From IMG/VR virus record IMGVR_UViG_3300035112_000003, positions 799-64,798 of that record: 64,000 nucleotides of DNA; one strand, written 5' to 3'. The notes under the pieces are model-generated. The model had not been told where the DNA came from, searched no databases, and was given only the letters and a program-made list of their open reading frames with translations. Each line of letters starts with the position of its first letter. The stretch's first letter is position 1. Positions 1 to 64,000 of this stretch are shown here, piece by piece. The stretch comes from a virus (Duplodnaviria > Caudoviricetes). A program made the translations under genes and the position numbers.

Positions 1-103
1 GCATAAACAGCGTATTGGATAGCGCTGAAAAGTATATGCTTGCCAATGTTGACTAACTCGTTTAACACAATTGATATTAACTAATCTATTAAACTTATAT
101 AAT

Positions 104-181
104 ATGACACCCCAAGTTATCGCTCTATCTCTTTCTATTATTGCTTTAGCGCTCATTGGCCTTAAATCAATTAAAAAGTAA
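104..181 (+). CDS. Small hydrophobic peptide (25 aa, MTPQVIALSLSIIALALIGLKSIKK), below ORF-track cutoff
   Basis: Manually translated; ATG follows an AT-rich leader; single TM segment and basic tail. Confidence 0.55.
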   Translation: MTPQVIALSLSIIALALIGLKSIKK

Positions 182-211
182 CCCATATTAATAACTAATT
201 AAACTAGTAGT

Positions 212-2277
212 ATGAATAACACATTTGGTGTCTTAAATGCAAATAATGAGCATACAGACGTATCGAAATCAGAAAAAGGCGCAAAGCAATATGCTACGCG
301 GCATGGCTATACCAAAGTATCAATCCGATATAATCATGGCTATGATGTAGATATTGTTGCCATCAAAAAAGGCCGTAAATGGGTTAAATATCCTAATTGA
401 TTAAATCAAACAATATTCAATTCATTAAATCGTTATATATGTTATTTAATCGTTTATTCATTGGCTGTCTTTTAGTTATGGCCATTGCGGCAATGTGGTT
501 GACCCTTCCTAACACACATAAAAAGGTGTATTATTACAATGCCTATGCGCCGGGATATGATGAATACTTTATCCTAAAATCATATCAGCTATTACCAATT
601 GACACTATTACGCATTTCGATGACCATGCTATCTCCACAAGTTCTCAAACAGGTTACACGGCTAAGATATTATCTTCTTATACTAAGTAATATATTCAAT
701 CACCCTTTAACCTTTCAAAATGAAGAATTTACGCATTAACCCCACATTAGCTGGTATTATTGTAATGCTGTTTATTTTTACTGTTGTAGCCTTTAAACAC
801 TGGGATTATCTTACATATAGGCGCTAATTAGCGTAACAGTTACGTAACAAGATTAATTAACTCTATTAATATACTTTTTATGAAAAAAGAAGATTTCTAT
901 GTTGGTCAACGCGTTAAGCAAAAAGACCCAGACGAGGGTTATATGATATATGGCATTGTAAAAGAGATAAAAGAAAAATCTATCCTTATAGACTGGGATG
1001 ACCCAGACTTTGGATTAATGGAAAACGTTGAACATTTCGAAGACGAATACCCTACAATTAAAAACGGGATACCCGGTTACTAATTACCATAACTATTAAT
1101 ACACTCTATTGTATGCCTTATTTTAAAGTTAAATATTATGCTGGCCCTTATTCAGGCACCCGTTCTGTCAACGCTGAGGATGAAGATCAAGCAATTGCAA
1201 TCGTAAAACATCAAATCCGGAAAGACATGTCCCTCCCAATGTATAGCGATGGGTACAGAATTATTGACAGTGACGAAACCAATGAAGACGAATAACTAAT
1301 TACTATAAACTACTTTAATACTTTATTTTATGGATATGATTACGTTATTCGATGGCACTAAAATACCAGCTACGATAAGCACAACTACACGCATATTCCA
1401 GATACAGACTTATGATGGTGAAACTATCCTTTGTAATCTCTTGACAGCGCAAAAACTGATCGCTGCGGATGCGTGCAAAGGAATAAAACACTATTGGAAT
1501 CATAAGTTTACTAGGCTCGGTAAATCGGAAGTAAAACATATGTCTTCATAAACAATAATGGCTGAAATCTATAGGCAACCATATAGGGAGCAGGCCATTA
1601 AATTAAATATAATTCTATGCTCATTAAAATAACTCAGCACACTAAAAAAGACCTACATAACACATCTAAACGGTCTTTTGTAAAAGGTAGCCATAACGAG
1701 GTACACGTAATTACAACCATATGGCTTTTATTTATTCCTATATGGACATTTAAAAAATTAAAAGCATCTCAATTATAAACTATGCAGACAGAATTTACAT
1801 GTGGGATATATACGGTTTCATATGTTGATGAATATGGGTGGCGGCTAACTGCTAATGGCCGAATTATTGGCGGTATTGATACGGACGGCGCACTCCTTTC
1901 CTTTAGTGCTGGAATGGCCATAGGAATAACCACAGACACATTGATTGAGATAGCTGTATTAATGAACAATATTAAACGACAATACAAGGCATTACAAACT
2001 AATAAAATATAACTCTATGCATCATACAACCGGTAATAAATACAAAACTCCTGACAATCTAATTAACTTACTTAGCACGTTTCGATTGGATGGCAAAGAC
2101 TATTGCGTGTTAATTTCAATAGGGGACGATACAGACAAACATTATCGTGGTTACAATGGGAATAGATACGCAGAGCCAATTGAAGTCAATAACCCCTACA
2201 ATTTAACTGAAGATGAAATGAAGACACTTACAAAAGGGATGGGGTACGAACCAAATTCGTTAATAGTCATGATTTAG
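212..2277 (+). other. Cluster of small early hypothetical genes (212-400, 397-690, 720-827, 880-1083, 1113-1295, 1330-1551, 1617-1778, 1782-2012, 2017-2277)
   Basis: Tandem co-oriented short ORFs with AT-rich spacers; 720-827 (35 aa, TM) and 1617-1778 (53 aa) translated by hand. Confidence 0.7.
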
Positions 2278-2362
2278 CTAACCTATCTAAAGACGGGAGC
2301 AAAACATAAAATAATTTCACAGGACGGTTTCAATTGGCAATGGTTGAGTTTTAGCCCTGAAT

Positions 2363-2392
2363 AAGCCCACAGGGATAGGTTGGGCTTCTTTT
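2363..2392 (+). terminator. Intrinsic terminator/attenuator upstream of the sigma factor
   Basis: AAGCCCA-11 nt-TGGGCTT stem followed by CTTTT. Confidence 0.65.
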
Positions 2393-2404
2393 AAACCTTA
2401 TTGT

Positions 2405-2896
2405 ATGATCCAAGTAGAATTTAAAACTATATTCCATGAGCTATTCCCACTTTTGTGGCGCTATAGTTGGAACATAACGAAAGATAAAGATGAAAGTGAG
2501 GATATTGCCCTATTGAGCATGGTAAAAGTATGGGATAACATACAAAACTTTAATACTGTTTTGGAGCTAAAGAAATATGCCTATGTTGCTACTAAAAATG
2601 ACAGCCTAAATTATGTCAGTAAGGTAAAGGTTAAAAGCAAATACATTTCGCAGTTAAATGAAGGGATTGAAGATAAAGACGAAATAGAAGTACTAACCTA
2701 TCGGGCCGCATTGATTGAGCGTATCTATGATAAAATAAACAGTCTGCCGCCTAAATGCAGACAAATATTAAACTTATGCTATTTACAAGGGATACCTAGG
2801 CATAAAGTGGCTGCTGACCTAAACATCAGTATTGATACAGTTAACACACAATGCCGGATTGCAATAAATAAACTAAAATCATTCATAACCCCCTAA
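2405..2896 (+). CDS. ECF-type RNA polymerase sigma-70 factor (Bacteroidetes expansion-family-like)
   Basis: Region 2 (SEDIAL..VKVW..YAYVATKNDSLN) and region 4 (INSLPPKCRQILNL...KVAADLNISIDTVNTQ) motifs. Confidence 0.88.
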   Translation: MIQVEFKTIFHELFPLLWRYSWNITKDKDESEDIALLSMVKVWDNIQNFNTVLELKKYAYVATKNDSLNYVSKVKVKSKYISQLNEGIEDKDEIEVLTYRAALIERIYDKINSLPPKCRQILNLCYLQGIPRHKVAADLNISIDTVNTQCRIAINKLKSFITP

Positions 2897-2905
2897 TGCT
2901 AAAAA

Positions 2906-3516
2906 ATGTCTAAATTCAATTATATACCCGGGACATGGGTTAAAATCGCCTACCATAAGATAGTTTACACTGGGTGTACTATTGGCTATGCTGCAACTAT
3001 AGATCGAAAGAGACTATACATTAATGATCCTAAATACACTCTTACCGTTATCCCTATTTCAGCAACATTCAAAATTAAATGGTTGTTTGCTGGCCATATG
3101 CTAGACCTTTGCCCATTACCTAATAAATATGAGCATTTAACCATTAATGACAATATTGACTACCAATCTTCTCACTCTTTAAATTAATTTCCATGAACAT
3201 ATATGATTTAAGAAAACACATTACTGTTTTGAATTTTGAAAAAACCTTACAAGGGGCGACTATCGTCTACAAAAATGGTGAATGGCCATCATCTATTAGT
3301 TTGACGCTAGACGAATTATTTAGGGAGCTTATATCTATTGGCACATATGAGGATAATTACCATGATCGAACTGAATTTGACGATTCAACCTGCATTAGCC
3401 AATGGGATGCTTTAAATATTGTAATACGTTGTGAGCTAGCTAAAGAACTTGAAAAAGAAATTGAAAACTCAGATTTAGGTAAATCAATTGAAAATCTATT
3501 AAACAAACAATTATGA
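2906..3516 (+). other. Two hypothetical genes (2906-3187, 3193-3516)
   Basis: ORF track; tight packing. Confidence 0.6.
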
Positions 3517-3812
3517 AAATTACGTTATTAGCATTTATTATTTTATTGTCTATTGGTTCAGTCTCGGTAAAAGCCCAAGATTCATCCTTGATAGCAGATG
3601 AAACTAATTTGACCTATACAAAGACGGGGGCGAAAATAGTTTCATATTCTGAATTGGCATTTCAGGCGATCTCTTTAAAATGGGGGGATCAATTTAAATC
3701 AATCAATATCAAATACAAGACAGATAGATACGGCAGATACAAGGAATACTCTATCTATTTGTCAACTGAACTAGCAAACAAAATTAAAGAATGGTCAAAA
3801 ACTAACTTATAA
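3513..3812 (+). CDS. Secreted protein (Sec signal, VKA|Q)
   Basis: Hydrophobic N-terminus with AxA-like site followed by Gln (Bacteroidota Q-rule). Confidence 0.65.
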   Translation: MKITLLAFIILLSIGSVSVKAQDSSLIADETNLTYTKTGAKIVSYSELAFQAISLKWGDQFKSINIKYKTDRYGRYKEYSIYLSTELANKIKEWSKTNL

Positions 3813-3946
3813 TGAATAAAACGAATTTGGTTATATTATGGATAATCTTACTTTGCGGCTGGTGGGCTTTATTCGCAGGAGAATATGAAATCTCAATCAA
3901 TTGCTTTTTGGCAGTTACGATAATATTTACATTTCACAATAAATAA
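3812..3946 (+). CDS. Small membrane protein (44 aa), not in ORF track
   Basis: Manual translation MNKTNLVILWIILLCGWWALFAGEYEISINCFLAVTIIFTFHNK; TAATG coupling with the upstream gene. Confidence 0.55.
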   Translation: MNKTNLVILWIILLCGWWALFAGEYEISINCFLAVTIIFTFHNK

Positions 3947-3953
3947 ATTTCAA

Positions 3954-4181
3954 ATGACACCCCACTATTACCGCAGATCAGCAATACACTCCGTACTATT
4001 ATTTCTTATTAGTATTATTATTGCTTCTTTTATTTTCAGTTGCTCTCCTAAAAATGGATGCCCGGCTGTATATAAAAACAGATTACAAGGCTACGGCTGG
4101 ATCAAATGCCGTGAAACAAAGAAGGTATTCGTATTAGATAAACAAGGTGCAGTAGCATGTACCTATATTGATAACAATTAA
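3954..4181 (+). CDS. Putative Cys-rich lipoprotein
   Basis: Hydrophobic stretch ending IFS-C, then CP and two further Cys. Confidence 0.55.
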   Translation: MTPHYYRRSAIHSVLLFLISIIIASFIFSCSPKNGCPAVYKNRLQGYGWIKCRETKKVFVLDKQGAVACTYIDNN

Positions 4182-4194
4182 ACAAAAGCAAACA

Positions 4195-4725
4195 ATGAAG
4201 TTTTTAATTCTCGCCCTATTAGGCTCTTTTTTTCTCAGTACAGGAATGGCTCAAAATGGGGGCCAATATCCCGAAAATGGCTCTGTTAAATTAGAATGGG
4301 TTGGCACAAGCGTAAAGATCACAAATAAACAACCCTGCGAAAGTGTTATTAAGGTTGCTTACGCTCAATCAACTGTCGATTTAACTATTGCAGGTAACTC
4401 AACTATTATATTTATGCCGCCTGCTGCTGTAGCTACTATTAAAGCCAAATCCACTACTAATTGCGGGGATACAGATTTTGGATGGGTTGAATTATCGCTG
4501 TCAGCAATGCCTGTCAAATTCATTTCTTATGACTTCCTAGCTATCGGCAATAAAGACGTAGTAGTAACTTTTGAGACGGCAGAAACAGCTAATGTAAAGC
4601 AGTACAACGTCCTTATCTCAACTGATGGTGTAAACTACCGGAAACTGGATTCGATCAAAGCTGATTTAATAACCCCTAACCGAACATATTCAATCAAAGT
4701 AAACACCTTAACCTTTAAAAAATAA
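4195..4725 (+). CDS. Secreted protein with a C-terminally truncated 'LPV' Ig/FN3-like domain
   Basis: Signal MKFLILALLGSFFLSTGMA|Q; C-terminal half MPVKFISYDF...FETAETANVKQYNVLISTDGVNY resembles the domain preceding T9SS CTDs; ATG at 4195 preferred over TTG at 4168. Confidence 0.7.
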   Translation: MKFLILALLGSFFLSTGMAQNGGQYPENGSVKLEWVGTSVKITNKQPCESVIKVAYAQSTVDLTIAGNSTIIFMPPAAVATIKAKSTTNCGDTDFGWVELSLSAMPVKFISYDFLAIGNKDVVVTFETAETANVKQYNVLISTDGVNYRKLDSIKADLITPNRTYSIKVNTLTFKK

Positions 4726-4729
4726 CAAC

Positions 4730-4891
4730 ATGAAGAAAATAATTATTGCGGCTATTTTAGCCACTACGATATTTGCCTGTAAGAGGGAAACAACATCAGC
4801 GCCACCAGTCAAATACTATTTCCGGATTGAAGCAGTAGACAATGATGGATCAAGTATAATCACTCCCTATAAAACAATTACCGTAAATTAG
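4730..4891 (+). CDS. Small lipoprotein (53 aa), not in ORF track
   Basis: MKKIIIAAILATTIFA-C-KRETTSAPPVKYYFRIEAVDNDGSSIITPYKTITVN; clear lipobox. Confidence 0.8.
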   Translation: MKKIIIAAILATTIFACKRETTSAPPVKYYFRIEAVDNDGSSIITPYKTITVN

Positions 4892-4936
4892 TATTCATTT
4901 TCTCCTCGTGCAATTAGCAATTAGACAGAACAACAA

Positions 4937-4969
4937 AAGCCCGGCTATTCCTAGTCGGGCTTACTTTTT
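4937..4969 (+). terminator. Intrinsic terminator of the + strand early block
   Basis: AAGCCCGGCTA-ttcc-TAGTCGGGCTT followed by ACTTTTT. Confidence 0.8.
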
Positions 4970-4975
4970 ACTACA

Positions 4976-5004
4976 ATAAAAAGGGCCAATGAGAACATCG
5001 GCCC
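4976..5004 (-). terminator. Intrinsic terminator after the endolysin
   Basis: On - strand GGGCCGATG-ttct-CATTGGCCC then TTTTT. Confidence 0.75.
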
Positions 5005-5037
5005 GTCGTACTACTGCTTATGAGAACAATTGAATGC

Positions 5038-5562
5038 CTACATTAGTAACTTCAATAAAACCGCTGCCCCACATTGTTCATCCACATAATTAGGATCAAA
5101 CTTACCATCTGCTACATACTTCCCTTTGTGATAAAGATCACTCCAAGACCATAAATATGGAGAGGGTAACCCCTTCTTTTTATACCCTAGCCCATTATAA
5201 CGTTCAATTAAATTAAGAGTATTTTCTATTGACCAATCACTGCATGTATGCCATGCTTTCAGCTTTAATGCATCCACAGCGCTTTCTATCCAGGTAAATG
5301 GAGGATTACCTGTTTTAGGATACCCGGCTGGCACATGAAGTGTTCTCGCTGTTAGTTTATCTCCGTTATGCAAATGACGAGTGAAGTTTAAAGACGATTC
5401 CCGGTAATGCACTACTCCTGTTACATACCAAGGAACTTTAATTAACGCCTCTACCTCGTCATAGGATGGCTTATTTTGCTTTATTTTACCTGCAATGGCA
5501 TTGGCATCATCTACTTTAGACGGGTTAATTATGAGCAGATCATATGAGGCTTTATAGTCCAT
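5038..5562 (-). CDS. Endolysin, lysozyme-family (COG5526-like)
   Basis: VHYRES, HLHNGD, ERYNGLGY, PSPYLWS and GKYVADG motifs. Confidence 0.85.
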   Translation of the reverse strand: MDYKASYDLLIINPSKVDDANAIAGKIKQNKPSYDEVEALIKVPWYVTGVVHYRESSLNFTRHLHNGDKLTARTLHVPAGYPKTGNPPFTWIESAVDALKLKAWHTCSDWSIENTLNLIERYNGLGYKKKGLPSPYLWSWSDLYHKGKYVADGKFDPNYVDEQCGAAVLLKLLM

Positions 5563-5564
5563 GT

Positions 5565-5972
5565 TTATTTAAGTAGAATACTAAGGGTTATAAAAATGGC
5601 GATGTAAATAATCTTTAATAATTTAATCCAGAATGGCGATAACTTGTTTTCTATTCTATCCAATAAGCTACCATTCTTCATATTGGGAGCCCCATTATAC
5701 CACCACTTTTCATTTCTGAATAGATTCAATATTGGATCAAATAAAGCTGCACGAATAGAAATCCCTAAAATAGCTGTTTTAATGGCTGCCCAAAATCCTA
5801 TCACAATCCACATATCAATACTCAATACCGATACAAAACATCCATACCCAAATGCTTTCCAGAAATGAGAGATAGCGATATTCTTTTTGAACAAATGCGC
5901 CTGATAGTGGGATTGCCAAATGATAAACATCAAACACGCCCATATCACAAGTATGCGATCTATGAGCCCCAT
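5565..5972 (-). CDS. Multi-pass membrane protein of the lysis region
   Basis: 3-4 hydrophobic segments; FDPILN..R..WWY motif; start probably MGLIDR. Confidence 0.6.
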   Translation of the reverse strand: MGLIDRILVIWACLMFIIWQSHYQAHLFKKNIAISHFWKAFGYGCFVSVLSIDMWIVIGFWAAIKTAILGISIRAALFDPILNLFRNEKWWYNGAPNMKNGSLLDRIENKLSPFWIKLLKIIYIAIFITLSILLK

Positions 5973-6187
5973 TAATCCCTGCTTGTTTTGCCACCAATAA
6001 TAAACATCCCTGCTAATCCTCCTACTATCATAGTACATCCAGCTACTATCATTAGTACCGCTCCATGTGTACGTTCAGGAATAGTAGATTCATTTTTATC
6101 CCAGCCCCACGCCCCTATCCCCATGCCGCCTACAAAACAAATGATACTTATTAATAAAGGAATGTTTGTTTTCTTTTGATTTGACAT
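5972..6187 (-). CDS. Two-TM small membrane protein (holin candidate)
   Basis: Two TM helices; close to the endolysin. Confidence 0.5.
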   Translation of the reverse strand: MSNQKKTNIPLLISIICFVGGMGIGAWGWDKNESTIPERTHGAVLMIVAGCTMIVGGLAGMFIIGGKTSRD

Positions 6188-6198
6188 AATTTTAAATT

Positions 6199-6909
6199 TT
6201 ATTGATTGATTTTTAGTTTATGCCGAACTGTGAATTGAGTAGTTAAGCCATAATTAGTTGGGTCTAATATCTTATTTGGAGGCCACCCTTTTTTATATCT
6301 GTCATGTATTCTGTCCCTAGGAATGCCTGTTCTATCCGACCAATCGGATATACACAATCTTTCGCCATTATATTCAATGAAAACAGTTACCTTCCTATTG
6401 TTTGTATTTACTTTAGGGGTTACAAAGCAACACATATCAGGAGAATATAATAATGGAATAATACCTAATTTAGCTGGAATTATATCTTTATCTACTTCTA
6501 ATCCTTTCTCCCACCCATTTTTAATCCCCCATTCTATAAAAGCGACGGGGTTATCTACCCATTCATCACATATCTTAACTCCTCTACCCCCATAATTATG
6601 ATATTCTGGGCTCTTCACATTATAACATCTCTGCTTCATGCCGCCCCATTTTTTATATAACGGATGCTCATAATATCCATGCTTACGCCTTCCCTCATCT
6701 AATCTCTGTTTACTTATACAACCACACGATTTAGATCGGCCAGATTTAAGTGTATCTAATCTTGTTACTATTTCGCAGCCACAATCACATTTACATCTTA
6801 GTTTTCTAGTTCTTTTGCCGCCAGGACTAATATACGTAGGGAGTACTTCTATTACTAACAACTTATTAAATCTCGTACCCAATAATTCGTATGGAGATTG
6901 CCTTTCCAT
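6199..6909 (-). CDS. HNH-like homing endonuclease (CxCDCG...SCGC, YGGRGI/V family)
   Basis: CKCDCG, SKSCGC, MKQRCYN..YGGRGVKIC and C-terminal YNGE..CISDW HTH. Confidence 0.8.
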   Translation of the reverse strand: MERQSPYELLGTRFNKLLVIEVLPTYISPGGKRTRKLRCKCDCGCEIVTRLDTLKSGRSKSCGCISKQRLDEGRRKHGYYEHPLYKKWGGMKQRCYNVKSPEYHNYGGRGVKICDEWVDNPVAFIEWGIKNGWEKGLEVDKDIIPAKLGIIPLLYSPDMCCFVTPKVNTNNRKVTVFIEYNGERLCISDWSDRTGIPRDRIHDRYKKGWPPNKILDPTNYGLTTQFTVRHKLKINQ

Positions 6910-7668
6910 TTAAAATCTTAATGATAATGGGAAATTAATTGTCGTTTCTATAGTTGTTTTATTTCCATAATACCCCATTACTCCTATCAATAGGTTTCTT
7001 TTAGTTTGATATTTCATGCCAAATCCTGCTGCAACTGGCCAATACGACCAAAGTACACCCCAAGATAAATACAATCTACCATGAGGCTGCAATTTATCGT
7101 CATATTGCTTTTGTAATTTAGCCAGCGCTGTGAATTTATTATAGAAACTAAGGCTTTCGCCTTTCAGTTCTGCAATTCTATTTTGATATAGTCCTAGCTG
7201 CTTATCGGTATTAACTTGCAACGTGTGTACATCTGATCTGTATTTATTCACGAGGTTATTTTGATCTTCGAGTTTTACAAAACAATCATGGCAATTATCA
7301 ACGAATTCAGACGGCACAGTCACAGCGGTAGTATCCGTGTATTTCGCGTATTTGTATTTGTCAATAAGCTGTTTTACTTCTATGCTTGATTTATCTAGCT
7401 GTTCTTCTGTTCTTTCTTTCTGCGCTAACGCCAATTCTTTCTGGCCTCTTTCGAACTCCAATGAATCCTGAAAATCTTTAGCAGTACTATCCGATATTAC
7501 TTTGTATATCCTTAATACCGCCAGCGTACTATCGGCCAATTGTAGCGCCTTTTCTTTTGCAGATACTTCTAACTTCGATTGATGGCACCCTCTTATACAT
7601 AATGCAATCAAAATCAAAAAACCAATCAAGATAGTATATATGATATATGGCTTTATTTCTAATTTCAT
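6910..7668 (-). CDS. Spanin-like protein (N-terminal TM or lipobox, coiled coil, C-terminal beta strands ending in Phe)
   Basis: Hydrophobic N-terminus ...CIRGC, long heptad region, amphipathic C-terminus ...INFPLSLRF; located in the lysis region. Confidence 0.55.
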   Translation of the reverse strand: MKLEIKPYIIYTILIGFLILIALCIRGCHQSKLEVSAKEKALQLADSTLAVLRIYKVISDSTAKDFQDSLEFERGQKELALAQKERTEEQLDKSSIEVKQLIDKYKYAKYTDTTAVTVPSEFVDNCHDCFVKLEDQNNLVNKYRSDVHTLQVNTDKQLGLYQNRIAELKGESLSFYNKFTALAKLQKQYDDKLQPHGRLYLSWGVLWSYWPVAAGFGMKYQTKRNLLIGVMGYYGNKTTIETTINFPLSLRF

Positions 7669-7835
7669 TTATTCCTGGGTTTATTATTTATTACATCTTT
7701 ATATGAATACGCCTTTAACACTCCCCTTTCCTGATGCCTTATTTTCCCGTCTTTGATCATCCGATACAAGGTGGTTCTTGATACATTTGCCTTCTTTAGC
7801 ATATCCGTAAAACTCCAATACTCATCTTTAAACAT
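7665..7835 (-). CDS. Small AlpA/excisionase-like HTH protein (56 aa), not in ORF track
   Basis: MFKDEYWSFTDMLKKANVSRTTLYRMIKDGKI...; VSRTTLYR..KDG motif; ATGA overlap with the spanin-like gene. Confidence 0.75.
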   Translation of the reverse strand: MFKDEYWSFTDMLKKANVSRTTLYRMIKDGKIRHQERGVLKAYSYKDVINNKPRNK

Positions 7836-7838
7836 AAA

Positions 7839-7886
7839 CAAATATAGAGGGAACTTTTAATTCCATGAAATATTTTATTATATTTG
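7839..7886. promoter_or_regulatory. Back-to-back Bacteroidota -7 promoter elements (TATATTTG on - at 7839-7846 and on + at 7879-7886)
   Basis: Exact TAnnTTTG matches in an intergenic region. Confidence 0.6.
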
Positions 7887-7912
7887 CCCCGATTTGGACT
7901 ATACTAGTAAGT

Positions 7913-7950
7913 AAATAAAAGAACCCCGTTTCTACGGGGTTCTTTTATTT
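7913..7950. terminator. Bidirectional intrinsic terminator
   Basis: AAATAAAAGAACCCCGT-ttct-ACGGGGTTCTTTTATTT perfect inverted repeat. Confidence 0.9.
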
Positions 7951-8163
7951 AATCTTTTTCCGTTGAGCCTTTATATCTAATTCCCCCTTTCGAAAATCTT
8001 GCCATGTTTTCATAGTATACCTAATGAATTTCACCACCCCGAACATGAACGCAAGAAACCAAAGCACATCAGCCTTCCAGGTTCCGGCATTTAAAATAAT
8101 TGCACCTACATAAGATGTTATCCCAAGCCCTGTAGCTACTTTGATAATTAATGCTGTTTCCAT
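7945..8163 (-). CDS. Holin-like two-TM protein (start METALII)
   Basis: Two TMs and a highly basic C-terminus (KAQRKKIK). Confidence 0.55.
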   Translation of the reverse strand: METALIIKVATGLGITSYVGAIILNAGTWKADVLWFLAFMFGVVKFIRYTMKTWQDFRKGELDIKAQRKKIK

Positions 8164-8531
8164 TCCTTTTGGAGCTGTTTTATGGTTTGATAAACCACTA
8201 TAGTTAGTACGATGAGATATAGAGTTGTCACTATATACTGCTCGTTCTGCCCCGTTTTTCGAAAGAAACCAATTATTTGAAAACATAATCTGATAATTGA
8301 GTAAAAAATAATCGGGGTTATAGGTTTTCTATATTTTGGTACTAGATAGTGTAACGCTAACAAATATAAACAATCGCCTGTTTTTTGCCAAGTGTAATAT
8401 ATATGCGCCCAGATCGGGTTACTAAAATCAGCCTTTATATGGAATGTCAGCAGCCCCGTCATATACCAGCCTACTGATATAGTAAATATACTATGGTAAA
8501 ACCGGTGGATCGGAGGGAGAATTACCGCCAT
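8148..8531 (-). CDS. Four-TM membrane protein (probable start MAVILPP)
   Basis: Hydrophobic segments; overlaps both neighbours; start codon uncertain. Confidence 0.55.
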   Translation of the reverse strand: MAVILPPIHRFYHSIFTISVGWYMTGLLTFHIKADFSNPIWAHIYYTWQKTGDCLYLLALHYLVPKYRKPITPIIFYSIIRLCFQIIGFFRKTGQNEQYIVTTLYLIVLTIVVYQTIKQLQKEWKQH

Positions 8532-8679
8532 CCCCTTCGCCATCGCTTTGGGCAGCGAACGAAGCATTGATTTCATTTTCAAGGTCGTTTAGGTGTTGAG
8601 CTAATTCTTCATTACCGTTACTATCAGCCCATGACCTTAATTTAGCTAAAATCTCTCGTAATTTCTGTTTTTGTGACAT
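8491..8679 (-). CDS. Small helical protein with a Gly/Asp/Pro-rich tail
   Basis: ORF track; TAATG coupling with the upstream gene. Confidence 0.6.
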   Translation of the reverse strand: MSQKQKLREILAKLRSWADSNGNEELAQHLNDLENEINASFAAQSDGEGDGGNSPSDPPVLP

Positions 8680-9095
8680 TATTCTGTTTTTTTAGTGACA
8701 ATTAAATCGTTTTCTGCTACTTTATTGGCAAACTTAGCAGCGAATTTATCCGATGCTAATACTCCAATATTCTTCAATACCATAAATGCGCGATCTATCA
8801 ATATCCCCTCGGCGATAACCAATAAGATCATCCACTTCATATCTATATACTCGTACTCCATTCGTATCAGCAATGGGATGGACAAAATATTTGCGATCAA
8901 GCGAAGAACATTGGATGCAAGTAAGAATTTTGTACTCCATTTTTTAGGAGTATTATCGCTGGCTATATCTCTATTGCTTGCCTCAAAAAATAATGATGCA
9001 GTGGCCGCAAAATAAGCGATAACCAAATAGGCTAAGAACGCTCCTAAAGAACCATTACCTAAAAGAACATTCCAGAAGTCCGGATATTTATGCAT
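8679..9095 (-). CDS. Three-TM membrane protein (holin candidate; start probably MHKYPDF)
   Basis: Hydrophobic helices; lysis-adjacent. Confidence 0.55.
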   Translation of the reverse strand: MHKYPDFWNVLLGNGSLGAFLAYLVIAYFAATASLFFEASNRDIASDNTPKKWSTKFLLASNVLRLIANILSIPLLIRMEYEYIDMKWMILLVIAEGILIDRAFMVLKNIGVLASDKFAAKFANKVAENDLIVTKKTE

Positions 9096-9108
9096 GTTAG
9101 TTAATTTA

Positions 9109-9654
9109 TTATACGGAATATTTAGGTAGTATATCAACGAATACCCCATATATAGTTACGAAATTATTTACAACAGCCGATTGCTCAATGGTAATATTTT
9201 GAGAACTTGAAAACGAAAATCCAGAGACATTAATAGCAGACAAACTACCTATTGCCCCAACTTCCTCTTCTAATATATTAGCATGTGTGTTATCGATATA
9301 ATGCAAATGGCACTCTAATACATCCGGAACTAAAGGGGTCGTCAATGAAAAACTTGCAACTGATACCCCATTCACCTTTACCGTTGCAACAATACCAGTG
9401 TTGACTGCCGAAAATAAATAAATTCTTATTCTTACTCTATCCCCAACTTGTGTCAAGGTATTAGCAGGAAGCGTTCTTGTTATAACTGTTTGCGCGGTAT
9501 TGGCAGTACCCGCTGTGCCAGTGCCGCTTACATAGGTTGCGCTACAAGAGTAAAATGGGTTTATTTTCCTATATTCTCTAGGAGAATAAGAAATAATCCC
9601 TACAACTATAATCCCCACGGCTAATACTATTGATAAAACCTTATACTTATTCAT
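9109..9654 (-). CDS. Beta-rich tail fibre/receptor-binding-associated protein with an N-terminal hydrophobic segment
   Basis: TLPANTL..GDRVRI jelly-roll-like pattern seen in tail-fibre tip domains; follows the tailspike. Confidence 0.5.
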   Translation of the reverse strand: MNKYKVLSIVLAVGIIVVGIISYSPREYRKINPFYSCSATYVSGTGTAGTANTAQTVITRTLPANTLTQVGDRVRIRIYLFSAVNTGIVATVKVNGVSVASFSLTTPLVPDVLECHLHYIDNTHANILEEEVGAIGSLSAINVSGFSFSSSQNITIEQSAVVNNFVTIYGVFVDILPKYSV

Positions 9655-9675
9655 TATTTATGTTATTGACTTTTG

Positions 9676-12600
9676 TTATCGAACCCACCAATTAGTGGCA
9701 GACCCGCACTGGACTGCCTTCATAGTATATTGCCCTACTATTGTAAATGACGATGCCCCGTCTATAAGATCAGCAGTTGACCCATTTACTTGTACAGTGA
9801 CAGTGTTCCCACTATTATCTACCCTTTTGAACATGTACTCAACTCCCATCCCTGAGCCGAATACAGTACTGGCAGCCGGAAGGGTCATGGTGATATTTCC
9901 ACCAGCAGCATTTATTACAAAGAAATATTCTTGATTATTTACTGTGGTATTTGTAACTACACTGTCTACCCGTAAGAAATTAGCGCGGCCAGATTGGAAC
10001 CCATTAACAAATGTACTATTCCCTGCTGTGTATAATGGGGCTGTAGTAGGTACACTTGTTCCCAACCCTGCATTATTATTAGTATCAATAATTAATCCGG
10101 CTCCTTTATCATACACAGTTGCGGTTGGGGTAAATCCTATTTCTAGTGAATTGCCAGCACCAATTAATGCGAAAGTATATGGATGCCCCGTACTACTTCC
10201 ATCCAATATGAAAGCATTCCCATTAATACGGTAATTGAACATAGAATTAAATGTCAGGCTATTGCTGCTTCCTGTTACTGTTCTATTGCCAGCCAATGTG
10301 CCATCCCCTGAATATAACGTTGTCGCTGTGCTTGGAGTTTGCCATGTTACCGTCCCACTCCCGTTTGTTTGTAAAACTTGCCCCGATGAGCCATCTGAGG
10401 TTGGGAATGTAAATGCGTTATTGAATGTTACAGCCCCGTTACTCCCAGCTACTCGCAACCTAACCGGGGGTGGCCCCCCAGCACCTGCTGAAAGAGTTAT
10501 ATCTGCATTTGCATCCAGCATAATAGCCATACCGCCAGTAGCATTAGAATAATATGCAGTACTATTCGATACGTAAGCCCCGTATGTCCCACCCGAACTC
10601 CCTTTTACTCGAATACCACCCGTTAAGCTTCCATCATTAACTGCTTGAAAACCTACTTGTCCACTAGCGTTAGAGTTATTAACTCTCACTTCACCGAATC
10701 CGGTAGTACTCGTTGTAACATGTAATTTTGTAGATGGGGTTCCTCCTATCCCTACATTCCCCGTATTTCTGCTTTGCAAATCAGAAGAACTTACTTTAGC
10801 CCATGCGTTATCTTCGTACGCTCCTAATTGTTTGCAAATTATTTGAGTACCCCCATTTTTATTAAATAATGAATTATTAACACAACATCCAGCTTGGTCA
10901 ATTAAATAAGTGATATCCCCTATTCCTAAATTAGATACATCATCCAATACGTAGCTATAGTTATACCAGCCAGGAGCATCCCCATTCCAGACCTCTGACA
11001 TGAAATTATCAATTTTAAAATAAGCATTCCCAAATGAATTACTTAACCCCATGATATTTCCAGATGGTACATATATAGAACTTATATTCCATTGTGCTAA
11101 TACTCTATTAGCGTGAACCGTTTCGATATTATGTAGAAAAACAAATGCTTTATCGCAAAAATATACCTCACATTGATCTATATTAGCATGATCAGACACG
11201 GCAATCCCATATTTAAACCCTGCCACATGCACTCGTTCAAGCGTTGTCATTGTTTCACTAAAAATCTTATTTGTTATAATTCCCGCAACTTCATTTGTTG
11301 GTCGAACGCTGGCCGAAGCACTCCCATCAATCGCTACCATTACATTGTTATAATGCGATGTATTACACCAATAACAATTTATACCCCCCATAGACGGGCC
11401 GCCAACATGAATATTTTTTGAAACTAAAATAGATATATTTTTAAACGTATATGTGGTGTAGTTTAGGCTATCGCTTGCATTTGCTCTGCTTTTTGTTGAA
11501 AACAATGCAGGGTCATTACCTGTCCCGTTAATAAGTGAATATAATATAACACCCTTCCAGCTTACTATACTATCCATAGAAAGTAGATTAGGTGTCCATT
11601 CAGGCGGCGTTTCCCCTTCTATTATTATGTGGGTTCTGTTGTTGAATGAAGAATCAGATGCACCTGTAAAAAATGTATTTGGCAGGACGACTTGAGAATT
11701 CACATTCACTCCATTCACATTAGTACGTAGCGCTCCCGCAAACATATAAACTCCGTTAGGTACCCATACCTTACCACCACCATAATGATGGCAGCTATCT
11801 AATGCTTTTTGAAATGCAGATGTGTTATCTGTCCCCCACACAACAGTATCTGCACTTACTGTCGTGCTCGCAGCGTTCGTCAATGTAACAGTAGTTGAAT
11901 TCGTAAACCCAGAAATTGTTGTAATTAAATCAACACCTGCTGACCCTGCATATGGCACTCTAATGGCCTTGCCAACGTCCGCTGATGTGAAATTTGCAGA
12001 AGCGCTAGTTAATGTGCTGGAACTGGCCGAAATGGCTGCATCAAACACTTTTCGACCATCTCCCTTTGCTCCATATATCGGGTCTGTTACATTATAAACT
12101 TTGGGAGTTAGGCTTAAATCAAATAGAGTTGAAATACTTGCAGTATCCACTTTAAATGTTAATGCATTGGAATTACTAGAGCTATCCACAATAATAGTAT
12201 TGCTCCCAAATGCTGTCTTGAAATTGCCACTAGGAGTAGCAAGCCACCTAAATCCAGCCCCTATATTATTTATAGCTATAGACGGAATTTGGGTAAGATC
12301 ATATTGCGTTGCAATAACCGATGTATCTACTCTTTGAGTGATATTATTAGCGGTTACCGTATGTAGTATGCCAAACCCTGGATTTAGTCTTTTTAATGTA
12401 TCATTGATGGAAAGCGTATCCCCGGCCCCTGATGCATTTACAAATTGTGGTGGAGTTCCATTGGCGAATGAAGTCGCTTGCCCTTTTGCATTAAATGTTA
12501 TTTGACAATTCACACAAGTTCCTGCCAATACTTTATCTGCTAAAGAAATAGTACCTAATCCGTTATCGGAAAAATCACTTGAAGCAAATGTTGCCGCTCC

Positions 12601-13383
12601 TTTTGTTCCAGTTGTAGTTGCATTGTTTATCCCTATTTCACCAGTAGTTGAATTATATGTAATAGGGGATATATTAGAAATAAGACTTCTGACTTTCAAG
12701 TAAAAGTTAGGAATCATCCCGGTATCGGTAGTAGCTAATGTTCCATTCCCCCGTACGTACTGTGCGGTAGTTCCAGCGCCGGATACATTAAGCGTCCCAT
12801 TTACTGTTAGCGGGGAATTGGTTACCGTAAAAGCAGATGGCATAGATAACCCAACACTTGTTAACCCGGAGCCGCCACCACCTATTGCGGCCCTTATTGC
12901 TGCTGCCGTATCTTTTAATTGTGAAGTTGTAACAACATGATTTGATCCTAATGTATCAACGAACATCAATATTTTAGTCGCATTAGTAGAAAACGTCAAC
13001 CCATAATCATTTTGTATTCTCTTAATTGCATTATTAATATATAAAGAATCTCCGCTTACGCCTGCATTCGATAGTTGATTTTGCTTTAGGTTTATTCTAT
13101 TGCTTAATGATATTGTATCTCTATCCAATAAACCACGAAACCAGCGCCTGTTACCTCCATAAAACCATAATGCCGTATCGCCCCCCTGAATACGTACAAT
13201 TTGCGTTCCTGCGTAACGAGCATAAAATGTATCAAGCACAGGATTTACTAGGGGACTATCTAATATTATCCATGATGCTTCAGTATTACCTGTAAATATT
13301 CGTGACTTAAAAGTACTAGCCGGTAATTGCGCCTGTACAGTAAGCCCGATAAAAACTAATAAAACTATAAATATATTTCTCAT
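9676..13383 (-). CDS. Tailspike/tail fibre with a pectate-lyase-like beta-helix and an N-terminal signal peptide
   Basis: VYNVTD..YGAKGDG...DNTSAFQKALD..GGGKVWVPNGVY; fibre motifs (GNVGIG, FPTSDGSSGQVLQTNGSG, TLPAA); start MRNIFIVLLVFIGLTVQA|Q. Confidence 0.85.
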   Translation of the reverse strand: MRNIFIVLLVFIGLTVQAQLPASTFKSRIFTGNTEASWIILDSPLVNPVLDTFYARYAGTQIVRIQGGDTALWFYGGNRRWFRGLLDRDTISLSNRINLKQNQLSNAGVSGDSLYINNAIKRIQNDYGLTFSTNATKILMFVDTLGSNHVVTTSQLKDTAAAIRAAIGGGGSGLTSVGLSMPSAFTVTNSPLTVNGTLNVSGAGTTAQYVRGNGTLATTDTGMIPNFYLKVRSLISNISPITYNSTTGEIGINNATTTGTKGAATFASSDFSDNGLGTISLADKVLAGTCVNCQITFNAKGQATSFANGTPPQFVNASGAGDTLSINDTLKRLNPGFGILHTVTANNITQRVDTSVIATQYDLTQIPSIAINNIGAGFRWLATPSGNFKTAFGSNTIIVDSSSNSNALTFKVDTASISTLFDLSLTPKVYNVTDPIYGAKGDGRKVFDAAISASSSTLTSASANFTSADVGKAIRVPYAGSAGVDLITTISGFTNSTTVTLTNAASTTVSADTVVWGTDNTSAFQKALDSCHHYGGGKVWVPNGVYMFAGALRTNVNGVNVNSQVVLPNTFFTGASDSSFNNRTHIIIEGETPPEWTPNLLSMDSIVSWKGVILYSLINGTGNDPALFSTKSRANASDSLNYTTYTFKNISILVSKNIHVGGPSMGGINCYWCNTSHYNNVMVAIDGSASASVRPTNEVAGIITNKIFSETMTTLERVHVAGFKYGIAVSDHANIDQCEVYFCDKAFVFLHNIETVHANRVLAQWNISSIYVPSGNIMGLSNSFGNAYFKIDNFMSEVWNGDAPGWYNYSYVLDDVSNLGIGDITYLIDQAGCCVNNSLFNKNGGTQIICKQLGAYEDNAWAKVSSSDLQSRNTGNVGIGGTPSTKLHVTTSTTGFGEVRVNNSNASGQVGFQAVNDGSLTGGIRVKGSSGGTYGAYVSNSTAYYSNATGGMAIMLDANADITLSAGAGGPPPVRLRVAGSNGAVTFNNAFTFPTSDGSSGQVLQTNGSGTVTWQTPSTATTLYSGDGTLAGNRTVTGSSNSLTFNSMFNYRINGNAFILDGSSTGHPYTFALIGAGNSLEIGFTPTATVYDKGAGLIIDTNNNAGLGTSVPTTAPLYTAGNSTFVNGFQSGRANFLRVDSVVTNTTVNNQEYFFVINAAGGNITMTLPAASTVFGSGMGVEYMFKRVDNSGNTVTVQVNGSTADLIDGASSFTIVGQYTMKAVQCGSATNWWVR

Positions 13384-13384
13384 A

Positions 13385-13960
13385 CTATACATTTATAAGT
13401 TGAACCATATGTATCATATACAATTGACTTGTCCCAACTCCATTGCTAAATACGATTACTATATTATTTGCATTATATGTAACAGTATATTCTTGTTGCG
13501 AAACATCACTACCATAGGGCAATTCTGTTCCATCTAAAGTAATTTCAACGCTAGGATTTACCACGCCTGCATAATTCAGCGTCAAGCTAGTTTGTCCGGC
13601 TATCATTGGAGCCCCTACATCTCCTACCCGGAATTGCACAAAAGGAGTTGCGATTGTCACGTTATTTCCAGTTGAAGGATTAACAATATTGCCTGTACTT
13701 CCAGAATCTATTACATTTTGCGCAGCATGAATATATGGATTGCATAGTGAATACATATAATTTGCCATCTTAGGTAAGATGCTGGCACCAGAATCAATAT
13801 CATATTGCCACTGTACAGATTCTTTTACTATAAACAAAAGAGATGATTGATTAGGCCGATTGCCACCGCCTTGTAATAATAATTTTTTAGAATTACCATC
13901 AGCAGCAAGATATTGGCATATTTTAGCTATAGTCAAATATGTAGTTACTGGTACTGCCAT
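13385..13960 (-). CDS. Virion structural protein (tail hub/fibre adaptor candidate)
   Basis: Position between ejection proteins and the tailspike; helical N-terminus and beta-rich C-terminus. Confidence 0.5.
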   Translation of the reverse strand: MAVPVTTYLTIAKICQYLAADGNSKKLLLQGGGNRPNQSSLLFIVKESVQWQYDIDSGASILPKMANYMYSLCNPYIHAAQNVIDSGSTGNIVNPSTGNNVTIATPFVQFRVGDVGAPMIAGQTSLTLNYAGVVNPSVEITLDGTELPYGSDVSQQEYTVTYNANNIVIVFSNGVGTSQLYMIHMVQLINV

Positions 13961-14491
13961 TTAAAAGAAAAATTGAGAATTATTTTTTAAATACAATGCC
14001 CTATTAATTGCGGCTTGGGCAGAATACTGCTGCCCATCTGCCCCAGCATCAGTAGCATTATTTATTTCGGTCTGTAATTTAAATAAATCAGTATACCAAT
14101 TTATATCATTCAAGATATTGGGATCATCAGATAAATTACTTATTTGGCCACCTCTAAATTGTTTCAAATAATTAAGGAATGTTTCTACACTTTGTGCGGT
14201 ATAAGTTGATCCCGGCTGAGGATTATTACTTAACCATACTGCATTTACCAGTAAAGAATAATCAGTATTCAATACTCCTATAATTGTCTTCGAATTGCCA
14301 TCTGAAAATGGGAAATCTATATATAAAGTAGTAGTTCCTTCTGGGACAAGCGTCGTCCCATCTACTTTGTACAGATATATACGACGCCCCGAAAATGTAC
14401 CCTGTCCTTCACTAGAATAGCTTGAGGTGTCATTTACTATGAAGCTAGTAATGTCAGATGTTTGCGTTATTGTAAATTGGCCAGTGAACAT
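13961..14491 (-). CDS. Virion structural protein (tail hub candidate)
   Basis: Position; Ig-like N-terminus and helical C-terminus. Confidence 0.5.
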   Translation of the reverse strand: MFTGQFTITQTSDITSFIVNDTSSYSSEGQGTFSGRRIYLYKVDGTTLVPEGTTTLYIDFPFSDGNSKTIIGVLNTDYSLLVNAVWLSNNPQPGSTYTAQSVETFLNYLKQFRGGQISNLSDDPNILNDINWYTDLFKLQTEINNATDAGADGQQYSAQAAINRALYLKNNSQFFF

Positions 14492-15162
14492 TATATTTTG
14501 TATTTAAATATGAACCCTTTTGATTGTTTTTGGCCGCCACATAATACTGAATATATATTTTTTTTATCAATATTCATATCATGGGAGGCTTCATGAACAG
14601 AAATGTATTCTTTTACAATATTTAGGCTTAAATCATATATTATGATCGGTCTTCTCATTTTATTTCTAGCCTCTCTTCTAGCTGTGATTGCTTTTTGTGT
14701 AGACTTAATTCCGAGTGTATATCTCTTCCCCTTATTAGCTCTTCTTATACTTTCAATATGTTCTTTAGATAGTTTTCTTCCTTTCCCTGCATTAGATATT
14801 TTAAGCTTTGCCTCTGTTGTTATCACCATCCCCTTATTCCCTGCTCCTCCATTAGTTAAATTAAGCCCATTATATTCTGGCCATTTATTGTAATTACATA
14901 CATTCGTTCTAATCCAGAATATTTCCTTCCCCTGTGCATATAAATGCGTATTTTCAAACTCCTCAATTACTTCTATTGAATGTTTATCAACTCCATATAC
15001 AATTAATGAATTATATAACAATCTCTGCTTCTTGATTGAATTAGTTAATGCCTTATAATCATTATATCGACGATGAAATGAAGATGTACACCCTACATAA
15101 ACCTGTCCAATTGGATTGGTTATTTTATAAATTGTCCACTTTTTAATATCTGAAGAAGGCAT
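14491..15162 (-). CDS. GIY-YIG homing endonuclease with NUMOD3/NUMOD1 DNA-binding repeats
   Basis: TIYKITN..GQVYVG, E.FWI, GLNLTNGG, KLKISNA/SKEHIESIRRA and C-terminal SKGFIFKY. Confidence 0.88.
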   Translation of the reverse strand: MPSSDIKKWTIYKITNPIGQVYVGCTSSFHRRYNDYKALTNSIKKQRLLYNSLIVYGVDKHSIEVIEEFENTHLYAQGKEIFWIRTNVCNYNKWPEYNGLNLTNGGAGNKGMVITTEAKLKISNAGKGRKLSKEHIESIRRANKGKRYTLGIKSTQKAITARREARNKMRRPIIIYDLSLNIVKEYISVHEASHDMNIDKKNIYSVLCGGQKQSKGFIFKYKI

Positions 15163-15190
15163 TCTAAATCAGTTTATTAAAATTAATAAT

Positions 15191-16129
15191 TTATTTTCTT
15201 ACTTGCACCATTACTTTTGGCGCAATACTTTGAGTAGTCGCAGGTTGCTGATCATCATCAAAATAACCTTCATTTCTTAATGCTTGTGCCATCTTAACTC
15301 TTCTCATTACATTATCATATGGCTGTTTCCAAGAAGTCTCCTTAAGATTACCCCCTGATACTGGGCGAGATTTCATGAAGGCGTCATCTTTCAATGCACC
15401 TGATTTATGATAATCCATAAGCATTTTTTGTGCATTCCCTTCTCCCGCATTATAATTAATATATGTAAAAAATTGTTTTGCCGCTGGCGAAAGTTCAATA
15501 TTATTGCGCTTAGCATAATCAAGTATTTGATCCTCACTCATTTTGGCCATAGCGCCTTTCGCCATCATTGCATCTTCAACACTTCTAAAGTCACCAGAAT
15601 GCGTTGTTTCTCCTTTTTCATTGGTCATTATGGTAGGTTGATATCTACTTTGAAAACTAGCAGGCAAATACCCTTTTTTTACTAAATAAGGGAATTGGCT
15701 ATGAAAATGATCTAAACCAACTCCGGCAAATCCGCTTACGGGGTAATCATCATAAGAACTACTATTAAAATATCCTTCCCCTTCATACCCTTTTTTAAAC
15801 ATACCGCTAACGCCTTCCTCCATTGCTGATGAATAAAATAATGCAGGGTCTAATCCAAATCTCTTTACTGCATTTATTGCAGACTGCTTAATCGGCAAAC
15901 GCTCATGTGCGGTATTAGGTATTTCGTTTATCCTCAAAGGGGTATCCCCACGCCCCTGCATATAAGGCCCATATTTCTGCCTCCACGCTTCTGCGTATTT
16001 CAGCCTAGAATTCGCATCTTTATAGTTGGGGAGGGGGATACGCGTAGGAGGCACAGCAGGCTTAGGTTCCGCGCCCGTTACCGGGACACCGGGTTGAGGT
16101 GTTACTTTTATTCGTACTGCTTTTGCCAT
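15191..16129 (-). CDS. Virion-associated lytic transglycosylase (SLT-like)
   Basis: AVKRFGLDPALFYSSAMEEG (catalytic Glu helix) and YNAGEG motifs. Confidence 0.7.
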   Translation of the reverse strand: MAKAVRIKVTPQPGVPVTGAEPKPAVPPTRIPLPNYKDANSRLKYAEAWRQKYGPYMQGRGDTPLRINEIPNTAHERLPIKQSAINAVKRFGLDPALFYSSAMEEGVSGMFKKGYEGEGYFNSSSYDDYPVSGFAGVGLDHFHSQFPYLVKKGYLPASFQSRYQPTIMTNEKGETTHSGDFRSVEDAMMAKGAMAKMSEDQILDYAKRNNIELSPAAKQFFTYINYNAGEGNAQKMLMDYHKSGALKDDAFMKSRPVSGGNLKETSWKQPYDNVMRRVKMAQALRNEGYFDDDQQPATTQSIAPKVMVQVRK

Positions 16130-16134
16130 ATAAT

Positions 16135-19100
16135 TTAATTTTTTTGATGTGGATTAGTTCTTGTTACTCTTGTTGGTCTTTCTCTTGATACTGTTGATCT
16201 AGCAGGCTTATTGGATGCGCTTTCCCCTGATTTCATTAAGCTATAATCCTCTCCTATTCTAACCCCTGTACCACCTGACATGACACCTACAAATACCCCT
16301 TTTAAGATTTGCTCTATTTGAGGCTTTGACATTCCTCGTTGTTCCATTTGAACAGTTACATCTTTTATTGCTTCTGCCACAGGAATCGGCGTTTGTTGAT
16401 TTAAAATATATTCCTTCCATGTTAATTGATGCCCAAATGGCCCCGGCTTATCAGAAGAAAACGGGAGAGTATTGCCTCCATAGTCATGATGGGTAGCAAT
16501 ATCGGCGGCTGTACTAGCAAATGGTGATAGTTTACCTCGCAAATATTTACTAAATGAACTATACAATAAGTCTGTCCTAGTTTTACCTTTTAAAGACGTT
16601 TCGGATTCTACCGAAATGGCCACCAATTTGCTTAAAAATCCCAATGCCGAAGCCATCCCTCCCGTTAAATCTATCGTTCTGTCTCCGAATTTAAATTTAA
16701 GCCAATCAGAACTTTTGGGGTCAGTAAAATTCACACTCTGTTTTGATCCTGTTGCCATTAATAATCCCTGATTTGCAGCCAATGCCGCAAAATAAGTGGC
16801 TATAGCCTCACCACTTCTTTTAGCTACAATTTTAGCCGCTGCCTTTTCTGCTGCCGTTGCATTCTTCCAATTAGTAAAGGTTGCGATTGCCTTCACCGGC
16901 TGGGTTATAAGGCGCGACCATCTGGATGCCTCTAGCCGGGGGGCAAAAAACGCTGTACCAATAGCTTCAGGAACTGGTATCTTACTAGTACCTGTTGCAT
17001 GATTTACGATAGTGGCTATTTCTTTCAATACTTCCGGATCGGCCTTTTCTACAGCAGAAAGCCTATTGTATTCATCCTTCGCCATCTCTAATCTCATTAC
17101 TTTCAATGCATTAAACCCACGATCGCCAGCCGCTCCAAGCCTCCCTAGCATTTTATCAAAGGTCTGATAATCATCGAATTTTTCAGCGGGATCAACTGCA
17201 AGGCCGGCCCTCTTCCATTTTGCAAATTCCGGATCATTTACTAAATCCTGCATCGCCTTTTCGTATTGGGCAGCCTTCCCGAATGCAAAATTGAATTGTT
17301 TAAAGAATGAGGGCCAATATGATTTCCATGCTGTGGGCCTAAATATATTCATACCGGCATGCGTAATACCTCCAACTGTACCATGCCCAAATGTCTTCAA
17401 TCTGAAAAATAGATGTGGGACAAACTTAAGCGCCTTTACCACCCTTGGAGTATTTGCAGCTTTCACCCATGCCTTTGCTTGTTGTATGGCTTGTCGCTGA
17501 TGATATTGCTGCGTGTATAATTCGTCGGAAATAACTTTCGTGCCCTTGGGTTGTGTTATGGCATTCCTAACTTGATCTGGGTTTAATCCCAAGTCCTTAG
17601 ATACCCCATATACCATTTCATTAAAATCTTTCCCCTTATTGATATATTCTGTCTTTGCATAATCCCATATATCTCTAGCGTCTTCTGTTGTAAATTTGTT
17701 GTCCTTTTTATCAGCAAAGCGAGTTAATAAATCATTTTCGTTTTTGAAATATTTGTTATAATCATTTTCTACGTCACGTTGCTTATCTTCTGATAATGAT
17801 TTATACCAATCACTTTGTTTAATATGCGATAACCCATCAGATATAGCCTGCACAACTGTGCCGCCTGCCTCTACCGTTTTGGCCATTATCTCTAACGCAC
17901 TATCCCAAACTAATGACCCCGGCGTTGCGGCTTGGAAACTTCCCGGCTTTCTAGTTTTCCCTTCCCTTAGAAGATCAGCAAATTTATCAGCTTTTTCTTT
18001 TATTGATTTCCCCGGTTCTTTTTCACCCGTTGACTTATCTATTGCTTCTGTAAGTTTCTTTTTCAGCCCTTCCACTTCTTTAGTCAATGACCCTACCTTA
18101 TCTGCCAGTTCTTTAGCACGACCTTCTTGAGCTTTGGACATAGGCTGTTCATTCCGTTGCTCAAAGTATCTCCTTATCCCAGTAAAAGAACCAGTATCTA
18201 TATCTGTTACTCCTTGTTGTTCACGACCCATACCGCCCCATACTGTCTGCATGGGTTTCACTACCTCGTTATACCATTTGCTTTCGGCTGCTTTTGCCGC
18301 TTTATCCTCAGCACTTCCAGCCCCAAACTCATCAGCGGCTTTATTTGTTTCTCTTACAAGCCTATTATATTCTGCCCTTACTACGCTAATATCATCTACG
18401 CCTATTTTGCCATGATTTTTGAAATCACTTGCTACCTGATGTGGGTCTACGCCTTGTGCTATTAGTTCTTTACCCCTCTCAATGTATTGTTCTGGCTCTA
18501 AGACTTCACCCCTAACCGGTGCAGATTCCCCGGTATCAAATGCCCTTTGTGAACGATATTCATGGGCAATACCAATATCCTCCCCAAATGGCAAATCCAT
18601 GTTCCCCGGATATGGCGCTACCCCTTCTTTACCCGTATCTTTACCTTCTTCTTGGGCGCGTGTTCCGGCAGTGACTTCCCCTTGCTGGCTTGGTTCCATT
18701 CCTCCACGTTGACCCCCTTCTGCTCCAATTCCTTCTTGTGGATGTTGAAGAACGCCGCCTGTGCTTGGCTCTTGTATGGCATGAGTTAATTCTTTATTGT
18801 TTAAGAAAATATTCGTTGTTTCATCTGTCCATTTACCATCTGTTTTGGATAACGCGTCAAGCGCTCTCATTACCTTACTATGGCTTACTACATGAGTGTC
18901 TTCAGGCAGTGACTTAACATATTCATACGCTTTCTCCATTCTTGCCTTAAAGCTCTCAGGTGATTCAGAGCCTTCTGGCCTATACTTTCCTTCAAACCAT
19001 TCTTTCTCTTTAAAGGTTCCTTCCGGCTTCCCTTCATCACTACCAATATTAGCCGTATTCAGTAATTCATTCCTTTCAATGGGCACTTCTTTGCCTGTGA

Positions 19101-21462
19101 TCTTTTTAGCTTCCTTCGCTGCTTCTTCAGCGGTTTGTAACCCCCTTTCTACTTCACTTGTTATGATTTTGGCTTTATTATTATCGGCGATATACTGTCC
19201 TAATTTATGCGCCTCTTGCTTCCCTTCTTCAGTTAATGGGGATGGCCCTATGCCATTTTCTTTACCGGCAGCAGTTTTTGTATCTTCCCCGTGTTCGCTT
19301 ACTTCTACATGGCCTACTCGTTCAGCCGATACTTTCCCTGCGCTAACTTCACCGGGCATAATCACCGATACATTCTTTGTTGACTTTATTTCTTTAGGTT
19401 GTTCTCTTGGTGAAATAGTTACAGTTTCGGGGTGTTTTATTTCTCCCGGTTGAATTACTGATACTTTAGGTTGTTCTTTAGGATATAGCTCCTTAGCTTT
19501 ATTTACAATATTTTCTCCAAAAGTTGCTATTGCTATATCTGCCGTATTGGGATCGTGCGCCTTATCCGCTATAGCTTTAAATAGATTCTTTAAATCATTC
19601 TCACTTGCATCTCGCAAAATATGAATATCCATATTTTTAGATTCCTTATCTACCAATTGCTGCAATTCTCCACGCCCCTTCCCGTTAGATAGGTTTACTA
19701 TTTCTTCATTTAGCGTCTTAATTTGTTCTTTTATGTCTGGATGGTATGCCCTATCCGTAGTTTCAAGACTAGCCTCTAATTCGTTTCTTTTTTTAATTTT
19801 ATCCTGAACTTTTAACCGATCAGATTCAGGCACATTGGGCTTTATTGAATTATCAATATCAGCATGTTCTTTTATTGCTTTTTGTGCATTATTGGCTTGT
19901 GCTTCTGTTATATGTCCAGATTGTTTAAGATTATTTAACTCACCTTCTACTGCCTCTTTAGGAACATTCTTAAACGCCTGAAGTATTTGATTATATGTTT
20001 TTGGTTGTAGTGCTTCTGGGAATTTAGCAAGCATCGTCATGCCTACAGTCATTTTCAAGCCACCTATCAATTGCTCCTTCAGTCCTTCGCTTGCATCAAC
20101 TGGCAGCCCTTCTTGTTGTGCCATTAAATTCTTTACTAACTGCCCACTTGCACCAACTGCACCAACGCCTAATCCTTCCAATGTTTTCTTTACAGTTTCT
20201 TGCCCAACTTGCTTCAGTGCATTACCCAATGACTTTTGCAATAAACCTCTATTCAACCCGGTTGGCTGCAATCCAACTTTAGCCCCCAATACGCCCATCG
20301 CTGCACCGCTTAACGCATCAATGTTAGCCTCATTATTAGTGAAGTATACAGCCTCTTGCAGCACTTGACTATCCGACCAATCTGGATGTTGTTTTTTTAT
20401 TGCTGCATAATTTTGCGGCAACGCAGCCCCAAATGTTAGCTTGTACATTTCTGGGGCGGTAATAGCTGTAGCAGCAGCAACGCCAGCTTCAGGGCCAGCG
20501 GCAATGCCGGCAGCAGCGCCACCAATAATCGGCTTTAAGGGTTGCCCTCCTGCCATGCGCCCCATTTCTGCTAATGGTTTGGAAAGCCATCCTTCTTCCG
20601 CAACTGATACAGCCTGATCAGGATCGTATTTTAAGCGCTTATTAATCAGGTCGAGCATGGCTTTTTCATCCCCGGATTTGTAAACACCATAATCATCATA
20701 CGCCTGAACTTTTTCTTTATATCCGGTTGCCAAACTACCTAAAAATCCTTCTGGCTTTACTAATTGGCCGTTTACGATGTCATAATCATATTCTCCTTTA
20801 TTTATCTTATCTATATTAGAAGCTATTTTACTTTCTTTTTCGGGATTATTTTGACGATCCAACCGGTATATATCGGCCTTCAATAAATTGGCTTCAGTAG
20901 GATTTGTTTTCGCTAAGTCTTTTGCTTTTTGCTCTAACCCGCGTCTCATTAAGACAGTGTTATTAGGCATTTCACTTTTGAAACTTTCTACCTCTACTGG
21001 GCTTACATATACATCTTGCTTGTCTTTATGTGCTAATTGTTGTGCTTGAAAATTAACTGGGCCAGCCTCCCTTGGGTTTACTGCTAAGTTCTGGCTTGTC
21101 ACTCTTCCTAATAAATCCTTTTTATGCTCATATAAAAGGTTACGAACACTATTATCAATATCATTAAGATGCGTTTTTATTCTTTCACTCGATTCTGCTG
21201 TTTTTGTATTATGATCATTAACGACATTTGTAGCCACAATGGGTTGCGCTGTCTGCCCCATACTTAACCAATCCGTCATTGGTTTAAAGGCAGCCTGTTG
21301 AGGTTCAGGCTTAGGCTGTTGCTGTGACTGTAACGAACGCAACTTAGCCTCCAATCCTAAAGGATCAGCTTTAGACTTGACTTGTTGTAATTTTTTCTCC
21401 AATCCTAATGGATCAGGATCACCCGTCTGTACTTGGTTATATGTTTCTACTTCTTCTGCCAT
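16135..21462 (-). CDS. Large ejection/cargo (internal virion) protein with an internal histidine-phosphatase-fold domain
   Basis: 1775 aa, mostly helical; DPLGL N-terminal repeats; Ala/Gly TM-like segments; EHGED...PLTEEGKQEA...ITSEVERGLQTA...ES..SF.AR...VVSH pattern. Confidence 0.75.
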   Translation of the reverse strand: MAEEVETYNQVQTGDPDPLGLEKKLQQVKSKADPLGLEAKLRSLQSQQQPKPEPQQAAFKPMTDWLSMGQTAQPIVATNVVNDHNTKTAESSERIKTHLNDIDNSVRNLLYEHKKDLLGRVTSQNLAVNPREAGPVNFQAQQLAHKDKQDVYVSPVEVESFKSEMPNNTVLMRRGLEQKAKDLAKTNPTEANLLKADIYRLDRQNNPEKESKIASNIDKINKGEYDYDIVNGQLVKPEGFLGSLATGYKEKVQAYDDYGVYKSGDEKAMLDLINKRLKYDPDQAVSVAEEGWLSKPLAEMGRMAGGQPLKPIIGGAAAGIAAGPEAGVAAATAITAPEMYKLTFGAALPQNYAAIKKQHPDWSDSQVLQEAVYFTNNEANIDALSGAAMGVLGAKVGLQPTGLNRGLLQKSLGNALKQVGQETVKKTLEGLGVGAVGASGQLVKNLMAQQEGLPVDASEGLKEQLIGGLKMTVGMTMLAKFPEALQPKTYNQILQAFKNVPKEAVEGELNNLKQSGHITEAQANNAQKAIKEHADIDNSIKPNVPESDRLKVQDKIKKRNELEASLETTDRAYHPDIKEQIKTLNEEIVNLSNGKGRGELQQLVDKESKNMDIHILRDASENDLKNLFKAIADKAHDPNTADIAIATFGENIVNKAKELYPKEQPKVSVIQPGEIKHPETVTISPREQPKEIKSTKNVSVIMPGEVSAGKVSAERVGHVEVSEHGEDTKTAAGKENGIGPSPLTEEGKQEAHKLGQYIADNNKAKIITSEVERGLQTAEEAAKEAKKITGKEVPIERNELLNTANIGSDEGKPEGTFKEKEWFEGKYRPEGSESPESFKARMEKAYEYVKSLPEDTHVVSHSKVMRALDALSKTDGKWTDETTNIFLNNKELTHAIQEPSTGGVLQHPQEGIGAEGGQRGGMEPSQQGEVTAGTRAQEEGKDTGKEGVAPYPGNMDLPFGEDIGIAHEYRSQRAFDTGESAPVRGEVLEPEQYIERGKELIAQGVDPHQVASDFKNHGKIGVDDISVVRAEYNRLVRETNKAADEFGAGSAEDKAAKAAESKWYNEVVKPMQTVWGGMGREQQGVTDIDTGSFTGIRRYFEQRNEQPMSKAQEGRAKELADKVGSLTKEVEGLKKKLTEAIDKSTGEKEPGKSIKEKADKFADLLREGKTRKPGSFQAATPGSLVWDSALEIMAKTVEAGGTVVQAISDGLSHIKQSDWYKSLSEDKQRDVENDYNKYFKNENDLLTRFADKKDNKFTTEDARDIWDYAKTEYINKGKDFNEMVYGVSKDLGLNPDQVRNAITQPKGTKVISDELYTQQYHQRQAIQQAKAWVKAANTPRVVKALKFVPHLFFRLKTFGHGTVGGITHAGMNIFRPTAWKSYWPSFFKQFNFAFGKAAQYEKAMQDLVNDPEFAKWKRAGLAVDPAEKFDDYQTFDKMLGRLGAAGDRGFNALKVMRLEMAKDEYNRLSAVEKADPEVLKEIATIVNHATGTSKIPVPEAIGTAFFAPRLEASRWSRLITQPVKAIATFTNWKNATAAEKAAAKIVAKRSGEAIATYFAALAANQGLLMATGSKQSVNFTDPKSSDWLKFKFGDRTIDLTGGMASALGFLSKLVAISVESETSLKGKTRTDLLYSSFSKYLRGKLSPFASTAADIATHHDYGGNTLPFSSDKPGPFGHQLTWKEYILNQQTPIPVAEAIKDVTVQMEQRGMSKPQIEQILKGVFVGVMSGGTGVRIGEDYSLMKSGESASNKPARSTVSRERPTRVTRTNPHQKN

Positions 21463-22959
21463 TTATTTGATTATTCCTGCGTCAAGATATTCTTTTATCT
21501 TTTCTTCACTATACAATTTTCTCAATTGATCATGAGTGTATGTTGTACCATTGATATTATACTTTCTGCCTGCCTGATTATTAGCCCCATTGGTAGGCAT
21601 TTTATAGGCTCCCTGCATCGTTCCACCCAATTGCTTTTTAGTCTCCCCTCTATATCCTAGTGATAAATAGGCTTGATCTAAATCCATCGGTTTACTTAAT
21701 TGATCGTCATACTCGATATTCCCATTTGCATCTGTTTGTATTGAAGTCCCTATTTTTTTGCCCGTTTTCGGATCATAATCCTCTTTGTATTTATAAAAGA
21801 CTGGCATTATTTTGTTATCGGGAGTAACAAACACGGCATCTGGTTCTACGTTATTTCTTGCTAACCCTTTCATTAATACAGCATCGGGCTTTATTTCATA
21901 CCCTAACTGTCGCCCTAATGGAGAATTAGCATCAGATAATGATTTTGGCTGCCCCGATTTAGCGGCACTAATTCTTTGATCCCAAAAATTAACAACCCAG
22001 CTATTAGCGGCATCCTGATCTGATTTTTTCAATTGCTTTTGATGCCCAAAACGTATTGCCTCCATTGCTTTCTCACGTCCAAACACATTCTCTCCTTTTT
22101 CATACTCCATTGTTTTTATATCATGATCAAGGATTGTTTTTGCCACGAACGCGTCTCTTGGATTGTCTACATCAGTACCATAATATCTTTTATGGATAGC
22201 ATTCAGTTGATCATGTAAAACTGGATTATGTTGGACTTCTTTAAATGCCTGTACTGCATTGGCTCTCCAATTCCTATCAGTATCATACACATCAGCCGCC
22301 CTATCTCCAAACAATTTCTTGTTCTGTTCGCTGTATTGATGTGTAATTGGAGTTTGAGTTTGAAAGTTGCCAATATTTATTGGGGCTCCGGGTATTTTAT
22401 CAGGCTTTACATCGCCTAAAACATATTTCGTAAATTCTTCCTTTTCTTTTGTTCCAATTGGTTTAGGTGGCAATACCGCCGCAGTCATATCAAATGGCTG
22501 TCTTTTCGGATCACCTATAGGTAAATCATCTGCTGCTATTTTATTTATAATATCCGGGTCATCGAATACATATGAGAAATCCTTGTTGAATTTTAGTTTG
22601 CCTAATTCTTCTTTGTTCTTATACGCCTGCTTACTTTCATTGGTAAGAGCAACCTGATCTTGATAACCAGACATATATTTATTGTAAGCAGCCCCGTTAT
22701 CCAATTTCGGATTAAGGATAGCTGCCTTATTTTGCATATAATGCGCTTGCCATTCTTTATTTTTCTGCAATAATCCTGGTACATCTTGCGAACGCATCCC
22801 AGTAGATGTAATATTCTTCCCTAAGTCCTTAAAGTAGTTCTCTAAAGAATCCTGTTTGGCTTGTTCTCTAGCCATTTGACGCTCGTAGAACGCAAGAAAC
22901 GGTCTTTGATCTAAGACCACAGCGCCACCAGACCATGGGTTAATTGTACTTACAGCCAT
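21463..22959 (-). CDS. Ejection/cargo protein
   Basis: Position between the pilot-like and large cargo genes; hydrophilic, helical. Confidence 0.6.
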   Translation of the reverse strand: MAVSTINPWSGGAVVLDQRPFLAFYERQMAREQAKQDSLENYFKDLGKNITSTGMRSQDVPGLLQKNKEWQAHYMQNKAAILNPKLDNGAAYNKYMSGYQDQVALTNESKQAYKNKEELGKLKFNKDFSYVFDDPDIINKIAADDLPIGDPKRQPFDMTAAVLPPKPIGTKEKEEFTKYVLGDVKPDKIPGAPINIGNFQTQTPITHQYSEQNKKLFGDRAADVYDTDRNWRANAVQAFKEVQHNPVLHDQLNAIHKRYYGTDVDNPRDAFVAKTILDHDIKTMEYEKGENVFGREKAMEAIRFGHQKQLKKSDQDAANSWVVNFWDQRISAAKSGQPKSLSDANSPLGRQLGYEIKPDAVLMKGLARNNVEPDAVFVTPDNKIMPVFYKYKEDYDPKTGKKIGTSIQTDANGNIEYDDQLSKPMDLDQAYLSLGYRGETKKQLGGTMQGAYKMPTNGANNQAGRKYNINGTTYTHDQLRKLYSEEKIKEYLDAGIIK

Positions 22960-22972
22960 TCTATATTCTTAA

Positions 22973-23680
22973 TTAATATGATGCCAACGATTGATTGAAC
23001 GCCATTGGCTGAACACTTGGAATTGCTTCATGGGATGCATAATCGTTCCCGTAATTTGGATTACCTCTACCACTCATACTACTTAATCCACCCGCAGCAA
23101 TTGAATTTGTTTGCCCCCCCCCAAATAAATTAGTGATACCTGAATTTAGCATTTGCGCATATCCTCCTGCCTTTTGCTGTAGAATATCCCTCCTGTTTTG
23201 ATATGGCAACATTTTATTTATGTTAAACGCTTGCCTTTCTTCTGCTCCCATTGCTTGAGACGCAGACCCCAATTGTCCAAATCGCTGATCTTTTTGTTGT
23301 TCAGCCGCAGCAAGTGCTTTTAAAGATGCATCGTTTTGATTTTGAATTAACGCAGACACTCCCCCAAGCATTCTATTACCCGGCTGCTGCTGCAAGGTCG
23401 AAAGACCTTGATTAGTGCCTCTGGCTATACTTTGCGCTTGCATCTTATAGAGATTACTTTGTTCCGGCGACTCCTGATAACGTTGTAGCGCCTGATTATA
23501 ATAATCGCTTATACTCTTTGAGGGGGTATAAATAGGAGTCTGTTGGCTTTCCAATGCTTTTTTCGCTTTTCGGCCACCGAAAAACCCAATAGCAGTTTGA
23601 ATCGCTCCTAATGCAGATTGTTTGTATCCTTGCGACGCTGCCATTAGAGCCTGTATCATTCCACCGTCCATGTCTGCCAT
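22973..23680 (-). CDS. DNA pilot/ejection protein
   Basis: Ala/Gly/Gln-rich, with an N-terminal amphipathic segment ALGAIQTAIGFFGG; follows the muzzle gene. Confidence 0.65.
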   Translation of the reverse strand: MADMDGGMIQALMAASQGYKQSALGAIQTAIGFFGGRKAKKALESQQTPIYTPSKSISDYYNQALQRYQESPEQSNLYKMQAQSIARGTNQGLSTLQQQPGNRMLGGVSALIQNQNDASLKALAAAEQQKDQRFGQLGSASQAMGAEERQAFNINKMLPYQNRRDILQQKAGGYAQMLNSGITNLFGGGQTNSIAAGGLSSMSGRGNPNYGNDYASHEAIPSVQPMAFNQSLASY

Positions 23681-23681
23681 A

Positions 23682-26600
23682 TCATAATGAATTTAATGGT
23701 GAATCTAAATATTTTATCAATACACCCGCTAAAAACGCCGGATTACCTGAATCTTGTGTGCGTAACCGGAATAGAATTTTAATCAATGAGCCTTTAAGAC
23801 TATCACCCGCTGACAAAGAACCAATTGAGTTTACATCATTCCAAAACGCGGCATTGAACTGCCCCTCAGTATTATTGAAATCATCTGTAACTAAATTACT
23901 CTGTTGCGGAGTAGTACCGTAACTATATTGGTTGGTACTTATTTCTGGGCAGTCCCATACAGTATTCGCCAACTCTGTTACACTAATCCACGACTTCTTT
24001 TGCATCAAATGCTCATTGAATACTCTTCTTACCAACGTTTCATATTTTGTCCCATAGAACGTATTCATAGCCCCGCTAGATACTTGGTCGTGTATATACA
24101 TGCGCCCATTAACAAATGAATATAATACATTCTCTGCACAAATAATATGTTCAGGGGCAAAATCAAAGAACCCGTAAAAGGCATTTCTCCCTTCATCGAA
24201 TGCTAACGTCTCTCCAACAAAACTAGCACTCCCATACGTCCACGGCTGAAATACACAAAGGTATTCACTTGTATTATCTTTCCTTACATTGAAAGCCCCG
24301 GTTATTCTGGATATACCCCCATACGTATATAATCTATCGGTCAAATAATTAGGAACAGTACTCCCAGCATATGTCTGCATTTTATATATTTCTGACAACA
24401 CCGTAACCCCGTCTCTACTTAACCTACATATTACACCTCGTATTGGGTCAGTAAAATAATAAACAAACCCACTTTGAACTAAACTATCTGATTGATTTCC
24501 TAAGCCATAATCCCCCGCATAGTATTGTACATTGTTTTCTGTAATAATGTCTGTAGTAGTTATCAACTGCTGGGTGCCTGCACTATCCGTAATGAATTTT
24601 TTATAAACACCTGTTTGGCCACATTTCCTTTCCTGGAAAAAGGTAAGCAATCTATCCCATGTTTTCATTCTCTTAATAGCTCCGTACATTCTGTCTACGC
24701 TATCAAGATTCTGCGCATAAAACCGATTAGATTTATTGATGTTAGTATCTGATTGATATGCCAAACTCCACCGATACATTGTTGGGAAAGTAACCTGTTT
24801 TGCATTTTCGCTATAAACAAAAGCTCTCCCATTTGAATTAACTGCACTTGAAAAATAATCTGAGAAATTCTTATCAATCATAGGCTGGCCTATACTCTTA
24901 TCGATAGTAAATGTAATGTTAGATGAAATGAATTTAATTGTTCGAACAGACGACCCCTGTGCAAGGAGGAAGATATGATCATCCTCCAAAACTGTGTCTG
25001 TGTCAAATGAAAAGGTATACGACCCAGCGTTCTCAACATTTTGAGAAACGAGATAATGTTTTTCTCCAAATCTATTTTGTATATAGAAATCCCATGCAGA
25101 ACCTACTTGTGCAGTATCGAAAGCCCATGTTATGGAGCCTTTTATCCTAAAGTGTGTCCATAAAACCGCTCCTAAAAACCAACGCCCATCTGTGAACGGA
25201 TTAAATGCAGGCATGCCCACATATGCCTGATTTTGTGTGGTTATATTAGAATCCGGATATGTACTACCTAAGAAATTTATGCCGACTATTAAAAAATCCG
25301 CTCCCATCGCCGTAATTGCCGGCACATTAAACAGAAATTCATTACCAGTTTGAACCACTCTGTTTTTTACATAAAAATCACCCCGATTGAATTCGAATGT
25401 AGCTGGCGTCAAATGATCTGCTGTCTGATTTTGAAGCATCCCTTGATGAAATCTTGTACTCAATGTGGGGTTAGCAATCATATATCGCTCACCATATTCA
25501 AAATACACATCCAGCCCATTAGCCACTGATTGTGCCGGGGTATACATTTCTATAAAATAATTAAAGAATCCATCCCCGAAATCAAACGACCCATCAGTAG
25601 ACGGTAAAAGTATTTTTACAAATTGCCCCGTTCTTGTTTCGCCATTAACAACTGGATTGACTACGGATGCAACTATTTCGAAGTCTTTTGAATTACCATA
25701 TAAATTAGCAGTCCCTCCATCTGAATTATACCTTTTAAAGAATGTAATCCTATCCCCAGCCGTAAATGAATACCCTAACGGCGACCCTGGATTAGCCGCG
25801 ACAAACACATTTAATGACTGTATGCTTATGTATGCATATTTAACTACTCCACTAAGTGATATTAAATCCTTATATGTACGATCACTGATCCATTGTTGGA
25901 AGCTGCTCTTTTTTAAATCTTTAGTTCTTACCCATTGATAATAATACGCCCAATCAGGAGGGACATGATAAATAGATGCAGTAAAAGATGGCTTATTTGC
26001 AAATCCACCACTTTCAGTATATGAAGCTGAATTAACAGAAAATCCATTTGTATACACCACACCATTTGTACGCCCTTTTGCATCAAAATAAACAATCCCC
26101 CATCCATGTTTCCCTAACCAATCATATGCATTTAATCCGGTTTGAGCCAGAACATTGTACGAATAATTAGAAGTTATGAACGTTCTAGCTAACGAAATAT
26201 TCACTTTAGAAATTATCAAATCATTATTACCAGAACTTACAATTGTATATCCTTTAGAAATAGCATTTGCTCTCAACCCTGCTATTATTGCTGCTGAATC
26301 ATCATTTGTATTTAAGGTATATGTTACTGTTGTCCCATCTGTCATGTACACTGTATAGGTATCCAACGAGAAAGATGGAGCTGAAATGATGCCTCTTACT
26401 ACGATATGTATATTACCAATACCGAAACCGCTATCCCCACTCTGATTGGCAACTAATGCACTGAATAAGTTACCATAATAATATGGCCTCACTGAGGGCG
26501 ATATGGAACTAGTATTACCATTGAAAGTAAAGTTAGTCAAATTGGCGTACCCCTCTTTTATATTGCCATATGATAATACATTCCCATTCAACAATGTTTG

Positions 26601-27560
26601 TGCGCCAGCGGTTTGAGGGACTAAATCAAATAACTGAATACTTTCTTCTAAATCAATATAATTATATGCTTTGTCATTATAGAATAAATAAGTACCAAGA
26701 TCATTATCCGATAAACCTTCGACTGATTTATCCAATGATGTTATCAAGAAAAAATCACTGAATGTAACCCCTAAGCTCACAGCGGCCAGAAGCTCTATTT
26801 TCTTTACGTTAGCTGGCCCGGTTTGATAAACCAATGCTATTCGACAATTCTTTGTAGGATCGGAATCAAAACTTTGATCGAATGCTCCTAATGGGATAGG
26901 AACTTCTCCTTGTGATGAAGTGACTGATTTATCCAAATCATCAAATATCCAACGAATTTTAAATTTAAATAGCTTTTTTCTTAGGTTATTGACTGTATTA
27001 GCTGCATCGTTTTCATAAATACAAGTAGGTGGTATATCCGCTGGCTCTTTGGCTACATCTAAATATGTTTTCTTTATTGTTCCATATCCCCCAGACAATG
27101 CCCGTTGAATATTAATTTTCTTTGGCACTCCAAAACTATCTACAAAACAAAGCAAGTCACCTTGCGTACTATCCCCATAAATAATATCAATATTTATTAT
27201 CGGCGTTTGTGTAAATCCTAATACATCGTTATCTGCATTTACTGTTTGTTCGACTATGCGTGACCATTGCGCAGCCAATGTATCATACATGTAAATGGCC
27301 TTATTGTTATCTCCCCGGTAATTGAATACGAATATTCTTTTGCCTATCGGATCATAATACTTCCCTATGGTTAGGTTATTATTGTCGTTAATAAGGAACG
27401 GATTTGTTTTCTGCCTGGTTCCTGGTACATTCTCCAAACGCAGATTCGGAGCGGTTCCTTTGAACTGCCCGTTTCTTAGAACCCGATGATGAATAGCTGG
27501 TATTACCTCATCAGGATCGTCGAAGTTGCAAAAACCACTAAAAGGGAACGCCTGTACCAT
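23682..27560 (-). CDS. Tail stabilisation/muzzle (nozzle) protein, P22 gp10/crAss muzzle-like
   Basis: 1292 aa; N-terminal DDPDEVIP..HRVLRN; GIVYFDAKGR; C-terminal YFTD..RG.I.RL.RDG, TLAFDE and LKG motifs. Confidence 0.8.
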   Translation of the reverse strand: MVQAFPFSGFCNFDDPDEVIPAIHHRVLRNGQFKGTAPNLRLENVPGTRQKTNPFLINDNNNLTIGKYYDPIGKRIFVFNYRGDNNKAIYMYDTLAAQWSRIVEQTVNADNDVLGFTQTPIINIDIIYGDSTQGDLLCFVDSFGVPKKINIQRALSGGYGTIKKTYLDVAKEPADIPPTCIYENDAANTVNNLRKKLFKFKIRWIFDDLDKSVTSSQGEVPIPLGAFDQSFDSDPTKNCRIALVYQTGPANVKKIELLAAVSLGVTFSDFFLITSLDKSVEGLSDNDLGTYLFYNDKAYNYIDLEESIQLFDLVPQTAGAQTLLNGNVLSYGNIKEGYANLTNFTFNGNTSSISPSVRPYYYGNLFSALVANQSGDSGFGIGNIHIVVRGIISAPSFSLDTYTVYMTDGTTVTYTLNTNDDSAAIIAGLRANAISKGYTIVSSGNNDLIISKVNISLARTFITSNYSYNVLAQTGLNAYDWLGKHGWGIVYFDAKGRTNGVVYTNGFSVNSASYTESGGFANKPSFTASIYHVPPDWAYYYQWVRTKDLKKSSFQQWISDRTYKDLISLSGVVKYAYISIQSLNVFVAANPGSPLGYSFTAGDRITFFKRYNSDGGTANLYGNSKDFEIVASVVNPVVNGETRTGQFVKILLPSTDGSFDFGDGFFNYFIEMYTPAQSVANGLDVYFEYGERYMIANPTLSTRFHQGMLQNQTADHLTPATFEFNRGDFYVKNRVVQTGNEFLFNVPAITAMGADFLIVGINFLGSTYPDSNITTQNQAYVGMPAFNPFTDGRWFLGAVLWTHFRIKGSITWAFDTAQVGSAWDFYIQNRFGEKHYLVSQNVENAGSYTFSFDTDTVLEDDHIFLLAQGSSVRTIKFISSNITFTIDKSIGQPMIDKNFSDYFSSAVNSNGRAFVYSENAKQVTFPTMYRWSLAYQSDTNINKSNRFYAQNLDSVDRMYGAIKRMKTWDRLLTFFQERKCGQTGVYKKFITDSAGTQQLITTTDIITENNVQYYAGDYGLGNQSDSLVQSGFVYYFTDPIRGVICRLSRDGVTVLSEIYKMQTYAGSTVPNYLTDRLYTYGGISRITGAFNVRKDNTSEYLCVFQPWTYGSASFVGETLAFDEGRNAFYGFFDFAPEHIICAENVLYSFVNGRMYIHDQVSSGAMNTFYGTKYETLVRRVFNEHLMQKKSWISVTELANTVWDCPEISTNQYSYGTTPQQSNLVTDDFNNTEGQFNAAFWNDVNSIGSLSAGDSLKGSLIKILFRLRTQDSGNPAFLAGVLIKYLDSPLNSL

Positions 27561-27770
27561 TTATTTTTCTCTTGTATCAATCATGTGATAAAATCTTTCA
27601 TCTGATGCTGATGCTTTTATTTTGTCATAATCTACAGCCTCGGCACCCTTCATGCTCTTTATTTCACCTTCGCATTCTTCACATGCTGTAACTCTTATCC
27701 CGCCAACAAAATAAGAAGTTAGTTTATCAGTTCTATGGCCGCATCTGCATATGTATTTTGGTATTGCCAT
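27561..27770 (-). CDS. Small zinc-ribbon hypothetical protein
   Basis: CRCG...CEEC. Confidence 0.5.
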   Translation of the reverse strand: MAIPKYICRCGHRTDKLTSYFVGGIRVTACEECEGEIKSMKGAEAVDYDKIKASASDERFYHMIDTREK

Positions 27771-27772
27771 AA

Positions 27773-28540
27773 TTATATCTTTACGGTTAATCTTGTGTTA
27801 GCCATGCTCCATTCAAATGCTTCTTCAAGGTGTAGTGGCCTGTAACGAGCCCATCCCAATCTTCGCTGATTATAAAACTCGTGTCTCCTATCTCTTTTGT
27901 CTCCCAAATTACCGCGCCTAGATGAAGGAATTGAGCGAATATCCAACCATGCTAACCCGGCTATCATTGCTTCTTTAAACTGAATAGGTATGAAGTATTG
28001 CTGATCTTGTTGTGGACTAGCAATGTATTCCACCATTAAATATGAATAAGAGAACGATTCACCCAATAATATTACACCGTTAGTATTATCCACTTTAAAA
28101 TTGCCAACGAAAGGCGCTCCGCTAGGCATCCCGTACAATGTTGTAAAGCTATTGCCTGTCCAGAAGTTATACCAGATAGGTGTATTGAAAGTAAAGAAGT
28201 TGAATAAGGTATTATCCTGTGTTTTCTGAACTCTATCTGCTGAAAATTCGGCGTAGGTCGTTAGCTTGTCATTGTATTTCAATGGGATTATTTCACCGGC
28301 ATCATTCAATACTCCTATTTTGGAATAATTTAAGTAATCAGATGGCAATGTGACAGTGAAATTTGGATTAACTGGAAGCTTTACTGATTTAATTTGATAA
28401 AAGAAATCTAATCCCAAATCAGTCATGACACGAAATGCCAATTGCCACAATTTAAAATATTTATGGTTTGATTGCTCGCTTTCATCAATGTACCCATTGA
28501 TGGCCTCGTCTATCGTAATCCAAGCCTGATGATCTGCCAT
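27773..28540 (-). CDS. Tail ring/tubular (adaptor) protein
   Basis: LPSDYLNYSKIG motif; P.QFKEAMIA; position before the muzzle gene. Confidence 0.75.
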   Translation of the reverse strand: MADHQAWITIDEAINGYIDESEQSNHKYFKLWQLAFRVMTDLGLDFFYQIKSVKLPVNPNFTVTLPSDYLNYSKIGVLNDAGEIIPLKYNDKLTTYAEFSADRVQKTQDNTLFNFFTFNTPIWYNFWTGNSFTTLYGMPSGAPFVGNFKVDNTNGVILLGESFSYSYLMVEYIASPQQDQQYFIPIQFKEAMIAGLAWLDIRSIPSSRRGNLGDKRDRRHEFYNQRRLGWARYRPLHLEEAFEWSMANTRLTVKI

Positions 28541-28544
28541 ATCT

Positions 28545-28811
28545 TTAGTTTAAAGCGATTATCCAAGATTGATCCAGCAAGAAATGTTTTTCACCACCTA
28601 TTATGATCTCTGTGCCGTGATCCTTAACTCTGTACCCTATCTCTCCCGGCTTTCTATACATTGGATTCTTTTTTGTCCCGGCACCTACTGCTACTATTTG
28701 CACTTTATTGCTATCTTTTTTACAACTATCAGGGACAATAATACCTCCCTCACTAATTGAGTCCCCTTCAAGTGGCTTTACTAAAATTTGATTCCTAATG
28801 GGCTTTATCAT
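28545..28811 (-). CDS. groES: Co-chaperonin GroES-like protein
   Basis: IKPIRNQILVKP...SEGGIIVPD...IVAVGAG...GTEI canonical Cpn10 pattern. Confidence 0.88.
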   Translation of the reverse strand: MIKPIRNQILVKPLEGDSISEGGIIVPDSCKKDSNKVQIVAVGAGTKKNPMYRKPGEIGYRVKDHGTEIIIGGEKHFLLDQSWIIALN

Positions 28812-29449
28812 AATTGTTTTAGATTATTATCAGTTCCATCATTATATACGTCTGTGGGGACTGCTCTTTCTGCTATTAATTTTTCTATTATATATTGTCT
28901 GACTACAGGTAAAAAATCAGGCGGCACATTCAATTCAGAATTAAGATCACTACTTACCCCGCCACTAATCATCTTCACTGTAGCCGTAAAATCTGTCAAT
29001 ATTAACGGGGTCTTCGCTCTCACAAATTTGCCTTCCTGCAAATACAATATTTTATTAGCTATTGGCCTCATGCTGTCAAAATACCCCCACTGATTAACGC
29101 TTAATGGGATGCCCGGCAATGAAGTGAACCCATCAGCCTTAAATCTTATCTCTGACAATCCCATGCTATTACCTATGCCTACTGGGATTTCAGGAAGTTC
29201 AAGTTTATAGCACAAATTATCTGTACTATCTTGACTTATAACCAACCCGGAAAAGGTACTATAAAAGCCGTTATTCACATACCCTACGCCATCTAGCTGA
29301 ATAGCACCTTTATACGCTGCTTGCGCTGCAACTCCGATCCCTTCCGAACAATACAAGTTCACTAGATTATAGGTAATCTCCGCATCGTCAGTAGGTTTTT
29401 GGCCATAGACTTGCATTAATATAGATTCCAAAAATTGACCTCTAATCAT
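28808..29449 (-). CDS. Tail ring/connector protein
   Basis: Y.LELPE.P and C-terminal LNVPPDF helix typical of adaptor paralogues; synteny. Confidence 0.65.
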   Translation of the reverse strand: MIRGQFLESILMQVYGQKPTDDAEITYNLVNLYCSEGIGVAAQAAYKGAIQLDGVGYVNNGFYSTFSGLVISQDSTDNLCYKLELPEIPVGIGNSMGLSEIRFKADGFTSLPGIPLSVNQWGYFDSMRPIANKILYLQEGKFVRAKTPLILTDFTATVKMISGGVSSDLNSELNVPPDFLPVVRQYIIEKLIAERAVPTDVYNDGTDNNLKQL

Positions 29450-30120
29450 TACTGACCTGTTGTTTTGATTACCTGACTATATTGTTCCACTACATTCAAT
29501 TGTAAATTAACTCCCACAATAGCAAGCGCACGCACAATGATTTGTAATAAATCCAAGTCAAGCCATTGTGGTTGTACGCTTGTCCCGGGGTTATAAATTG
29601 GCCGATTATATATATCTGGCGTAAACCCCCAATTTAATGTATTAGGTTGTTTTATATAAGATAAATATGCAGCCCCTAACGTAGTTGGATAAAACTGAAA
29701 GCCATCTTTATATATAAGATAAAATGGATTTGTGGCAACTGGGTCAATGAAACTATTCAGATGGCTGAACAATCTATCCTGCTGAATGAACTTAACCCTC
29801 TGTCTATACGCGCCATATGTCATTGCGTCAGAATTTAAATACCCAGCCGGGTATGCGGATTGTCCATTCCCATCCACGGTTAGAGTAACTGGCGCAGGTA
29901 TGAACGGACTAAGGCGCTGTCGAATGTCCTCATTCTGGCCAAAATCAACAGGCGCAAAAGGTCTACCTGGTACATACTTCTGGAATTCCCCCAGTAAGTA
30001 ATCCATGTAGGAATTTTGCGCCTGATTAATTACTAGATTGAAGGCGGATGGGGCAAGGTTGCCATTCTGATTTTTACGAATGGCATAAAGCATTATAGAA
30101 TATACATCATTTATATCCAA
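29449..30120 (-). CDS. Tail ring/head-tail connector protein (TTG start)
   Basis: KNQNG.LAP..FN....AQ and YIKQP..LNWGF motifs of crAss-like ring proteins. Confidence 0.75.
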   Translation of the reverse strand: MDINDVYSIMLYAIRKNQNGNLAPSAFNLVINQAQNSYMDYLLGEFQKYVPGRPFAPVDFGQNEDIRQRLSPFIPAPVTLTVDGNGQSAYPAGYLNSDAMTYGAYRQRVKFIQQDRLFSHLNSFIDPVATNPFYLIYKDGFQFYPTTLGAAYLSYIKQPNTLNWGFTPDIYNRPIYNPGTSVQPQWLDLDLLQIIVRALAIVGVNLQLNVVEQYSQVIKTTGQ

Positions 30121-30138
30121 TTGAGCCCCTCCTTATTT

Positions 30139-31050
30139 TTACGTTGCTAAGTGATCTAATCGGCCTTTAAATTCTTTCCCTTCGCTTGAATTGGTTAGTG
30201 CAAGTTGTGTCAAATACTGGATTGGGTTCTCTCCTTTTGGCATATTACAAGCTACCGCGCCGTTGCTTCCCCAATATACTCTGCCATCATTTCTTGAAAT
30301 ATCCAGCTTCCCGTCAATGATTACTTGCCTAATCTTATAATGAACATCTACTTCTTTTGAATCAAAACTTTTTTCGAACGCTGCCGGATTGCGTTTTGCT
30401 ATCAACAGGTATTCCATTCTCAATGAATCATCCGACTTAGGCGCACCTGTTATATCGTGCGTTAATTTGCCGCCCAAATAGAATAAATGCTTTTTCATTT
30501 TCTCTACTGGCTGTGTTTGGGCCTTCATTAACATCTGGATTTCTTTCATTTCCGATGCCAGCCTTTCTTTATCAGCGGCTTCTGGATCGTATAAAAAGAA
30601 CTCTGTTTTGCTTGTCTTAGTCCTATTGGGATTTAACCGGTTATGACAGCATAATTCCATAAACTCCAACTTCGCCTTATCATGCTTTTGAACAAACATG
30701 AACCTTGATCCTTTCGGCCATTCCAGAAATTCCATTAGTTTCCCCGCTTTATTTTCTGGAATATCCTTTTGATCTTTCGCCCAGATAGAAGGAACGCCTT
30801 TCAGCAATCTGATCATCTGCAATCCCTGTTCTGGTTCTTTCGGATTAATAACATAGTCTATTGGCTGAATATAAACGCCACCCACATTTTTCTTTGCCAG
30901 CTTAAAACATACCAACCCGTTTTCGCTATCATTTACTCCATTTATGGAGCCTTTAATTTTCGCTTCAGGCACATAGTCTACATCAGTAGGTTTTACTTTT
31001 TCTTCTGGTTCTCCATTCAGGGAGAAATTAATGTCTTTTAAAGATGCCAT
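30139..31050 (-). CDS. Structural-module protein downstream of the MCP
   Basis: Synteny; H..NP, F..YDPE and AKRNP..F motifs typical of this gene position in Bacteroidota podophages. Confidence 0.6.
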   Translation of the reverse strand: MASLKDINFSLNGEPEEKVKPTDVDYVPEAKIKGSINGVNDSENGLVCFKLAKKNVGGVYIQPIDYVINPKEPEQGLQMIRLLKGVPSIWAKDQKDIPENKAGKLMEFLEWPKGSRFMFVQKHDKAKLEFMELCCHNRLNPNRTKTSKTEFFLYDPEAADKERLASEMKEIQMLMKAQTQPVEKMKKHLFYLGGKLTHDITGAPKSDDSLRMEYLLIAKRNPAAFEKSFDSKEVDVHYKIRQVIIDGKLDISRNDGRVYWGSNGAVACNMPKGENPIQYLTQLALTNSSEGKEFKGRLDHLAT

Positions 31051-31109
31051 GGTTTTTAATTTTAATGTGGCGCATTTTTAAGGGAGATCACCCACGCCAA
31101 AACATTATT

Positions 31110-31137
31110 AAATAGAGCCCCCAATTAAGGGGGCTCT
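31110..31137 (-). terminator. Terminator after the major capsid gene
   Basis: AGAGCCCCC-N6-GGGGGCTCT stem with T-rich tail. Confidence 0.8.
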
Positions 31138-31147
31138 TTATTACTAT

Positions 31148-32587
31148 TTATGCACTTACAATGTTTACAAATTGATTGGCTGCTACATTTCTTATTGATC
31201 TGTAGGTTGCCATCTCAATATTATCCCGCAGCGTACCATCTGTAGGATTGGTAGAACCACCACCCCAGTTCCATACACGAATACCATTACCTATTGAACC
31301 GCCTTTAGGAGGTTGTTGGCTCATGACGGTAATGTTTTTGTAAACGCGAGAGGGGGTTTTTGCATCAGGTGTTTCACCCATTGGACATAAGAAACCATAG
31401 TTACGGTAATAATCCGTAGCAGGTGTTAACCCGGTATATGCTTCGGTGTTGAAGTTCCGGTATTTCCCGATCTGGAAACGGTACCCGTCAATATCAATCA
31501 CCTTGAAGCCATAGGCTACGCTTGCATCTTCTGATTTTTCCCCTTGTCCCCAAACAAATGCACCGGCTGGGAAGGTTTGGAAAATACCATCAGAGAAATC
31601 CTGGCGTTGGAAAATATCAGCCATCCACATATTCTGTTTTACACAGCCATTTACATCCATAACGCGGGTCAGCGTATGCAGGAATGGGATATCAAGATTG
31701 CCCGGCGTATAAGTCACTGTTTCTCCATCGGCTGCAATTTTAGGTAATAAGCCTTGGCAACCCACAGAAGTATCGGTGCCTAATCCGGTATTATCTACAG
31801 AATCCCCGAACATCAATTTACGCTCTACGTTATTTACGAAACGTTGTGATGCTTTTACAAGTCCCAAATAAGTGAAATAAGATACGCCAGCCTGAGCCGC
31901 ACCGCCGATAGGAGAACCGCTTACCCCACTATCAATGAACACATCGGTCATTTCACCAAGATCGGTAGCTGACCATGTATCATGAATTTCAGTGATGTTG
32001 TTATCGTATCTCTGAGTAAGATATACTTGCGGGATGTTTGTTCCAGATGCTTCACCCACATCCACACGACCACCGAATATAATTACATCCGTAGCCAGCA
32101 ATGTAGACGCTTGACCAGCGGAAGTTAGTGATTGAGTGGATTTTTTCGGGCGAAGATTGAAGGTAAATGCATTCGCAGTTTCAACGATTGGCCCAAGTAT
32201 TTCACCGCCTACGCCGGTAGAAGCAATATAAATTGTTTCTCCAACACGTAAGGGTGATTGAGTACCTGAATTATAGTGGAATGCCGAAGCAAGCGTACAT
32301 GCCACGGTAGCGCCAGCGGTAGCACCAGAAGCATTAGATGCCAACTGAATACCGATCTGAAGTTTACCACGGCTTTCAAACCAGAAGAAGTTCCGGTTCA
32401 TTACCTGCTCCATGCCGCCATAAGTGGCTAACCACCACGTCCAGTTTTCTGCACCGTATTTTTCAACGAATTGTTTATAGTATTGGGGCGTAAGTAATTG
32501 TAGATTAGATACCAACGCCCGATTCGCGCCGCCAGACACCGATATATTGCCTGGCTGTAATATGTTACTGGTAGGAATTCCTGCCAT
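31148..32587 (-). CDS. Major capsid protein
   Basis: 479 aa after the scaffold gene; P.YY...VEKYG, F.WFE.RG and GLLPKI motifs; followed by a terminator. Confidence 0.85.
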   Translation of the reverse strand: MAGIPTSNILQPGNISVSGGANRALVSNLQLLTPQYYKQFVEKYGAENWTWWLATYGGMEQVMNRNFFWFESRGKLQIGIQLASNASGATAGATVACTLASAFHYNSGTQSPLRVGETIYIASTGVGGEILGPIVETANAFTFNLRPKKSTQSLTSAGQASTLLATDVIIFGGRVDVGEASGTNIPQVYLTQRYDNNITEIHDTWSATDLGEMTDVFIDSGVSGSPIGGAAQAGVSYFTYLGLVKASQRFVNNVERKLMFGDSVDNTGLGTDTSVGCQGLLPKIAADGETVTYTPGNLDIPFLHTLTRVMDVNGCVKQNMWMADIFQRQDFSDGIFQTFPAGAFVWGQGEKSEDASVAYGFKVIDIDGYRFQIGKYRNFNTEAYTGLTPATDYYRNYGFLCPMGETPDAKTPSRVYKNITVMSQQPPKGGSIGNGIRVWNWGGGSTNPTDGTLRDNIEMATYRSIRNVAANQFVNIVSA

Positions 32588-32614
32588 TGTTTTAAAATTT
32601 AATTAGTGAAAAGA

Positions 32615-33805
32615 TTACATGTTCCAAATGCTTTCTGCCAGTGCTTGTGATTCGTTTTTAGGCGCTGCTTTTGTTGGATCGGTCGGCCCAAGTGTTGGGC
32701 TTACCCCTTTCAGGTTAATGTTGTTCTGATTTTTAATAAGGTGCGCTTTCATTTGAGCGGCAGCCTCATTTGCGATTTTTTGATGAATTTTATCCCGGTT
32801 GCTCAATGAATACAAATCCTCTTGCATCAATGTTACTTTCGGGTTTCCTTGTTCATCAAACCATCTTTTTGCAAAAAAATCAGTTACATTAAAATCCTGC
32901 AATGATTGTTTTGAAGCATTCAATTCTTCTGGATTAATCCCGTAACTAATAGGCAATTGAACATCTCCGTCTTTTGCTGTTACGTTAAACCCTTTGAAGT
33001 TTTGATAATTGCTTTCCACTGCACCTAAATAAGCCTGTCGGCCAGCTTCCATAGCCGCCAATTCTTCTGGCGTTGGGCCTGTTTGCTGCACTTGTGGCTT
33101 TTGTATTTCTGGTAGAACTATTTGCGATTTGTATTGTGATAGTTCAGGTTTTGCCAGCTTTGCGTCAATGATCATATCCTGCTGCTTTTCCTGAACTTGT
33201 TGCTTCCATTGATCCATTACAGCGGCATATTCTTCATCAGTTTGAAGGTCTGTTTGCTGTGGTTGTGGAGGCATTGAATATTGCCGGGTAAAGAGCCGGT
33301 CAATTTCTTGTGTAGAAAGGTCTTTATATTTGAATTGGAGATTTGTCCGAATGATTTCGGCGGCCTGATTTGCATCGGCTACATCATACTTTTCAAGCCT
33401 GTCAAGCTGCCTTTTTTGATTTATATAATTGTAGATTTCATCCTCTTTGGAATCATCATACACCCATTTTTGTTCTTGTGGTTGAACCGGTTCTTTGGGC
33501 TTATTGTACTCTTCCCATTTACTTTTAAATTCACTCGCATCTAAGCCGAACTCTCTTTTGAAATAATCGTTCACATCAAGCACTTCTTCAGCATCTGCGT
33601 GTTCTGCTATGGCCGCCTGTGTTTCAGTAGCGGTTTGTGCTGTTTCTTGTGTCTGCGCCTGCTCTGGATTCTGATAAGGCGTAGTTTGCATACCCCATAA
33701 AGAATCACCTACTATTTGGCTTACTTGGGGGGTGGCTGTTACAACCTGTTCCTGTGGCTCAGGTTGCGCGGTTGCGGTCTGTTCTAAAATTGCTGTTTCT
33801 GACAT
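32615..33805 (-). CDS. Scaffolding-like protein
   Basis: Acidic, Gln/Glu-rich helical protein immediately upstream of the MCP. Confidence 0.7.
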   Translation of the reverse strand: MSETAILEQTATAQPEPQEQVVTATPQVSQIVGDSLWGMQTTPYQNPEQAQTQETAQTATETQAAIAEHADAEEVLDVNDYFKREFGLDASEFKSKWEEYNKPKEPVQPQEQKWVYDDSKEDEIYNYINQKRQLDRLEKYDVADANQAAEIIRTNLQFKYKDLSTQEIDRLFTRQYSMPPQPQQTDLQTDEEYAAVMDQWKQQVQEKQQDMIIDAKLAKPELSQYKSQIVLPEIQKPQVQQTGPTPEELAAMEAGRQAYLGAVESNYQNFKGFNVTAKDGDVQLPISYGINPEELNASKQSLQDFNVTDFFAKRWFDEQGNPKVTLMQEDLYSLSNRDKIHQKIANEAAAQMKAHLIKNQNNINLKGVSPTLGPTDPTKAAPKNESQALAESIWNM

Positions 33806-33826
33806 AAATTCAATGGGTTAGTTAAA

Positions 33827-33849
33827 GCTACAACGTTGTAGCAAATCTA
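33827..33849 (-). promoter_or_regulatory. Capsid-operon promoter (TAGATTTG) abutting the perfect palindrome GCTACAACGTTGTAGC
   Basis: 16-bp perfect inverted repeat at 33827-33842; -7 element at 33842-33849. Confidence 0.7.
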
Positions 33850-33860
33850 TAAAAAAAATA

Positions 33861-34211
33861 TTAATACGGCCTATTCAAAAAGACTAAAACCTTGGTGGCA
33901 GCGGCTGAAGCACCTCCGAATTGTATATACATACAAGGAACTGTTATTTTATACAATCCAGATGCAGACACGGATGTGACCGCTGTTCCAGTTGCAAGAT
34001 TCGTGGCTTGAATTGCAGTATAGTTAATACTGGCAAGTGCATTAGGATTTGTTGAACCGGTTATTTCATTCCCGTCATTGCTTCCTGTAATATTGATTGT
34101 GCCCGTTGGTGTAACAAATTGGAAGGTTGCTGTCTCCCACTCTGACAAACAGAGCTTCACCCCATTATTACTATTGAAATCAGCAGTAACATCTAATAAT
34201 CTGGCTATCAT
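33861..34211 (-). CDS. Small beta-sandwich structural protein
   Basis: TGTINITGSNDG jelly-roll-like motif; between portal and scaffold genes. Confidence 0.55.
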   Translation of the reverse strand: MIARLLDVTADFNSNNGVKLCLSEWETATFQFVTPTGTINITGSNDGNEITGSTNPNALASINYTAIQATNLATGTAVTSVSASGLYKITVPCMYIQFGGASAAATKVLVFLNRPY

Positions 34212-34215
34212 ACAG

Positions 34216-34494
34216 TTAATATGTAATTGTTATGAGATCGTTTACTTTCAATACTCCGCTGGTATCCGAATCGAATCTATTTTGGGGCAAAGTAGGAACA
34301 ACTAAAAAGCTATGCCCATAAGTATCGATAGAATCAATTAGCCCCGTTTTTGATGAACTGGATATACTACAAGAATTGCCTACAGAAAGAACCGGCAATA
34401 CGCTAAGAGATTCAGCGCCGCTTAAAATCACCCTCACCCCAGTTCCTTTGTATGCCGGTTGAGCTACGGTTACAGTGCAATTAATGGTTGACAT
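34216..34494 (-). CDS. Small structural-module protein
   Basis: Position after the portal; beta-rich. Confidence 0.5.
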   Translation of the reverse strand: MSTINCTVTVAQPAYKGTGVRVILSGAESLSVLPVLSVGNSCSISSSSKTGLIDSIDTYGHSFLVVPTLPQNRFDSDTSGVLKVNDLITITY

Positions 34495-34504
34495 ATTAAA
34501 TATT

Positions 34505-36946
34505 TTATTGTGGCTGCATTTGTTGTTCTTGCATTTCTTGTTCCTGTGGCTCCCCTTCCTGCTGCGCCTCTGGCCCAGGTTGTTGCTGTTGTTGAGATTG
34601 CGCCATTATATTTTGCATCATAGCTTGTGTCTCTTGCTGCAATGGCAACGTTATCCCCGGAATTGCATAGTTAATCACATTAGATAACCATGACGGCATT
34701 GTGCCGCCTTCAGTAGCCGCCTTAGACGCAAAAGCAAAGCCCCCCCGTACCAGTTCTATTTTTATTTGCTGTAAAGCCTTAAACTCTTCTAGCTCCTTAT
34801 CTGCATCTAGTTTATCCTGCTGTAATTGTTTATCTGATTGGGCTTTTAATGCTGCTGCCTGCTGTTGAACTTGCGCGTTTTGTTGGCTTTGTTGCTGTGC
34901 ATTTTCTTGTTCGGCGCGAATCATGCGCTTCATTGAATTCCTGAAATACAAAGAAGCTAGCTTAGTATTTTCTTTGGCAATTCGTTTTAATTTAGCTGGG
35001 TCTAAATAATTGATCAATTGAGGGTTGGCGGCCAGTGCTTGGTTTACCGAATTAGTTAAATCTGCAATCTCAAATTGATCTGGCAGCAATTCAAACTTAG
35101 TAGAAAACTGCCGATCATTTACATCTTCCTCTTTTAGTAAGTGCCTGTAAGTTTTAGCGCCAAAACGAACTGAATTATTCAACAAACAGGCCACTTTCTT
35201 CGCCGTTTCTTCCATTATGTACTTATAGGCATCATACATGTAATCAGTAGCAAATGCCGCTGTTTGCTGTGACGCTTGCACATTCTCAGAAGTGACCCTT
35301 GGTTGAACTGCTTGTGTAATAAGGTTCGGGTCTTCCCCTAATTGATCTTTTAAAACACGGTATTGGAAGTCATATTGCGCGATAAGCCCTTGCATAGCTC
35401 CAACAAATCCGGCGTTTTGCAATTCCTGAATAGGAACAGGTAATGGATTGCCTTCTGCATCCCTGCCCCGATAATACAATCTACCAGTTTGCTCGTATAC
35501 TTTTTGAACATTAATTGGGCTTGTTCCATCGGCAGCCAATCCTAAATCAACTTCATTAATCGCATCTATATTAATAGCTGCACCGGGCGGTATCATGGTA
35601 GCTATAACTTGCTGCATCTTTAAGATGATAACAATCATAGCCTCAATTGGCTGTTCTATTTTTTCAGGTAATGCGATATTTCGCATATCCTGATTTTGAT
35701 ACATGTAAAGACTGATTGGGAATTCCACATCACCTGATTCTTTCGGGTCTTGTGGTCGTATCATATTATTATCCAATCCCCATTCCAGCATCTTTTGAGC
35801 ATACCGAACGTAAACCCCTTTATATAAATTCCACTTGTCTTTCTTTACAAACTCCTGGTTGTCGCCAACACTATTCGGCGCTTGCTGCCTGCGCTCAATA
35901 ATAGTACTCTGGTTTTGCTTAGTAACCGTCATCAGGTACCCATCTTCATCCACCGACTTAATCCAGAAGTAGATGCACTCTACGTTCCATTCGTCGTAAG
36001 GTCGAATATAAGCCAGCAACCAATCATAATTCCATGTGAGCTTATCGAAGCGTTGATATTCCTGTGATGTTTGGGCAATTAAAAACAAGTCTTCCTCTGA
36101 TAATGTGCCACCAAACTCCTTCCCATACTTACGCCTTATCTCAGATATTTTAAGAGATTTGACAAAGCCACGCATGGCCGTATCTCTCATATCATCATAT
36201 TCAGAATATGAGTATAAAGAATTTAATGGCTTCACCCATTCTACATGCACTACACCATATTCATCCATCCATACGTAAGTAGAAACCAACCCGCATTCTA
36301 TAGAATCATGAAGTATCTTTTTCTTTAAAACATCGAAAAATCCCTGCGACTGAAGAATATCATTCGTACCTATTTCGTATTTTATCTCTTCTGGCAACCG
36401 CTGCCCAGCAATTGCCCATTCTTCCAGATCATCTTTATCTTCTGCTACAAATTGATCAGGGCTGATCATTGGTACTCCCGACTGCTGCTGAAGCTCTTCT
36501 AACTGCTTACGATTATAAAGCACAAATTCAGCTTGCTCATATTGATCTTGTTTATCTTTAACAGATATTGGATCAACTGCCGTTACCTGCACTTTCTCTA
36601 TCCGCTGCATCCACCTGCCTACTAACCCAGTAATAATCCGGTTAACCAGCATGGGAGCGCTGTACTTCAAATTTGCGTAGTTAACTTTCCCATTAAAGTT
36701 CAGAAGATCAGCAAATTTCGCATATATATTAATCTTTCCTGATGACCACAATATATTGGTTTTGAACCTATCGTTCCTAAGGAAACTATAACCATTACTA
36801 ACGCCTGCCGAATATTTCTGCTCTATATCCAGTGCTAATTGTTTCCCATATTTAGGGTCAAGTTTATCCTTGACATTCTTTGTGAGAAGAAAATCTTTAT
36901 ATGATTGCCCGGAAATTCCTATGCTTTGTGACTGATTTTCAGACAT
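34505..36946 (-). CDS. Portal protein
   Basis: 813 aa after TerL; VTAVDPIS and YEQTGRLYYR motifs; Gln-rich C-terminal barrel. Confidence 0.88.
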   Translation of the reverse strand: MSENQSQSIGISGQSYKDFLLTKNVKDKLDPKYGKQLALDIEQKYSAGVSNGYSFLRNDRFKTNILWSSGKINIYAKFADLLNFNGKVNYANLKYSAPMLVNRIITGLVGRWMQRIEKVQVTAVDPISVKDKQDQYEQAEFVLYNRKQLEELQQQSGVPMISPDQFVAEDKDDLEEWAIAGQRLPEEIKYEIGTNDILQSQGFFDVLKKKILHDSIECGLVSTYVWMDEYGVVHVEWVKPLNSLYSYSEYDDMRDTAMRGFVKSLKISEIRRKYGKEFGGTLSEEDLFLIAQTSQEYQRFDKLTWNYDWLLAYIRPYDEWNVECIYFWIKSVDEDGYLMTVTKQNQSTIIERRQQAPNSVGDNQEFVKKDKWNLYKGVYVRYAQKMLEWGLDNNMIRPQDPKESGDVEFPISLYMYQNQDMRNIALPEKIEQPIEAMIVIILKMQQVIATMIPPGAAINIDAINEVDLGLAADGTSPINVQKVYEQTGRLYYRGRDAEGNPLPVPIQELQNAGFVGAMQGLIAQYDFQYRVLKDQLGEDPNLITQAVQPRVTSENVQASQQTAAFATDYMYDAYKYIMEETAKKVACLLNNSVRFGAKTYRHLLKEEDVNDRQFSTKFELLPDQFEIADLTNSVNQALAANPQLINYLDPAKLKRIAKENTKLASLYFRNSMKRMIRAEQENAQQQSQQNAQVQQQAAALKAQSDKQLQQDKLDADKELEEFKALQQIKIELVRGGFAFASKAATEGGTMPSWLSNVINYAIPGITLPLQQETQAMMQNIMAQSQQQQQPGPEAQQEGEPQEQEMQEQQMQPQ

Positions 36947-36963
36947 TTTTAGAGAAAGTTAAT

Positions 36964-37003
36964 CAAATGTAAGAATTTTTTAATTGACCTACAACGATTT
37001 AGC
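36964..37003 (-). promoter_or_regulatory. Portal promoter (TACATTTG) with upstream palindrome variant CCTACAACGATTTAGC
   Basis: -7 element at 36964-36971; motif at 36988-37003. Confidence 0.6.
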
Positions 37004-39075
37004 TAATTGACCGAAAAATTTTGATTATTTGTGTTAACATAACTGCGAACCAGCGGCTCAGAAGGCGGCTTTGGCTTCCGGATCGGCTCCATCAAACACA
37101 CCAAAAGCATTAAAAATGATACCACTGTATCGTAAGCCGTACGATCGTACGGGTCAAAAACCTTAGCATTTTGCAATAACTCTTCAAAATCTATCAGTTC
37201 ACAATAGTTCTCAAAGTAGGCTATGCCACAATCCAGTTGTTTGGTCAAGCTAAATGGAGTAGTGGGGAACCCTTTGAACCGGTCTGCATTCTCCCGCTTA
37301 GTTGGATCAATGGTACTTAATGGATAAGTTCCTAAATATCCGACCTTCCCTCTATCCCTGAAATATGACAGATAATCATCGCTATTGTGTTCGTACCATA
37401 TTTTGAACCCAAAATATTCTCCGGCCAGCATTACCTGTTCATGAAGCGTTTCTTTAACCGCTGGCCGCCCATATAGATGGCCAATAGCTTTACCTGTGTT
37501 ATGAGGATTTAGCATATCCGGCCTTAACCCAATCCATGCAGATGCTTTTGATCCATACTTTCTACCGCCCTGGCTATTGGAATATCCATCAACAGCTATA
37601 GCGCCTATTTCAACTCGATCTGGATACCTAAGTTTATTTTCATATTTAAACTTGTTTTCCTGACCTTTTTCAGGGAATGCAGTAATTGTCCAATGGAAAT
37701 TCTTTTCGCTTTCCTGAATATCCCTCCATCTTACTACCTGATCTAAATCTCTATAGAAAATTATTTTACGCTTGTAAATTGGACTCTCTTCAAGTTCTTT
37801 AAGCCGCCTGTTTATATTGAAAGAATTGAATGCGCAATTAGTGTTGGCAGCTTCAAACATTTCGTCTACGGTACAGGGATTCATACGAATTTCTTCTTCC
37901 AATAAATCTCCCGTTAATCCCTCTCTTCTTTTTACCATCACATATTGTCGCGCACCCATTTTAATATCTTCTTCAGTGAGTTCGGATACTACTACACCTG
38001 TGATTGGGTCTTTCTTAACCCACTTATCTACTAGGTACTGGAATTGTTCATGGGTTGGCTCTCCAATAACCGACATTCCATGCCGATCAATAAATCCTTC
38101 ATATCCATCATAAGCAGCAGAGAAATATGTAACAAACCTGTTTGGTGTTGGCCTATTAGGATATTTGAATTGATTGGCTCCATCCCATGATTTCTTAAAT
38201 GCCGCGCCGCCGCCTTTTGTCATCTCGTTTACGGTGGATGGTGCCTCACAAAATCCTACACGCTTTGCGCCTTTAATCATAGTCTTACTGACTATTGAAA
38301 TGAATTTAGCGAAATCAACTTCTGTCGGCCATTTACCTCCTTCATCTGCAAGGATTCTCGTCATCCTACCCCGATCGTAGGCATTTAATACGGGTGCCCT
38401 ATAATTTATTTTTGATTTCTGCCCACCATCTGTAGCCTCTCCATTCTTTAACCTAGCAGCAAAAACTAGTTCTGTTACACTATCTGCCCTGTTTAGCTGT
38501 CTGGGTTTTAAGAAAATTGGCAATTGATTGTAGCCATTGCGAACCATGTCAGTGAACGTATCTCTACTATCCACATTGGTTTTACTAACTAAGCCACAAT
38601 TGCTATTAGTAAAAAATATACACTCGTAAACAAGATTTGATGTCGCCTGAGACGACGCCCCCTCACGCCTTTTTTTACCACGGAAAACACCTAAACACCA
38701 TAGTACATTTTCCCAATGATTTAAAAACAAAAAATACCGACGATCCGTATCGCGGTATTCTGGGTAAATATCATCTTCAAGTTTCCACCAATTTAAATAA
38801 AAGTAATTTTTACCGGTTATGAAAGTAGGGGAACCATTATTGAAAAACCAATACCCTTCTCTGCACTTTATTACTTCTTCTCTGGCAAATTGCTCTTGTT
38901 CGGGTGTCAATAAAGCATTCCCATCATCATCATATTCTATCCTGTTAAAGAATGATGGCAATTCCCTGCGTTTCCATACTTGCGCCTGGTTCTCTTTCCC
39001 CCATCCGGCCATTAACGTCTCCAACGGATTATCGGGAGTATACGTTAACGACCCATAGACATCTACATATAACAT
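37003..39075 (-). CDS. terL: Terminase large subunit
   Basis: Walker A variant KKRREGAS, Walker B ILADEGGK, STVN coupling motif, nuclease AVDGY and C-terminal YD.VVS. Confidence 0.92.
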   Translation of the reverse strand: MLYVDVYGSLTYTPDNPLETLMAGWGKENQAQVWKRRELPSFFNRIEYDDDGNALLTPEQEQFAREEVIKCREGYWFFNNGSPTFITGKNYFYLNWWKLEDDIYPEYRDTDRRYFLFLNHWENVLWCLGVFRGKKRREGASSQATSNLVYECIFFTNSNCGLVSKTNVDSRDTFTDMVRNGYNQLPIFLKPRQLNRADSVTELVFAARLKNGEATDGGQKSKINYRAPVLNAYDRGRMTRILADEGGKWPTEVDFAKFISIVSKTMIKGAKRVGFCEAPSTVNEMTKGGGAAFKKSWDGANQFKYPNRPTPNRFVTYFSAAYDGYEGFIDRHGMSVIGEPTHEQFQYLVDKWVKKDPITGVVVSELTEEDIKMGARQYVMVKRREGLTGDLLEEEIRMNPCTVDEMFEAANTNCAFNSFNINRRLKELEESPIYKRKIIFYRDLDQVVRWRDIQESEKNFHWTITAFPEKGQENKFKYENKLRYPDRVEIGAIAVDGYSNSQGGRKYGSKASAWIGLRPDMLNPHNTGKAIGHLYGRPAVKETLHEQVMLAGEYFGFKIWYEHNSDDYLSYFRDRGKVGYLGTYPLSTIDPTKRENADRFKGFPTTPFSLTKQLDCGIAYFENYCELIDFEELLQNAKVFDPYDRTAYDTVVSFLMLLVCLMEPIRKPKPPSEPLVRSYVNTNNQNFSVN

Positions 39076-39407
39076 TAGTCTCTTTTTGTTGCTACGGTTT
39101 CTATAAATGGTTTACGAGCTACGTCTTTATCTTCATCCCCTGTAATGCCCGCTATTGTTCCAAGTACTTTTGCTGAACTTGCAACGGTTTCACTCTTTTC
39201 CAATAATTTGAAAATACGATCGAAGCTCTTGTCTTTTGGATCATCTAGGTTTATGCTCTTCAAAGAGTTGTCATTAAGCATATCCCCCATCTCGTTCATC
39301 TTTCTATTCAAAGCATAATACAACTTAGCTGATCCGTTTTGTTCATAAACGGACAACCTATCTTCTAGTACTTTTATCTTCTTTTCTAATTCTTTTTCAT
39401 CAGGCAT
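39075..39407 (-). CDS. Probable terminase small subunit
   Basis: Helical 110-aa protein translationally coupled to TerL; C-terminal PFIE. Confidence 0.55.
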   Translation of the reverse strand: MPDEKELEKKIKVLEDRLSVYEQNGSAKLYYALNRKMNEMGDMLNDNSLKSINLDDPKDKSFDRIFKLLEKSETVASSAKVLGTIAGITGDEDKDVARKPFIETVATKRD

Positions 39408-39413
39408 GTGTCA

Positions 39414-39656
39414 TTAATTTAATATTTGTTCAGCAGGAACTACTGGTAAATCTTCAGCGCTACAAGTGCATGGTCTTAAAACAAATGTGCTAACATATGA
39501 AAATCCTTCTTCGGCTGTATCGTCTTCCACTGGAAAATCAACACATTCGGATTGTTCAAAGCAGACAGTGATATACGTTTCATCTCCATGAGGCATAACT
39601 ACTGTCATGTCATCTGGTAGATCGGCAATTAGTTCTTTTAATTCAGCTATTGACAT
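39414..39656 (-). CDS. Hypothetical acidic protein
   Basis: MSIAELKELIADLPDDMTVV common phage N-terminal motif. Confidence 0.6.
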   Translation of the reverse strand: MSIAELKELIADLPDDMTVVMPHGDETYITVCFEQSECVDFPVEDDTAEEGFSYVSTFVLRPCTCSAEDLPVVPAEQILN

Positions 39657-40342
39657 ATATATTCTTTTAAAGGCTTAGCGTCTGTTTTTGACAACCCCAC
39701 AAGTATTTGCCCATTATTGACTTTTTTAGTCAGCCCATGATCTATTGCGATTACTTCTGGCTCCCGGCTGGTTCGTTCGTCTCCATTTGGGCGGCACCTT
39801 ATTAATCGGCTTTCTTGCCCCGTGTTGGGTTCTCTAAATACAATTTCATAATCACATGCTTTTAGTGTTCTTACTACTTGGCCTGCGTATTCACCAGTTT
39901 GCATATAGAGAGTATCCTTCAATAAAGTAGGTTCTATCCCATGAATTGGGCCGGGATAAGGGGCAAATACTCTCAATCCAAAATCAAACGTATTAGATGG
40001 CTGCCATTCTCCATCAGGCTCCTTCCATGCAAAGCAATCTTCTTCTGGAACTGAAAAGAATTTAATATCACTTGCTATTTCTTTACCGCTTAATTGGCCA
40101 TGATTTAAAACTTCAAATTCTGGCCTTGTACCATTGTGATGGAATAGCATTATAGCGCCTTTCGGAATGCCTTCCCCACTAACTACTGTACCTTGTATAG
40201 GTTGTGTTTCGCGACAATTAAAATTTTCGTACCGGCGCTCAATCCTAATGGTAACACCGTGAGAGAATGTATGGTGATTCTTTTCTTCTGTCCATACCTT
40301 AATTAATATTCTGTTTTCTACATTTTTTAATTCTGTCTGCAT
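39647..40342 (-). CDS. Divergent, extended GroES-like protein
   Basis: NRILIKV...GTVVS....KG..MLFHHN pattern; pre-terminase position as in related phages. Confidence 0.55.
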   Translation of the reverse strand: MQTELKNVENRILIKVWTEEKNHHTFSHGVTIRIERRYENFNCRETQPIQGTVVSGEGIPKGAIMLFHHNGTRPEFEVLNHGQLSGKEIASDIKFFSVPEEDCFAWKEPDGEWQPSNTFDFGLRVFAPYPGPIHGIEPTLLKDTLYMQTGEYAGQVVRTLKACDYEIVFREPNTGQESRLIRCRPNGDERTSREPEVIAIDHGLTKKVNNGQILVGLSKTDAKPLKEYICQ

Positions 40343-40940
40343 ATCTTTTTACTATTGGCGTGTTTAATGCTTGTTCCTTAGTCCAGCCGCGTTGGAGCCT
40401 ACACTTTAATGTATTGTAATCCATTTTATATTGTCGCGCCCATTCTATGAAACATTTGCTTTCTCCATTATATTCCATTATAATATTGTTTCTTTTATTT
40501 CTACTTTGTTGAGTCTTAGTAGCCCACCTAAAATTAGATGGGCCATAATTCCCATTGTTGTCAGGAAACCGATCTAACGTTAGGCTCTCACTATACCCAA
40601 CCTTCACATCCTCATAAAAGTTTTTGAAATCATGCCAGCGATCAAACACAATTATCCCTCGTCCTCCATAATTTTTATATGATCGGCTATTTTTATTATA
40701 GCATCTGGTCATCATACTTGACCAGATTTTATATAATCTAGTTTTAGTACGACCATCCTTTGCCAAAATACACCCGCATGATTTCGTATCTCCGTTTAAT
40801 AAATATTTCGCCATTTTCTCTGCTTCTATACCACAATCGCATTTAACCCACCAAAATGCCCTTTTATTCTCTGTCCGAGAATATTTAATCACTAATAGTT
40901 TCCCAAATCTTTTCCCAGTTAAGTTTATTTGCCTACCCAT
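40299..40940 (-). CDS. HNH-like homing endonuclease, same family as 6199-6909 (start MGRQINLTG)
   Basis: LTGKRFGKL, KCDCG, TKSCGC, RCYN..YGGRGI, TLDR..NNGNY.PSN.RWAT. Confidence 0.85.
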   Translation of the reverse strand: MGRQINLTGKRFGKLLVIKYSRTENKRAFWWVKCDCGIEAEKMAKYLLNGDTKSCGCILAKDGRTKTRLYKIWSSMMTRCYNKNSRSYKNYGGRGIIVFDRWHDFKNFYEDVKVGYSESLTLDRFPDNNGNYGPSNFRWATKTQQSRNKRNNIIMEYNGESKCFIEWARQYKMDYNTLKCRLQRGWTKEQALNTPIVKRYADRIKKCRKQNIN

Positions 40941-40942
40941 AT

Positions 40943-41071
40943 AAAAAATTAACTCCAACAACAGATGGCCGTCACGTCCCTCAATGAAGAGAAAGTGCAT
41001 CTGTGTCGGAGTTTATTTTTAATATTTTAATCAGGCTAACCATTAAAGAACGTCACGGCATACCAAATATA
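40943..41071 (-). promoter_or_regulatory. Promoter (TATATTTG) plus structured leader/attenuator of the HNH gene
   Basis: -7 element at 41064-41071; long hairpin 40951-41013 followed by a U-tract; alternative pairing 41050-41059 with 40968-40977. Confidence 0.6.
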
Positions 41072-41094
41072 ATAATTTGTTTGCTAAATCGTTT

Positions 41095-41331
41095 TTAATT
41101 ATTTTTTTTAGGAGTCCACCAATCCGAACAATATGTTTCAGGGTTTTCTACTGGTATTTCCCCACTTCCATTATTCCACTTACGATAGTATTCGTTCTCA
41201 CAATCCTTCCCGTCCCAGTATAGGCAGTTCGAGCAGCTAGACCCTGGACTAGTTACCTTCATTCCCGGTTTATGATCAGGTGGATATTCAATTGGGCCTT
41301 TTGATTTAGATGTTTTTATTTTCGTTGCCAT
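41095..41331 (-). CDS. HiPIP-like four-Cys protein
   Basis: CSNCLYW....C...YCSDW spacing. Confidence 0.45.
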   Translation of the reverse strand: MATKIKTSKSKGPIEYPPDHKPGMKVTSPGSSCSNCLYWDGKDCENEYYRKWNNGSGEIPVENPETYCSDWWTPKKNN

Positions 41332-41590
41332 TTGATTTTAGTTTATCGAAGTATTCTAATTGAGATTTGTTCCATGTATTCTGAAATTGATCAGCAGTTA
41401 ATCCCCGGCTCGTGTTGCCATACTTTTCAATCAGTTTTGACATATAATCAGGCACTACAAAATTCAAATCTTTGAATAAACTGGTTGTTGCCCCCTTCGC
41501 CACCATTGGTGGCTTAAAATTTATCTCTGCTAATATCTTTGGAGCAGCAGCTAATCCCAGAATACTTTTTATAAGAGAACGTCTATTCAT
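41306..41590 (-). CDS. Protein with a twin-arginine-like signal and an MCP-like motif
   Basis: MNRRSLIKSILGLAAAP; LFKDLNFVVPDYMSKLIEKYG. Confidence 0.6.
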   Translation of the reverse strand: MNRRSLIKSILGLAAAPKILAEINFKPPMVAKGATTSLFKDLNFVVPDYMSKLIEKYGNTSRGLTADQFQNTWNKSQLEYFDKLKSNGNENKNI

Positions 41591-41792
41591 GATTTATTTT
41601 TTTAATTGACCCACCTCCAAAGATGCTATTACCGAAGAATAAATGACATTCTTTGTCTGGGTATCTTTCTTCTGCTATTCTCTGTACCTTCTTTTGAGCA
41701 TCTTCAATGTTCATGAAAACATTTTCCTTAAATACAATTTCTCCATTTATTGATATGGATATTTCCGTATGAAATGGTTTATTGTAGTCCAT
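41583..41792 (-). CDS. Hypothetical protein
   Basis: ORF track; coupled to neighbours. Confidence 0.5.
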   Translation of the reverse strand: MDYNKPFHTEISISINGEIVFKENVFMNIEDAQKKVQRIAEERYPDKECHLFFGNSIFGGGSIKKINHE

Positions 41793-41808
41793 AATTAAAT
41801 TTACTTAT

Positions 41809-42618
41809 TTATTGGTTAAATAATAGCTCTGTGTAATATTCGAGCGCCCGTTGAGTAAGAAAATCATAGAACCCCGGCCCACTACCTATTACATTTGGTA
41901 TGGAGTTGCAGACTTCCAAAACACGCGGTATTTTGAGCCCCTCTGCCACTTGAAAAATAGAACTCTGTGACCCCAGATAGACTTTGCAATTATAAAGAGC
42001 GGTTGCAATTTCTAAATAGTCAGCAGCTTCCAGCCTTGGAACATCCAACTTGTTTTGTTTACAGAATACCTCATGCTCGTTTGGCAATCCCACAAACATT
42101 ACTTTATCCCCGTATTGCTTCAGAAAATTATAGCTTACTAGCATGTTATTGTACCGCTCTGTACGGTTGATAAGGATTTTACCGATTACCCGCTGATCTA
42201 TCTTGTAGGGAATATTCAGCCACTCTTTTGATAAGTCACATGCCATATCGGGCCAGATGTACATGGGCCAGCGATTGATTGCCCCCCCGGGTAAAGTTGT
42301 GGGATTTTCCCTTATCAAATCCATATTAAAATCAATTCGTTCTCCGCTCCATTCCCTGAAATCTTCAATATAATCTTGTGCTAATAGTAAAGGACGCAAA
42401 ACTGAAAATAGCGCGGGATTCATCATTACGGGCTCCCCTTCTTCATTAAAGATAGAATATTTTGCCCCAAGATAAGCACCCGCCACACCGTATGGCTGGT
42501 TAACTCGTTGATATATAACCCATTTGCAGTCGTTATATTTTGAAACTTGCTTCAATCCAGGTAGAATCGAAAGAAGGTCGCCCGCGGGGAAAGTGTGAAG
42601 GAGAGTAACTATTTTCAT
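41809..42618 (-). CDS. GT-B glycosyltransferase (GT9/heptosyltransferase-like)
   Basis: AGDLL, FVGL..E and EIA..LYNC..YLGSQS..FQVAEGL motifs. Confidence 0.7.
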   Translation of the reverse strand: MKIVTLLHTFPAGDLLSILPGLKQVSKYNDCKWVIYQRVNQPYGVAGAYLGAKYSIFNEEGEPVMMNPALFSVLRPLLLAQDYIEDFREWSGERIDFNMDLIRENPTTLPGGAINRWPMYIWPDMACDLSKEWLNIPYKIDQRVIGKILINRTERYNNMLVSYNFLKQYGDKVMFVGLPNEHEVFCKQNKLDVPRLEAADYLEIATALYNCKVYLGSQSSIFQVAEGLKIPRVLEVCNSIPNVIGSGPGFYDFLTQRALEYYTELLFNQ

Positions 42619-42701
42619 TTTAGCAAAAACGTTGTAGCTTTATGCCGTCCCCGGTCTTGCCCCCGGTTGGGCTCATTATTAACAATTTAAATATTAAAGT
42701 T

Positions 42702-42974
42702 ATGGCATTAACTGGTCGTGTAATTTTCAGTGCATATCGCAAGAATCAATATGATCTTAAAAACGCCGCTGGCGGCCCAGCAACCCAAGGGATTCCCATG
42801 AATTTCCCTGGCGCACTTTGCGAATTAAGGCCCGCGCCGGCAAACCTTACTGCCAACGGAGTAACCATGCAATCAATTATTGAACTTTTGCCGTCTGGAT
42901 TACAACGTAATGGTCAATCTGATTTCTATTACAGCGCCGATACTGTTGCAACCCTGAACACAAACGGTAGCTAA
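42702..42974 (+). CDS. Isolated counter-oriented 90-aa protein (possible capsid decoration protein)
   Basis: Start MALTGRV at 42702 after an A/T-rich leader; own promoter-like site (42623-42642) and terminator. Confidence 0.65.
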   Translation: MALTGRVIFSAYRKNQYDLKNAAGGPATQGIPMNFPGALCELRPAPANLTANGVTMQSIIELLPSGLQRNGQSDFYYSADTVATLNTNGS

Positions 42975-43006
42975 TTCTTTTTTCACGGTTCAGATTCTCA
43001 TGGGTT

Positions 43007-43038
43007 GGCCTCGATGCTTAATTGTATCGGGGCTTTTT
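43007..43038 (+). terminator. Intrinsic terminator
   Basis: GGCCTCGATGC...GTATCGGGGCT followed by TTTT. Confidence 0.7.
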
Positions 43039-43294
43039 ATTGCTCCTTTACTGATAAAACATATTTCTTCCCCCAATATTCATAAGTGGTTTCTACTTTC
43101 CCTTCCGCGGCTTTTACGATCATATTCATGAAATCAATATCGAATTCAGCTTTGATTTGTGCTCTCATGTTTTTTATTTCTGATTCTATATTCATAGCCA
43201 CTGGCAATAAATGCTCCCCTATTGCCCTTACATTTGAATCAGATAGGCTTTTATATGCCTGTAATTTTTGAATCAATTTATCAACGTTATTCAT
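43037..43294 (-). CDS. Hypothetical protein
   Basis: ORF track. Confidence 0.5.
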   Translation of the reverse strand: MNNVDKLIQKLQAYKSLSDSNVRAIGEHLLPVAMNIESEIKNMRAQIKAEFDIDFMNMIVKAAEGKVETTYEYWGKKYVLSVKEQ

Positions 43295-43306
43295 ATTAAT
43301 TTATTT

Positions 43307-44059
43307 TTATTCTCGTTGTTTAGCCCATTGTTGGATTAATGCAGGCAGCGGTTCTCCTATTGGAATAAGATCATTATCCGAAAACCACAGCTTCGGGTCA
43401 AATGTTTCGCATTGGTTTAGCTTTTGATCATAGTCTGCGAATTGAAATACCTCTTTCTGCATGTGAATGATCTTAGCCCGATGCGCTTTCTTTTCCCGGA
43501 CAAAACCCATGTGATACATTCGTATATGTTCCACGAACGCATCAGAAGCAAAACAATCCAGATTTTCCGCATCATCATATGCTCGATACATTGACTTTGC
43601 TAGTCGTACAACTTGGGGGCTACATGGCATCCTTTCCAAAGGAACATTTAGCTTTGTATAAGGGGTGTCCCATAAATTAAACCGACTGATTAAATACCCT
43701 TCAGCGCCGCCATTTATAGCCCTTCTTATCCATTCATATGATCTCTCATGCGTCAGTTCATCGGCTTGCTGGTAGTATATCCATTCCGTGTTTACTTGAT
43801 CTATTGCCTTATTTGTAAAATAAGATAGTTTCTCTTTTCCTTGTTGCGATTTCCACTCTTCATTATCACACAGGATAACCCTGGTTTGCCTACCCTGGAA
43901 TGTCTTTATAAGCTCACTCGTTCCATCCGTTGACCCAGCATCAAGAACTATCACTTCATCACAAAATTCCTTCAATGAGGCCACAGATTCAGCTAAACAA
44001 TAATCTTGCGAAATAGCATTGTATGCGAATGTAACACCAGTTAATGCCTTACTCATCAT
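43307..44059 (-). CDS. Glycosyltransferase family 2
   Basis: DEVIVLDAGSTDGT, WIYYQQADE (DxD-like) and YHMGF motifs. Confidence 0.88.
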   Translation of the reverse strand: MMSKALTGVTFAYNAISQDYCLAESVASLKEFCDEVIVLDAGSTDGTSELIKTFQGRQTRVILCDNEEWKSQQGKEKLSYFTNKAIDQVNTEWIYYQQADELTHERSYEWIRRAINGGAEGYLISRFNLWDTPYTKLNVPLERMPCSPQVVRLAKSMYRAYDDAENLDCFASDAFVEHIRMYHMGFVREKKAHRAKIIHMQKEVFQFADYDQKLNQCETFDPKLWFSDNDLIPIGEPLPALIQQWAKQRE

Positions 44060-44297
44060 CTTCCTCCTTTTTATCGAAGCCTAATAATTTAATCAATGCT
44101 ATTCGTTGTTCTTGCCTACAACATGATTTAGCAATTTCAAGCAATAGTTTTTGATAGCCTTCATCTGTCGGATATGGATTAAGACTTGTTTCAACCTTGA
44201 TAAGTCCTTCCAGATAGTTATAATACCTGTTTTGCCGTTCGCATTCCCATACATCAGAAATAGGCATATTCATTCTATAGGCTGGCCCTATTATCAT
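44049..44297 (-). CDS. Hypothetical protein
   Basis: ORF track. Confidence 0.5.
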   Translation of the reverse strand: MIIGPAYRMNMPISDVWECERQNRYYNYLEGLIKVETSLNPYPTDEGYQKLLLEIAKSCCRQEQRIALIKLLGFDKKEEDDE

Positions 44298-44300
44298 ATA

Positions 44301-44963
44301 TTATTTCTTTTTAAGTAAAGCGACGTAAAAACCTCGCCAATACATATCATTTAAATGCTGATCTTCGGTATATGGTTCTGGGTTTAGAAGCTCTTCATGA
44401 AACAATATCTCGCATCCACTATCAATAAGTCCATCTATTGTTCCGCGCTTTACATCTCCATACTGCCAATCATCAACGCAAACGATAAATTCATTAGCCA
44501 TTGAGGGCAGAAAATGCGTCATGGCTTTACGCTGGGCCTCATACCCATGATCTGCGTCAAAGCAATACAAATCCACTTCATCGGCAAAGTTAGGCGGCAG
44601 GTCAAATGTTTCGGATACTTCCCCCAGCAACACCGTCTCTGTTCCATCAATACACTTCATGGCATTTTGGATAAATTGCTCTTCGACATTTTCGCCCGTT
44701 ATTTTGTCAGAAGCAAAACTGTCACCCCAATAAGCTATTTCAATATTTGGATTATTTCTTAACACAGAACAGAATATGCCGCCTTTATGGGTTCCATGCT
44801 CCATGTAACGCATTGATAATGAGCCTAAATTATTCATTAGATGGCGAAGTTTGATCGAAGAAAGTGCCGGTACATCCCATGCTACTTGATCCATTTTAGA
44901 TTGATGGTTCTTTGCCTTTTCAATGGCATCTTTAATTGCTTCTATTTTTTCTTCAGTTGTCAT
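44301..44963 (-). CDS. Class I SAM-dependent methyltransferase (Methyltransf_24-like)
   Basis: YMEHGTHKGG, DLYCFDADH.YE and VDDW motifs. Confidence 0.75.
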   Translation of the reverse strand: MTTEEKIEAIKDAIEKAKNHQSKMDQVAWDVPALSSIKLRHLMNNLGSLSMRYMEHGTHKGGIFCSVLRNNPNIEIAYWGDSFASDKITGENVEEQFIQNAMKCIDGTETVLLGEVSETFDLPPNFADEVDLYCFDADHGYEAQRKAMTHFLPSMANEFIVCVDDWQYGDVKRGTIDGLIDSGCEILFHEELLNPEPYTEDQHLNDMYWRGFYVALLKKK

Positions 44964-45583
44964 TGATAATTTATTTTATATAAACGGAGATTGTTCATGT
45001 CTTTTACTAGTTCTAGTTCTGGGAAATGCGTAAGGGCCTTTTTAGTATCCCCATATCTCTCATAAAAATCATCGTAAAGGATATAGGGGATTTTCATTTT
45101 TATGCATAGTTCAGTATCATCAATAATGCTTTTTTCGTCGTGAGCGCCGTCAATAAATGCGAGATCGAAGAATCGGTGCATAGGATATGAATTAGCTGTA
45201 TAGTCGTTGACATCATCTCTCCACTGAAATTCAAATCTATCTTGGTATGTACGTCTTAAGTATTCTGCACCTAGCAGTGTTTCATCCTTTTGGCTAATAT
45301 CACAACTCAATACATACCCATCAAATAAATTTAGCCACATGGAAACAGAATGTCCCATATTAAACCCAATCTCTAATATACACTCCGGGTTTACTATCTC
45401 AATAGCTTCCCTGAAATGCCTTAATATGTGTGGGCCGCTATGGTATGGGATTGGTACGCCAAATTTATCCAACCCATCACCATTCTTTCCTGCCCTGGTT
45501 GGAAGCCCTTCAGTTATTTTATTATAGAAGGCCCAATCTTCTTCTGAGGCATACAGTAGTTCTTCATCTGTTAGTTCTGTCAT
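44960..45583 (-). CDS. Class I SAM-dependent methyltransferase (Methyltransf_24-like)
   Basis: ILEIGFNMGHS, FDLAFIDGAH and YDD motifs. Confidence 0.85.
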   Translation of the reverse strand: MTELTDEELLYASEEDWAFYNKITEGLPTRAGKNGDGLDKFGVPIPYHSGPHILRHFREAIEIVNPECILEIGFNMGHSVSMWLNLFDGYVLSCDISQKDETLLGAEYLRRTYQDRFEFQWRDDVNDYTANSYPMHRFFDLAFIDGAHDEKSIIDDTELCIKMKIPYILYDDFYERYGDTKKALTHFPELELVKDMNNLRLYKINYQ

Positions 45584-45592
45584 ATTAACAAT

Positions 45593-45946
45593 TTATTTAG
45601 TCGAATTTACAGGAGTTACTTTTGGATAACATCCACGAATGCCATAATAGATGCTTTCAAAAAACTTAACCGGCAATCCCGACCAAAGTTCGGGGATGCG
45701 AACAAACCCACATCCGGCATTATATTGAATCCATATTCCATGATCAATTGGAACGCCTTCACTATTAACTTCACTAAGGATTAGTACAAACATATTCCGA
45801 TCGAATTCCTTTTCTCGGAAATGGAGGTCTTCATCGTTCATATACGGCATATCATATATGTCATATGACTGTTCTTCATTGTATTTTTCAAACCCATGAG
45901 ATAACAGATATTCTTCATCAACATATTTTGTAGCATCCTCTGTCAT
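45593..45946 (-). CDS. Hypothetical protein
   Basis: EEYLLSHGF common phage motif. Confidence 0.55.
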   Translation of the reverse strand: MTEDATKYVDEEYLLSHGFEKYNEEQSYDIYDMPYMNDEDLHFREKEFDRNMFVLILSEVNSEGVPIDHGIWIQYNAGCGFVRIPELWSGLPVKFFESIYYGIRGCYPKVTPVNSTK

Positions 45947-47370
45947 AACAATTCATTTATAGCGTCAAGAAGATCAGAAGTTTTAAACTGAACACATGGG
46001 GGATTTATTTTGTCGTCTATGCATTCTTGCCCATCCACGGTTATAGATTCATGCCAACAATACTTTAAGGAACATAAATTATGCCCGGGCTTATGGTTGG
46101 TTATTACCCTAATGTTTTTTTGATCCGGCCAGATATAATCGGGATTGACATTGCCATGAAATACTATTAGTTTACGCCCTAACGCTACTGCAATATTCGC
46201 AGGGCCACTGTCTACAGAAATTAAGCATTCAGCGCCAGCCAACATATACATCAATAGTGGTTCTGCTAATGTATTTATCTTGATGGCCCCCGTCTCTTCG
46301 CTCTCGCCTTTCCCTATTTGGAATACAGTGTACCCTTTTGCTATTAGATTTATCACAATATACTTCCAGTCAATACCGTAAATGTTTCGACCCTCTTGCG
46401 CTCTCTTATCGATATGCAAACACACATATTTATTAGGGAACAATGTAGTTGATTTATCTACTCCTACATTCAATCTGGGATTGCGAATTACCCGCTCGCT
46501 TTCTGGCACTTCACAGAAATCATAGTAGCTTTTAAGGTGCAATTGCTTTGGGTTCGATTCATACGACATTTCGAGATTGTAAACTTTAGCCGTAGCTAGT
46601 ACTCTCGGGTCAATTTGTCTAGGGAATAACACAGGGAAATAGTGATTGTAGAATAATGTTTCAAATTGCGGTAAAGTATCCAAAACAACCCGGTAACCTT
46701 TCTTGTGAAAATACTCCATGACCGGTTCGCACTGTATGCAGTCTCCCATTGCAGCGGGGCGGCGTATCACAACCATTGGCCTATACGGCTCATGAAACCA
46801 ACCGTGGAAGCCAAAAGTTCTGCCAACCGGGGTTCTTAACTCAAAGGAGAATTGTTCGCATATTTCATCAGGAGCCCATTTAAAATCATAATTCTTTTCT
46901 AAGTATCTCCTATATACACGTGACACCGCCACATCTTCTGGCGCAGTTGCATTTATATGGTCATCAGTTGCTACCGTCTTCATTAACCGTAAGGAACGCC
47001 AGCTAAACCCTCCATTACCGTTTGCGAGGCCGTCATTTTCAATCCACAACGCGCCCGCCCAATCATAATCATACAGCCTTGCATCAAACATATCCCCGTT
47101 CAAAACCCACGAATCATGCTGAGTAACTAGGACATAATTGGTTGTTATAGGTAGATAAGCATGTTTTAATATAAATTCACTGTATTCATCTTTTGATTTT
47201 ATTGGCGGTATTTGAACAATACTTATGCCATCCAATTTCAGATCAACATTCGTATACAGTATCACTTTGTCAAACTCACATTGTGCCATGCTTTTTCTCA
47301 ATGAAGCAATTGCGGCCCCCGGATTTAAAGTATCAATAGCGATTAGCGTACAATCCTTTATTCGTCTCAT
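45943..47370 (-). CDS. Bifunctional glycosyltransferase: DUF5672-like GT-A domain fused to a GT9-like GT-B domain
   Basis: QHDSWVLN, YDWAGA, NGNGGFSWRS, PED and FGFHG in the N-terminal half; AMGDCI and VDSGPANIAVAL in the C-terminal half. Confidence 0.82.
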   Translation of the reverse strand: MRRIKDCTLIAIDTLNPGAAIASLRKSMAQCEFDKVILYTNVDLKLDGISIVQIPPIKSKDEYSEFILKHAYLPITTNYVLVTQHDSWVLNGDMFDARLYDYDWAGALWIENDGLANGNGGFSWRSLRLMKTVATDDHINATAPEDVAVSRVYRRYLEKNYDFKWAPDEICEQFSFELRTPVGRTFGFHGWFHEPYRPMVVIRRPAAMGDCIQCEPVMEYFHKKGYRVVLDTLPQFETLFYNHYFPVLFPRQIDPRVLATAKVYNLEMSYESNPKQLHLKSYYDFCEVPESERVIRNPRLNVGVDKSTTLFPNKYVCLHIDKRAQEGRNIYGIDWKYIVINLIAKGYTVFQIGKGESEETGAIKINTLAEPLLMYMLAGAECLISVDSGPANIAVALGRKLIVFHGNVNPDYIWPDQKNIRVITNHKPGHNLCSLKYCWHESITVDGQECIDDKINPPCVQFKTSDLLDAINELL

Positions 47371-49042
47371 TCAGTCGGTAGTTTTATTCCTTGGTTAGCT
47401 AAAAGTTTGTCTTTAATTTCTTCGGATAATTGGTCGAAACGTAGGCGTTCATACAAGCCATCCCCTTTACTTTTCAAAAAGTAGGGGAAGGAATAATAGG
47501 TATCCCCGTTATCAGATACTATAGTTTGAGAGAAATGCCATAGGGTAGATTCCTGATCAGGGGTTAGTAACATTTCCATTTGATTATTTTTTGTCTAAAG
47601 ATTTCATAAATCTAATAAATATAATCAATAATATTATAGTTGTAATTATGCCAATAATAGATTCCATTATTTATTGTTTTTAGGGGATTCTGGGATCATG
47701 TAATGAGTTGGCTTAGTAGTAGTAGAATTATCAAACGCAAATTCAAATTCATAAACCTTCCCTTTAGGAGTCAATGTTATTGAATTTAAACTAGCAATTT
47801 TCCAATCATTAAACTCTTCAAGCCAGATCAGAAGTTCCTCATTAAAAGGAGGGTCTTTTTTACCATTTAACTCTACCCATTTCATATTAATTCTTTTTAG
47901 TTTTAGTTGCCGAATCTTTCTTTACTTCAGTCTTAGGCTTTTCGGAAGCTATTTGTGCATTGATCTGTTTAACAAACTCAGATTGTATTACGCCGAACAA
48001 TGAATCATTGATGTAAGTTACTTCTTTGGAAGGAAGGTCAGAATTTTTGAGCTTATTTTTCACAAACTCCATCCCGTTTATTGTGTTGCTCCATTGATCT
48101 AAAGTCAACGAAACGGAATAGCGTTTAGGTTGCTCTTGTCGTGTCTGCGCTTTCAATGCCCAGGTCAATCCAGATACAATAGTAATAACAGAAATAAATA
48201 GTAATGTTCTTGATTTAGTTGATTTCATTTATTATAGTTTTTGTTTTGCTTTTTGAAATCCTTCTTCCGCTGTCCCGTTTCCAATAATGCTTAATTTAAT
48301 GGGAAGTATTTCATATCCTTCCTCAAACAGTATATTCAACGGCCTAGAAACCCCTTTGCTGGCTAACATTTCAACCATGCCTATGCATGTAGCAAAATCT
48401 GGCGCTAGCGAAAATAACTGCGGATTACCATCATCAGCCACTAGTACATACAATTCTTCATCTTTAATTTCTTGTAATTTCATGTTTAATTTTTATTTAT
48501 TAAATAACTCATTATAGCATACCCCTGGCATTAAAGCTCTATCGTAGTATGTTTTTACTAAAGGCTCATTAAAGAATATTCTTTCTTCTACTTGCTCTAC
48601 AGTGATCCCATGCTTTGAAGCGATTATTCTCTTTAAGGCTACCTTCCAGTCTTCAAATGACCGGCTTGATTTAGCGGTTGGATGTTGTGGTATATTCTCT
48701 TCCATGTTGTTGTATGTTTAATTCGTCAAAGATAAATGGGAAACATAATTGGTTAGGGTCTTCAGGGATAGGTGCTTTGGGATTATCTGGGTCATCAGGA
48801 TCACCATCATTACCCCAATCCCATTTTACCCATGCAGTACAAGTAGGGCTACCATTTGCATCATACGTCCATTCTTCTGGGTATTCTTTATCTTTTACAT
48901 CATGGATCATTGACCTACACAATATCATGCATTGCTTTTTGTTATCTGGATCGGGATGTTGATTAATGCACCTATCACAAAAGTGATCTGTAAATGCCAT
49001 TCCTTCTGTCCCGTTCGAGGGCCGGTATTTTTTATTATTCAT
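47367..49042 (-). other. Small hypothetical genes (47367-47579, 47584-47667 TM peptide, 47667-47885 DUF551-like, 47887-48228 secreted, 48232-48483, 48493-48705, 48671-49042 Cys-rich)
   Basis: Coupled ORFs; 47584-47667 translated by hand (MESIIGIITTIILLIIFIRFMKSLDKK). Confidence 0.6.
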
Positions 49043-49374
49043 GAGTTAGCTAATTCAAGTAAAACATCTGCGTGGCATGGTTGACCCTCTTTACACCAGC
49101 AAGCCAAATTTTTGCCTTTTAATTCAGACAAATCAGCCGTCATAATCAACCCTTTGCCAAATATAAATGCTGGATTCAACTTTATAAGAACTAGGTTTTT
49201 GTAGCAATTAATAGCTTCCTGAACAGTATTTATTTTAAAAGGAGTGCCAAAATGGTTTTTAACCTCATCGCCTACTTTAAATGGATTCCCCCATTTAGTG
49301 GGCCTACCAACATATACAGTATTAGGCGGCATCACCCATCCTTTTGTTCTCTTTCGTTGTATTCGTATCGGCAT
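49039..49374 (-). CDS. DUF4326 domain protein
   Basis: YVGRPTKWGNPF...LKGKNLACWC...CHADVL. Confidence 0.88.
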   Translation of the reverse strand: MPIRIQRKRTKGWVMPPNTVYVGRPTKWGNPFKVGDEVKNHFGTPFKINTVQEAINCYKNLVLIKLNPAFIFGKGLIMTADLSELKGKNLACWCKEGQPCHADVLLELANS

Positions 49375-49594
49375 TTACTTCTATTTTAATGTGTTCGTTC
49401 CTGTGTAATTCAAGCATTTGTAATTTCTCAATAAACAGATCGGCATTTTTCTCCCAACATTTCTTCCGGTCTTTCAATTGAATTCCATACGACTCTTCCC
49501 ATAGCTTTGTGAACTTACGAAGATTTGCAATAACTCGAATAGCCTCTTCAGTTATTTTTAATAACTCTTCCTCATTTCGTATTTGTATTTTCAT
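49322..49594 (-). CDS. Hypothetical protein
   Basis: ORF track. Confidence 0.5.
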   Translation of the reverse strand: MKIQIRNEEELLKITEEAIRVIANLRKFTKLWEESYGIQLKDRKKCWEKNADLFIEKLQMLELHRNEHIKIEVNADTNTTKENKRMGDAA

Positions 49595-49596
49595 AA

Positions 49597-50037
49597 TTAA
49601 AAAGGCAAATCATCATCTCCGGTTAATGTAATATCAGTTGTTACTGGCTGATAGCTGTTAGCGCCATTATCATATGAAGAAGCCTGATTGCCTTGTGGTT
49701 GTTGGTTACCATCACCTGGTTTTGCACCACCTAATAATTGAATACTATGTACTCGTAAGATAATATTCGCTTTTACTTCACCCTGATTATTTTTATACAT
49801 TTTAACATCAGGAGAGCCGTCCACGAAAACTTGTGACCCTTTCAGAAGATATTGCGCTACTTTAGTTTTATCAGTCCAATACGCACATCCCACCCATACA
49901 GTTTTTTGAACTTCCACATTATTCACATCCCTATATTTTTCAGTATGTGCTACATTGAAATTTATTACAGTTTTGCCATTTACATTATTTATTGTAGCGT
50001 CTTTCCCTAAGTGGCCAATTGCTTGTAGCTTAATCAT
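49597..50037 (-). CDS. ssb: Single-stranded DNA-binding protein
   Basis: IGHLGKDA, FNVA, YLLKGSQVFVDG and C-terminal DDDLPF. Confidence 0.93.
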   Translation of the reverse strand: MIKLQAIGHLGKDATINNVNGKTVINFNVAHTEKYRDVNNVEVQKTVWVGCAYWTDKTKVAQYLLKGSQVFVDGSPDVKMYKNNQGEVKANIILRVHSIQLLGGAKPGDGNQQPQGNQASSYDNGANSYQPVTTDITLTGDDDLPF

Positions 50038-50040
50038 AAA

Positions 50041-50373
50041 TTATTTGTTTTCGTTTAAAAAATATTCTATTACGTAAAATGTTTTTGCAATTTCAATCAT
50101 TCGTTTAGTGTCAGCGGTTTTACCCTTACATATTTCCAGAACAAAGGCCCACATCTGCTTTTTTACGCCTTTATCTAACTGTTCAATAGGCACTAATTTC
50201 TTATGCCTTTTAAGTTCTGAGTATACCCAGCACATTATCCCACGCCTACAGTTTAGTTCTACTATCTGGTTTGTATAGTCTACATTGTCCTGTTCAAAAT
50301 AGAATGTTTCTTTTCGGCCTATACGCTCCATGCAGGCTAACCAATCATGATCTGCTTTTTGATATTTATCCAT
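50041..50373 (-). CDS. Hypothetical protein of the replication operon
   Basis: ORF track. Confidence 0.55.
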   Translation of the reverse strand: MDKYQKADHDWLACMERIGRKETFYFEQDNVDYTNQIVELNCRRGIMCWVYSELKRHKKLVPIEQLDKGVKKQMWAFVLEICKGKTADTKRMIEIAKTFYVIEYFLNENK

Positions 50374-51296
50374 TATCCGCGCATATCTTGACCAGAAACA
50401 TCAAAAATATTAAACATATCCTTAATCCTACTTCTTACTCTAAACCCATATTTTTCTTGAATTTCAGAAAAGCTATTGTTTGTGGAAATAATTAAATTAT
50501 TAAACGTTTTATTGCGAAGATATATCCCTTCAATAAATGATTTAAAGAAATTAATTTTAGTGCCGTAATGATTAATAACACTTTCTTCTGTCCCTACATC
50601 ATCCAAGTACAATATTTTGCTGTTGCTTGTTGGTATATTATACTCTCCATGTTCTTTTATTTCTTCAGATATTTCAATCATACTTAAAACAAGAATAGGG
50701 TTCAATTCATTTTTTGATAAGCATTTAACTAAATGTGTTTTCCCAAGCCCTGAAATACCCCGAATCAAAAGCCCTTTATTTAAAGAATATTTAAGTTGCG
50801 AATCAAAGTCTGTTTCAAATCTTTTGTCCCTGCTAACAAAAAAGCACAATGCAGTTATCAACTTTTTAGTATCATCATTAACAATTAGTTTTTTACCAAA
50901 TTCATTTTGACTAGTCCATGACATTAATTTAAACATTCTATTAGCAGTCCATAACTCCCTAAGTTCTTTCTTCCTGTTCTCTTCAGTTTCTTTATCCTTT
51001 TTACGTTGCTCCTTTTGCCATTGATCATGATGCTTAAGCATATTAGAACGCTTAAGTAATTCATTTCGATCAATCTGAGCATTCCAATCTATTTGAGACA
51101 ATCTGGATTCGATTTGTTCTGGCAATGCCGCAAGCTGGCTCATTTTCCATACTAAATGTTTTTTAGCCTCTGCGATCGCATGTTCGATAATGCCTTCCTC
51201 TTCTTCTTTTGTTAGAATATATGGCTCTTGTTCAGAATCAAGGTCTGTCAAATTCAATTGTTTGGCCAATTTCTGAAGCTCGTTGTTTAGGCTCAT
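50373..51296 (-). CDS. DnaC/IstB-like AAA+ helicase-loader ATPase
   Basis: GLLIRGISGLGKT, LYLDDVGTE, ISTN and YG.RVRSRI..M motifs. Confidence 0.85.
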   Translation of the reverse strand: MSLNNELQKLAKQLNLTDLDSEQEPYILTKEEEEGIIEHAIAEAKKHLVWKMSQLAALPEQIESRLSQIDWNAQIDRNELLKRSNMLKHHDQWQKEQRKKDKETEENRKKELRELWTANRMFKLMSWTSQNEFGKKLIVNDDTKKLITALCFFVSRDKRFETDFDSQLKYSLNKGLLIRGISGLGKTHLVKCLSKNELNPILVLSMIEISEEIKEHGEYNIPTSNSKILYLDDVGTEESVINHYGTKINFFKSFIEGIYLRNKTFNNLIISTNNSFSEIQEKYGFRVRSRIKDMFNIFDVSGQDMRG

Positions 51297-52020
51297 TTTT
51301 ATAATTTTTCATTTTTAGAACTAATCTCTGCCATTCCTTTGTTTGGCTAATATCAGATAAAGACCTGTTTTTAAGCCATGAATCTGATTTTATGAATGGA
51401 ATAATAACCTTCCAGCTTTCCAGAACGTCATTCATTTTACCATTCACGACCTCCGCCCTAGCCCATTTCTTCATTAAAGCTATTTTATAGGCTATTTGCA
51501 GGCAAGCCGAATAATCCGACTCTTTGTCAAAGAAGTAGTCAGGAATCGCCTCTAAATACATTTTAGCCATCTCGGATACTAAATACATGAAATAGTTTTT
51601 TTGAGATTCTTCGATGTTTACTTTACATAAAGACTCTAACTGTTTTATAACCCTAATAACATCTTCATTTATATTTATATTTACATTTTCCATATGTTGT
51701 AACATATGTTCTTTCATATGTTTAGTACTAACACGATTATCTTTCCTTGATTTACAGAACTTTACACGTTTTTCTTTCTCTGTTTTAAGGCGCTCATTCC
51801 AGTATTTGCCATTATTCTCCTTAAACTTGTCAGAGATTAGTGGCCATATATGATCGAACTTGTGACCCAACACATGTTTTATCATATGTATCGTCATATG
51901 ATCCTTTTGAAATTGCAACATCAACAAGTCCATATATGCGCCCTTGCACTCAAAATCCAAGTACATTGTGCCAGATATGTAATCTCCTGGGTAAAATAAA
52001 AATGCTGGGTCTTTCGCCAT
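51238..52020 (-). CDS. Replication initiator (YdaU/DUF1376-like N-terminus)
   Basis: KDPAFLFYPGDY..GT..L...KGAYMDLL; low-complexity linker NVNININ; upstream of the DnaC-like gene. Confidence 0.8.
   Translation of the reverse strand: MAKDPAFLFYPGDYISGTMYLDFECKGAYMDLLMLQFQKDHMTIHMIKHVLGHKFDHIWPLISDKFKENNGKYWNERLKTEKEKRVKFCKSRKDNRVSTKHMKEHMLQHMENVNININEDVIRVIKQLESLCKVNIEESQKNYFMYLVSEMAKMYLEAIPDYFFDKESDYSACLQIAYKIALMKKWARAEVVNGKMNDVLESWKVIIPFIKSDSWLKNRSLSDISQTKEWQRLVLKMKNYKNEPKQRASEIGQTIEFDRP
51668..51903. repeat. Putative replication origin: CATATG iterons at 12-bp spacing plus an AT-rich tract
   Basis: CATATG at 51691, 51703, 51715 and CACATG/CATATG at 51871, 51883, 51895; AT-rich 51668-51689. 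Confidence 0.7.
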
Positions 52021-52051
52021 TGTGCCGGATTGAACATGTTTTTAATAGGAT

Positions 52052-52246
52052 TTAAGCCACTTGCGTGGATTCATGTAATCCAGCCTTTCGGTATTGCTTT
52101 AATTTGTTGGAAATTGTCTTCCGATCCACATTTAAAAGCCGGGCGGCTTTCGCTTTATCAAAATCTACCTGTCGGAGAGTTTCCACTATAATGTCGTATT
52201 CAGCCTTCAATGCGGCTATGTCTAACGGTTTAACTTTTCTTGGCAT
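52052..52246 (-). CDS. Fis-type (HTH_8) DNA-binding protein
   Basis: E..IIVETL....DKAKAARLLNVDRKTISNKLKQY. Confidence 0.85.
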   Translation of the reverse strand: MPRKVKPLDIAALKAEYDIIVETLRQVDFDKAKAARLLNVDRKTISNKLKQYRKAGLHESTQVA

Positions 52247-52297
52247 GTTTTTATGGGTAATTGATTCCGCTAAACTATGGTCTATTTATTGCATTAC

Positions 52298-52321
52298 CAA
52301 ATTTAAATTAATCGTTTTTGC
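52298..52321 (-). promoter_or_regulatory. Promoter (TAAATTTG) with adjacent operator-like GCAAAAACGATTAATT
   Basis: -7 element at 52298-52305; motif at 52306-52321. Confidence 0.55.
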
Positions 52322-52412
52322 GGAATTTTGTACACAATTCAGAGGCTCATAGAATATTAGATCGGGAACGGGTTCTTTAATGGTCACTTGGTTTTTCAAA
52401 AATTATTTTAGG

Positions 52413-53091
52413 TCACAGGATTAATTGATCTGTCACTAAATTTACGGATTTGATTTTTATTTCACCCCCGGTTGCGAAATGGGTTAAACTGCCGTCTGCA
52501 TCCACTACGCTTTTATCATGGTTAAAATTCTGCATAAAGCTTATTACCTTTTCAACTGCGTCTTGATAATCATTAGCTACTACGAAATAAGACTTATTCC
52601 CGCTGCTAAAGGTAATAAACCCTGTTCCTGCATCTGGATCGCCAGTATCAACCCTGAATAACCTCATTAATGCCGATACTTTCATATTGTTTATTTATTT
52701 GGATAGTAGCATTTGGTTTACTTCTTCAGAGGTTAAGAAATAGTGATTGTTGTTTTAGAATGGCTGCTTCTTTATCTGTCTTTGGATATGCCGGGAGTTG
52801 TGACTTTACATACTCTTTCATCTTTGCTATGCCTTCTGCATTATGTTCAGAAGAATTAAGCCGATAGTCTACCCATGTCACATCCTGATTAAACCGGCTT
52901 TTGCCCGATCTTGGTGTTCTGGATACTTGTACGCCAAAAGGTTTCTCAATAAGCCGTGGAATCTCCCTGGCTATATTCGTCAATCCTATCTCATTAAAGC
53001 AATTCTTTACATTTAATACACGACCTTCCAGAAGGGCCAGCGCAAGTGCGGCTTTAGCTGTCATGATTAATTCGTTTATTCCAGTTTTCAA
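52413..53091 (-). other. Two hypothetical genes (52413-52685; 52726-53064 winged-HTH-like)
   Basis: ORF track; LLEGRVL...REIPRL pattern in the second. Confidence 0.55.
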
Positions 53092-53254
53092 TTAACTTCG
53101 TTCTTAGCCATTCTAATGAATAACGAAGTACTTCTTGAGTTTTTTCTATATGGCAACCCTTGCAGAAAATGCGCATGCCATTTCTTCCTTTCTGTTCTAT
53201 ATCCGCTTCGCCACCGCAGAAGGGGCATGGAAGTAAATTATTTTCTTCACTCAT
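53054..53254 (-). CDS. Lar-family restriction alleviation protein
   Basis: LLPCPFCGGEA...CKGC...WNKR. Confidence 0.8.
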   Translation of the reverse strand: MSEENNLLPCPFCGGEADIEQKGRNGMRIFCKGCHIEKTQEVLRYSLEWLRTKLIENWNKRINHDS

Positions 53255-54222
53255 AACTCATTATTTAAGCACGCCATGAATAATACTATTGTCTGTCTTA
53301 AATATGTAAATTTATATAAACAAAATCCCCAATCATCCGACCCCCAATATGCCGTGTCTTTACCTTCATTAAAAAGAATTTTTTTGTCATATTTATCCGG
53401 GTTATAATATTTATCAAGAAATGATTTTGAAATTAACCCTTCCTCTGCTGCTTTGCATAGTCCAGTAGTAGGCATTAAGCCATAATGAATACAATCAAAG
53501 TAAAATTGCAAGTGTTTACCTAATTTCTTTTTAGCCATATACTATTGAGTTAATTTACTAATTGTTATGAATCTGGAATACCTGCTGTATATGTAGTTAA
53601 TGAACCTAGACTTCTGATCTGGCAATAACTGTTCTAATCCAGATACTACAACATTAAGAAATTCTATTTCATCGAATTCTTTCTTTGGATCAGGAGTGGT
53701 AAATTCATCCAATGCCGCCTTAAACTCAGATTCGGAGTTAAAGATATTATTGGCTCTCTTGGTGTACTTTCTTTTTACTGGTTGTTTCTTTGATTTTTTG
53801 TTCATTGTTTTATAATTTAAAGTTTATTGCTCTGGTGCCACATGAAATTCTTCAAGATAAGGGGAGTAATCCAGATAGTCTTTTTGGGGATCACAAACTT
53901 GCTCAATGAGTATATCTGCACCCATTACGACACGGCCCCAATTGCAGTCACATCTTTTATATCTCCTTTTTATGAACTCATAAATTACCAATCTGTTGTC
54001 TAATTGCTTTACGTTTACCCCTTCTTCATCACATAATTCTTGTCTTATTTTTAATAGTTCAATTTTATCTTCATCTTCATCATCCCAGGTTTCCCACTGA
54101 CCTTCAAGATCAATAAATGAATATCTATCCCTATTATCCCACATCATTTCACAGCTTTGCAGGAATTTTCTAGTTGTATCGAAATCATTGGTAGTGGCTT
54201 TGGCCATTCTCATTCCGGGCAT
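53251..54222 (-). other. Three hypothetical genes (53251-53538, 53542-53805, 53824-54222)
   Basis: ORF track. Confidence 0.55.
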
Positions 54223-54237
54223 AAAGTATATAGGTAT

Positions 54238-54699
54238 TTATAGTGATTGCAATAATTCAGGATGCGAATATATATTACCGCATATCCTTCTTTGTTCGTT
54301 GTCTTTATCATTAATTGGGAATGTCCAAAACATTGTTTCGTCCAGTGCTTCAGCACCTTCCTTTTTGTATTTGTGATATTCTTCAATAGTCAATAAGCCA
54401 AACATTGCCCATTCTTTTATGAATACACACACCAGATATTCGGTAGTATCATATTCATCTTCCATTTTTTCATTCCTTACTATATCTGATTCGTATAGGT
54501 TAATACCATTTACCTGATGTCCTGAGAACTGACATACTGTTTCAGGAACTATTTTAGCAAGTGTAATAGCGTAATCAGAACTTGTAACATCTTTAGTTAG
54601 CGGAATCGCTATGTAATCCTTGTCAACTACGACAACCCCATTCCCATAAACCCAATTACCGGTATCAATTTTCTTTCCCTTAAATGAATACTCTCTCAT
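54238..54699 (-). CDS. YopX-family protein
   Basis: MREY.FKG....WVYG...PETVCQFSG...LYESDIV...GNIY..PELL. Confidence 0.88.
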   Translation of the reverse strand: MREYSFKGKKIDTGNWVYGNGVVVVDKDYIAIPLTKDVTSSDYAITLAKIVPETVCQFSGHQVNGINLYESDIVRNEKMEDEYDTTEYLVCVFIKEWAMFGLLTIEEYHKYKKEGAEALDETMFWTFPINDKDNEQRRICGNIYSHPELLQSL

Positions 54700-54710
54700 A
54701 TATTATATTT

Positions 54711-55230
54711 TCAAAGTGATTGTAATAGAGCTTCTTTTGTTGGGTGTGCTGAATTTTCGTTAACTTTAATTAAAACAATAAGGTCTTTATTATCCCTGCT
54801 ACACAAGTAAATTATTTCTTGTACTACCTCAGCAGAATCCTTCATCTGTCGCCGTTCTATTTTAATTCCGCGTACCACCGTTTCTATTGCTTTTAAATTA
54901 TGAATAAACCAAACGGTATCTCCTTCTTTAAATTTAAGTTCTATTGTCATATATTATACAGTTATTAGTGTTTTAAAGAGCATTAGTTTTAATGAATCTA
55001 CCATACCTATCTCTATCCTGCCAAAAGCCGCTGTTAATTATCCTGGGTTTAATGTAACTGGATTTTGAAATAAAAATAGCCCACGGCAACCGCTGTGTTT
55101 GTCCCTCATAAAGTATTCTCTTATATACATCCTGAAAAGTAACTTGTGAGGCTATCCGCTTGTTTACCTCAACTCCGTCTATTTCTAAAACAATATCTAT
55201 GTACAGCCATTTCTTAGGAGGGGTTACCAT
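54711..55230 (-). other. Two hypothetical genes (54711-54950, 54973-55230)
   Basis: ORF track. Confidence 0.55.
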
Positions 55231-55231
55231 A

Positions 55232-55429
55232 TTATATTTTAAATGAAGTGCCTAATAATTTATTGATTTTATCCAAGTCATCTTGTGTCCAGTCAATCCT
55301 GCCTTTCATTTTACGAGATAGCTGCGCTTCTGATATACCCGTTTGAGCAGCCAACCATGACTGGTTAGTAAAATGATCTTTTATTTGTTCGCCAATAGAC
55401 TTGTTCTCTTTTATTTTCTGTGCCATCAA
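55232..55429 (-). CDS. Cro/XRE-type HTH regulator
   Basis: NQSWLAAQTGISEAQLSRKMKG..WT..DLDKI..LL. Confidence 0.85.
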   Translation of the reverse strand: MMAQKIKENKSIGEQIKDHFTNQSWLAAQTGISEAQLSRKMKGRIDWTQDDLDKINKLLGTSFKI

Positions 55430-55441
55430 ATATTATTTCAG

Positions 55442-55490
55442 CGAAGTTAGAAATATTTCTTGCATGAACAAATTATTTCCCATATTTTTG
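55442..55490. promoter_or_regulatory. Divergent promoter pair
   Basis: + strand TTG (about 55460) and TATTTTTG (55483-55490); - strand TAACTTCG (55442-55449). Confidence 0.6.
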
Positions 55491-55510
55491 TTTCAGTAAA
55501 ACATAACAAC

Positions 55511-55909
55511 ATGGGCCTACGCGAAATTCAAGATTTGAAAAACAAGGCAAATGATCCGAAGCCTCCCAAAAAATATGTAATCCCAAAAATCAGTAAGAAG
55601 CGTCAAAAGAAACTTGAAGAACAAAAGGATTTATTGAAACTGGATGAGGCGTTTTATAAAGAGGTATGGGCGGCCTCTGCACACAAATGCCAAAACTGCG
55701 ATTGTAAGCTACCTAAAACGCCATATAACTGGATGTTTCACCACCTACTAGAAAAGCGAAATTACCCACAATTCAGACATGTACCAGAGAATATCGCTAT
55801 TCTTTGTTTAAGCTGCCATTCAAAATGTGAAACAAATATCGATTTTGCACCTAAAATAAAACAACGCCGCAAAGAAGCGGAACAAAACTGTCATAAATGG
55901 GAGAAATAA
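55511..55909 (+). CDS. HNH nuclease (NinG/resolvase-like), start MGLREIQ
   Basis: CQNC...HHLL...NIAILC..CH; ATG downstream of the promoter. Confidence 0.7.
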   Translation: MGLREIQDLKNKANDPKPPKKYVIPKISKKRQKKLEEQKDLLKLDEAFYKEVWAASAHKCQNCDCKLPKTPYNWMFHHLLEKRNYPQFRHVPENIAILCLSCHSKCETNIDFAPKIKQRRKEAEQNCHKWEK

Positions 55910-56121
55910 AACTAACCGAAAAGGATTTAAAGATTCTTGAAGTAATAAAAAATCATGTAGGCGCTATTGGCCCTACTAATATAGGTATTAAACTAGGCCA
56001 GTCTTATACTTATGCTAGTTCATATTGTTCTGGATCATTAAAGAAACTTTTAGCTGCTGGGCTAATAGTTAAAATAACTACTGATAGAGTAAAATATAAA
56101 CTAAATAATTCTGTAAAATGA
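55897..56121 (+). CDS. Winged-helix DNA-binding protein
   Basis: LTEKDLKILE..GPTNIG...LKKL..AGLI.K. Confidence 0.6.
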   Translation: MGEIKLTEKDLKILEVIKNHVGAIGPTNIGIKLGQSYTYASSYCSGSLKKLLAAGLIVKITTDRVKYKLNNSVK

Positions 56122-59100
56122 CAAAAGAAGAATGGTTTGAAAAAGCTACTGAGTTTTCAATGGGTATTTGCCCAATATACAATATGGGGGTATATATTGA
56201 AACTCGTGGGCCCGGTAGATGGGTAGTGAAAATGGATCGTAGTAATGGGTGGGTTTTAGGTAAGGATGCAGAATGGCACTGGGAGCCTCTCCCGTCATCC
56301 AGAACCGATGAGTTTCTGAATAACACCAGATTCCAAAGCCCAGATGAAGCTTACGAATTCTGGGTTAATAATGTAAAAGAAAAAAAGGATTTATATATAT
56401 GATTATAACCCTTAACACAAGATCAGAGTTTATACCCGGTACTTTAATAGTTGATAAAAATAAAGGAGTATACGGAGTTGTTTTGTCTTTGTATGAACCC
56501 GGTACTGAAATTAGAACTTATAAAGTCAAAAGCCTTAACCTATCCAAAAACAGATTCATTCGTAAACTTCAATTAGTAATCATTAAAAAAGCATTTAAAT
56601 ATTAATCTATGGGAATGTCAACACATATTGCAGCATTTATACCAGACACCGATCCGGAATTTCAAAAACACAAGGCAGTTGCTTTAGTTTGCATGGAAGC
56701 CAAAGTGTCTCTCCCTGCCGAAACGTCTAACTACTTCAATGTAAGGTATAATCCTTACCTGGGAATGTTTGATGAAAAACTTCAAATAGACTTAAAAGAG
56801 GGAGAGCATTATGAAGAATGGCGTGAAGATTCAAGTGAAGGATTCGAAGTAGACCTAACAAAACTTCCAAAAGGAGTAACTAAACTAAGATTCTATAATA
56901 GCTGGTAAAAATTAAACCCATGATACTATTAACTGCTTATTTAATTGGATATTTTATAACTTTCGGACTTGTTATTGGAACGGAAGATAAGTTCGATTGG
57001 GATACATTTGGTGCATGTGTTTTCATATCTCTCTTATCTTGGATAATGATAGGTATATACTTGGCTGATTTCATACCTAAAAAAGAAGAAACTAAACCAT
57101 AAACAATCACCTTCAATAGTATTTGTAATGAGTAATAAAGTAAGTATAGAGGAGATGAATGAGGCGATAGTCTTGTTTATGGGCGGTTCATCAATAAAAG
57201 AACACGGCGGCAAAAGATATGTATACTATACCCAAAGCTGCGCCAGGGAAGTTGCAGAATTGGGATACCATTCATCATGGGATGCACTTATGCCATGTTG
57301 GGAGAAGTTTCGGAATAATGTTTCAGATCATTTCGATGAAGATTTTCCGCCCGAGTATTGTGCCATGTGCGATGCATGGGCGCTTTATTGCGAGCATGTA
57401 AACATTAATGGCGCTCACAGTATTATTTATGAGGGAATTCAATGGTACAATAAACAACAATCAACCACCACCAATGACACTACCACCAGAAATACAAAAA
57501 CAAATAAGTGACCGCGAAGATGAACTGATCAAGGATATGAAAACCGATAATGACCGTAATATTGGTTACTATATAGGCTTCTGTGATGGACACGAAGCAG
57601 GCGCTACCGAATGGGCGGGTAAGGTGCAAGGCTATTCTAATCTACTTAGTGAAATGCGTGATTGCTTATCCGCAGTGTTAATGATTAACGATGTACGCCC
57701 ATTACAAGATTCCGAATTAATTGAGGATATTAATAACGCCCTCGCAAAATACAAGGAGGTAAGTAATGAACGCTGATTGTAAAGGCGCATTAGCGCAGAT
57801 AAACAGATCATATAAAGCCTTTGTTCATAATGATAAATCAATGAGTAAGGCAGAGGTAAAAGCTGTTCTGAAATATGCTATAGAAAAAGGGTATGAGCAT
57901 ACTGGGATGTTAAGCGATGAAGAAGTTGATAATGTTTTAAATAAGTTAAACGATGGTAGATAAAGACACACAATTACCGGCTGAGGATAAGCCAAGCCCT
58001 CTGATAACCGATCTGCTACCAGCGCAAGAAGTACACAACTTGTACATGCAGGAAATGAAAATTTCAAGCGAACTAAATAAAGAGATAAAAAAAGTTCGCG
58101 AATACCTGTTTGATAATTTCGGCGAGTTCTCGGAAGCCAAAATACTTTCTTATCAAAACGGAGAAAAGCACACTGTAGATTTGGTTAAAATTGTTGTCAC
58201 CGAATACACCACCAAGCTGCACAGGGCTACGGAGTATTTGAATTTGTTATTATCTGCGCAGCTATGCGATTTAAAAGCCCCAGATCATTTAATTAACGAA
58301 ATAAAAACATTTTTGGATGGAACAAAATAAAAATGGCATTTACCAAGTAAGCGAAAACCCATTGGAAACAAGTGGCCGACCTGCGTCACTATACTTCACA
58401 AGCAAATTTGCAGACGAAGTAGGAAGTGAATTTATTGCAGATTTCGAAAACCCGATCAACGCCCGGTTGGTCTGTAAGAGATTAAATGACTACAAATACC
58501 TACAGGCGAAATGCGACAGGTATGAGAAAGCATTGAAAGATATAGCTAAACAGCACAAGATCGACGAAATGGATGCTAACGATTGCGATGGCGATATTTC
58601 TGAAGGATATGATGCTATTATCAATGTTGCCCGCGAAGCCCTATCCGCAGGGGAAGGGGGGAAGGAGGTGGAGACAAAAAGAGTTCAACCAGATTTAGGT
58701 AATTGTCAACGATGCGGCATAACACCCGCCACTACTACATATAGCGATCTTAAAGTATGCGCTCATTGTGACAAAATGCTTAATGATGAATTTGAACGTG
58801 AATATCAGTAAAACCAAAACGGAGAATAAACAATGAACATAGGGCACGAAAAGGCATTAGCCGAAATGATGCAACTCAATGAGATTGGTGTCAGGCTGGT
58901 TCTAAAAGAAATGCTTAAGGCCGGGAAAATTGCATTCCCCTTATTAGCACAGGAATATGTTCAGTATCTGGAAGGATGCAATACCGAAAAGGAACACACA
59001 ATATCAACTCTTTCTTTGCATCTTGGATTAGTTGCCGGTTCTGACAAATCACCATTTGCTAAAGATAGCCGTAAATATTTATTCGAGAAAGGATTGTATA

Positions 59101-59428
59101 CCGGAAATGATGGATCGATTTTCGGCAAACAATTGGAGGATGAATTTGGAACCACTAACCAGTTAAACAATGGACAATGAGTAAAGGTCACGGCATACGA
59201 AAAATTCAAGCCACGCTAATGAAATTGGATGCACAAGCCGATTATGATGTAGTTAAGGCAATCTGCAAGGCTAAAGGCTTCCCGATTGTGATTCCTAAAG
59301 GAGATTCAGCTTGGAAGATAGAAGACGCTACCGCTGAAATGATAAAGTCGTTGCCGGTTGATCAGCAAATATACCTACGGAAAGGATTAAGTTATTACGT
59401 TTCGCTAATTCGCTCAAACAATAAATAA
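56118..59428 (+). other. Cluster of small hypothetical genes (56118-56402, 56399-56605, 56609-56908, 56920-57102, 57128-57511, 57474-57776, 57766-57963, 57953-58330, 58317-58811, 58833-59180, 59177-59428)
   Basis: Co-oriented, overlapping or coupled ORFs typical of phage accessory regions. Confidence 0.7.
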
Positions 59429-59436
59429 CGGGAATC

Positions 59437-59472
59437 AAAAAGCTCTGGATTATTGTCCGGAGCTTTCGTTTT
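59437..59472. terminator. Bidirectional terminator between convergent blocks
   Basis: AAAGCTCTGGA-N6-TCCGGAGCTTT flanked by A and T tracts. Confidence 0.8.
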
Positions 59473-59524
59473 CAAATCGCCTGTCTGGTTTAGAAGTTAG
59501 ATGCCATCTGATATCGCATGCAGC

Positions 59525-60127
59525 TTATTTAATATAACTCCAGCTACGCCCACTAATTACATTCCATATAGTTCTTTTTTTTAATCTTAATAACTCGGAA
59601 ATTTTATGCGGCGTGGTGCCGGAATAGTATAACTCTCTGATTTTAATCACGTCATCGTGAGTGAGTTTTATAACACTATGCCTTCTTTTTATAAATATAT
59701 CAATAACATTGTCCTTTTGTGTTCCTAAGAAAAGATGATCTGGATTACAACATGGGGGATTATCACATTTATGAAGAACATTATAGCCACCTATATCGCC
59801 TTTGTAATATTGATATGAATATCGATGAGTGCGCCAGGTTTTATTATCTATGGCAAACGTCCCATATCCATATCCCAATCTAATGCCTTGCCACTCCCAA
59901 CAACCATCATCATTAATCTTTATATTTTTTAAAAATAATGAATGGGTATTTCTTTCCTTGCGTCCCCTCCTTATATCAACTCCATTCATTTCCAATATCT
60001 TTTTTATTGTTTTTTTAGTTGACTTATATTTGCTGGCTATTTCGGCAAGGGAATTACCGTTATTATATAAATCTACTATTTTCGGGTGTTTATTAAGTTC
60101 AACTATTAATGTCATTTTCCGTTTCAT
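59525..60127 (-). CDS. HNH homing endonuclease (HNH_3) with flanking HTH domains
   Basis: CWEWQG..GYG...THRYSY...VLHKCDNPPCCNPDHLFLGTQKDN. Confidence 0.9.
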   Translation of the reverse strand: MKRKMTLIVELNKHPKIVDLYNNGNSLAEIASKYKSTKKTIKKILEMNGVDIRRGRKERNTHSLFLKNIKINDDGCWEWQGIRLGYGYGTFAIDNKTWRTHRYSYQYYKGDIGGYNVLHKCDNPPCCNPDHLFLGTQKDNVIDIFIKRRHSVIKLTHDDVIKIRELYYSGTTPHKISELLRLKKRTIWNVISGRSWSYIK

Positions 60128-60152
60128 TTTTATTTATTTTGATACATAGTAT

Positions 60153-62584
60153 TTATTCCTCCTTTTGTTGTTTTGGGTTTAATTCTAATTCTTTAAGTAG
60201 ATTACCTATACTTAATAACGCAAACATTGGAGGATAGTTATTCGCTTTTGCCTGTTCAATACATTCGTTTATTCCTGCTTTAAATTTTAACCATTTATCC
60301 ATTGGGAAGGCTTCTATTTCAAGGGTGTTTTTTATTTTAAACCTTTGGTTATCCTCTTTCCACCCAAATACTTCACCTATTTTTGCACCAATTTCAAGCT
60401 CCCCACGGCCTTTATAAGCGTTTATATATTTATCAAAATTCGGCTCACCGAACGCTTCATATGTACTTTCAAATTCAGTTATAAATCTCATTGATATTAA
60501 ATTTATTTAGTTTTAAGAATAGCTATAGCTTGCTCAAGTTCATCCCTGAATTGTTCCATGTTAGGATATACGCTTTTTATTGGGGGCGGCCCCTTGTATC
60601 CAGGTAGGTGCTTGTACTTCTGTTCTTCCATTTTACTAGACATTATAAGTAGGTTCTGGCGCTCTAATTCTTTTTCAAGATGGGCTATTACCAAAAGCAT
60701 CGTAGTCTATTATTTTAAGGTTAGTTTTTATATAAAACGGGTTCATGTTCATCCATCTTTCATGCTTTTTGTTTTCGCATTTAAAAAGGAGCTTTGATAG
60801 CTGATGGTAAACTATATCTCCTACTCTTATGTTCATTTATGATCCTTCAGGTTTAATTCAAGTATAATAAATTTTCCCTCTTGACCTTGTAACTCCACCA
60901 AAAGATCATGATTACCAATTTTAAGTACTGTATCGTAATCGGTTCCTGAAGTCCATGAGCTATATTGATATGAGCTTGCTTCATATTCAGCAGTCGCATA
61001 GCCGGATATTTTCTTAAGCCATTCTTCTGTCATCTCGTTTTTAGTGCACCGCTTATCTGACAACCAATAAGATACCTGAACGGATATATTGTTTACAGAT
61101 TGAATTGCTTCCCGGAAACGTCCAACGAGATCAATTTTATACCCATCTTCTTGAATTAATTTTATAGTAGGGAAGCTATCGGCGTATCCTTTCTCAATAA
61201 TCCCTGATAATGTTATTTTATACATGTTAATTGTTTTGGTTGAATGATTTCAAATTCTGTTTCCTCTGAAGACATGTTTGGATACCTTGGTATATTCGTA
61301 ACATTCGGGATTCCATCACGCATATACTCAACTATTAAAACGCCAGTTTCTTCAATTAATCCGATTTTAGTTACAGTAGCAAGAAAGAAGTAACCTTTCA
61401 ATGCTCCTATCTGCCAATCTGATAAAGTTTTTATTATCATAAATTAAGGCTTATTGATTACTTCTAGTTCTATGCCTTCTTCTCTAAGAAGAGTTTCGAT
61501 GGCATTTAATTTTGCTTCGGGAGTAGTATCCTCGTCATCGTTTATATTAATTGCTGATACAACAAACGAACTTTCGAATAGCGGCACCGATGTTTCACAT
61601 TCGGATGGTTCACCCCGCTCAAACAACTCATTATCTGGGATGCCACATTGTTTCCCAAATTGTCCTAAACAACACATAAACCCCTTATTATTAAGCAATG
61701 CTGTTTCGCCATCACCAAGTGAATTCCCTCCGTCCATTCCACATCTCCATTTAGAATAATCAAGTATTAGTTTCTTTGGCTTGCCCATGTTGTTTTTTAT
61801 TTATTTCGTTTTACATTCATTGCCTTAGCCAACGAATCTATTATGCGTACATATTTATTAAAAGAATCAATACACCTATTTGCGCGCAATCTATATCTTT
61901 CATTGGTGGTCTGATAATATAAAACTTCGTTTTCGTATTTCTTTATATTGAAGCTATCTCTTTTGCCCACAACTGATAAGACTAAATTATACCTAGCCAT
62001 TGCGTCTGAAGCTTTTAATGCAGCAGAAGAAGTTGAAACAGCAGGTGTATCAGTGGCATTATTAACTTCAGTTATTGGCTTATTAGCCGGATATTTACAC
62101 GCATATAAGAAACAAAAAATCAGGATATACTTCATATTTTTATTTATTTTGAATAATGTTATTTAGTGGGTTTTTCAAGTATAAATCTGTGGCCGCAATC
62201 GGGACAAGTTACTAGCTCACCCTCAATAATTGTTTCTCGCTCAACCGCTTCTCCATCCTCCATAAACAATACCCATCTATCTTCAATATCTTCTCCTTGC
62301 GCCATTAATGCCCCGGTAAGTCCGAATTCCGGGTATTCTTTTTTCATTAACTGTATGACTAAGTTAACTTTATCTACTAAATCATATGTTTTTTCTGAGC
62401 CATCCCATCGAATACCGGAAAAGTCGTCTAGTAATTGTAAGTCTATGTAAGTAAGTCCATTAGTGCCCCATTCTGGATGCTTACGACAATCTTCACCTAA
62501 ATAACTTTTAATTTTCGATAATTGCGAAGCAGTTAATTCTTTTGTAAATTTAAGTTCTCCTTTAAAAGTTGTTGTATAGCCCAT
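60153..62584 (-). other. Small hypothetical genes (60153-60491, 60503-60700, 60675-60836, 60833-61225, 61213-61440, 61444-61788, 61797-62135 lipoprotein, 62159-62584 C-terminal CPDC)
   Basis: Coupled ORFs; 60675-60836 (53 aa) translated by hand; lipobox LYA-C in 61797-62135. Confidence 0.65.
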
Positions 62585-62604
62585 ATTTATGATTTTATAA
62601 TTAT

Positions 62605-63831
62605 TTATCCTTTAAGTTTTTCTTTTGTAAGCTTCTGAATTTCTTCAAGAAGCCCCTCGTTATCTTTAAGAAGTTGTTTGGCGGCATCTTTCCCTTGACC
62701 TAACTTACTGTCGTTGTAGCTATACCAAGCACCGGCCTTTTTAATTACGCCTAGATTAGAAGCTATTTCAACAAGTTCGCCTATCTTATCAATTCCTTCC
62801 CCAAAGATTATATCATATTCGCAGTTTTTGAATGGGGGAGCCACTTTATTCTTGACTACTTTAACTTTCACGCGATTCCCAATAGCTTCATCCCCGTCTT
62901 TTATTTGGGCCATCTTACGCACATCTAAACGCACAGATGAATAGAACTTTAAGGCATTCCCGCCAGTAGTAATTTCCTGTGGCTGATAAGGATTTCCAAT
63001 TGTGGCGCGAAGTTGGTTAATGAAAATACAAATTGTATTAGTCTTTGAAATAGTACCGGTTAATTTCCTGCATGCCTGCGACATAAGGCGGGCCTGTAGT
63101 CCCATTTTTGAGTCGCCCATTTCGCCTTCCAATTCAGCTTTTGGTACCAACGCAGCTACCGAGTCGATCACTACAATAGCGAATGCTCCACTAACAATCA
63201 ATCTATCAGCTTCTTCAAGCGCCTGCTCCCCGTAATCCGGCTGGGATAGGTGAAGCGCATCAATATTTACTCCGATCGCTTTTGCATAAGTTTCGTCAAA
63301 AGCATGTTCAACATCAATAAAGGCACAATTCCCGCCACGTTTTTGAGCTTCAGAGATCGCATGAAGGGCTACTGTAGTCTTTCCTGAGCTTTCAGGGCCG
63401 TAAATTTCAACTATTCGGCCACGAGGCAGGCCACCAATTCCAAGGGCGTAATCCAGCCCTAATGAGCCCGTAGGGATAAACCCGATATTGCCCATTGGTT
63501 TGTCTCCAAGCCGCATAATCGACCCTTCCCCAAAATCTTTATTGATCTTATCAATTGCCTCCTGCGCTCGCTCCAATGCTTCTTTCGAAGGGGCTAAAGA
63601 CAAGTCACCATTTGCCGTAACCTTTGTTTGAGATAATTCAACTGGCGACGGAGTAGCGATCGGACGGGATAAAAACTCTTTGATCTTCGGCACCCAACTT
63701 TCGGGCATATCCTTAGAGCCCCCCAAAACCGCTGAAAGGCTATTTTTGGGCAACCCAATAGATTCTTCCAGGTCACTTTTTTTGGTTCCAGATTCAACAA
63801 TTTTCTTTAGTTCTAAGATTAGTTCTTGCAT
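62605..63831 (-). CDS. recA: RecA recombinase with an N-terminal HTH-like extension
   Basis: [33 protein letters not shown] and [13 protein letters not shown]; extra ~80 aa at the N-terminus. Confidence 0.95.
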
Positions 63832-63968
63832 TAGTTTTTTAGTTTAAAAGTTAGTTCTAGGACTAAAAACTAACACACAACTAACTACATTTAGCGCTAC
63901 TTTTAGTCCCGAAACTAAAGGTAATAAGAACTAATTAAACTAACAAGCAAAACAAATAAATTAACTAA
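63819..63968. promoter_or_regulatory. Repeat-rich recA upstream region with two TTAGT-N6-ACTAA palindromes
   Basis: Palindromes at 63851-63866 and 63903-63918; about a dozen TTAGT/ACTAA half-sites. Confidence 0.6.
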
Positions 63969-64000
63969 TATTTTCACAAAACAGTGATTTTCAATACCCC

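Follow-up and report, generated by a model that had tools for sequence, protein, structure and literature searches.

The profile comparisons described here support the view that two adjacent genes on the plus strand of a 64,000-nucleotide stretch of viral DNA (hereafter, the window) carry non-overlapping parts of one FN3/Ig-like domain, with strands A-E in the first gene (ORF1) and strands F-G in the second (ORF2). We consider it probable that the two products are halves of one module, in which ORF2 would donate its hairpin to ORF1 in trans and tether it to a membrane, likely in the periplasm. An earlier note on this DNA, made from the letters alone, had proposed that ORF1 holds an "LPV" domain through its Y.F strand and that ORF2 holds the missing hairpin. 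The open reading frames, with the coordinates and lengths that it gave (ORF1, 4195-4725, ATG to TAA, 176 aa; ORF2, 4730-4891, 53 aa, beginning MKKIIIAAILATTIFAC), the Sec signal of ORF1, the lipobox of ORF2, the 4-nt gap and the quoted peptide strings are all present. The "LPV domain" is a working label from that first reading of the sequence and not a curated family (no such family was found in Pfam or NCBIfam), and the HMM used here was built from 16 complete LPV domains and has 99 positions. ORF1 residues 104-167 matched HMM positions 2-63 (i-E 2.6e-13), whereas ORF2 residues 27-51 matched positions 73-97 (E 4.9e-6, Z=1), with zero overlap between the two matches. Mature ORF2 scored 13.8 bits, compared to 6.4 bits for the top shuffle, and none of 2000 shuffles reached the ORF2 score. 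The window has 967 stop-to-stop frames of 30 aa or more, and in a scan of all of them, the only matches were ORF1 (E 1.5e-10) and ORF2 (E 0.0049), the next frame having E 0.57. The complementarity of ORF1 and ORF2 exceeds chance, and the proposed division of the domain between the two genes stands.

The ORF1 product starts with a Sec signal peptide (residues 1-19, MKFLILALLGSFFLSTGMA; 4195..4251), with predicted cleavage before Q20, and the AF2 model places a helix at residues 2-18, i.e., within this signal peptide. Gln at +1 after cleavage fits the Bacteroidetes Q-rule (PMC5837995). Residues Q20, N21, G23 and Q24 are invariant (alignment A1). The N-terminal domain (residues 20-103; 4252..4503) is, according to alignments A1 and A3 and the AF2 model, an Ig-like beta-sandwich that belongs to no named family, with no match in Pfam, NCBIfam or PHROG. 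Its conserved motifs are QNGGQ..EN, NKQ.C, KAK..T.CG and D.GWVEL, and it is modelled with seven strands (pLDDT 79-97 as 10-residue block means; 88.2 for the whole ORF1 model). Residues 28-103 of the model resemble Ig-like sandwiches in VIA-align (Z 7-9.3, 64-76 residues aligned, rmsd 1.7-2.9). In the ORF1 family, the mature N-terminus of this domain (QNGGQ..EN) is invariant, and the domain probably binds a component of the host envelope. It is followed by the FN3-like LPV domain (residues 104-167; 4504..4695), for which the HMM and AF2 indicate strands A, B, C, C' and E only. The pattern of strands A-E, LP[VI]K[FL]..F ... W.T..E ... [YF].[IV].[RKE]S.DG ... Y.F, is present in ORF1, whereas the pattern of strands F-G, YYR[IL]...D.DG...YS..[IV], is absent from this chain, and the F-G match falls in ORF2. 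The ORF1 chain ends 9 residues past strand E with a short basic tail (..VNTLTFKK) and the TAA stop (4696..4725). This tail is kept as NTSTFKK in close relatives (alignment A1), and its position is occupied by membrane helix 1 and a basic loop in the one-chain relatives described below.

ORF2 starts after a spacer of four bases, CAAC (4726..4729), and encodes a lipoprotein signal peptide with a lipobox (MKKIIIAAILATTIFA|C17; 4730..4780), in which a basic n-region (MKK) and a hydrophobic h-region (IIIAAILATT) precede a lipobox (IFA-C) that ends in the Cys. Then come a linker, KRETTSAPP (4781..4807), which leads in the alignment from the lipidation Cys to the hairpin, and the hairpin itself with the stop codon (VKYYFRIEAVDNDGSSIITPYKTITVN; 4808..4891), which corresponds in the HMM to LPV strands F and G. 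All 14 sequences of the ORF2 family satisfy the lipobox pattern (PROSITE-style), the Cys being invariant; the hairpin match to the HMM is not significant in two of these 14 (L007, E 0.022; L011, E 0.28). In each of the 23 sequences compared, the mature peptide has a length of 34-42 aa. From its sequence, ORF2 appears to be a substrate of Lgt and signal peptidase II, with putative lipidation and cleavage. According to PMC5080379, surface lipoprotein export in Bacteroidota is signalled by C-X-K-(D/E)2-X or S-D-D-like motifs. The C-K-R-E-T-T of ORF2 does not have this signal, with one acidic residue where the motif wants at least two after a polar or basic +2/+3; the motif as coded here is found in none of the 23 sequences, the nearest being L011 (CEEEQ) and P0191 (CSKKDE). 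This rule was derived from few species, and the outcome for ORF2 is indicative; since the surface-export signal is lacking, the likely site of ORF2 is the periplasm-facing leaflet.

The split between the two genes is maintained in related loci. A small lipoprotein gene of the same build lies within 0.5 kb downstream in all eight loci that have a complete gene of the ORF1 type and enough downstream DNA, and the pairing is kept down to 34% ORF1 identity. The junction is identical in two loci (L006, L007), and in L004, a single base is different. Between ORF2 of the window and that of L004, there are 13 synonymous and four nonsynonymous changes (dN/dS 0.07), and in the mature part, the numbers are 10 and one; ORF2 is under purifying selection. 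The earlier note had argued that a simple frameshift does not explain the split, and had suggested a search for the same pair in related phages; the persistence of the split in eight of eight loci, together with the selection on ORF2, bears out the former and answers the latter. We considered and rejected the idea that ORF1 and ORF2 are fused by frameshifting or read-through: ORF2 lies in the +1 frame, which is open from 4712, with a stop within TTTAAAAAATAA. Fusion without the first membrane helix would strand the hairpin in the cytoplasm, and we therefore doubt that frameshifting or read-through is used. ORF2 could also be regarded as a chance match or a decaying remnant, given that it has only 53 codons for amino acids and no match to a curated family, and that the sequencing runs listed for this DNA comprise 12 DNA runs, with small shares, and no RNA run; however, the shuffle and whole-window controls, the conservation of 14 sequences with an invariant lipobox Cys, and the dN/dS of 0.07 leave this reading with a negligible chance of being correct.

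Relatives of ORF1 form 138 representative clusters, in which the domain occurs in three main states. The first, which ends early like ORF1, is found in 86 representatives, and two more have longer tails. In the second, comprising nine representatives, the domain is a single ORF with an insertion precisely at the loop that joins strand E to the hairpin, where the split forms are interrupted; the insertion consists of two hydrophobic helices, a basic loop and a lipobox. The internal lipobox Cys is invariant in all nine, and the PROSITE-style pattern is found in each; the hairpin match to the HMM is below threshold in four of them (P0190 and P0213, about 0.005; P0105, 0.56; P0125, none). According to the predicted helices, the topology of these one-chain forms would set both halves of the domain on the same side of the membrane. 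P0125 is located on a 367-kb contig. The third state is an uninterrupted LPV domain, found in 10 representatives, but the full-length HMM matches of nine of these are circular, as their sequences went into the HMM; P0080 and P0171 (the latter outside those nine) are the only ones that were not used in building it. In six of the 10 (P0131, P0143, P0151, P0171, P0177 and P0194), the N-domain of the ORF1 family is joined to a complete LPV domain and a tail that resembles a T9SS sorting domain, and three others have the LPV domain after different N-terminal parts. In P0080, the tenth, the two pieces are naturally fused in frame: its residues 1-93 align with ORF1 residues 74-166 (69% identity), its residues 93-134 align with ORF2 residues 12-53 (62%), and it matches LPV HMM positions 2-97 in a single stretch. 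P0080 is known from one sequence, on one 3.9-kb contig. The module of strands A-E without F-G is also found at the C-termini of P0172 and P0170, the N-terminal parts of which are unrelated, and this reuse would resemble that of a portable docking tag. A search for longer relatives of ORF2 gave a single candidate, P0226, whose structural-protein-like sequence passes into ORF2 halfway through the signal peptide; it was judged to come from a chimeric contig.

In the AF2 model, the last domain of ORF1 has five strands only (107-118, 121-131, 136-141, 149-155 and 164-170), and the best 50 VIA matches contain no single-domain match to it. Thus, the check proposed in the earlier note, whether ORF1 folds into a complete sandwich alone, gave the outcome that it had expected: folded alone, the domain is predicted to be incomplete and to lack the core F strand. 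In the one-chain relative P0140, AF2 predicts two helices followed by the hairpin (pLDDT about 85-90), and residues 118-284 of this model align with single FN3 domains over 85-94 residues (rmsd 2.3-2.8, Z 9.0-9.5; VIA), for example, with 4bqb_C and 3di3_B (Z 9.2-9.5, rmsd 2.3-2.5, 88-90 residues). Strands A-E alone comprise only about 73 residues, fewer than were aligned. From the aligned lengths and ranges, the terminal hairpin of P0140 is predicted to complete the FN3-like sandwich. Because Z values of 9.0-9.5 are common among sandwiches, this match shows the fold only, and because the P0140 alignment included the fused P0080 and AF2 is familiar with the FN3 fold, the docking in cis is not an independent proof. 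An alignment that mixed uninterrupted and one-chain forms (A6) put sorting domains on hairpins and was kept out of the folding.

For the complex of ORF1 and ORF2, the median score was 0.54 (runs 0.54, 0.54 and 0.60), compared to 0.01 for the top control, with a partner pLDDT of at least 66 and at least 85% of contacts shared between runs. Of 80 solved complexes, 58 reach the mark used for such scores, as do two of 110 mismatched pairs; at values up to 0.60, seven of the 80 and both mismatches do so. A score of 0.54 weakly favours docking of the ORF2 hairpin on ORF1 in trans. With respect to the proposal that the lipoprotein completes the fold in trans, the five-strand ORF1 domain and the hairpin of P0140 agree with it as predictions, whereas the docking itself is weakly indicated.

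The low docking score is also what could be expected if the pair descends from a split domain but no longer cooperates, with ORF2 acting as an independent lipoprotein (an exclusion or lysis accessory) and ORF1 as a soluble periplasmic protein stabilised otherwise. Small phage lipoproteins with independent functions are known, T5 Llp being a precedent, and the pair tolerates an unrelated ORF between its members in two of the eight loci (81 aa in L008; 132 aa in L010). Against this stand the 10 synonymous versus one nonsynonymous changes in mature ORF2, the co-occurrence in all eight usable loci, the one-chain relatives that hold both halves on one membrane side, the fusion of the halves into one uninterrupted domain in P0080, and the missing core F strand of the last ORF1 domain. 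Taken together, we regard the loss of cooperation as unlikely.

Cooperation between the two halves, the reading that we prefer, would proceed as follows. ORF1 would be exported via Sec and its signal peptide removed, leaving the Ig-like N-domain and an LPV domain that ends after strand E and is open, strands F and G being absent and, with them, the core strand with the conserved YY.[RK]I motif. Translation of ORF2 would begin at the start codon 4 nt past the ORF1 stop, and its product would leave the cytoplasm as a lipoprotein precursor; lipidation at Cys17 and cleavage would then yield a lipopeptide of about 37 residues that consists of an acylated Cys, a linker of about nine residues and the F-G hairpin. 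Once outside the cytoplasm, this hairpin would slot into the open ORF1 sandwich, a two-strand donation in trans that would complete the fold and tie the two-domain ORF1 protein to the membrane, likely at the periplasm-facing leaflet. The lipidation, cleavage, location and purpose of the pair are inferred. More generally, we tentatively suggest, as a possibility that falls somewhat short of probable, a natural portable "split-domain anchor", in which an exported LPV cargo without its last two strands is caught by an F-G lipopeptide of about 37 residues, and the one-chain forms would reach the same state via a signal peptidase II cut at the internal lipobox, which would turn a single precursor into both a membrane protein and its own lipidated strand donor.

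The pair closes a block of small genes, one of which encodes a sigma factor, and the neighbouring leftward genes are on the opposite strand. A consensus scan found a terminator-like hairpin directly after ORF2 (4937..4962, plus strand; 11-pair stem and T-run), which closes the rightward transcription unit, and a convergent terminator-like site on the minus strand (5004-4983). Beside the pair is a gene for a 75-aa putative lipoprotein (3954..4181, plus strand; lipobox IFSC, with a mature part that contains four Cys), which is outside the split domain; its homologues adjoin the pair in L002, L004-L006 and L015 and lie 3' of ORF2 in L007. The leftward block that the pair adjoins may include lysis genes; it is unannotated, with one sub-threshold holin match at 6913-7668. 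Since o-spanins are small lipoproteins with a Pro-containing linker, which ORF2 resembles, a two-component spanin-like device, with a small outer-membrane lipoprotein and a periplasm-spanning partner, has to be weighed. ORF1, however, has a cleavable signal peptide and two all-beta domains, without a membrane anchor or coiled coil; the pair is on the opposite strand from the leftward block, at the end of the sigma factor block and with its own terminator-like site; and neither the T9SS sorting domains of some relatives nor the portability of the module agrees with a spanin. The pair does not have the build of a two-component spanin, ORF2 being o-spanin-like in size and lipobox only, and we consider such a device highly improbable.

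The curated libraries (Pfam, NCBIfam and PHROGs) gave only sub-threshold matches to ORF1 and ORF2, including a F5/8 type C match (17.6 bits versus a cut-off of 28.2) and the Ag473 and EexN matches, the latter two reflecting lipoprotein signal-peptide similarity only; all of these were unusable. For ORF1 and ORF2, no T9SS sorting domain (PF18962 or TIGR04183) was found in Pfam and NCBIfam at E values up to 10. Among the six uninterrupted relatives with sorting-domain-like tails, four were scanned and all four match Por_Secre_tail, two of them above the Pfam cut-off of 27 (P0131, 39.3 bits; P0143, 35.0 bits); P0131 and P0210 exceed the TIGR04183 cut-off of 23. These relatives agree with the statement in the earlier note that the LPV domain precedes the C-terminal domain of T9SS cargo. 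P0131 is located on a 106-kb contig. The viral contigs contained only one related virus when ORF1 or A1 was the query and no related locus when P0117 or P0131 was; the genome contigs, searched with one pattern, contained no relative of the N-domain family, and P0131 found there only LPV-plus-sorting-domain matches, in an Ignavibacterium MAG and a Bacteroidetes MAG. The relatives in the ESM Atlas are unnamed Bacteroidota clusters only. The hosts of the phage look like Bacteroidota-type bacteria.

The presence of an LPV domain directly before the sorting domain in these two MAGs, and of LPV domains with T9SS tails in many metagenomic proteins, is compatible with an alternative raised in the earlier note, that the lipidated hairpin or the partial domain targets host proteins, invading or competing with the LPV domains of T9SS cargo and upsetting their folding or secretion. 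Host domains, however, have their own F-G strands in cis, and a free hairpin would be a poor competitor; a perfectly complementary partner is encoded next door in the phage, with the genes arranged for coupled translation; and it is clear from the fused forms that the two phage-encoded pieces are partners. Because the natural fusions and the strict pairing of the two genes mark ORF1 as the partner of the hairpin, we judge poisoning of host cargo to be the less likely alternative, and very unlikely overall.

The cooperating pair has several analogues among known systems. In chaperone-usher pili (donor-strand complementation) and in the type V pili of Bacteroidia (strand exchange), an incomplete Ig-like subunit receives its missing strand from another polypeptide, and type V pilins are made as lipoprotein precursors. 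ORF1 and ORF2 would share with them the incomplete Ig-like sandwich, the supply of a strand by another chain outside the cytoplasm and, with type V, the lipoprotein precursor. However, one strand is missing in pili compared to two (the F-G hairpin) in ORF1, and the donor in pili is a chaperone or the next subunit, whereas here, it would be a dedicated lipopeptide of about 37 residues. Nothing points to polymerisation of ORF1 and ORF2, and the likely outcome is a membrane tether rather than a fibre; the likeness is in mechanism only. The second analogue is T9SS type A cargo, with an LPV/FN3-like domain and Por_Secre_tail, of which the six relatives with the same N-domain are examples; the protein would end membrane-attached in both cases, but T9SS cargo is exported and linked to the cell surface via its sorting domain, whereas the pair would carry the lipid on the donated hairpin, probably in the periplasm. 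As the uninterrupted relatives would reach the cell surface via T9SS and the pair looks periplasmic, their sites of action may differ. SpyTag/SpyCatcher, an engineered split Ig-like tag from the CnaB2 domain, is similar in that an Ig-like domain is rebuilt when a terminal beta-strand segment, separated from it, binds back; unlike it, the phage pair is natural and apparently non-covalent, and involves two strands and a putatively lipidated small piece. The phage envelope lipoproteins T5 Llp, Cor and TP-J34 Ltp block receptors or entry, and, like ORF2, they are encoded by small lipoprotein genes outside the structural genes, and a role in the host envelope is plausible. ORF2 has no sequence similarity to them (the sub-threshold NCBIfam match to EexN spans the signal peptide only), and they act as whole folded domains, whereas ORF2 is proposed to be a strand donor to a second phage protein.

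With respect to purpose, the leading suggestion, although a doubtful one, is that the phage modifies the host envelope at an early stage, e.g., by receptor masking or superinfection exclusion, and naming exclusion or envelope remodelling as the role of the pair is a guess. In the literature searched on exclusion by phage lipoproteins in Bacteroidetes and on lipoprotein, phage and Ig-like strand complementation, we found no such pair, and the term "internal lipobox" was absent from every paper searched. If the two pieces assemble, they would represent a new viral way of fixing a secreted protein to the host membrane, by a beta-sandwich that evolution has split and whose last hairpin doubles as a lipid anchor. 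Donor-strand complementation would then reach beyond pili, the one-chain forms would be a natural example of a lipobox inside a polypeptide, and the small natural docking pair would be a candidate tag for protein tethering. If the split-domain anchor is true, it would be the first natural two-strand donor complementation for lipid anchoring and the first Ig-like domain interrupted by a transmembrane hairpin. The ORF1 family, with its 138 representative clusters, is widespread and without annotation, and consists of putative phage-borne envelope proteins in apparent Bacteroidota phages of soil and rhizosphere.

The secreted protein ORF1 (4195-4725, plus strand, 176 aa) and the putative lipoprotein ORF2 (4730-4891, plus strand, 53 aa), separated by a 4-base gap, are present as the earlier note had described, and neither obtained a name from the curated libraries (Pfam, NCBIfam, PHROGs). 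As a classifier, we used an HMM of 16 complete FN3-like "LPV" domains, i.e., those of seven proteins and nine repeats of the relative P0150. Residues 104-167 of ORF1 corresponded to HMM positions 2-63 of 99 (i-E 2.6e-13), and residues 27-51 of ORF2 to positions 73-97 of 99 (E 4.9e-6, one sequence). Mature ORF2 scored 13.8 bits, compared to a maximum of 6.4 among 2000 shuffles, and among the 967 stop-to-stop frames of the window the HMM detected only ORF1 and ORF2, the next best frame having an E-value of 0.57. In the ORF2 family, 12 of 14 sequences matched the same HMM region with E <1e-3; the hairpins of the related loci L007 (E 0.022) and L011 (E 0.28) missed this threshold. Given the two ranges and both controls, the proposal that ORF1 carries the front of the domain and ORF2 its missing final hairpin was upheld. 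The ORF1 stop lies within TTTAAAAAATAA (4712-4732), and the ORF2 frame (+1) is open already from 4712; L006 and L007 share this junction exactly, and that of L004 deviates at a single base. Fusion of the two ORFs by slippage is probably unused, because the product would be without the first membrane helix.

A metagenome scan for the pair recovered 12 loci. We retained eight (L004-L011) with a complete ORF1-type gene and downstream DNA; L012 and L015 (contig ends) and L013 and L014 (N-domain and sorting-domain-like tail) were set aside. In all of the retained loci (8/8), the ORF1-type gene is followed on its own strand by the gene of a small lipoprotein with the hairpin build. The ORF2 homologue lies 4 nt past the stop of the ORF1 homologue in L004-L007 and ~30-45 nt past it in L009 and L011; the pair also persists despite separation by an inserted, unrelated ORF in L008 (81 aa, 1198-1443, with overlapping starts and stops) and L010 (132 aa, 3019-3417). 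Since the L004 and L005 proteins are identical and L010 comes from the same virus as L002/L003, these loci represent about six independent lineages beside the window, with ORF1 identity down to 34%. For ORF2, the dN/dS between the window and L004 was 0.07 (13 synonymous and 4 non-synonymous substitutions; 10 versus 1 in the mature part), synonymous sites being saturated in more distant pairs. The mature peptide is 34-42 residues long in 23/23 sequences.

Relatives of ORF1 with a similar length number 77, and every sequence of alignment A1 (24 sequences) ends soon after the Y-S-I-K-V strand. An exhaustive phmmer search yielded 138 representative clusters, for which we distinguish the following combinations: (i) truncated, ORF1-like proteins (86/138, and 2 further with longer tails); (ii) one-chain proteins with two hydrophobic helices past strand E (9/138), in which the hairpin gave a significant second HMM match in five cases and was recognized by eye only in four; (iii) proteins with an uninterrupted LPV domain (10/138), nine of which fed the HMM, making their matches circular, with P0080 and P0171 outside the HMM build; and (iv) proteins without a significant LPV front (31/138), which are N-domain-only, N-domain with sorting domain, or divergent. 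An N-domain joined directly to a T9SS-sorting-domain-like tail, with no LPV domain, was seen in L012-L014, P0153, P0166, P0187, P0196 and P0202; the tail of P0153 scored 33.5 bits with Por_Secre_tail, and the others were judged by eye. Further family members of ~120-140 aa end straight after the first LPV strand.

Several of these forms are natural intermediates. The uninterrupted type, with an ORF1-family N-domain, LPV domain and T9SS-sorting-domain-like tail, comprises P0131, P0143, P0151, P0171, P0177 and P0194. In a Pfam scan of P0131, P0143, P0151 and P0177, Por_Secre_tail was over the cut-off in the first two and borderline in the other two; the TIGR04183 cut-off was exceeded by P0131 and P0210. 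In the nine one-chain ORFs (220-284 aa), the segment precisely between the hairpin and strand E consists of a hydrophobic helix, a basic loop and another helix that ends in a lipobox. The lipobox pattern is present in 9/9, and its Cys and the Lys two residues on are invariant. With the N-terminal signal peptide cleaved, the two membrane passes would bring the chain back outside and leave both halves of the domain in one compartment, and the retained lipobox suggests that these precursors are likewise cut into two pieces. Comparison of one of them, P0117 (..YSINLSS-helix-KRKS-helix-FAC-TKS..), to the window (..YSIKVNTLTFKK stop / MKK-helix-FAC-KRE..) shows that the split between the genes falls within the cytoplasmic loop of the one-chain form. 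P0080, a close relative known from one contig, is a single frame without signal peptide and gives one continuous HMM match (positions 2-97); its residues 1-93 are 69% identical to ORF1 74-166, and its residues 93-134 are 62% identical to ORF2 12-53. The truncated A-E module, ending ..YSIKVTSK or ..YTTYITIK, is also found at the C-end of P0172 (361 aa) and of P0170 (193 aa), behind N-terminal parts unrelated to ORF1, suggesting that the module is portable and may serve as a docking tag. Separately, the metagenome protein P0226 (458 aa, on a 2.8-kb contig) has a structural-protein-like sequence in frame with ORF2 from mid signal peptide (..AILAITVFACKRE..); a rearrangement or a chimeric assembly is the probable cause.

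The AF2 model of ORF1 (90-row alignment, pLDDT 88.2) shows a helix for the signal peptide, seven strands in the N-domain and just five in the last domain, which is thus predicted to be incomplete when folded alone. The top Foldseek matches of this model were tandem FN3 pairs (5mya_B, E 7.5e-4), and among the best 50 rows of the VIA re-alignment all single-domain rows fell on residues 21-104, the N-domain (Z up to 9.3), and none on the last domain alone. In the model of P0140, a natural one-chain protein (58 rows, pLDDT 80.5), two helices (198-215 and 226-244) are followed by strands at 260-269, 274-276 and 280-283 (pLDDT about 85-90). Within residues 118-284 of this model, 85-94 residues aligned with single FN3 domains (rmsd 2.3-2.8, Z 9.0-9.5); since strands A-E supply only ~73 residues, the modelled hairpin appears to belong to the superposed sandwich. 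Docking of ORF2 into ORF1 in trans, also proposed previously, was weakly supported by complex prediction with alignments built for this analysis: the median was 0.54 (0.54, 0.54, 0.60) versus 0.01 for the best control, in a calibration where the mark was reached by 58/80 solved complexes and 2/110 mismatches, and at 0.60 or under by 7/80 solved complexes and both mismatches. The runs share at least 85% of contacts, with a partner pLDDT of 66 or more.

Under the proposed mechanism, ORF1 would be exported and its signal peptide cut before Q20; ORF2 would likewise be exported, receive a lipid at Cys17 and be cleaved. Strands F and G, one of them the conserved YY.[RK]I strand in the core of FN3 folds, would then come from the lipopeptide hairpin, which would thereby complete the last domain of ORF1 and tether the protein. 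Pili donor-strand complementation and engineered split Ig-like tags are alike in mechanism; the window pair differs in donating two strands, in having a lipopeptide as donor and in anchoring as the result. Neither a pair of this kind nor an internal lipobox was described in the literature searched. The pair as T9SS cargo was ruled out, there being no sorting domain, and the pair as a spanin pair was rejected. The Bacteroidota surface-export motif, given as C-X-K-(D/E)2 in PMC5080379, was found in 0/23 sequences, ORF2 included, which makes it probable that the complex faces the periplasm.

The 64.8-kb virus record (estimated completeness 93%) lies nearly all inside the window, which encodes a large terminase, virion proteins, a UvsX-like recombinase, an HNH endonuclease and a tail protein with a pectin-lyase-like part. 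A Bacteroidota host is suggested by Gln-exposing cleavage sites, by T9SS sorting domains in relatives and by Atlas clusters for the family that carry a Bacteroidota label (a lead only); exposure of Gln at signal-peptide cleavage sites, the Q-rule, is described in PMC5837995 and PMC10653852. A tail-fibre-like protein (9676-13392, minus strand, 1238 aa) contains a pectin-lyase-like segment (phrog_32881, E 2.6e-22); it probably acts as a depolymerase, a hint that the receptor is a polysaccharide. A 252-aa protein (6910-7668, minus strand), in which a membrane helix at the N-terminus precedes a long helical/coiled-coil-like middle and a beta-rich C-end, could be a spanin-like or lysis protein, its sole match being a sub-threshold Pfam holin (E 0.0076).

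ORF1 and ORF2 end a rightward block of small ORFs (1-4900, plus strand) that includes an ECF-like sigma factor (2405-2896, plus strand; Sigma70 regions 2 and 4 both over Pfam cut-offs). A terminator-like hairpin 3' of ORF2 (4937-4962, plus strand) is faced by a convergent one (5004-4983, minus strand). In the L002 virus (ORF1 identity 43%), an ORF just downstream of the pair (4232-4714) is similar in length to the sigma factor, a likeness noted by eye. Within the block, five small ORFs with products targeted to the envelope lie clustered (3513-4891) ahead of these hairpins: a 99-aa ORF (3513-3812) with a Sec signal ending VKA/QDSS, a 44-aa ORF (3812-3946) with one hydrophobic helix, a 75-aa ORF (3954-4181) with lipobox IFSC and four Cys in the mature part, all on the plus strand, and the pair itself. 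The 75-aa ORF accompanies the pair in L002, L004-L006 and L015; in L007, it follows ORF2. Because the pair sits in this cluster within the sigma-factor block, its role is most likely, as a guess, an early envelope function, e.g., receptor masking or exclusion of other phages; the pair would be of interest chiefly if binding is confirmed.
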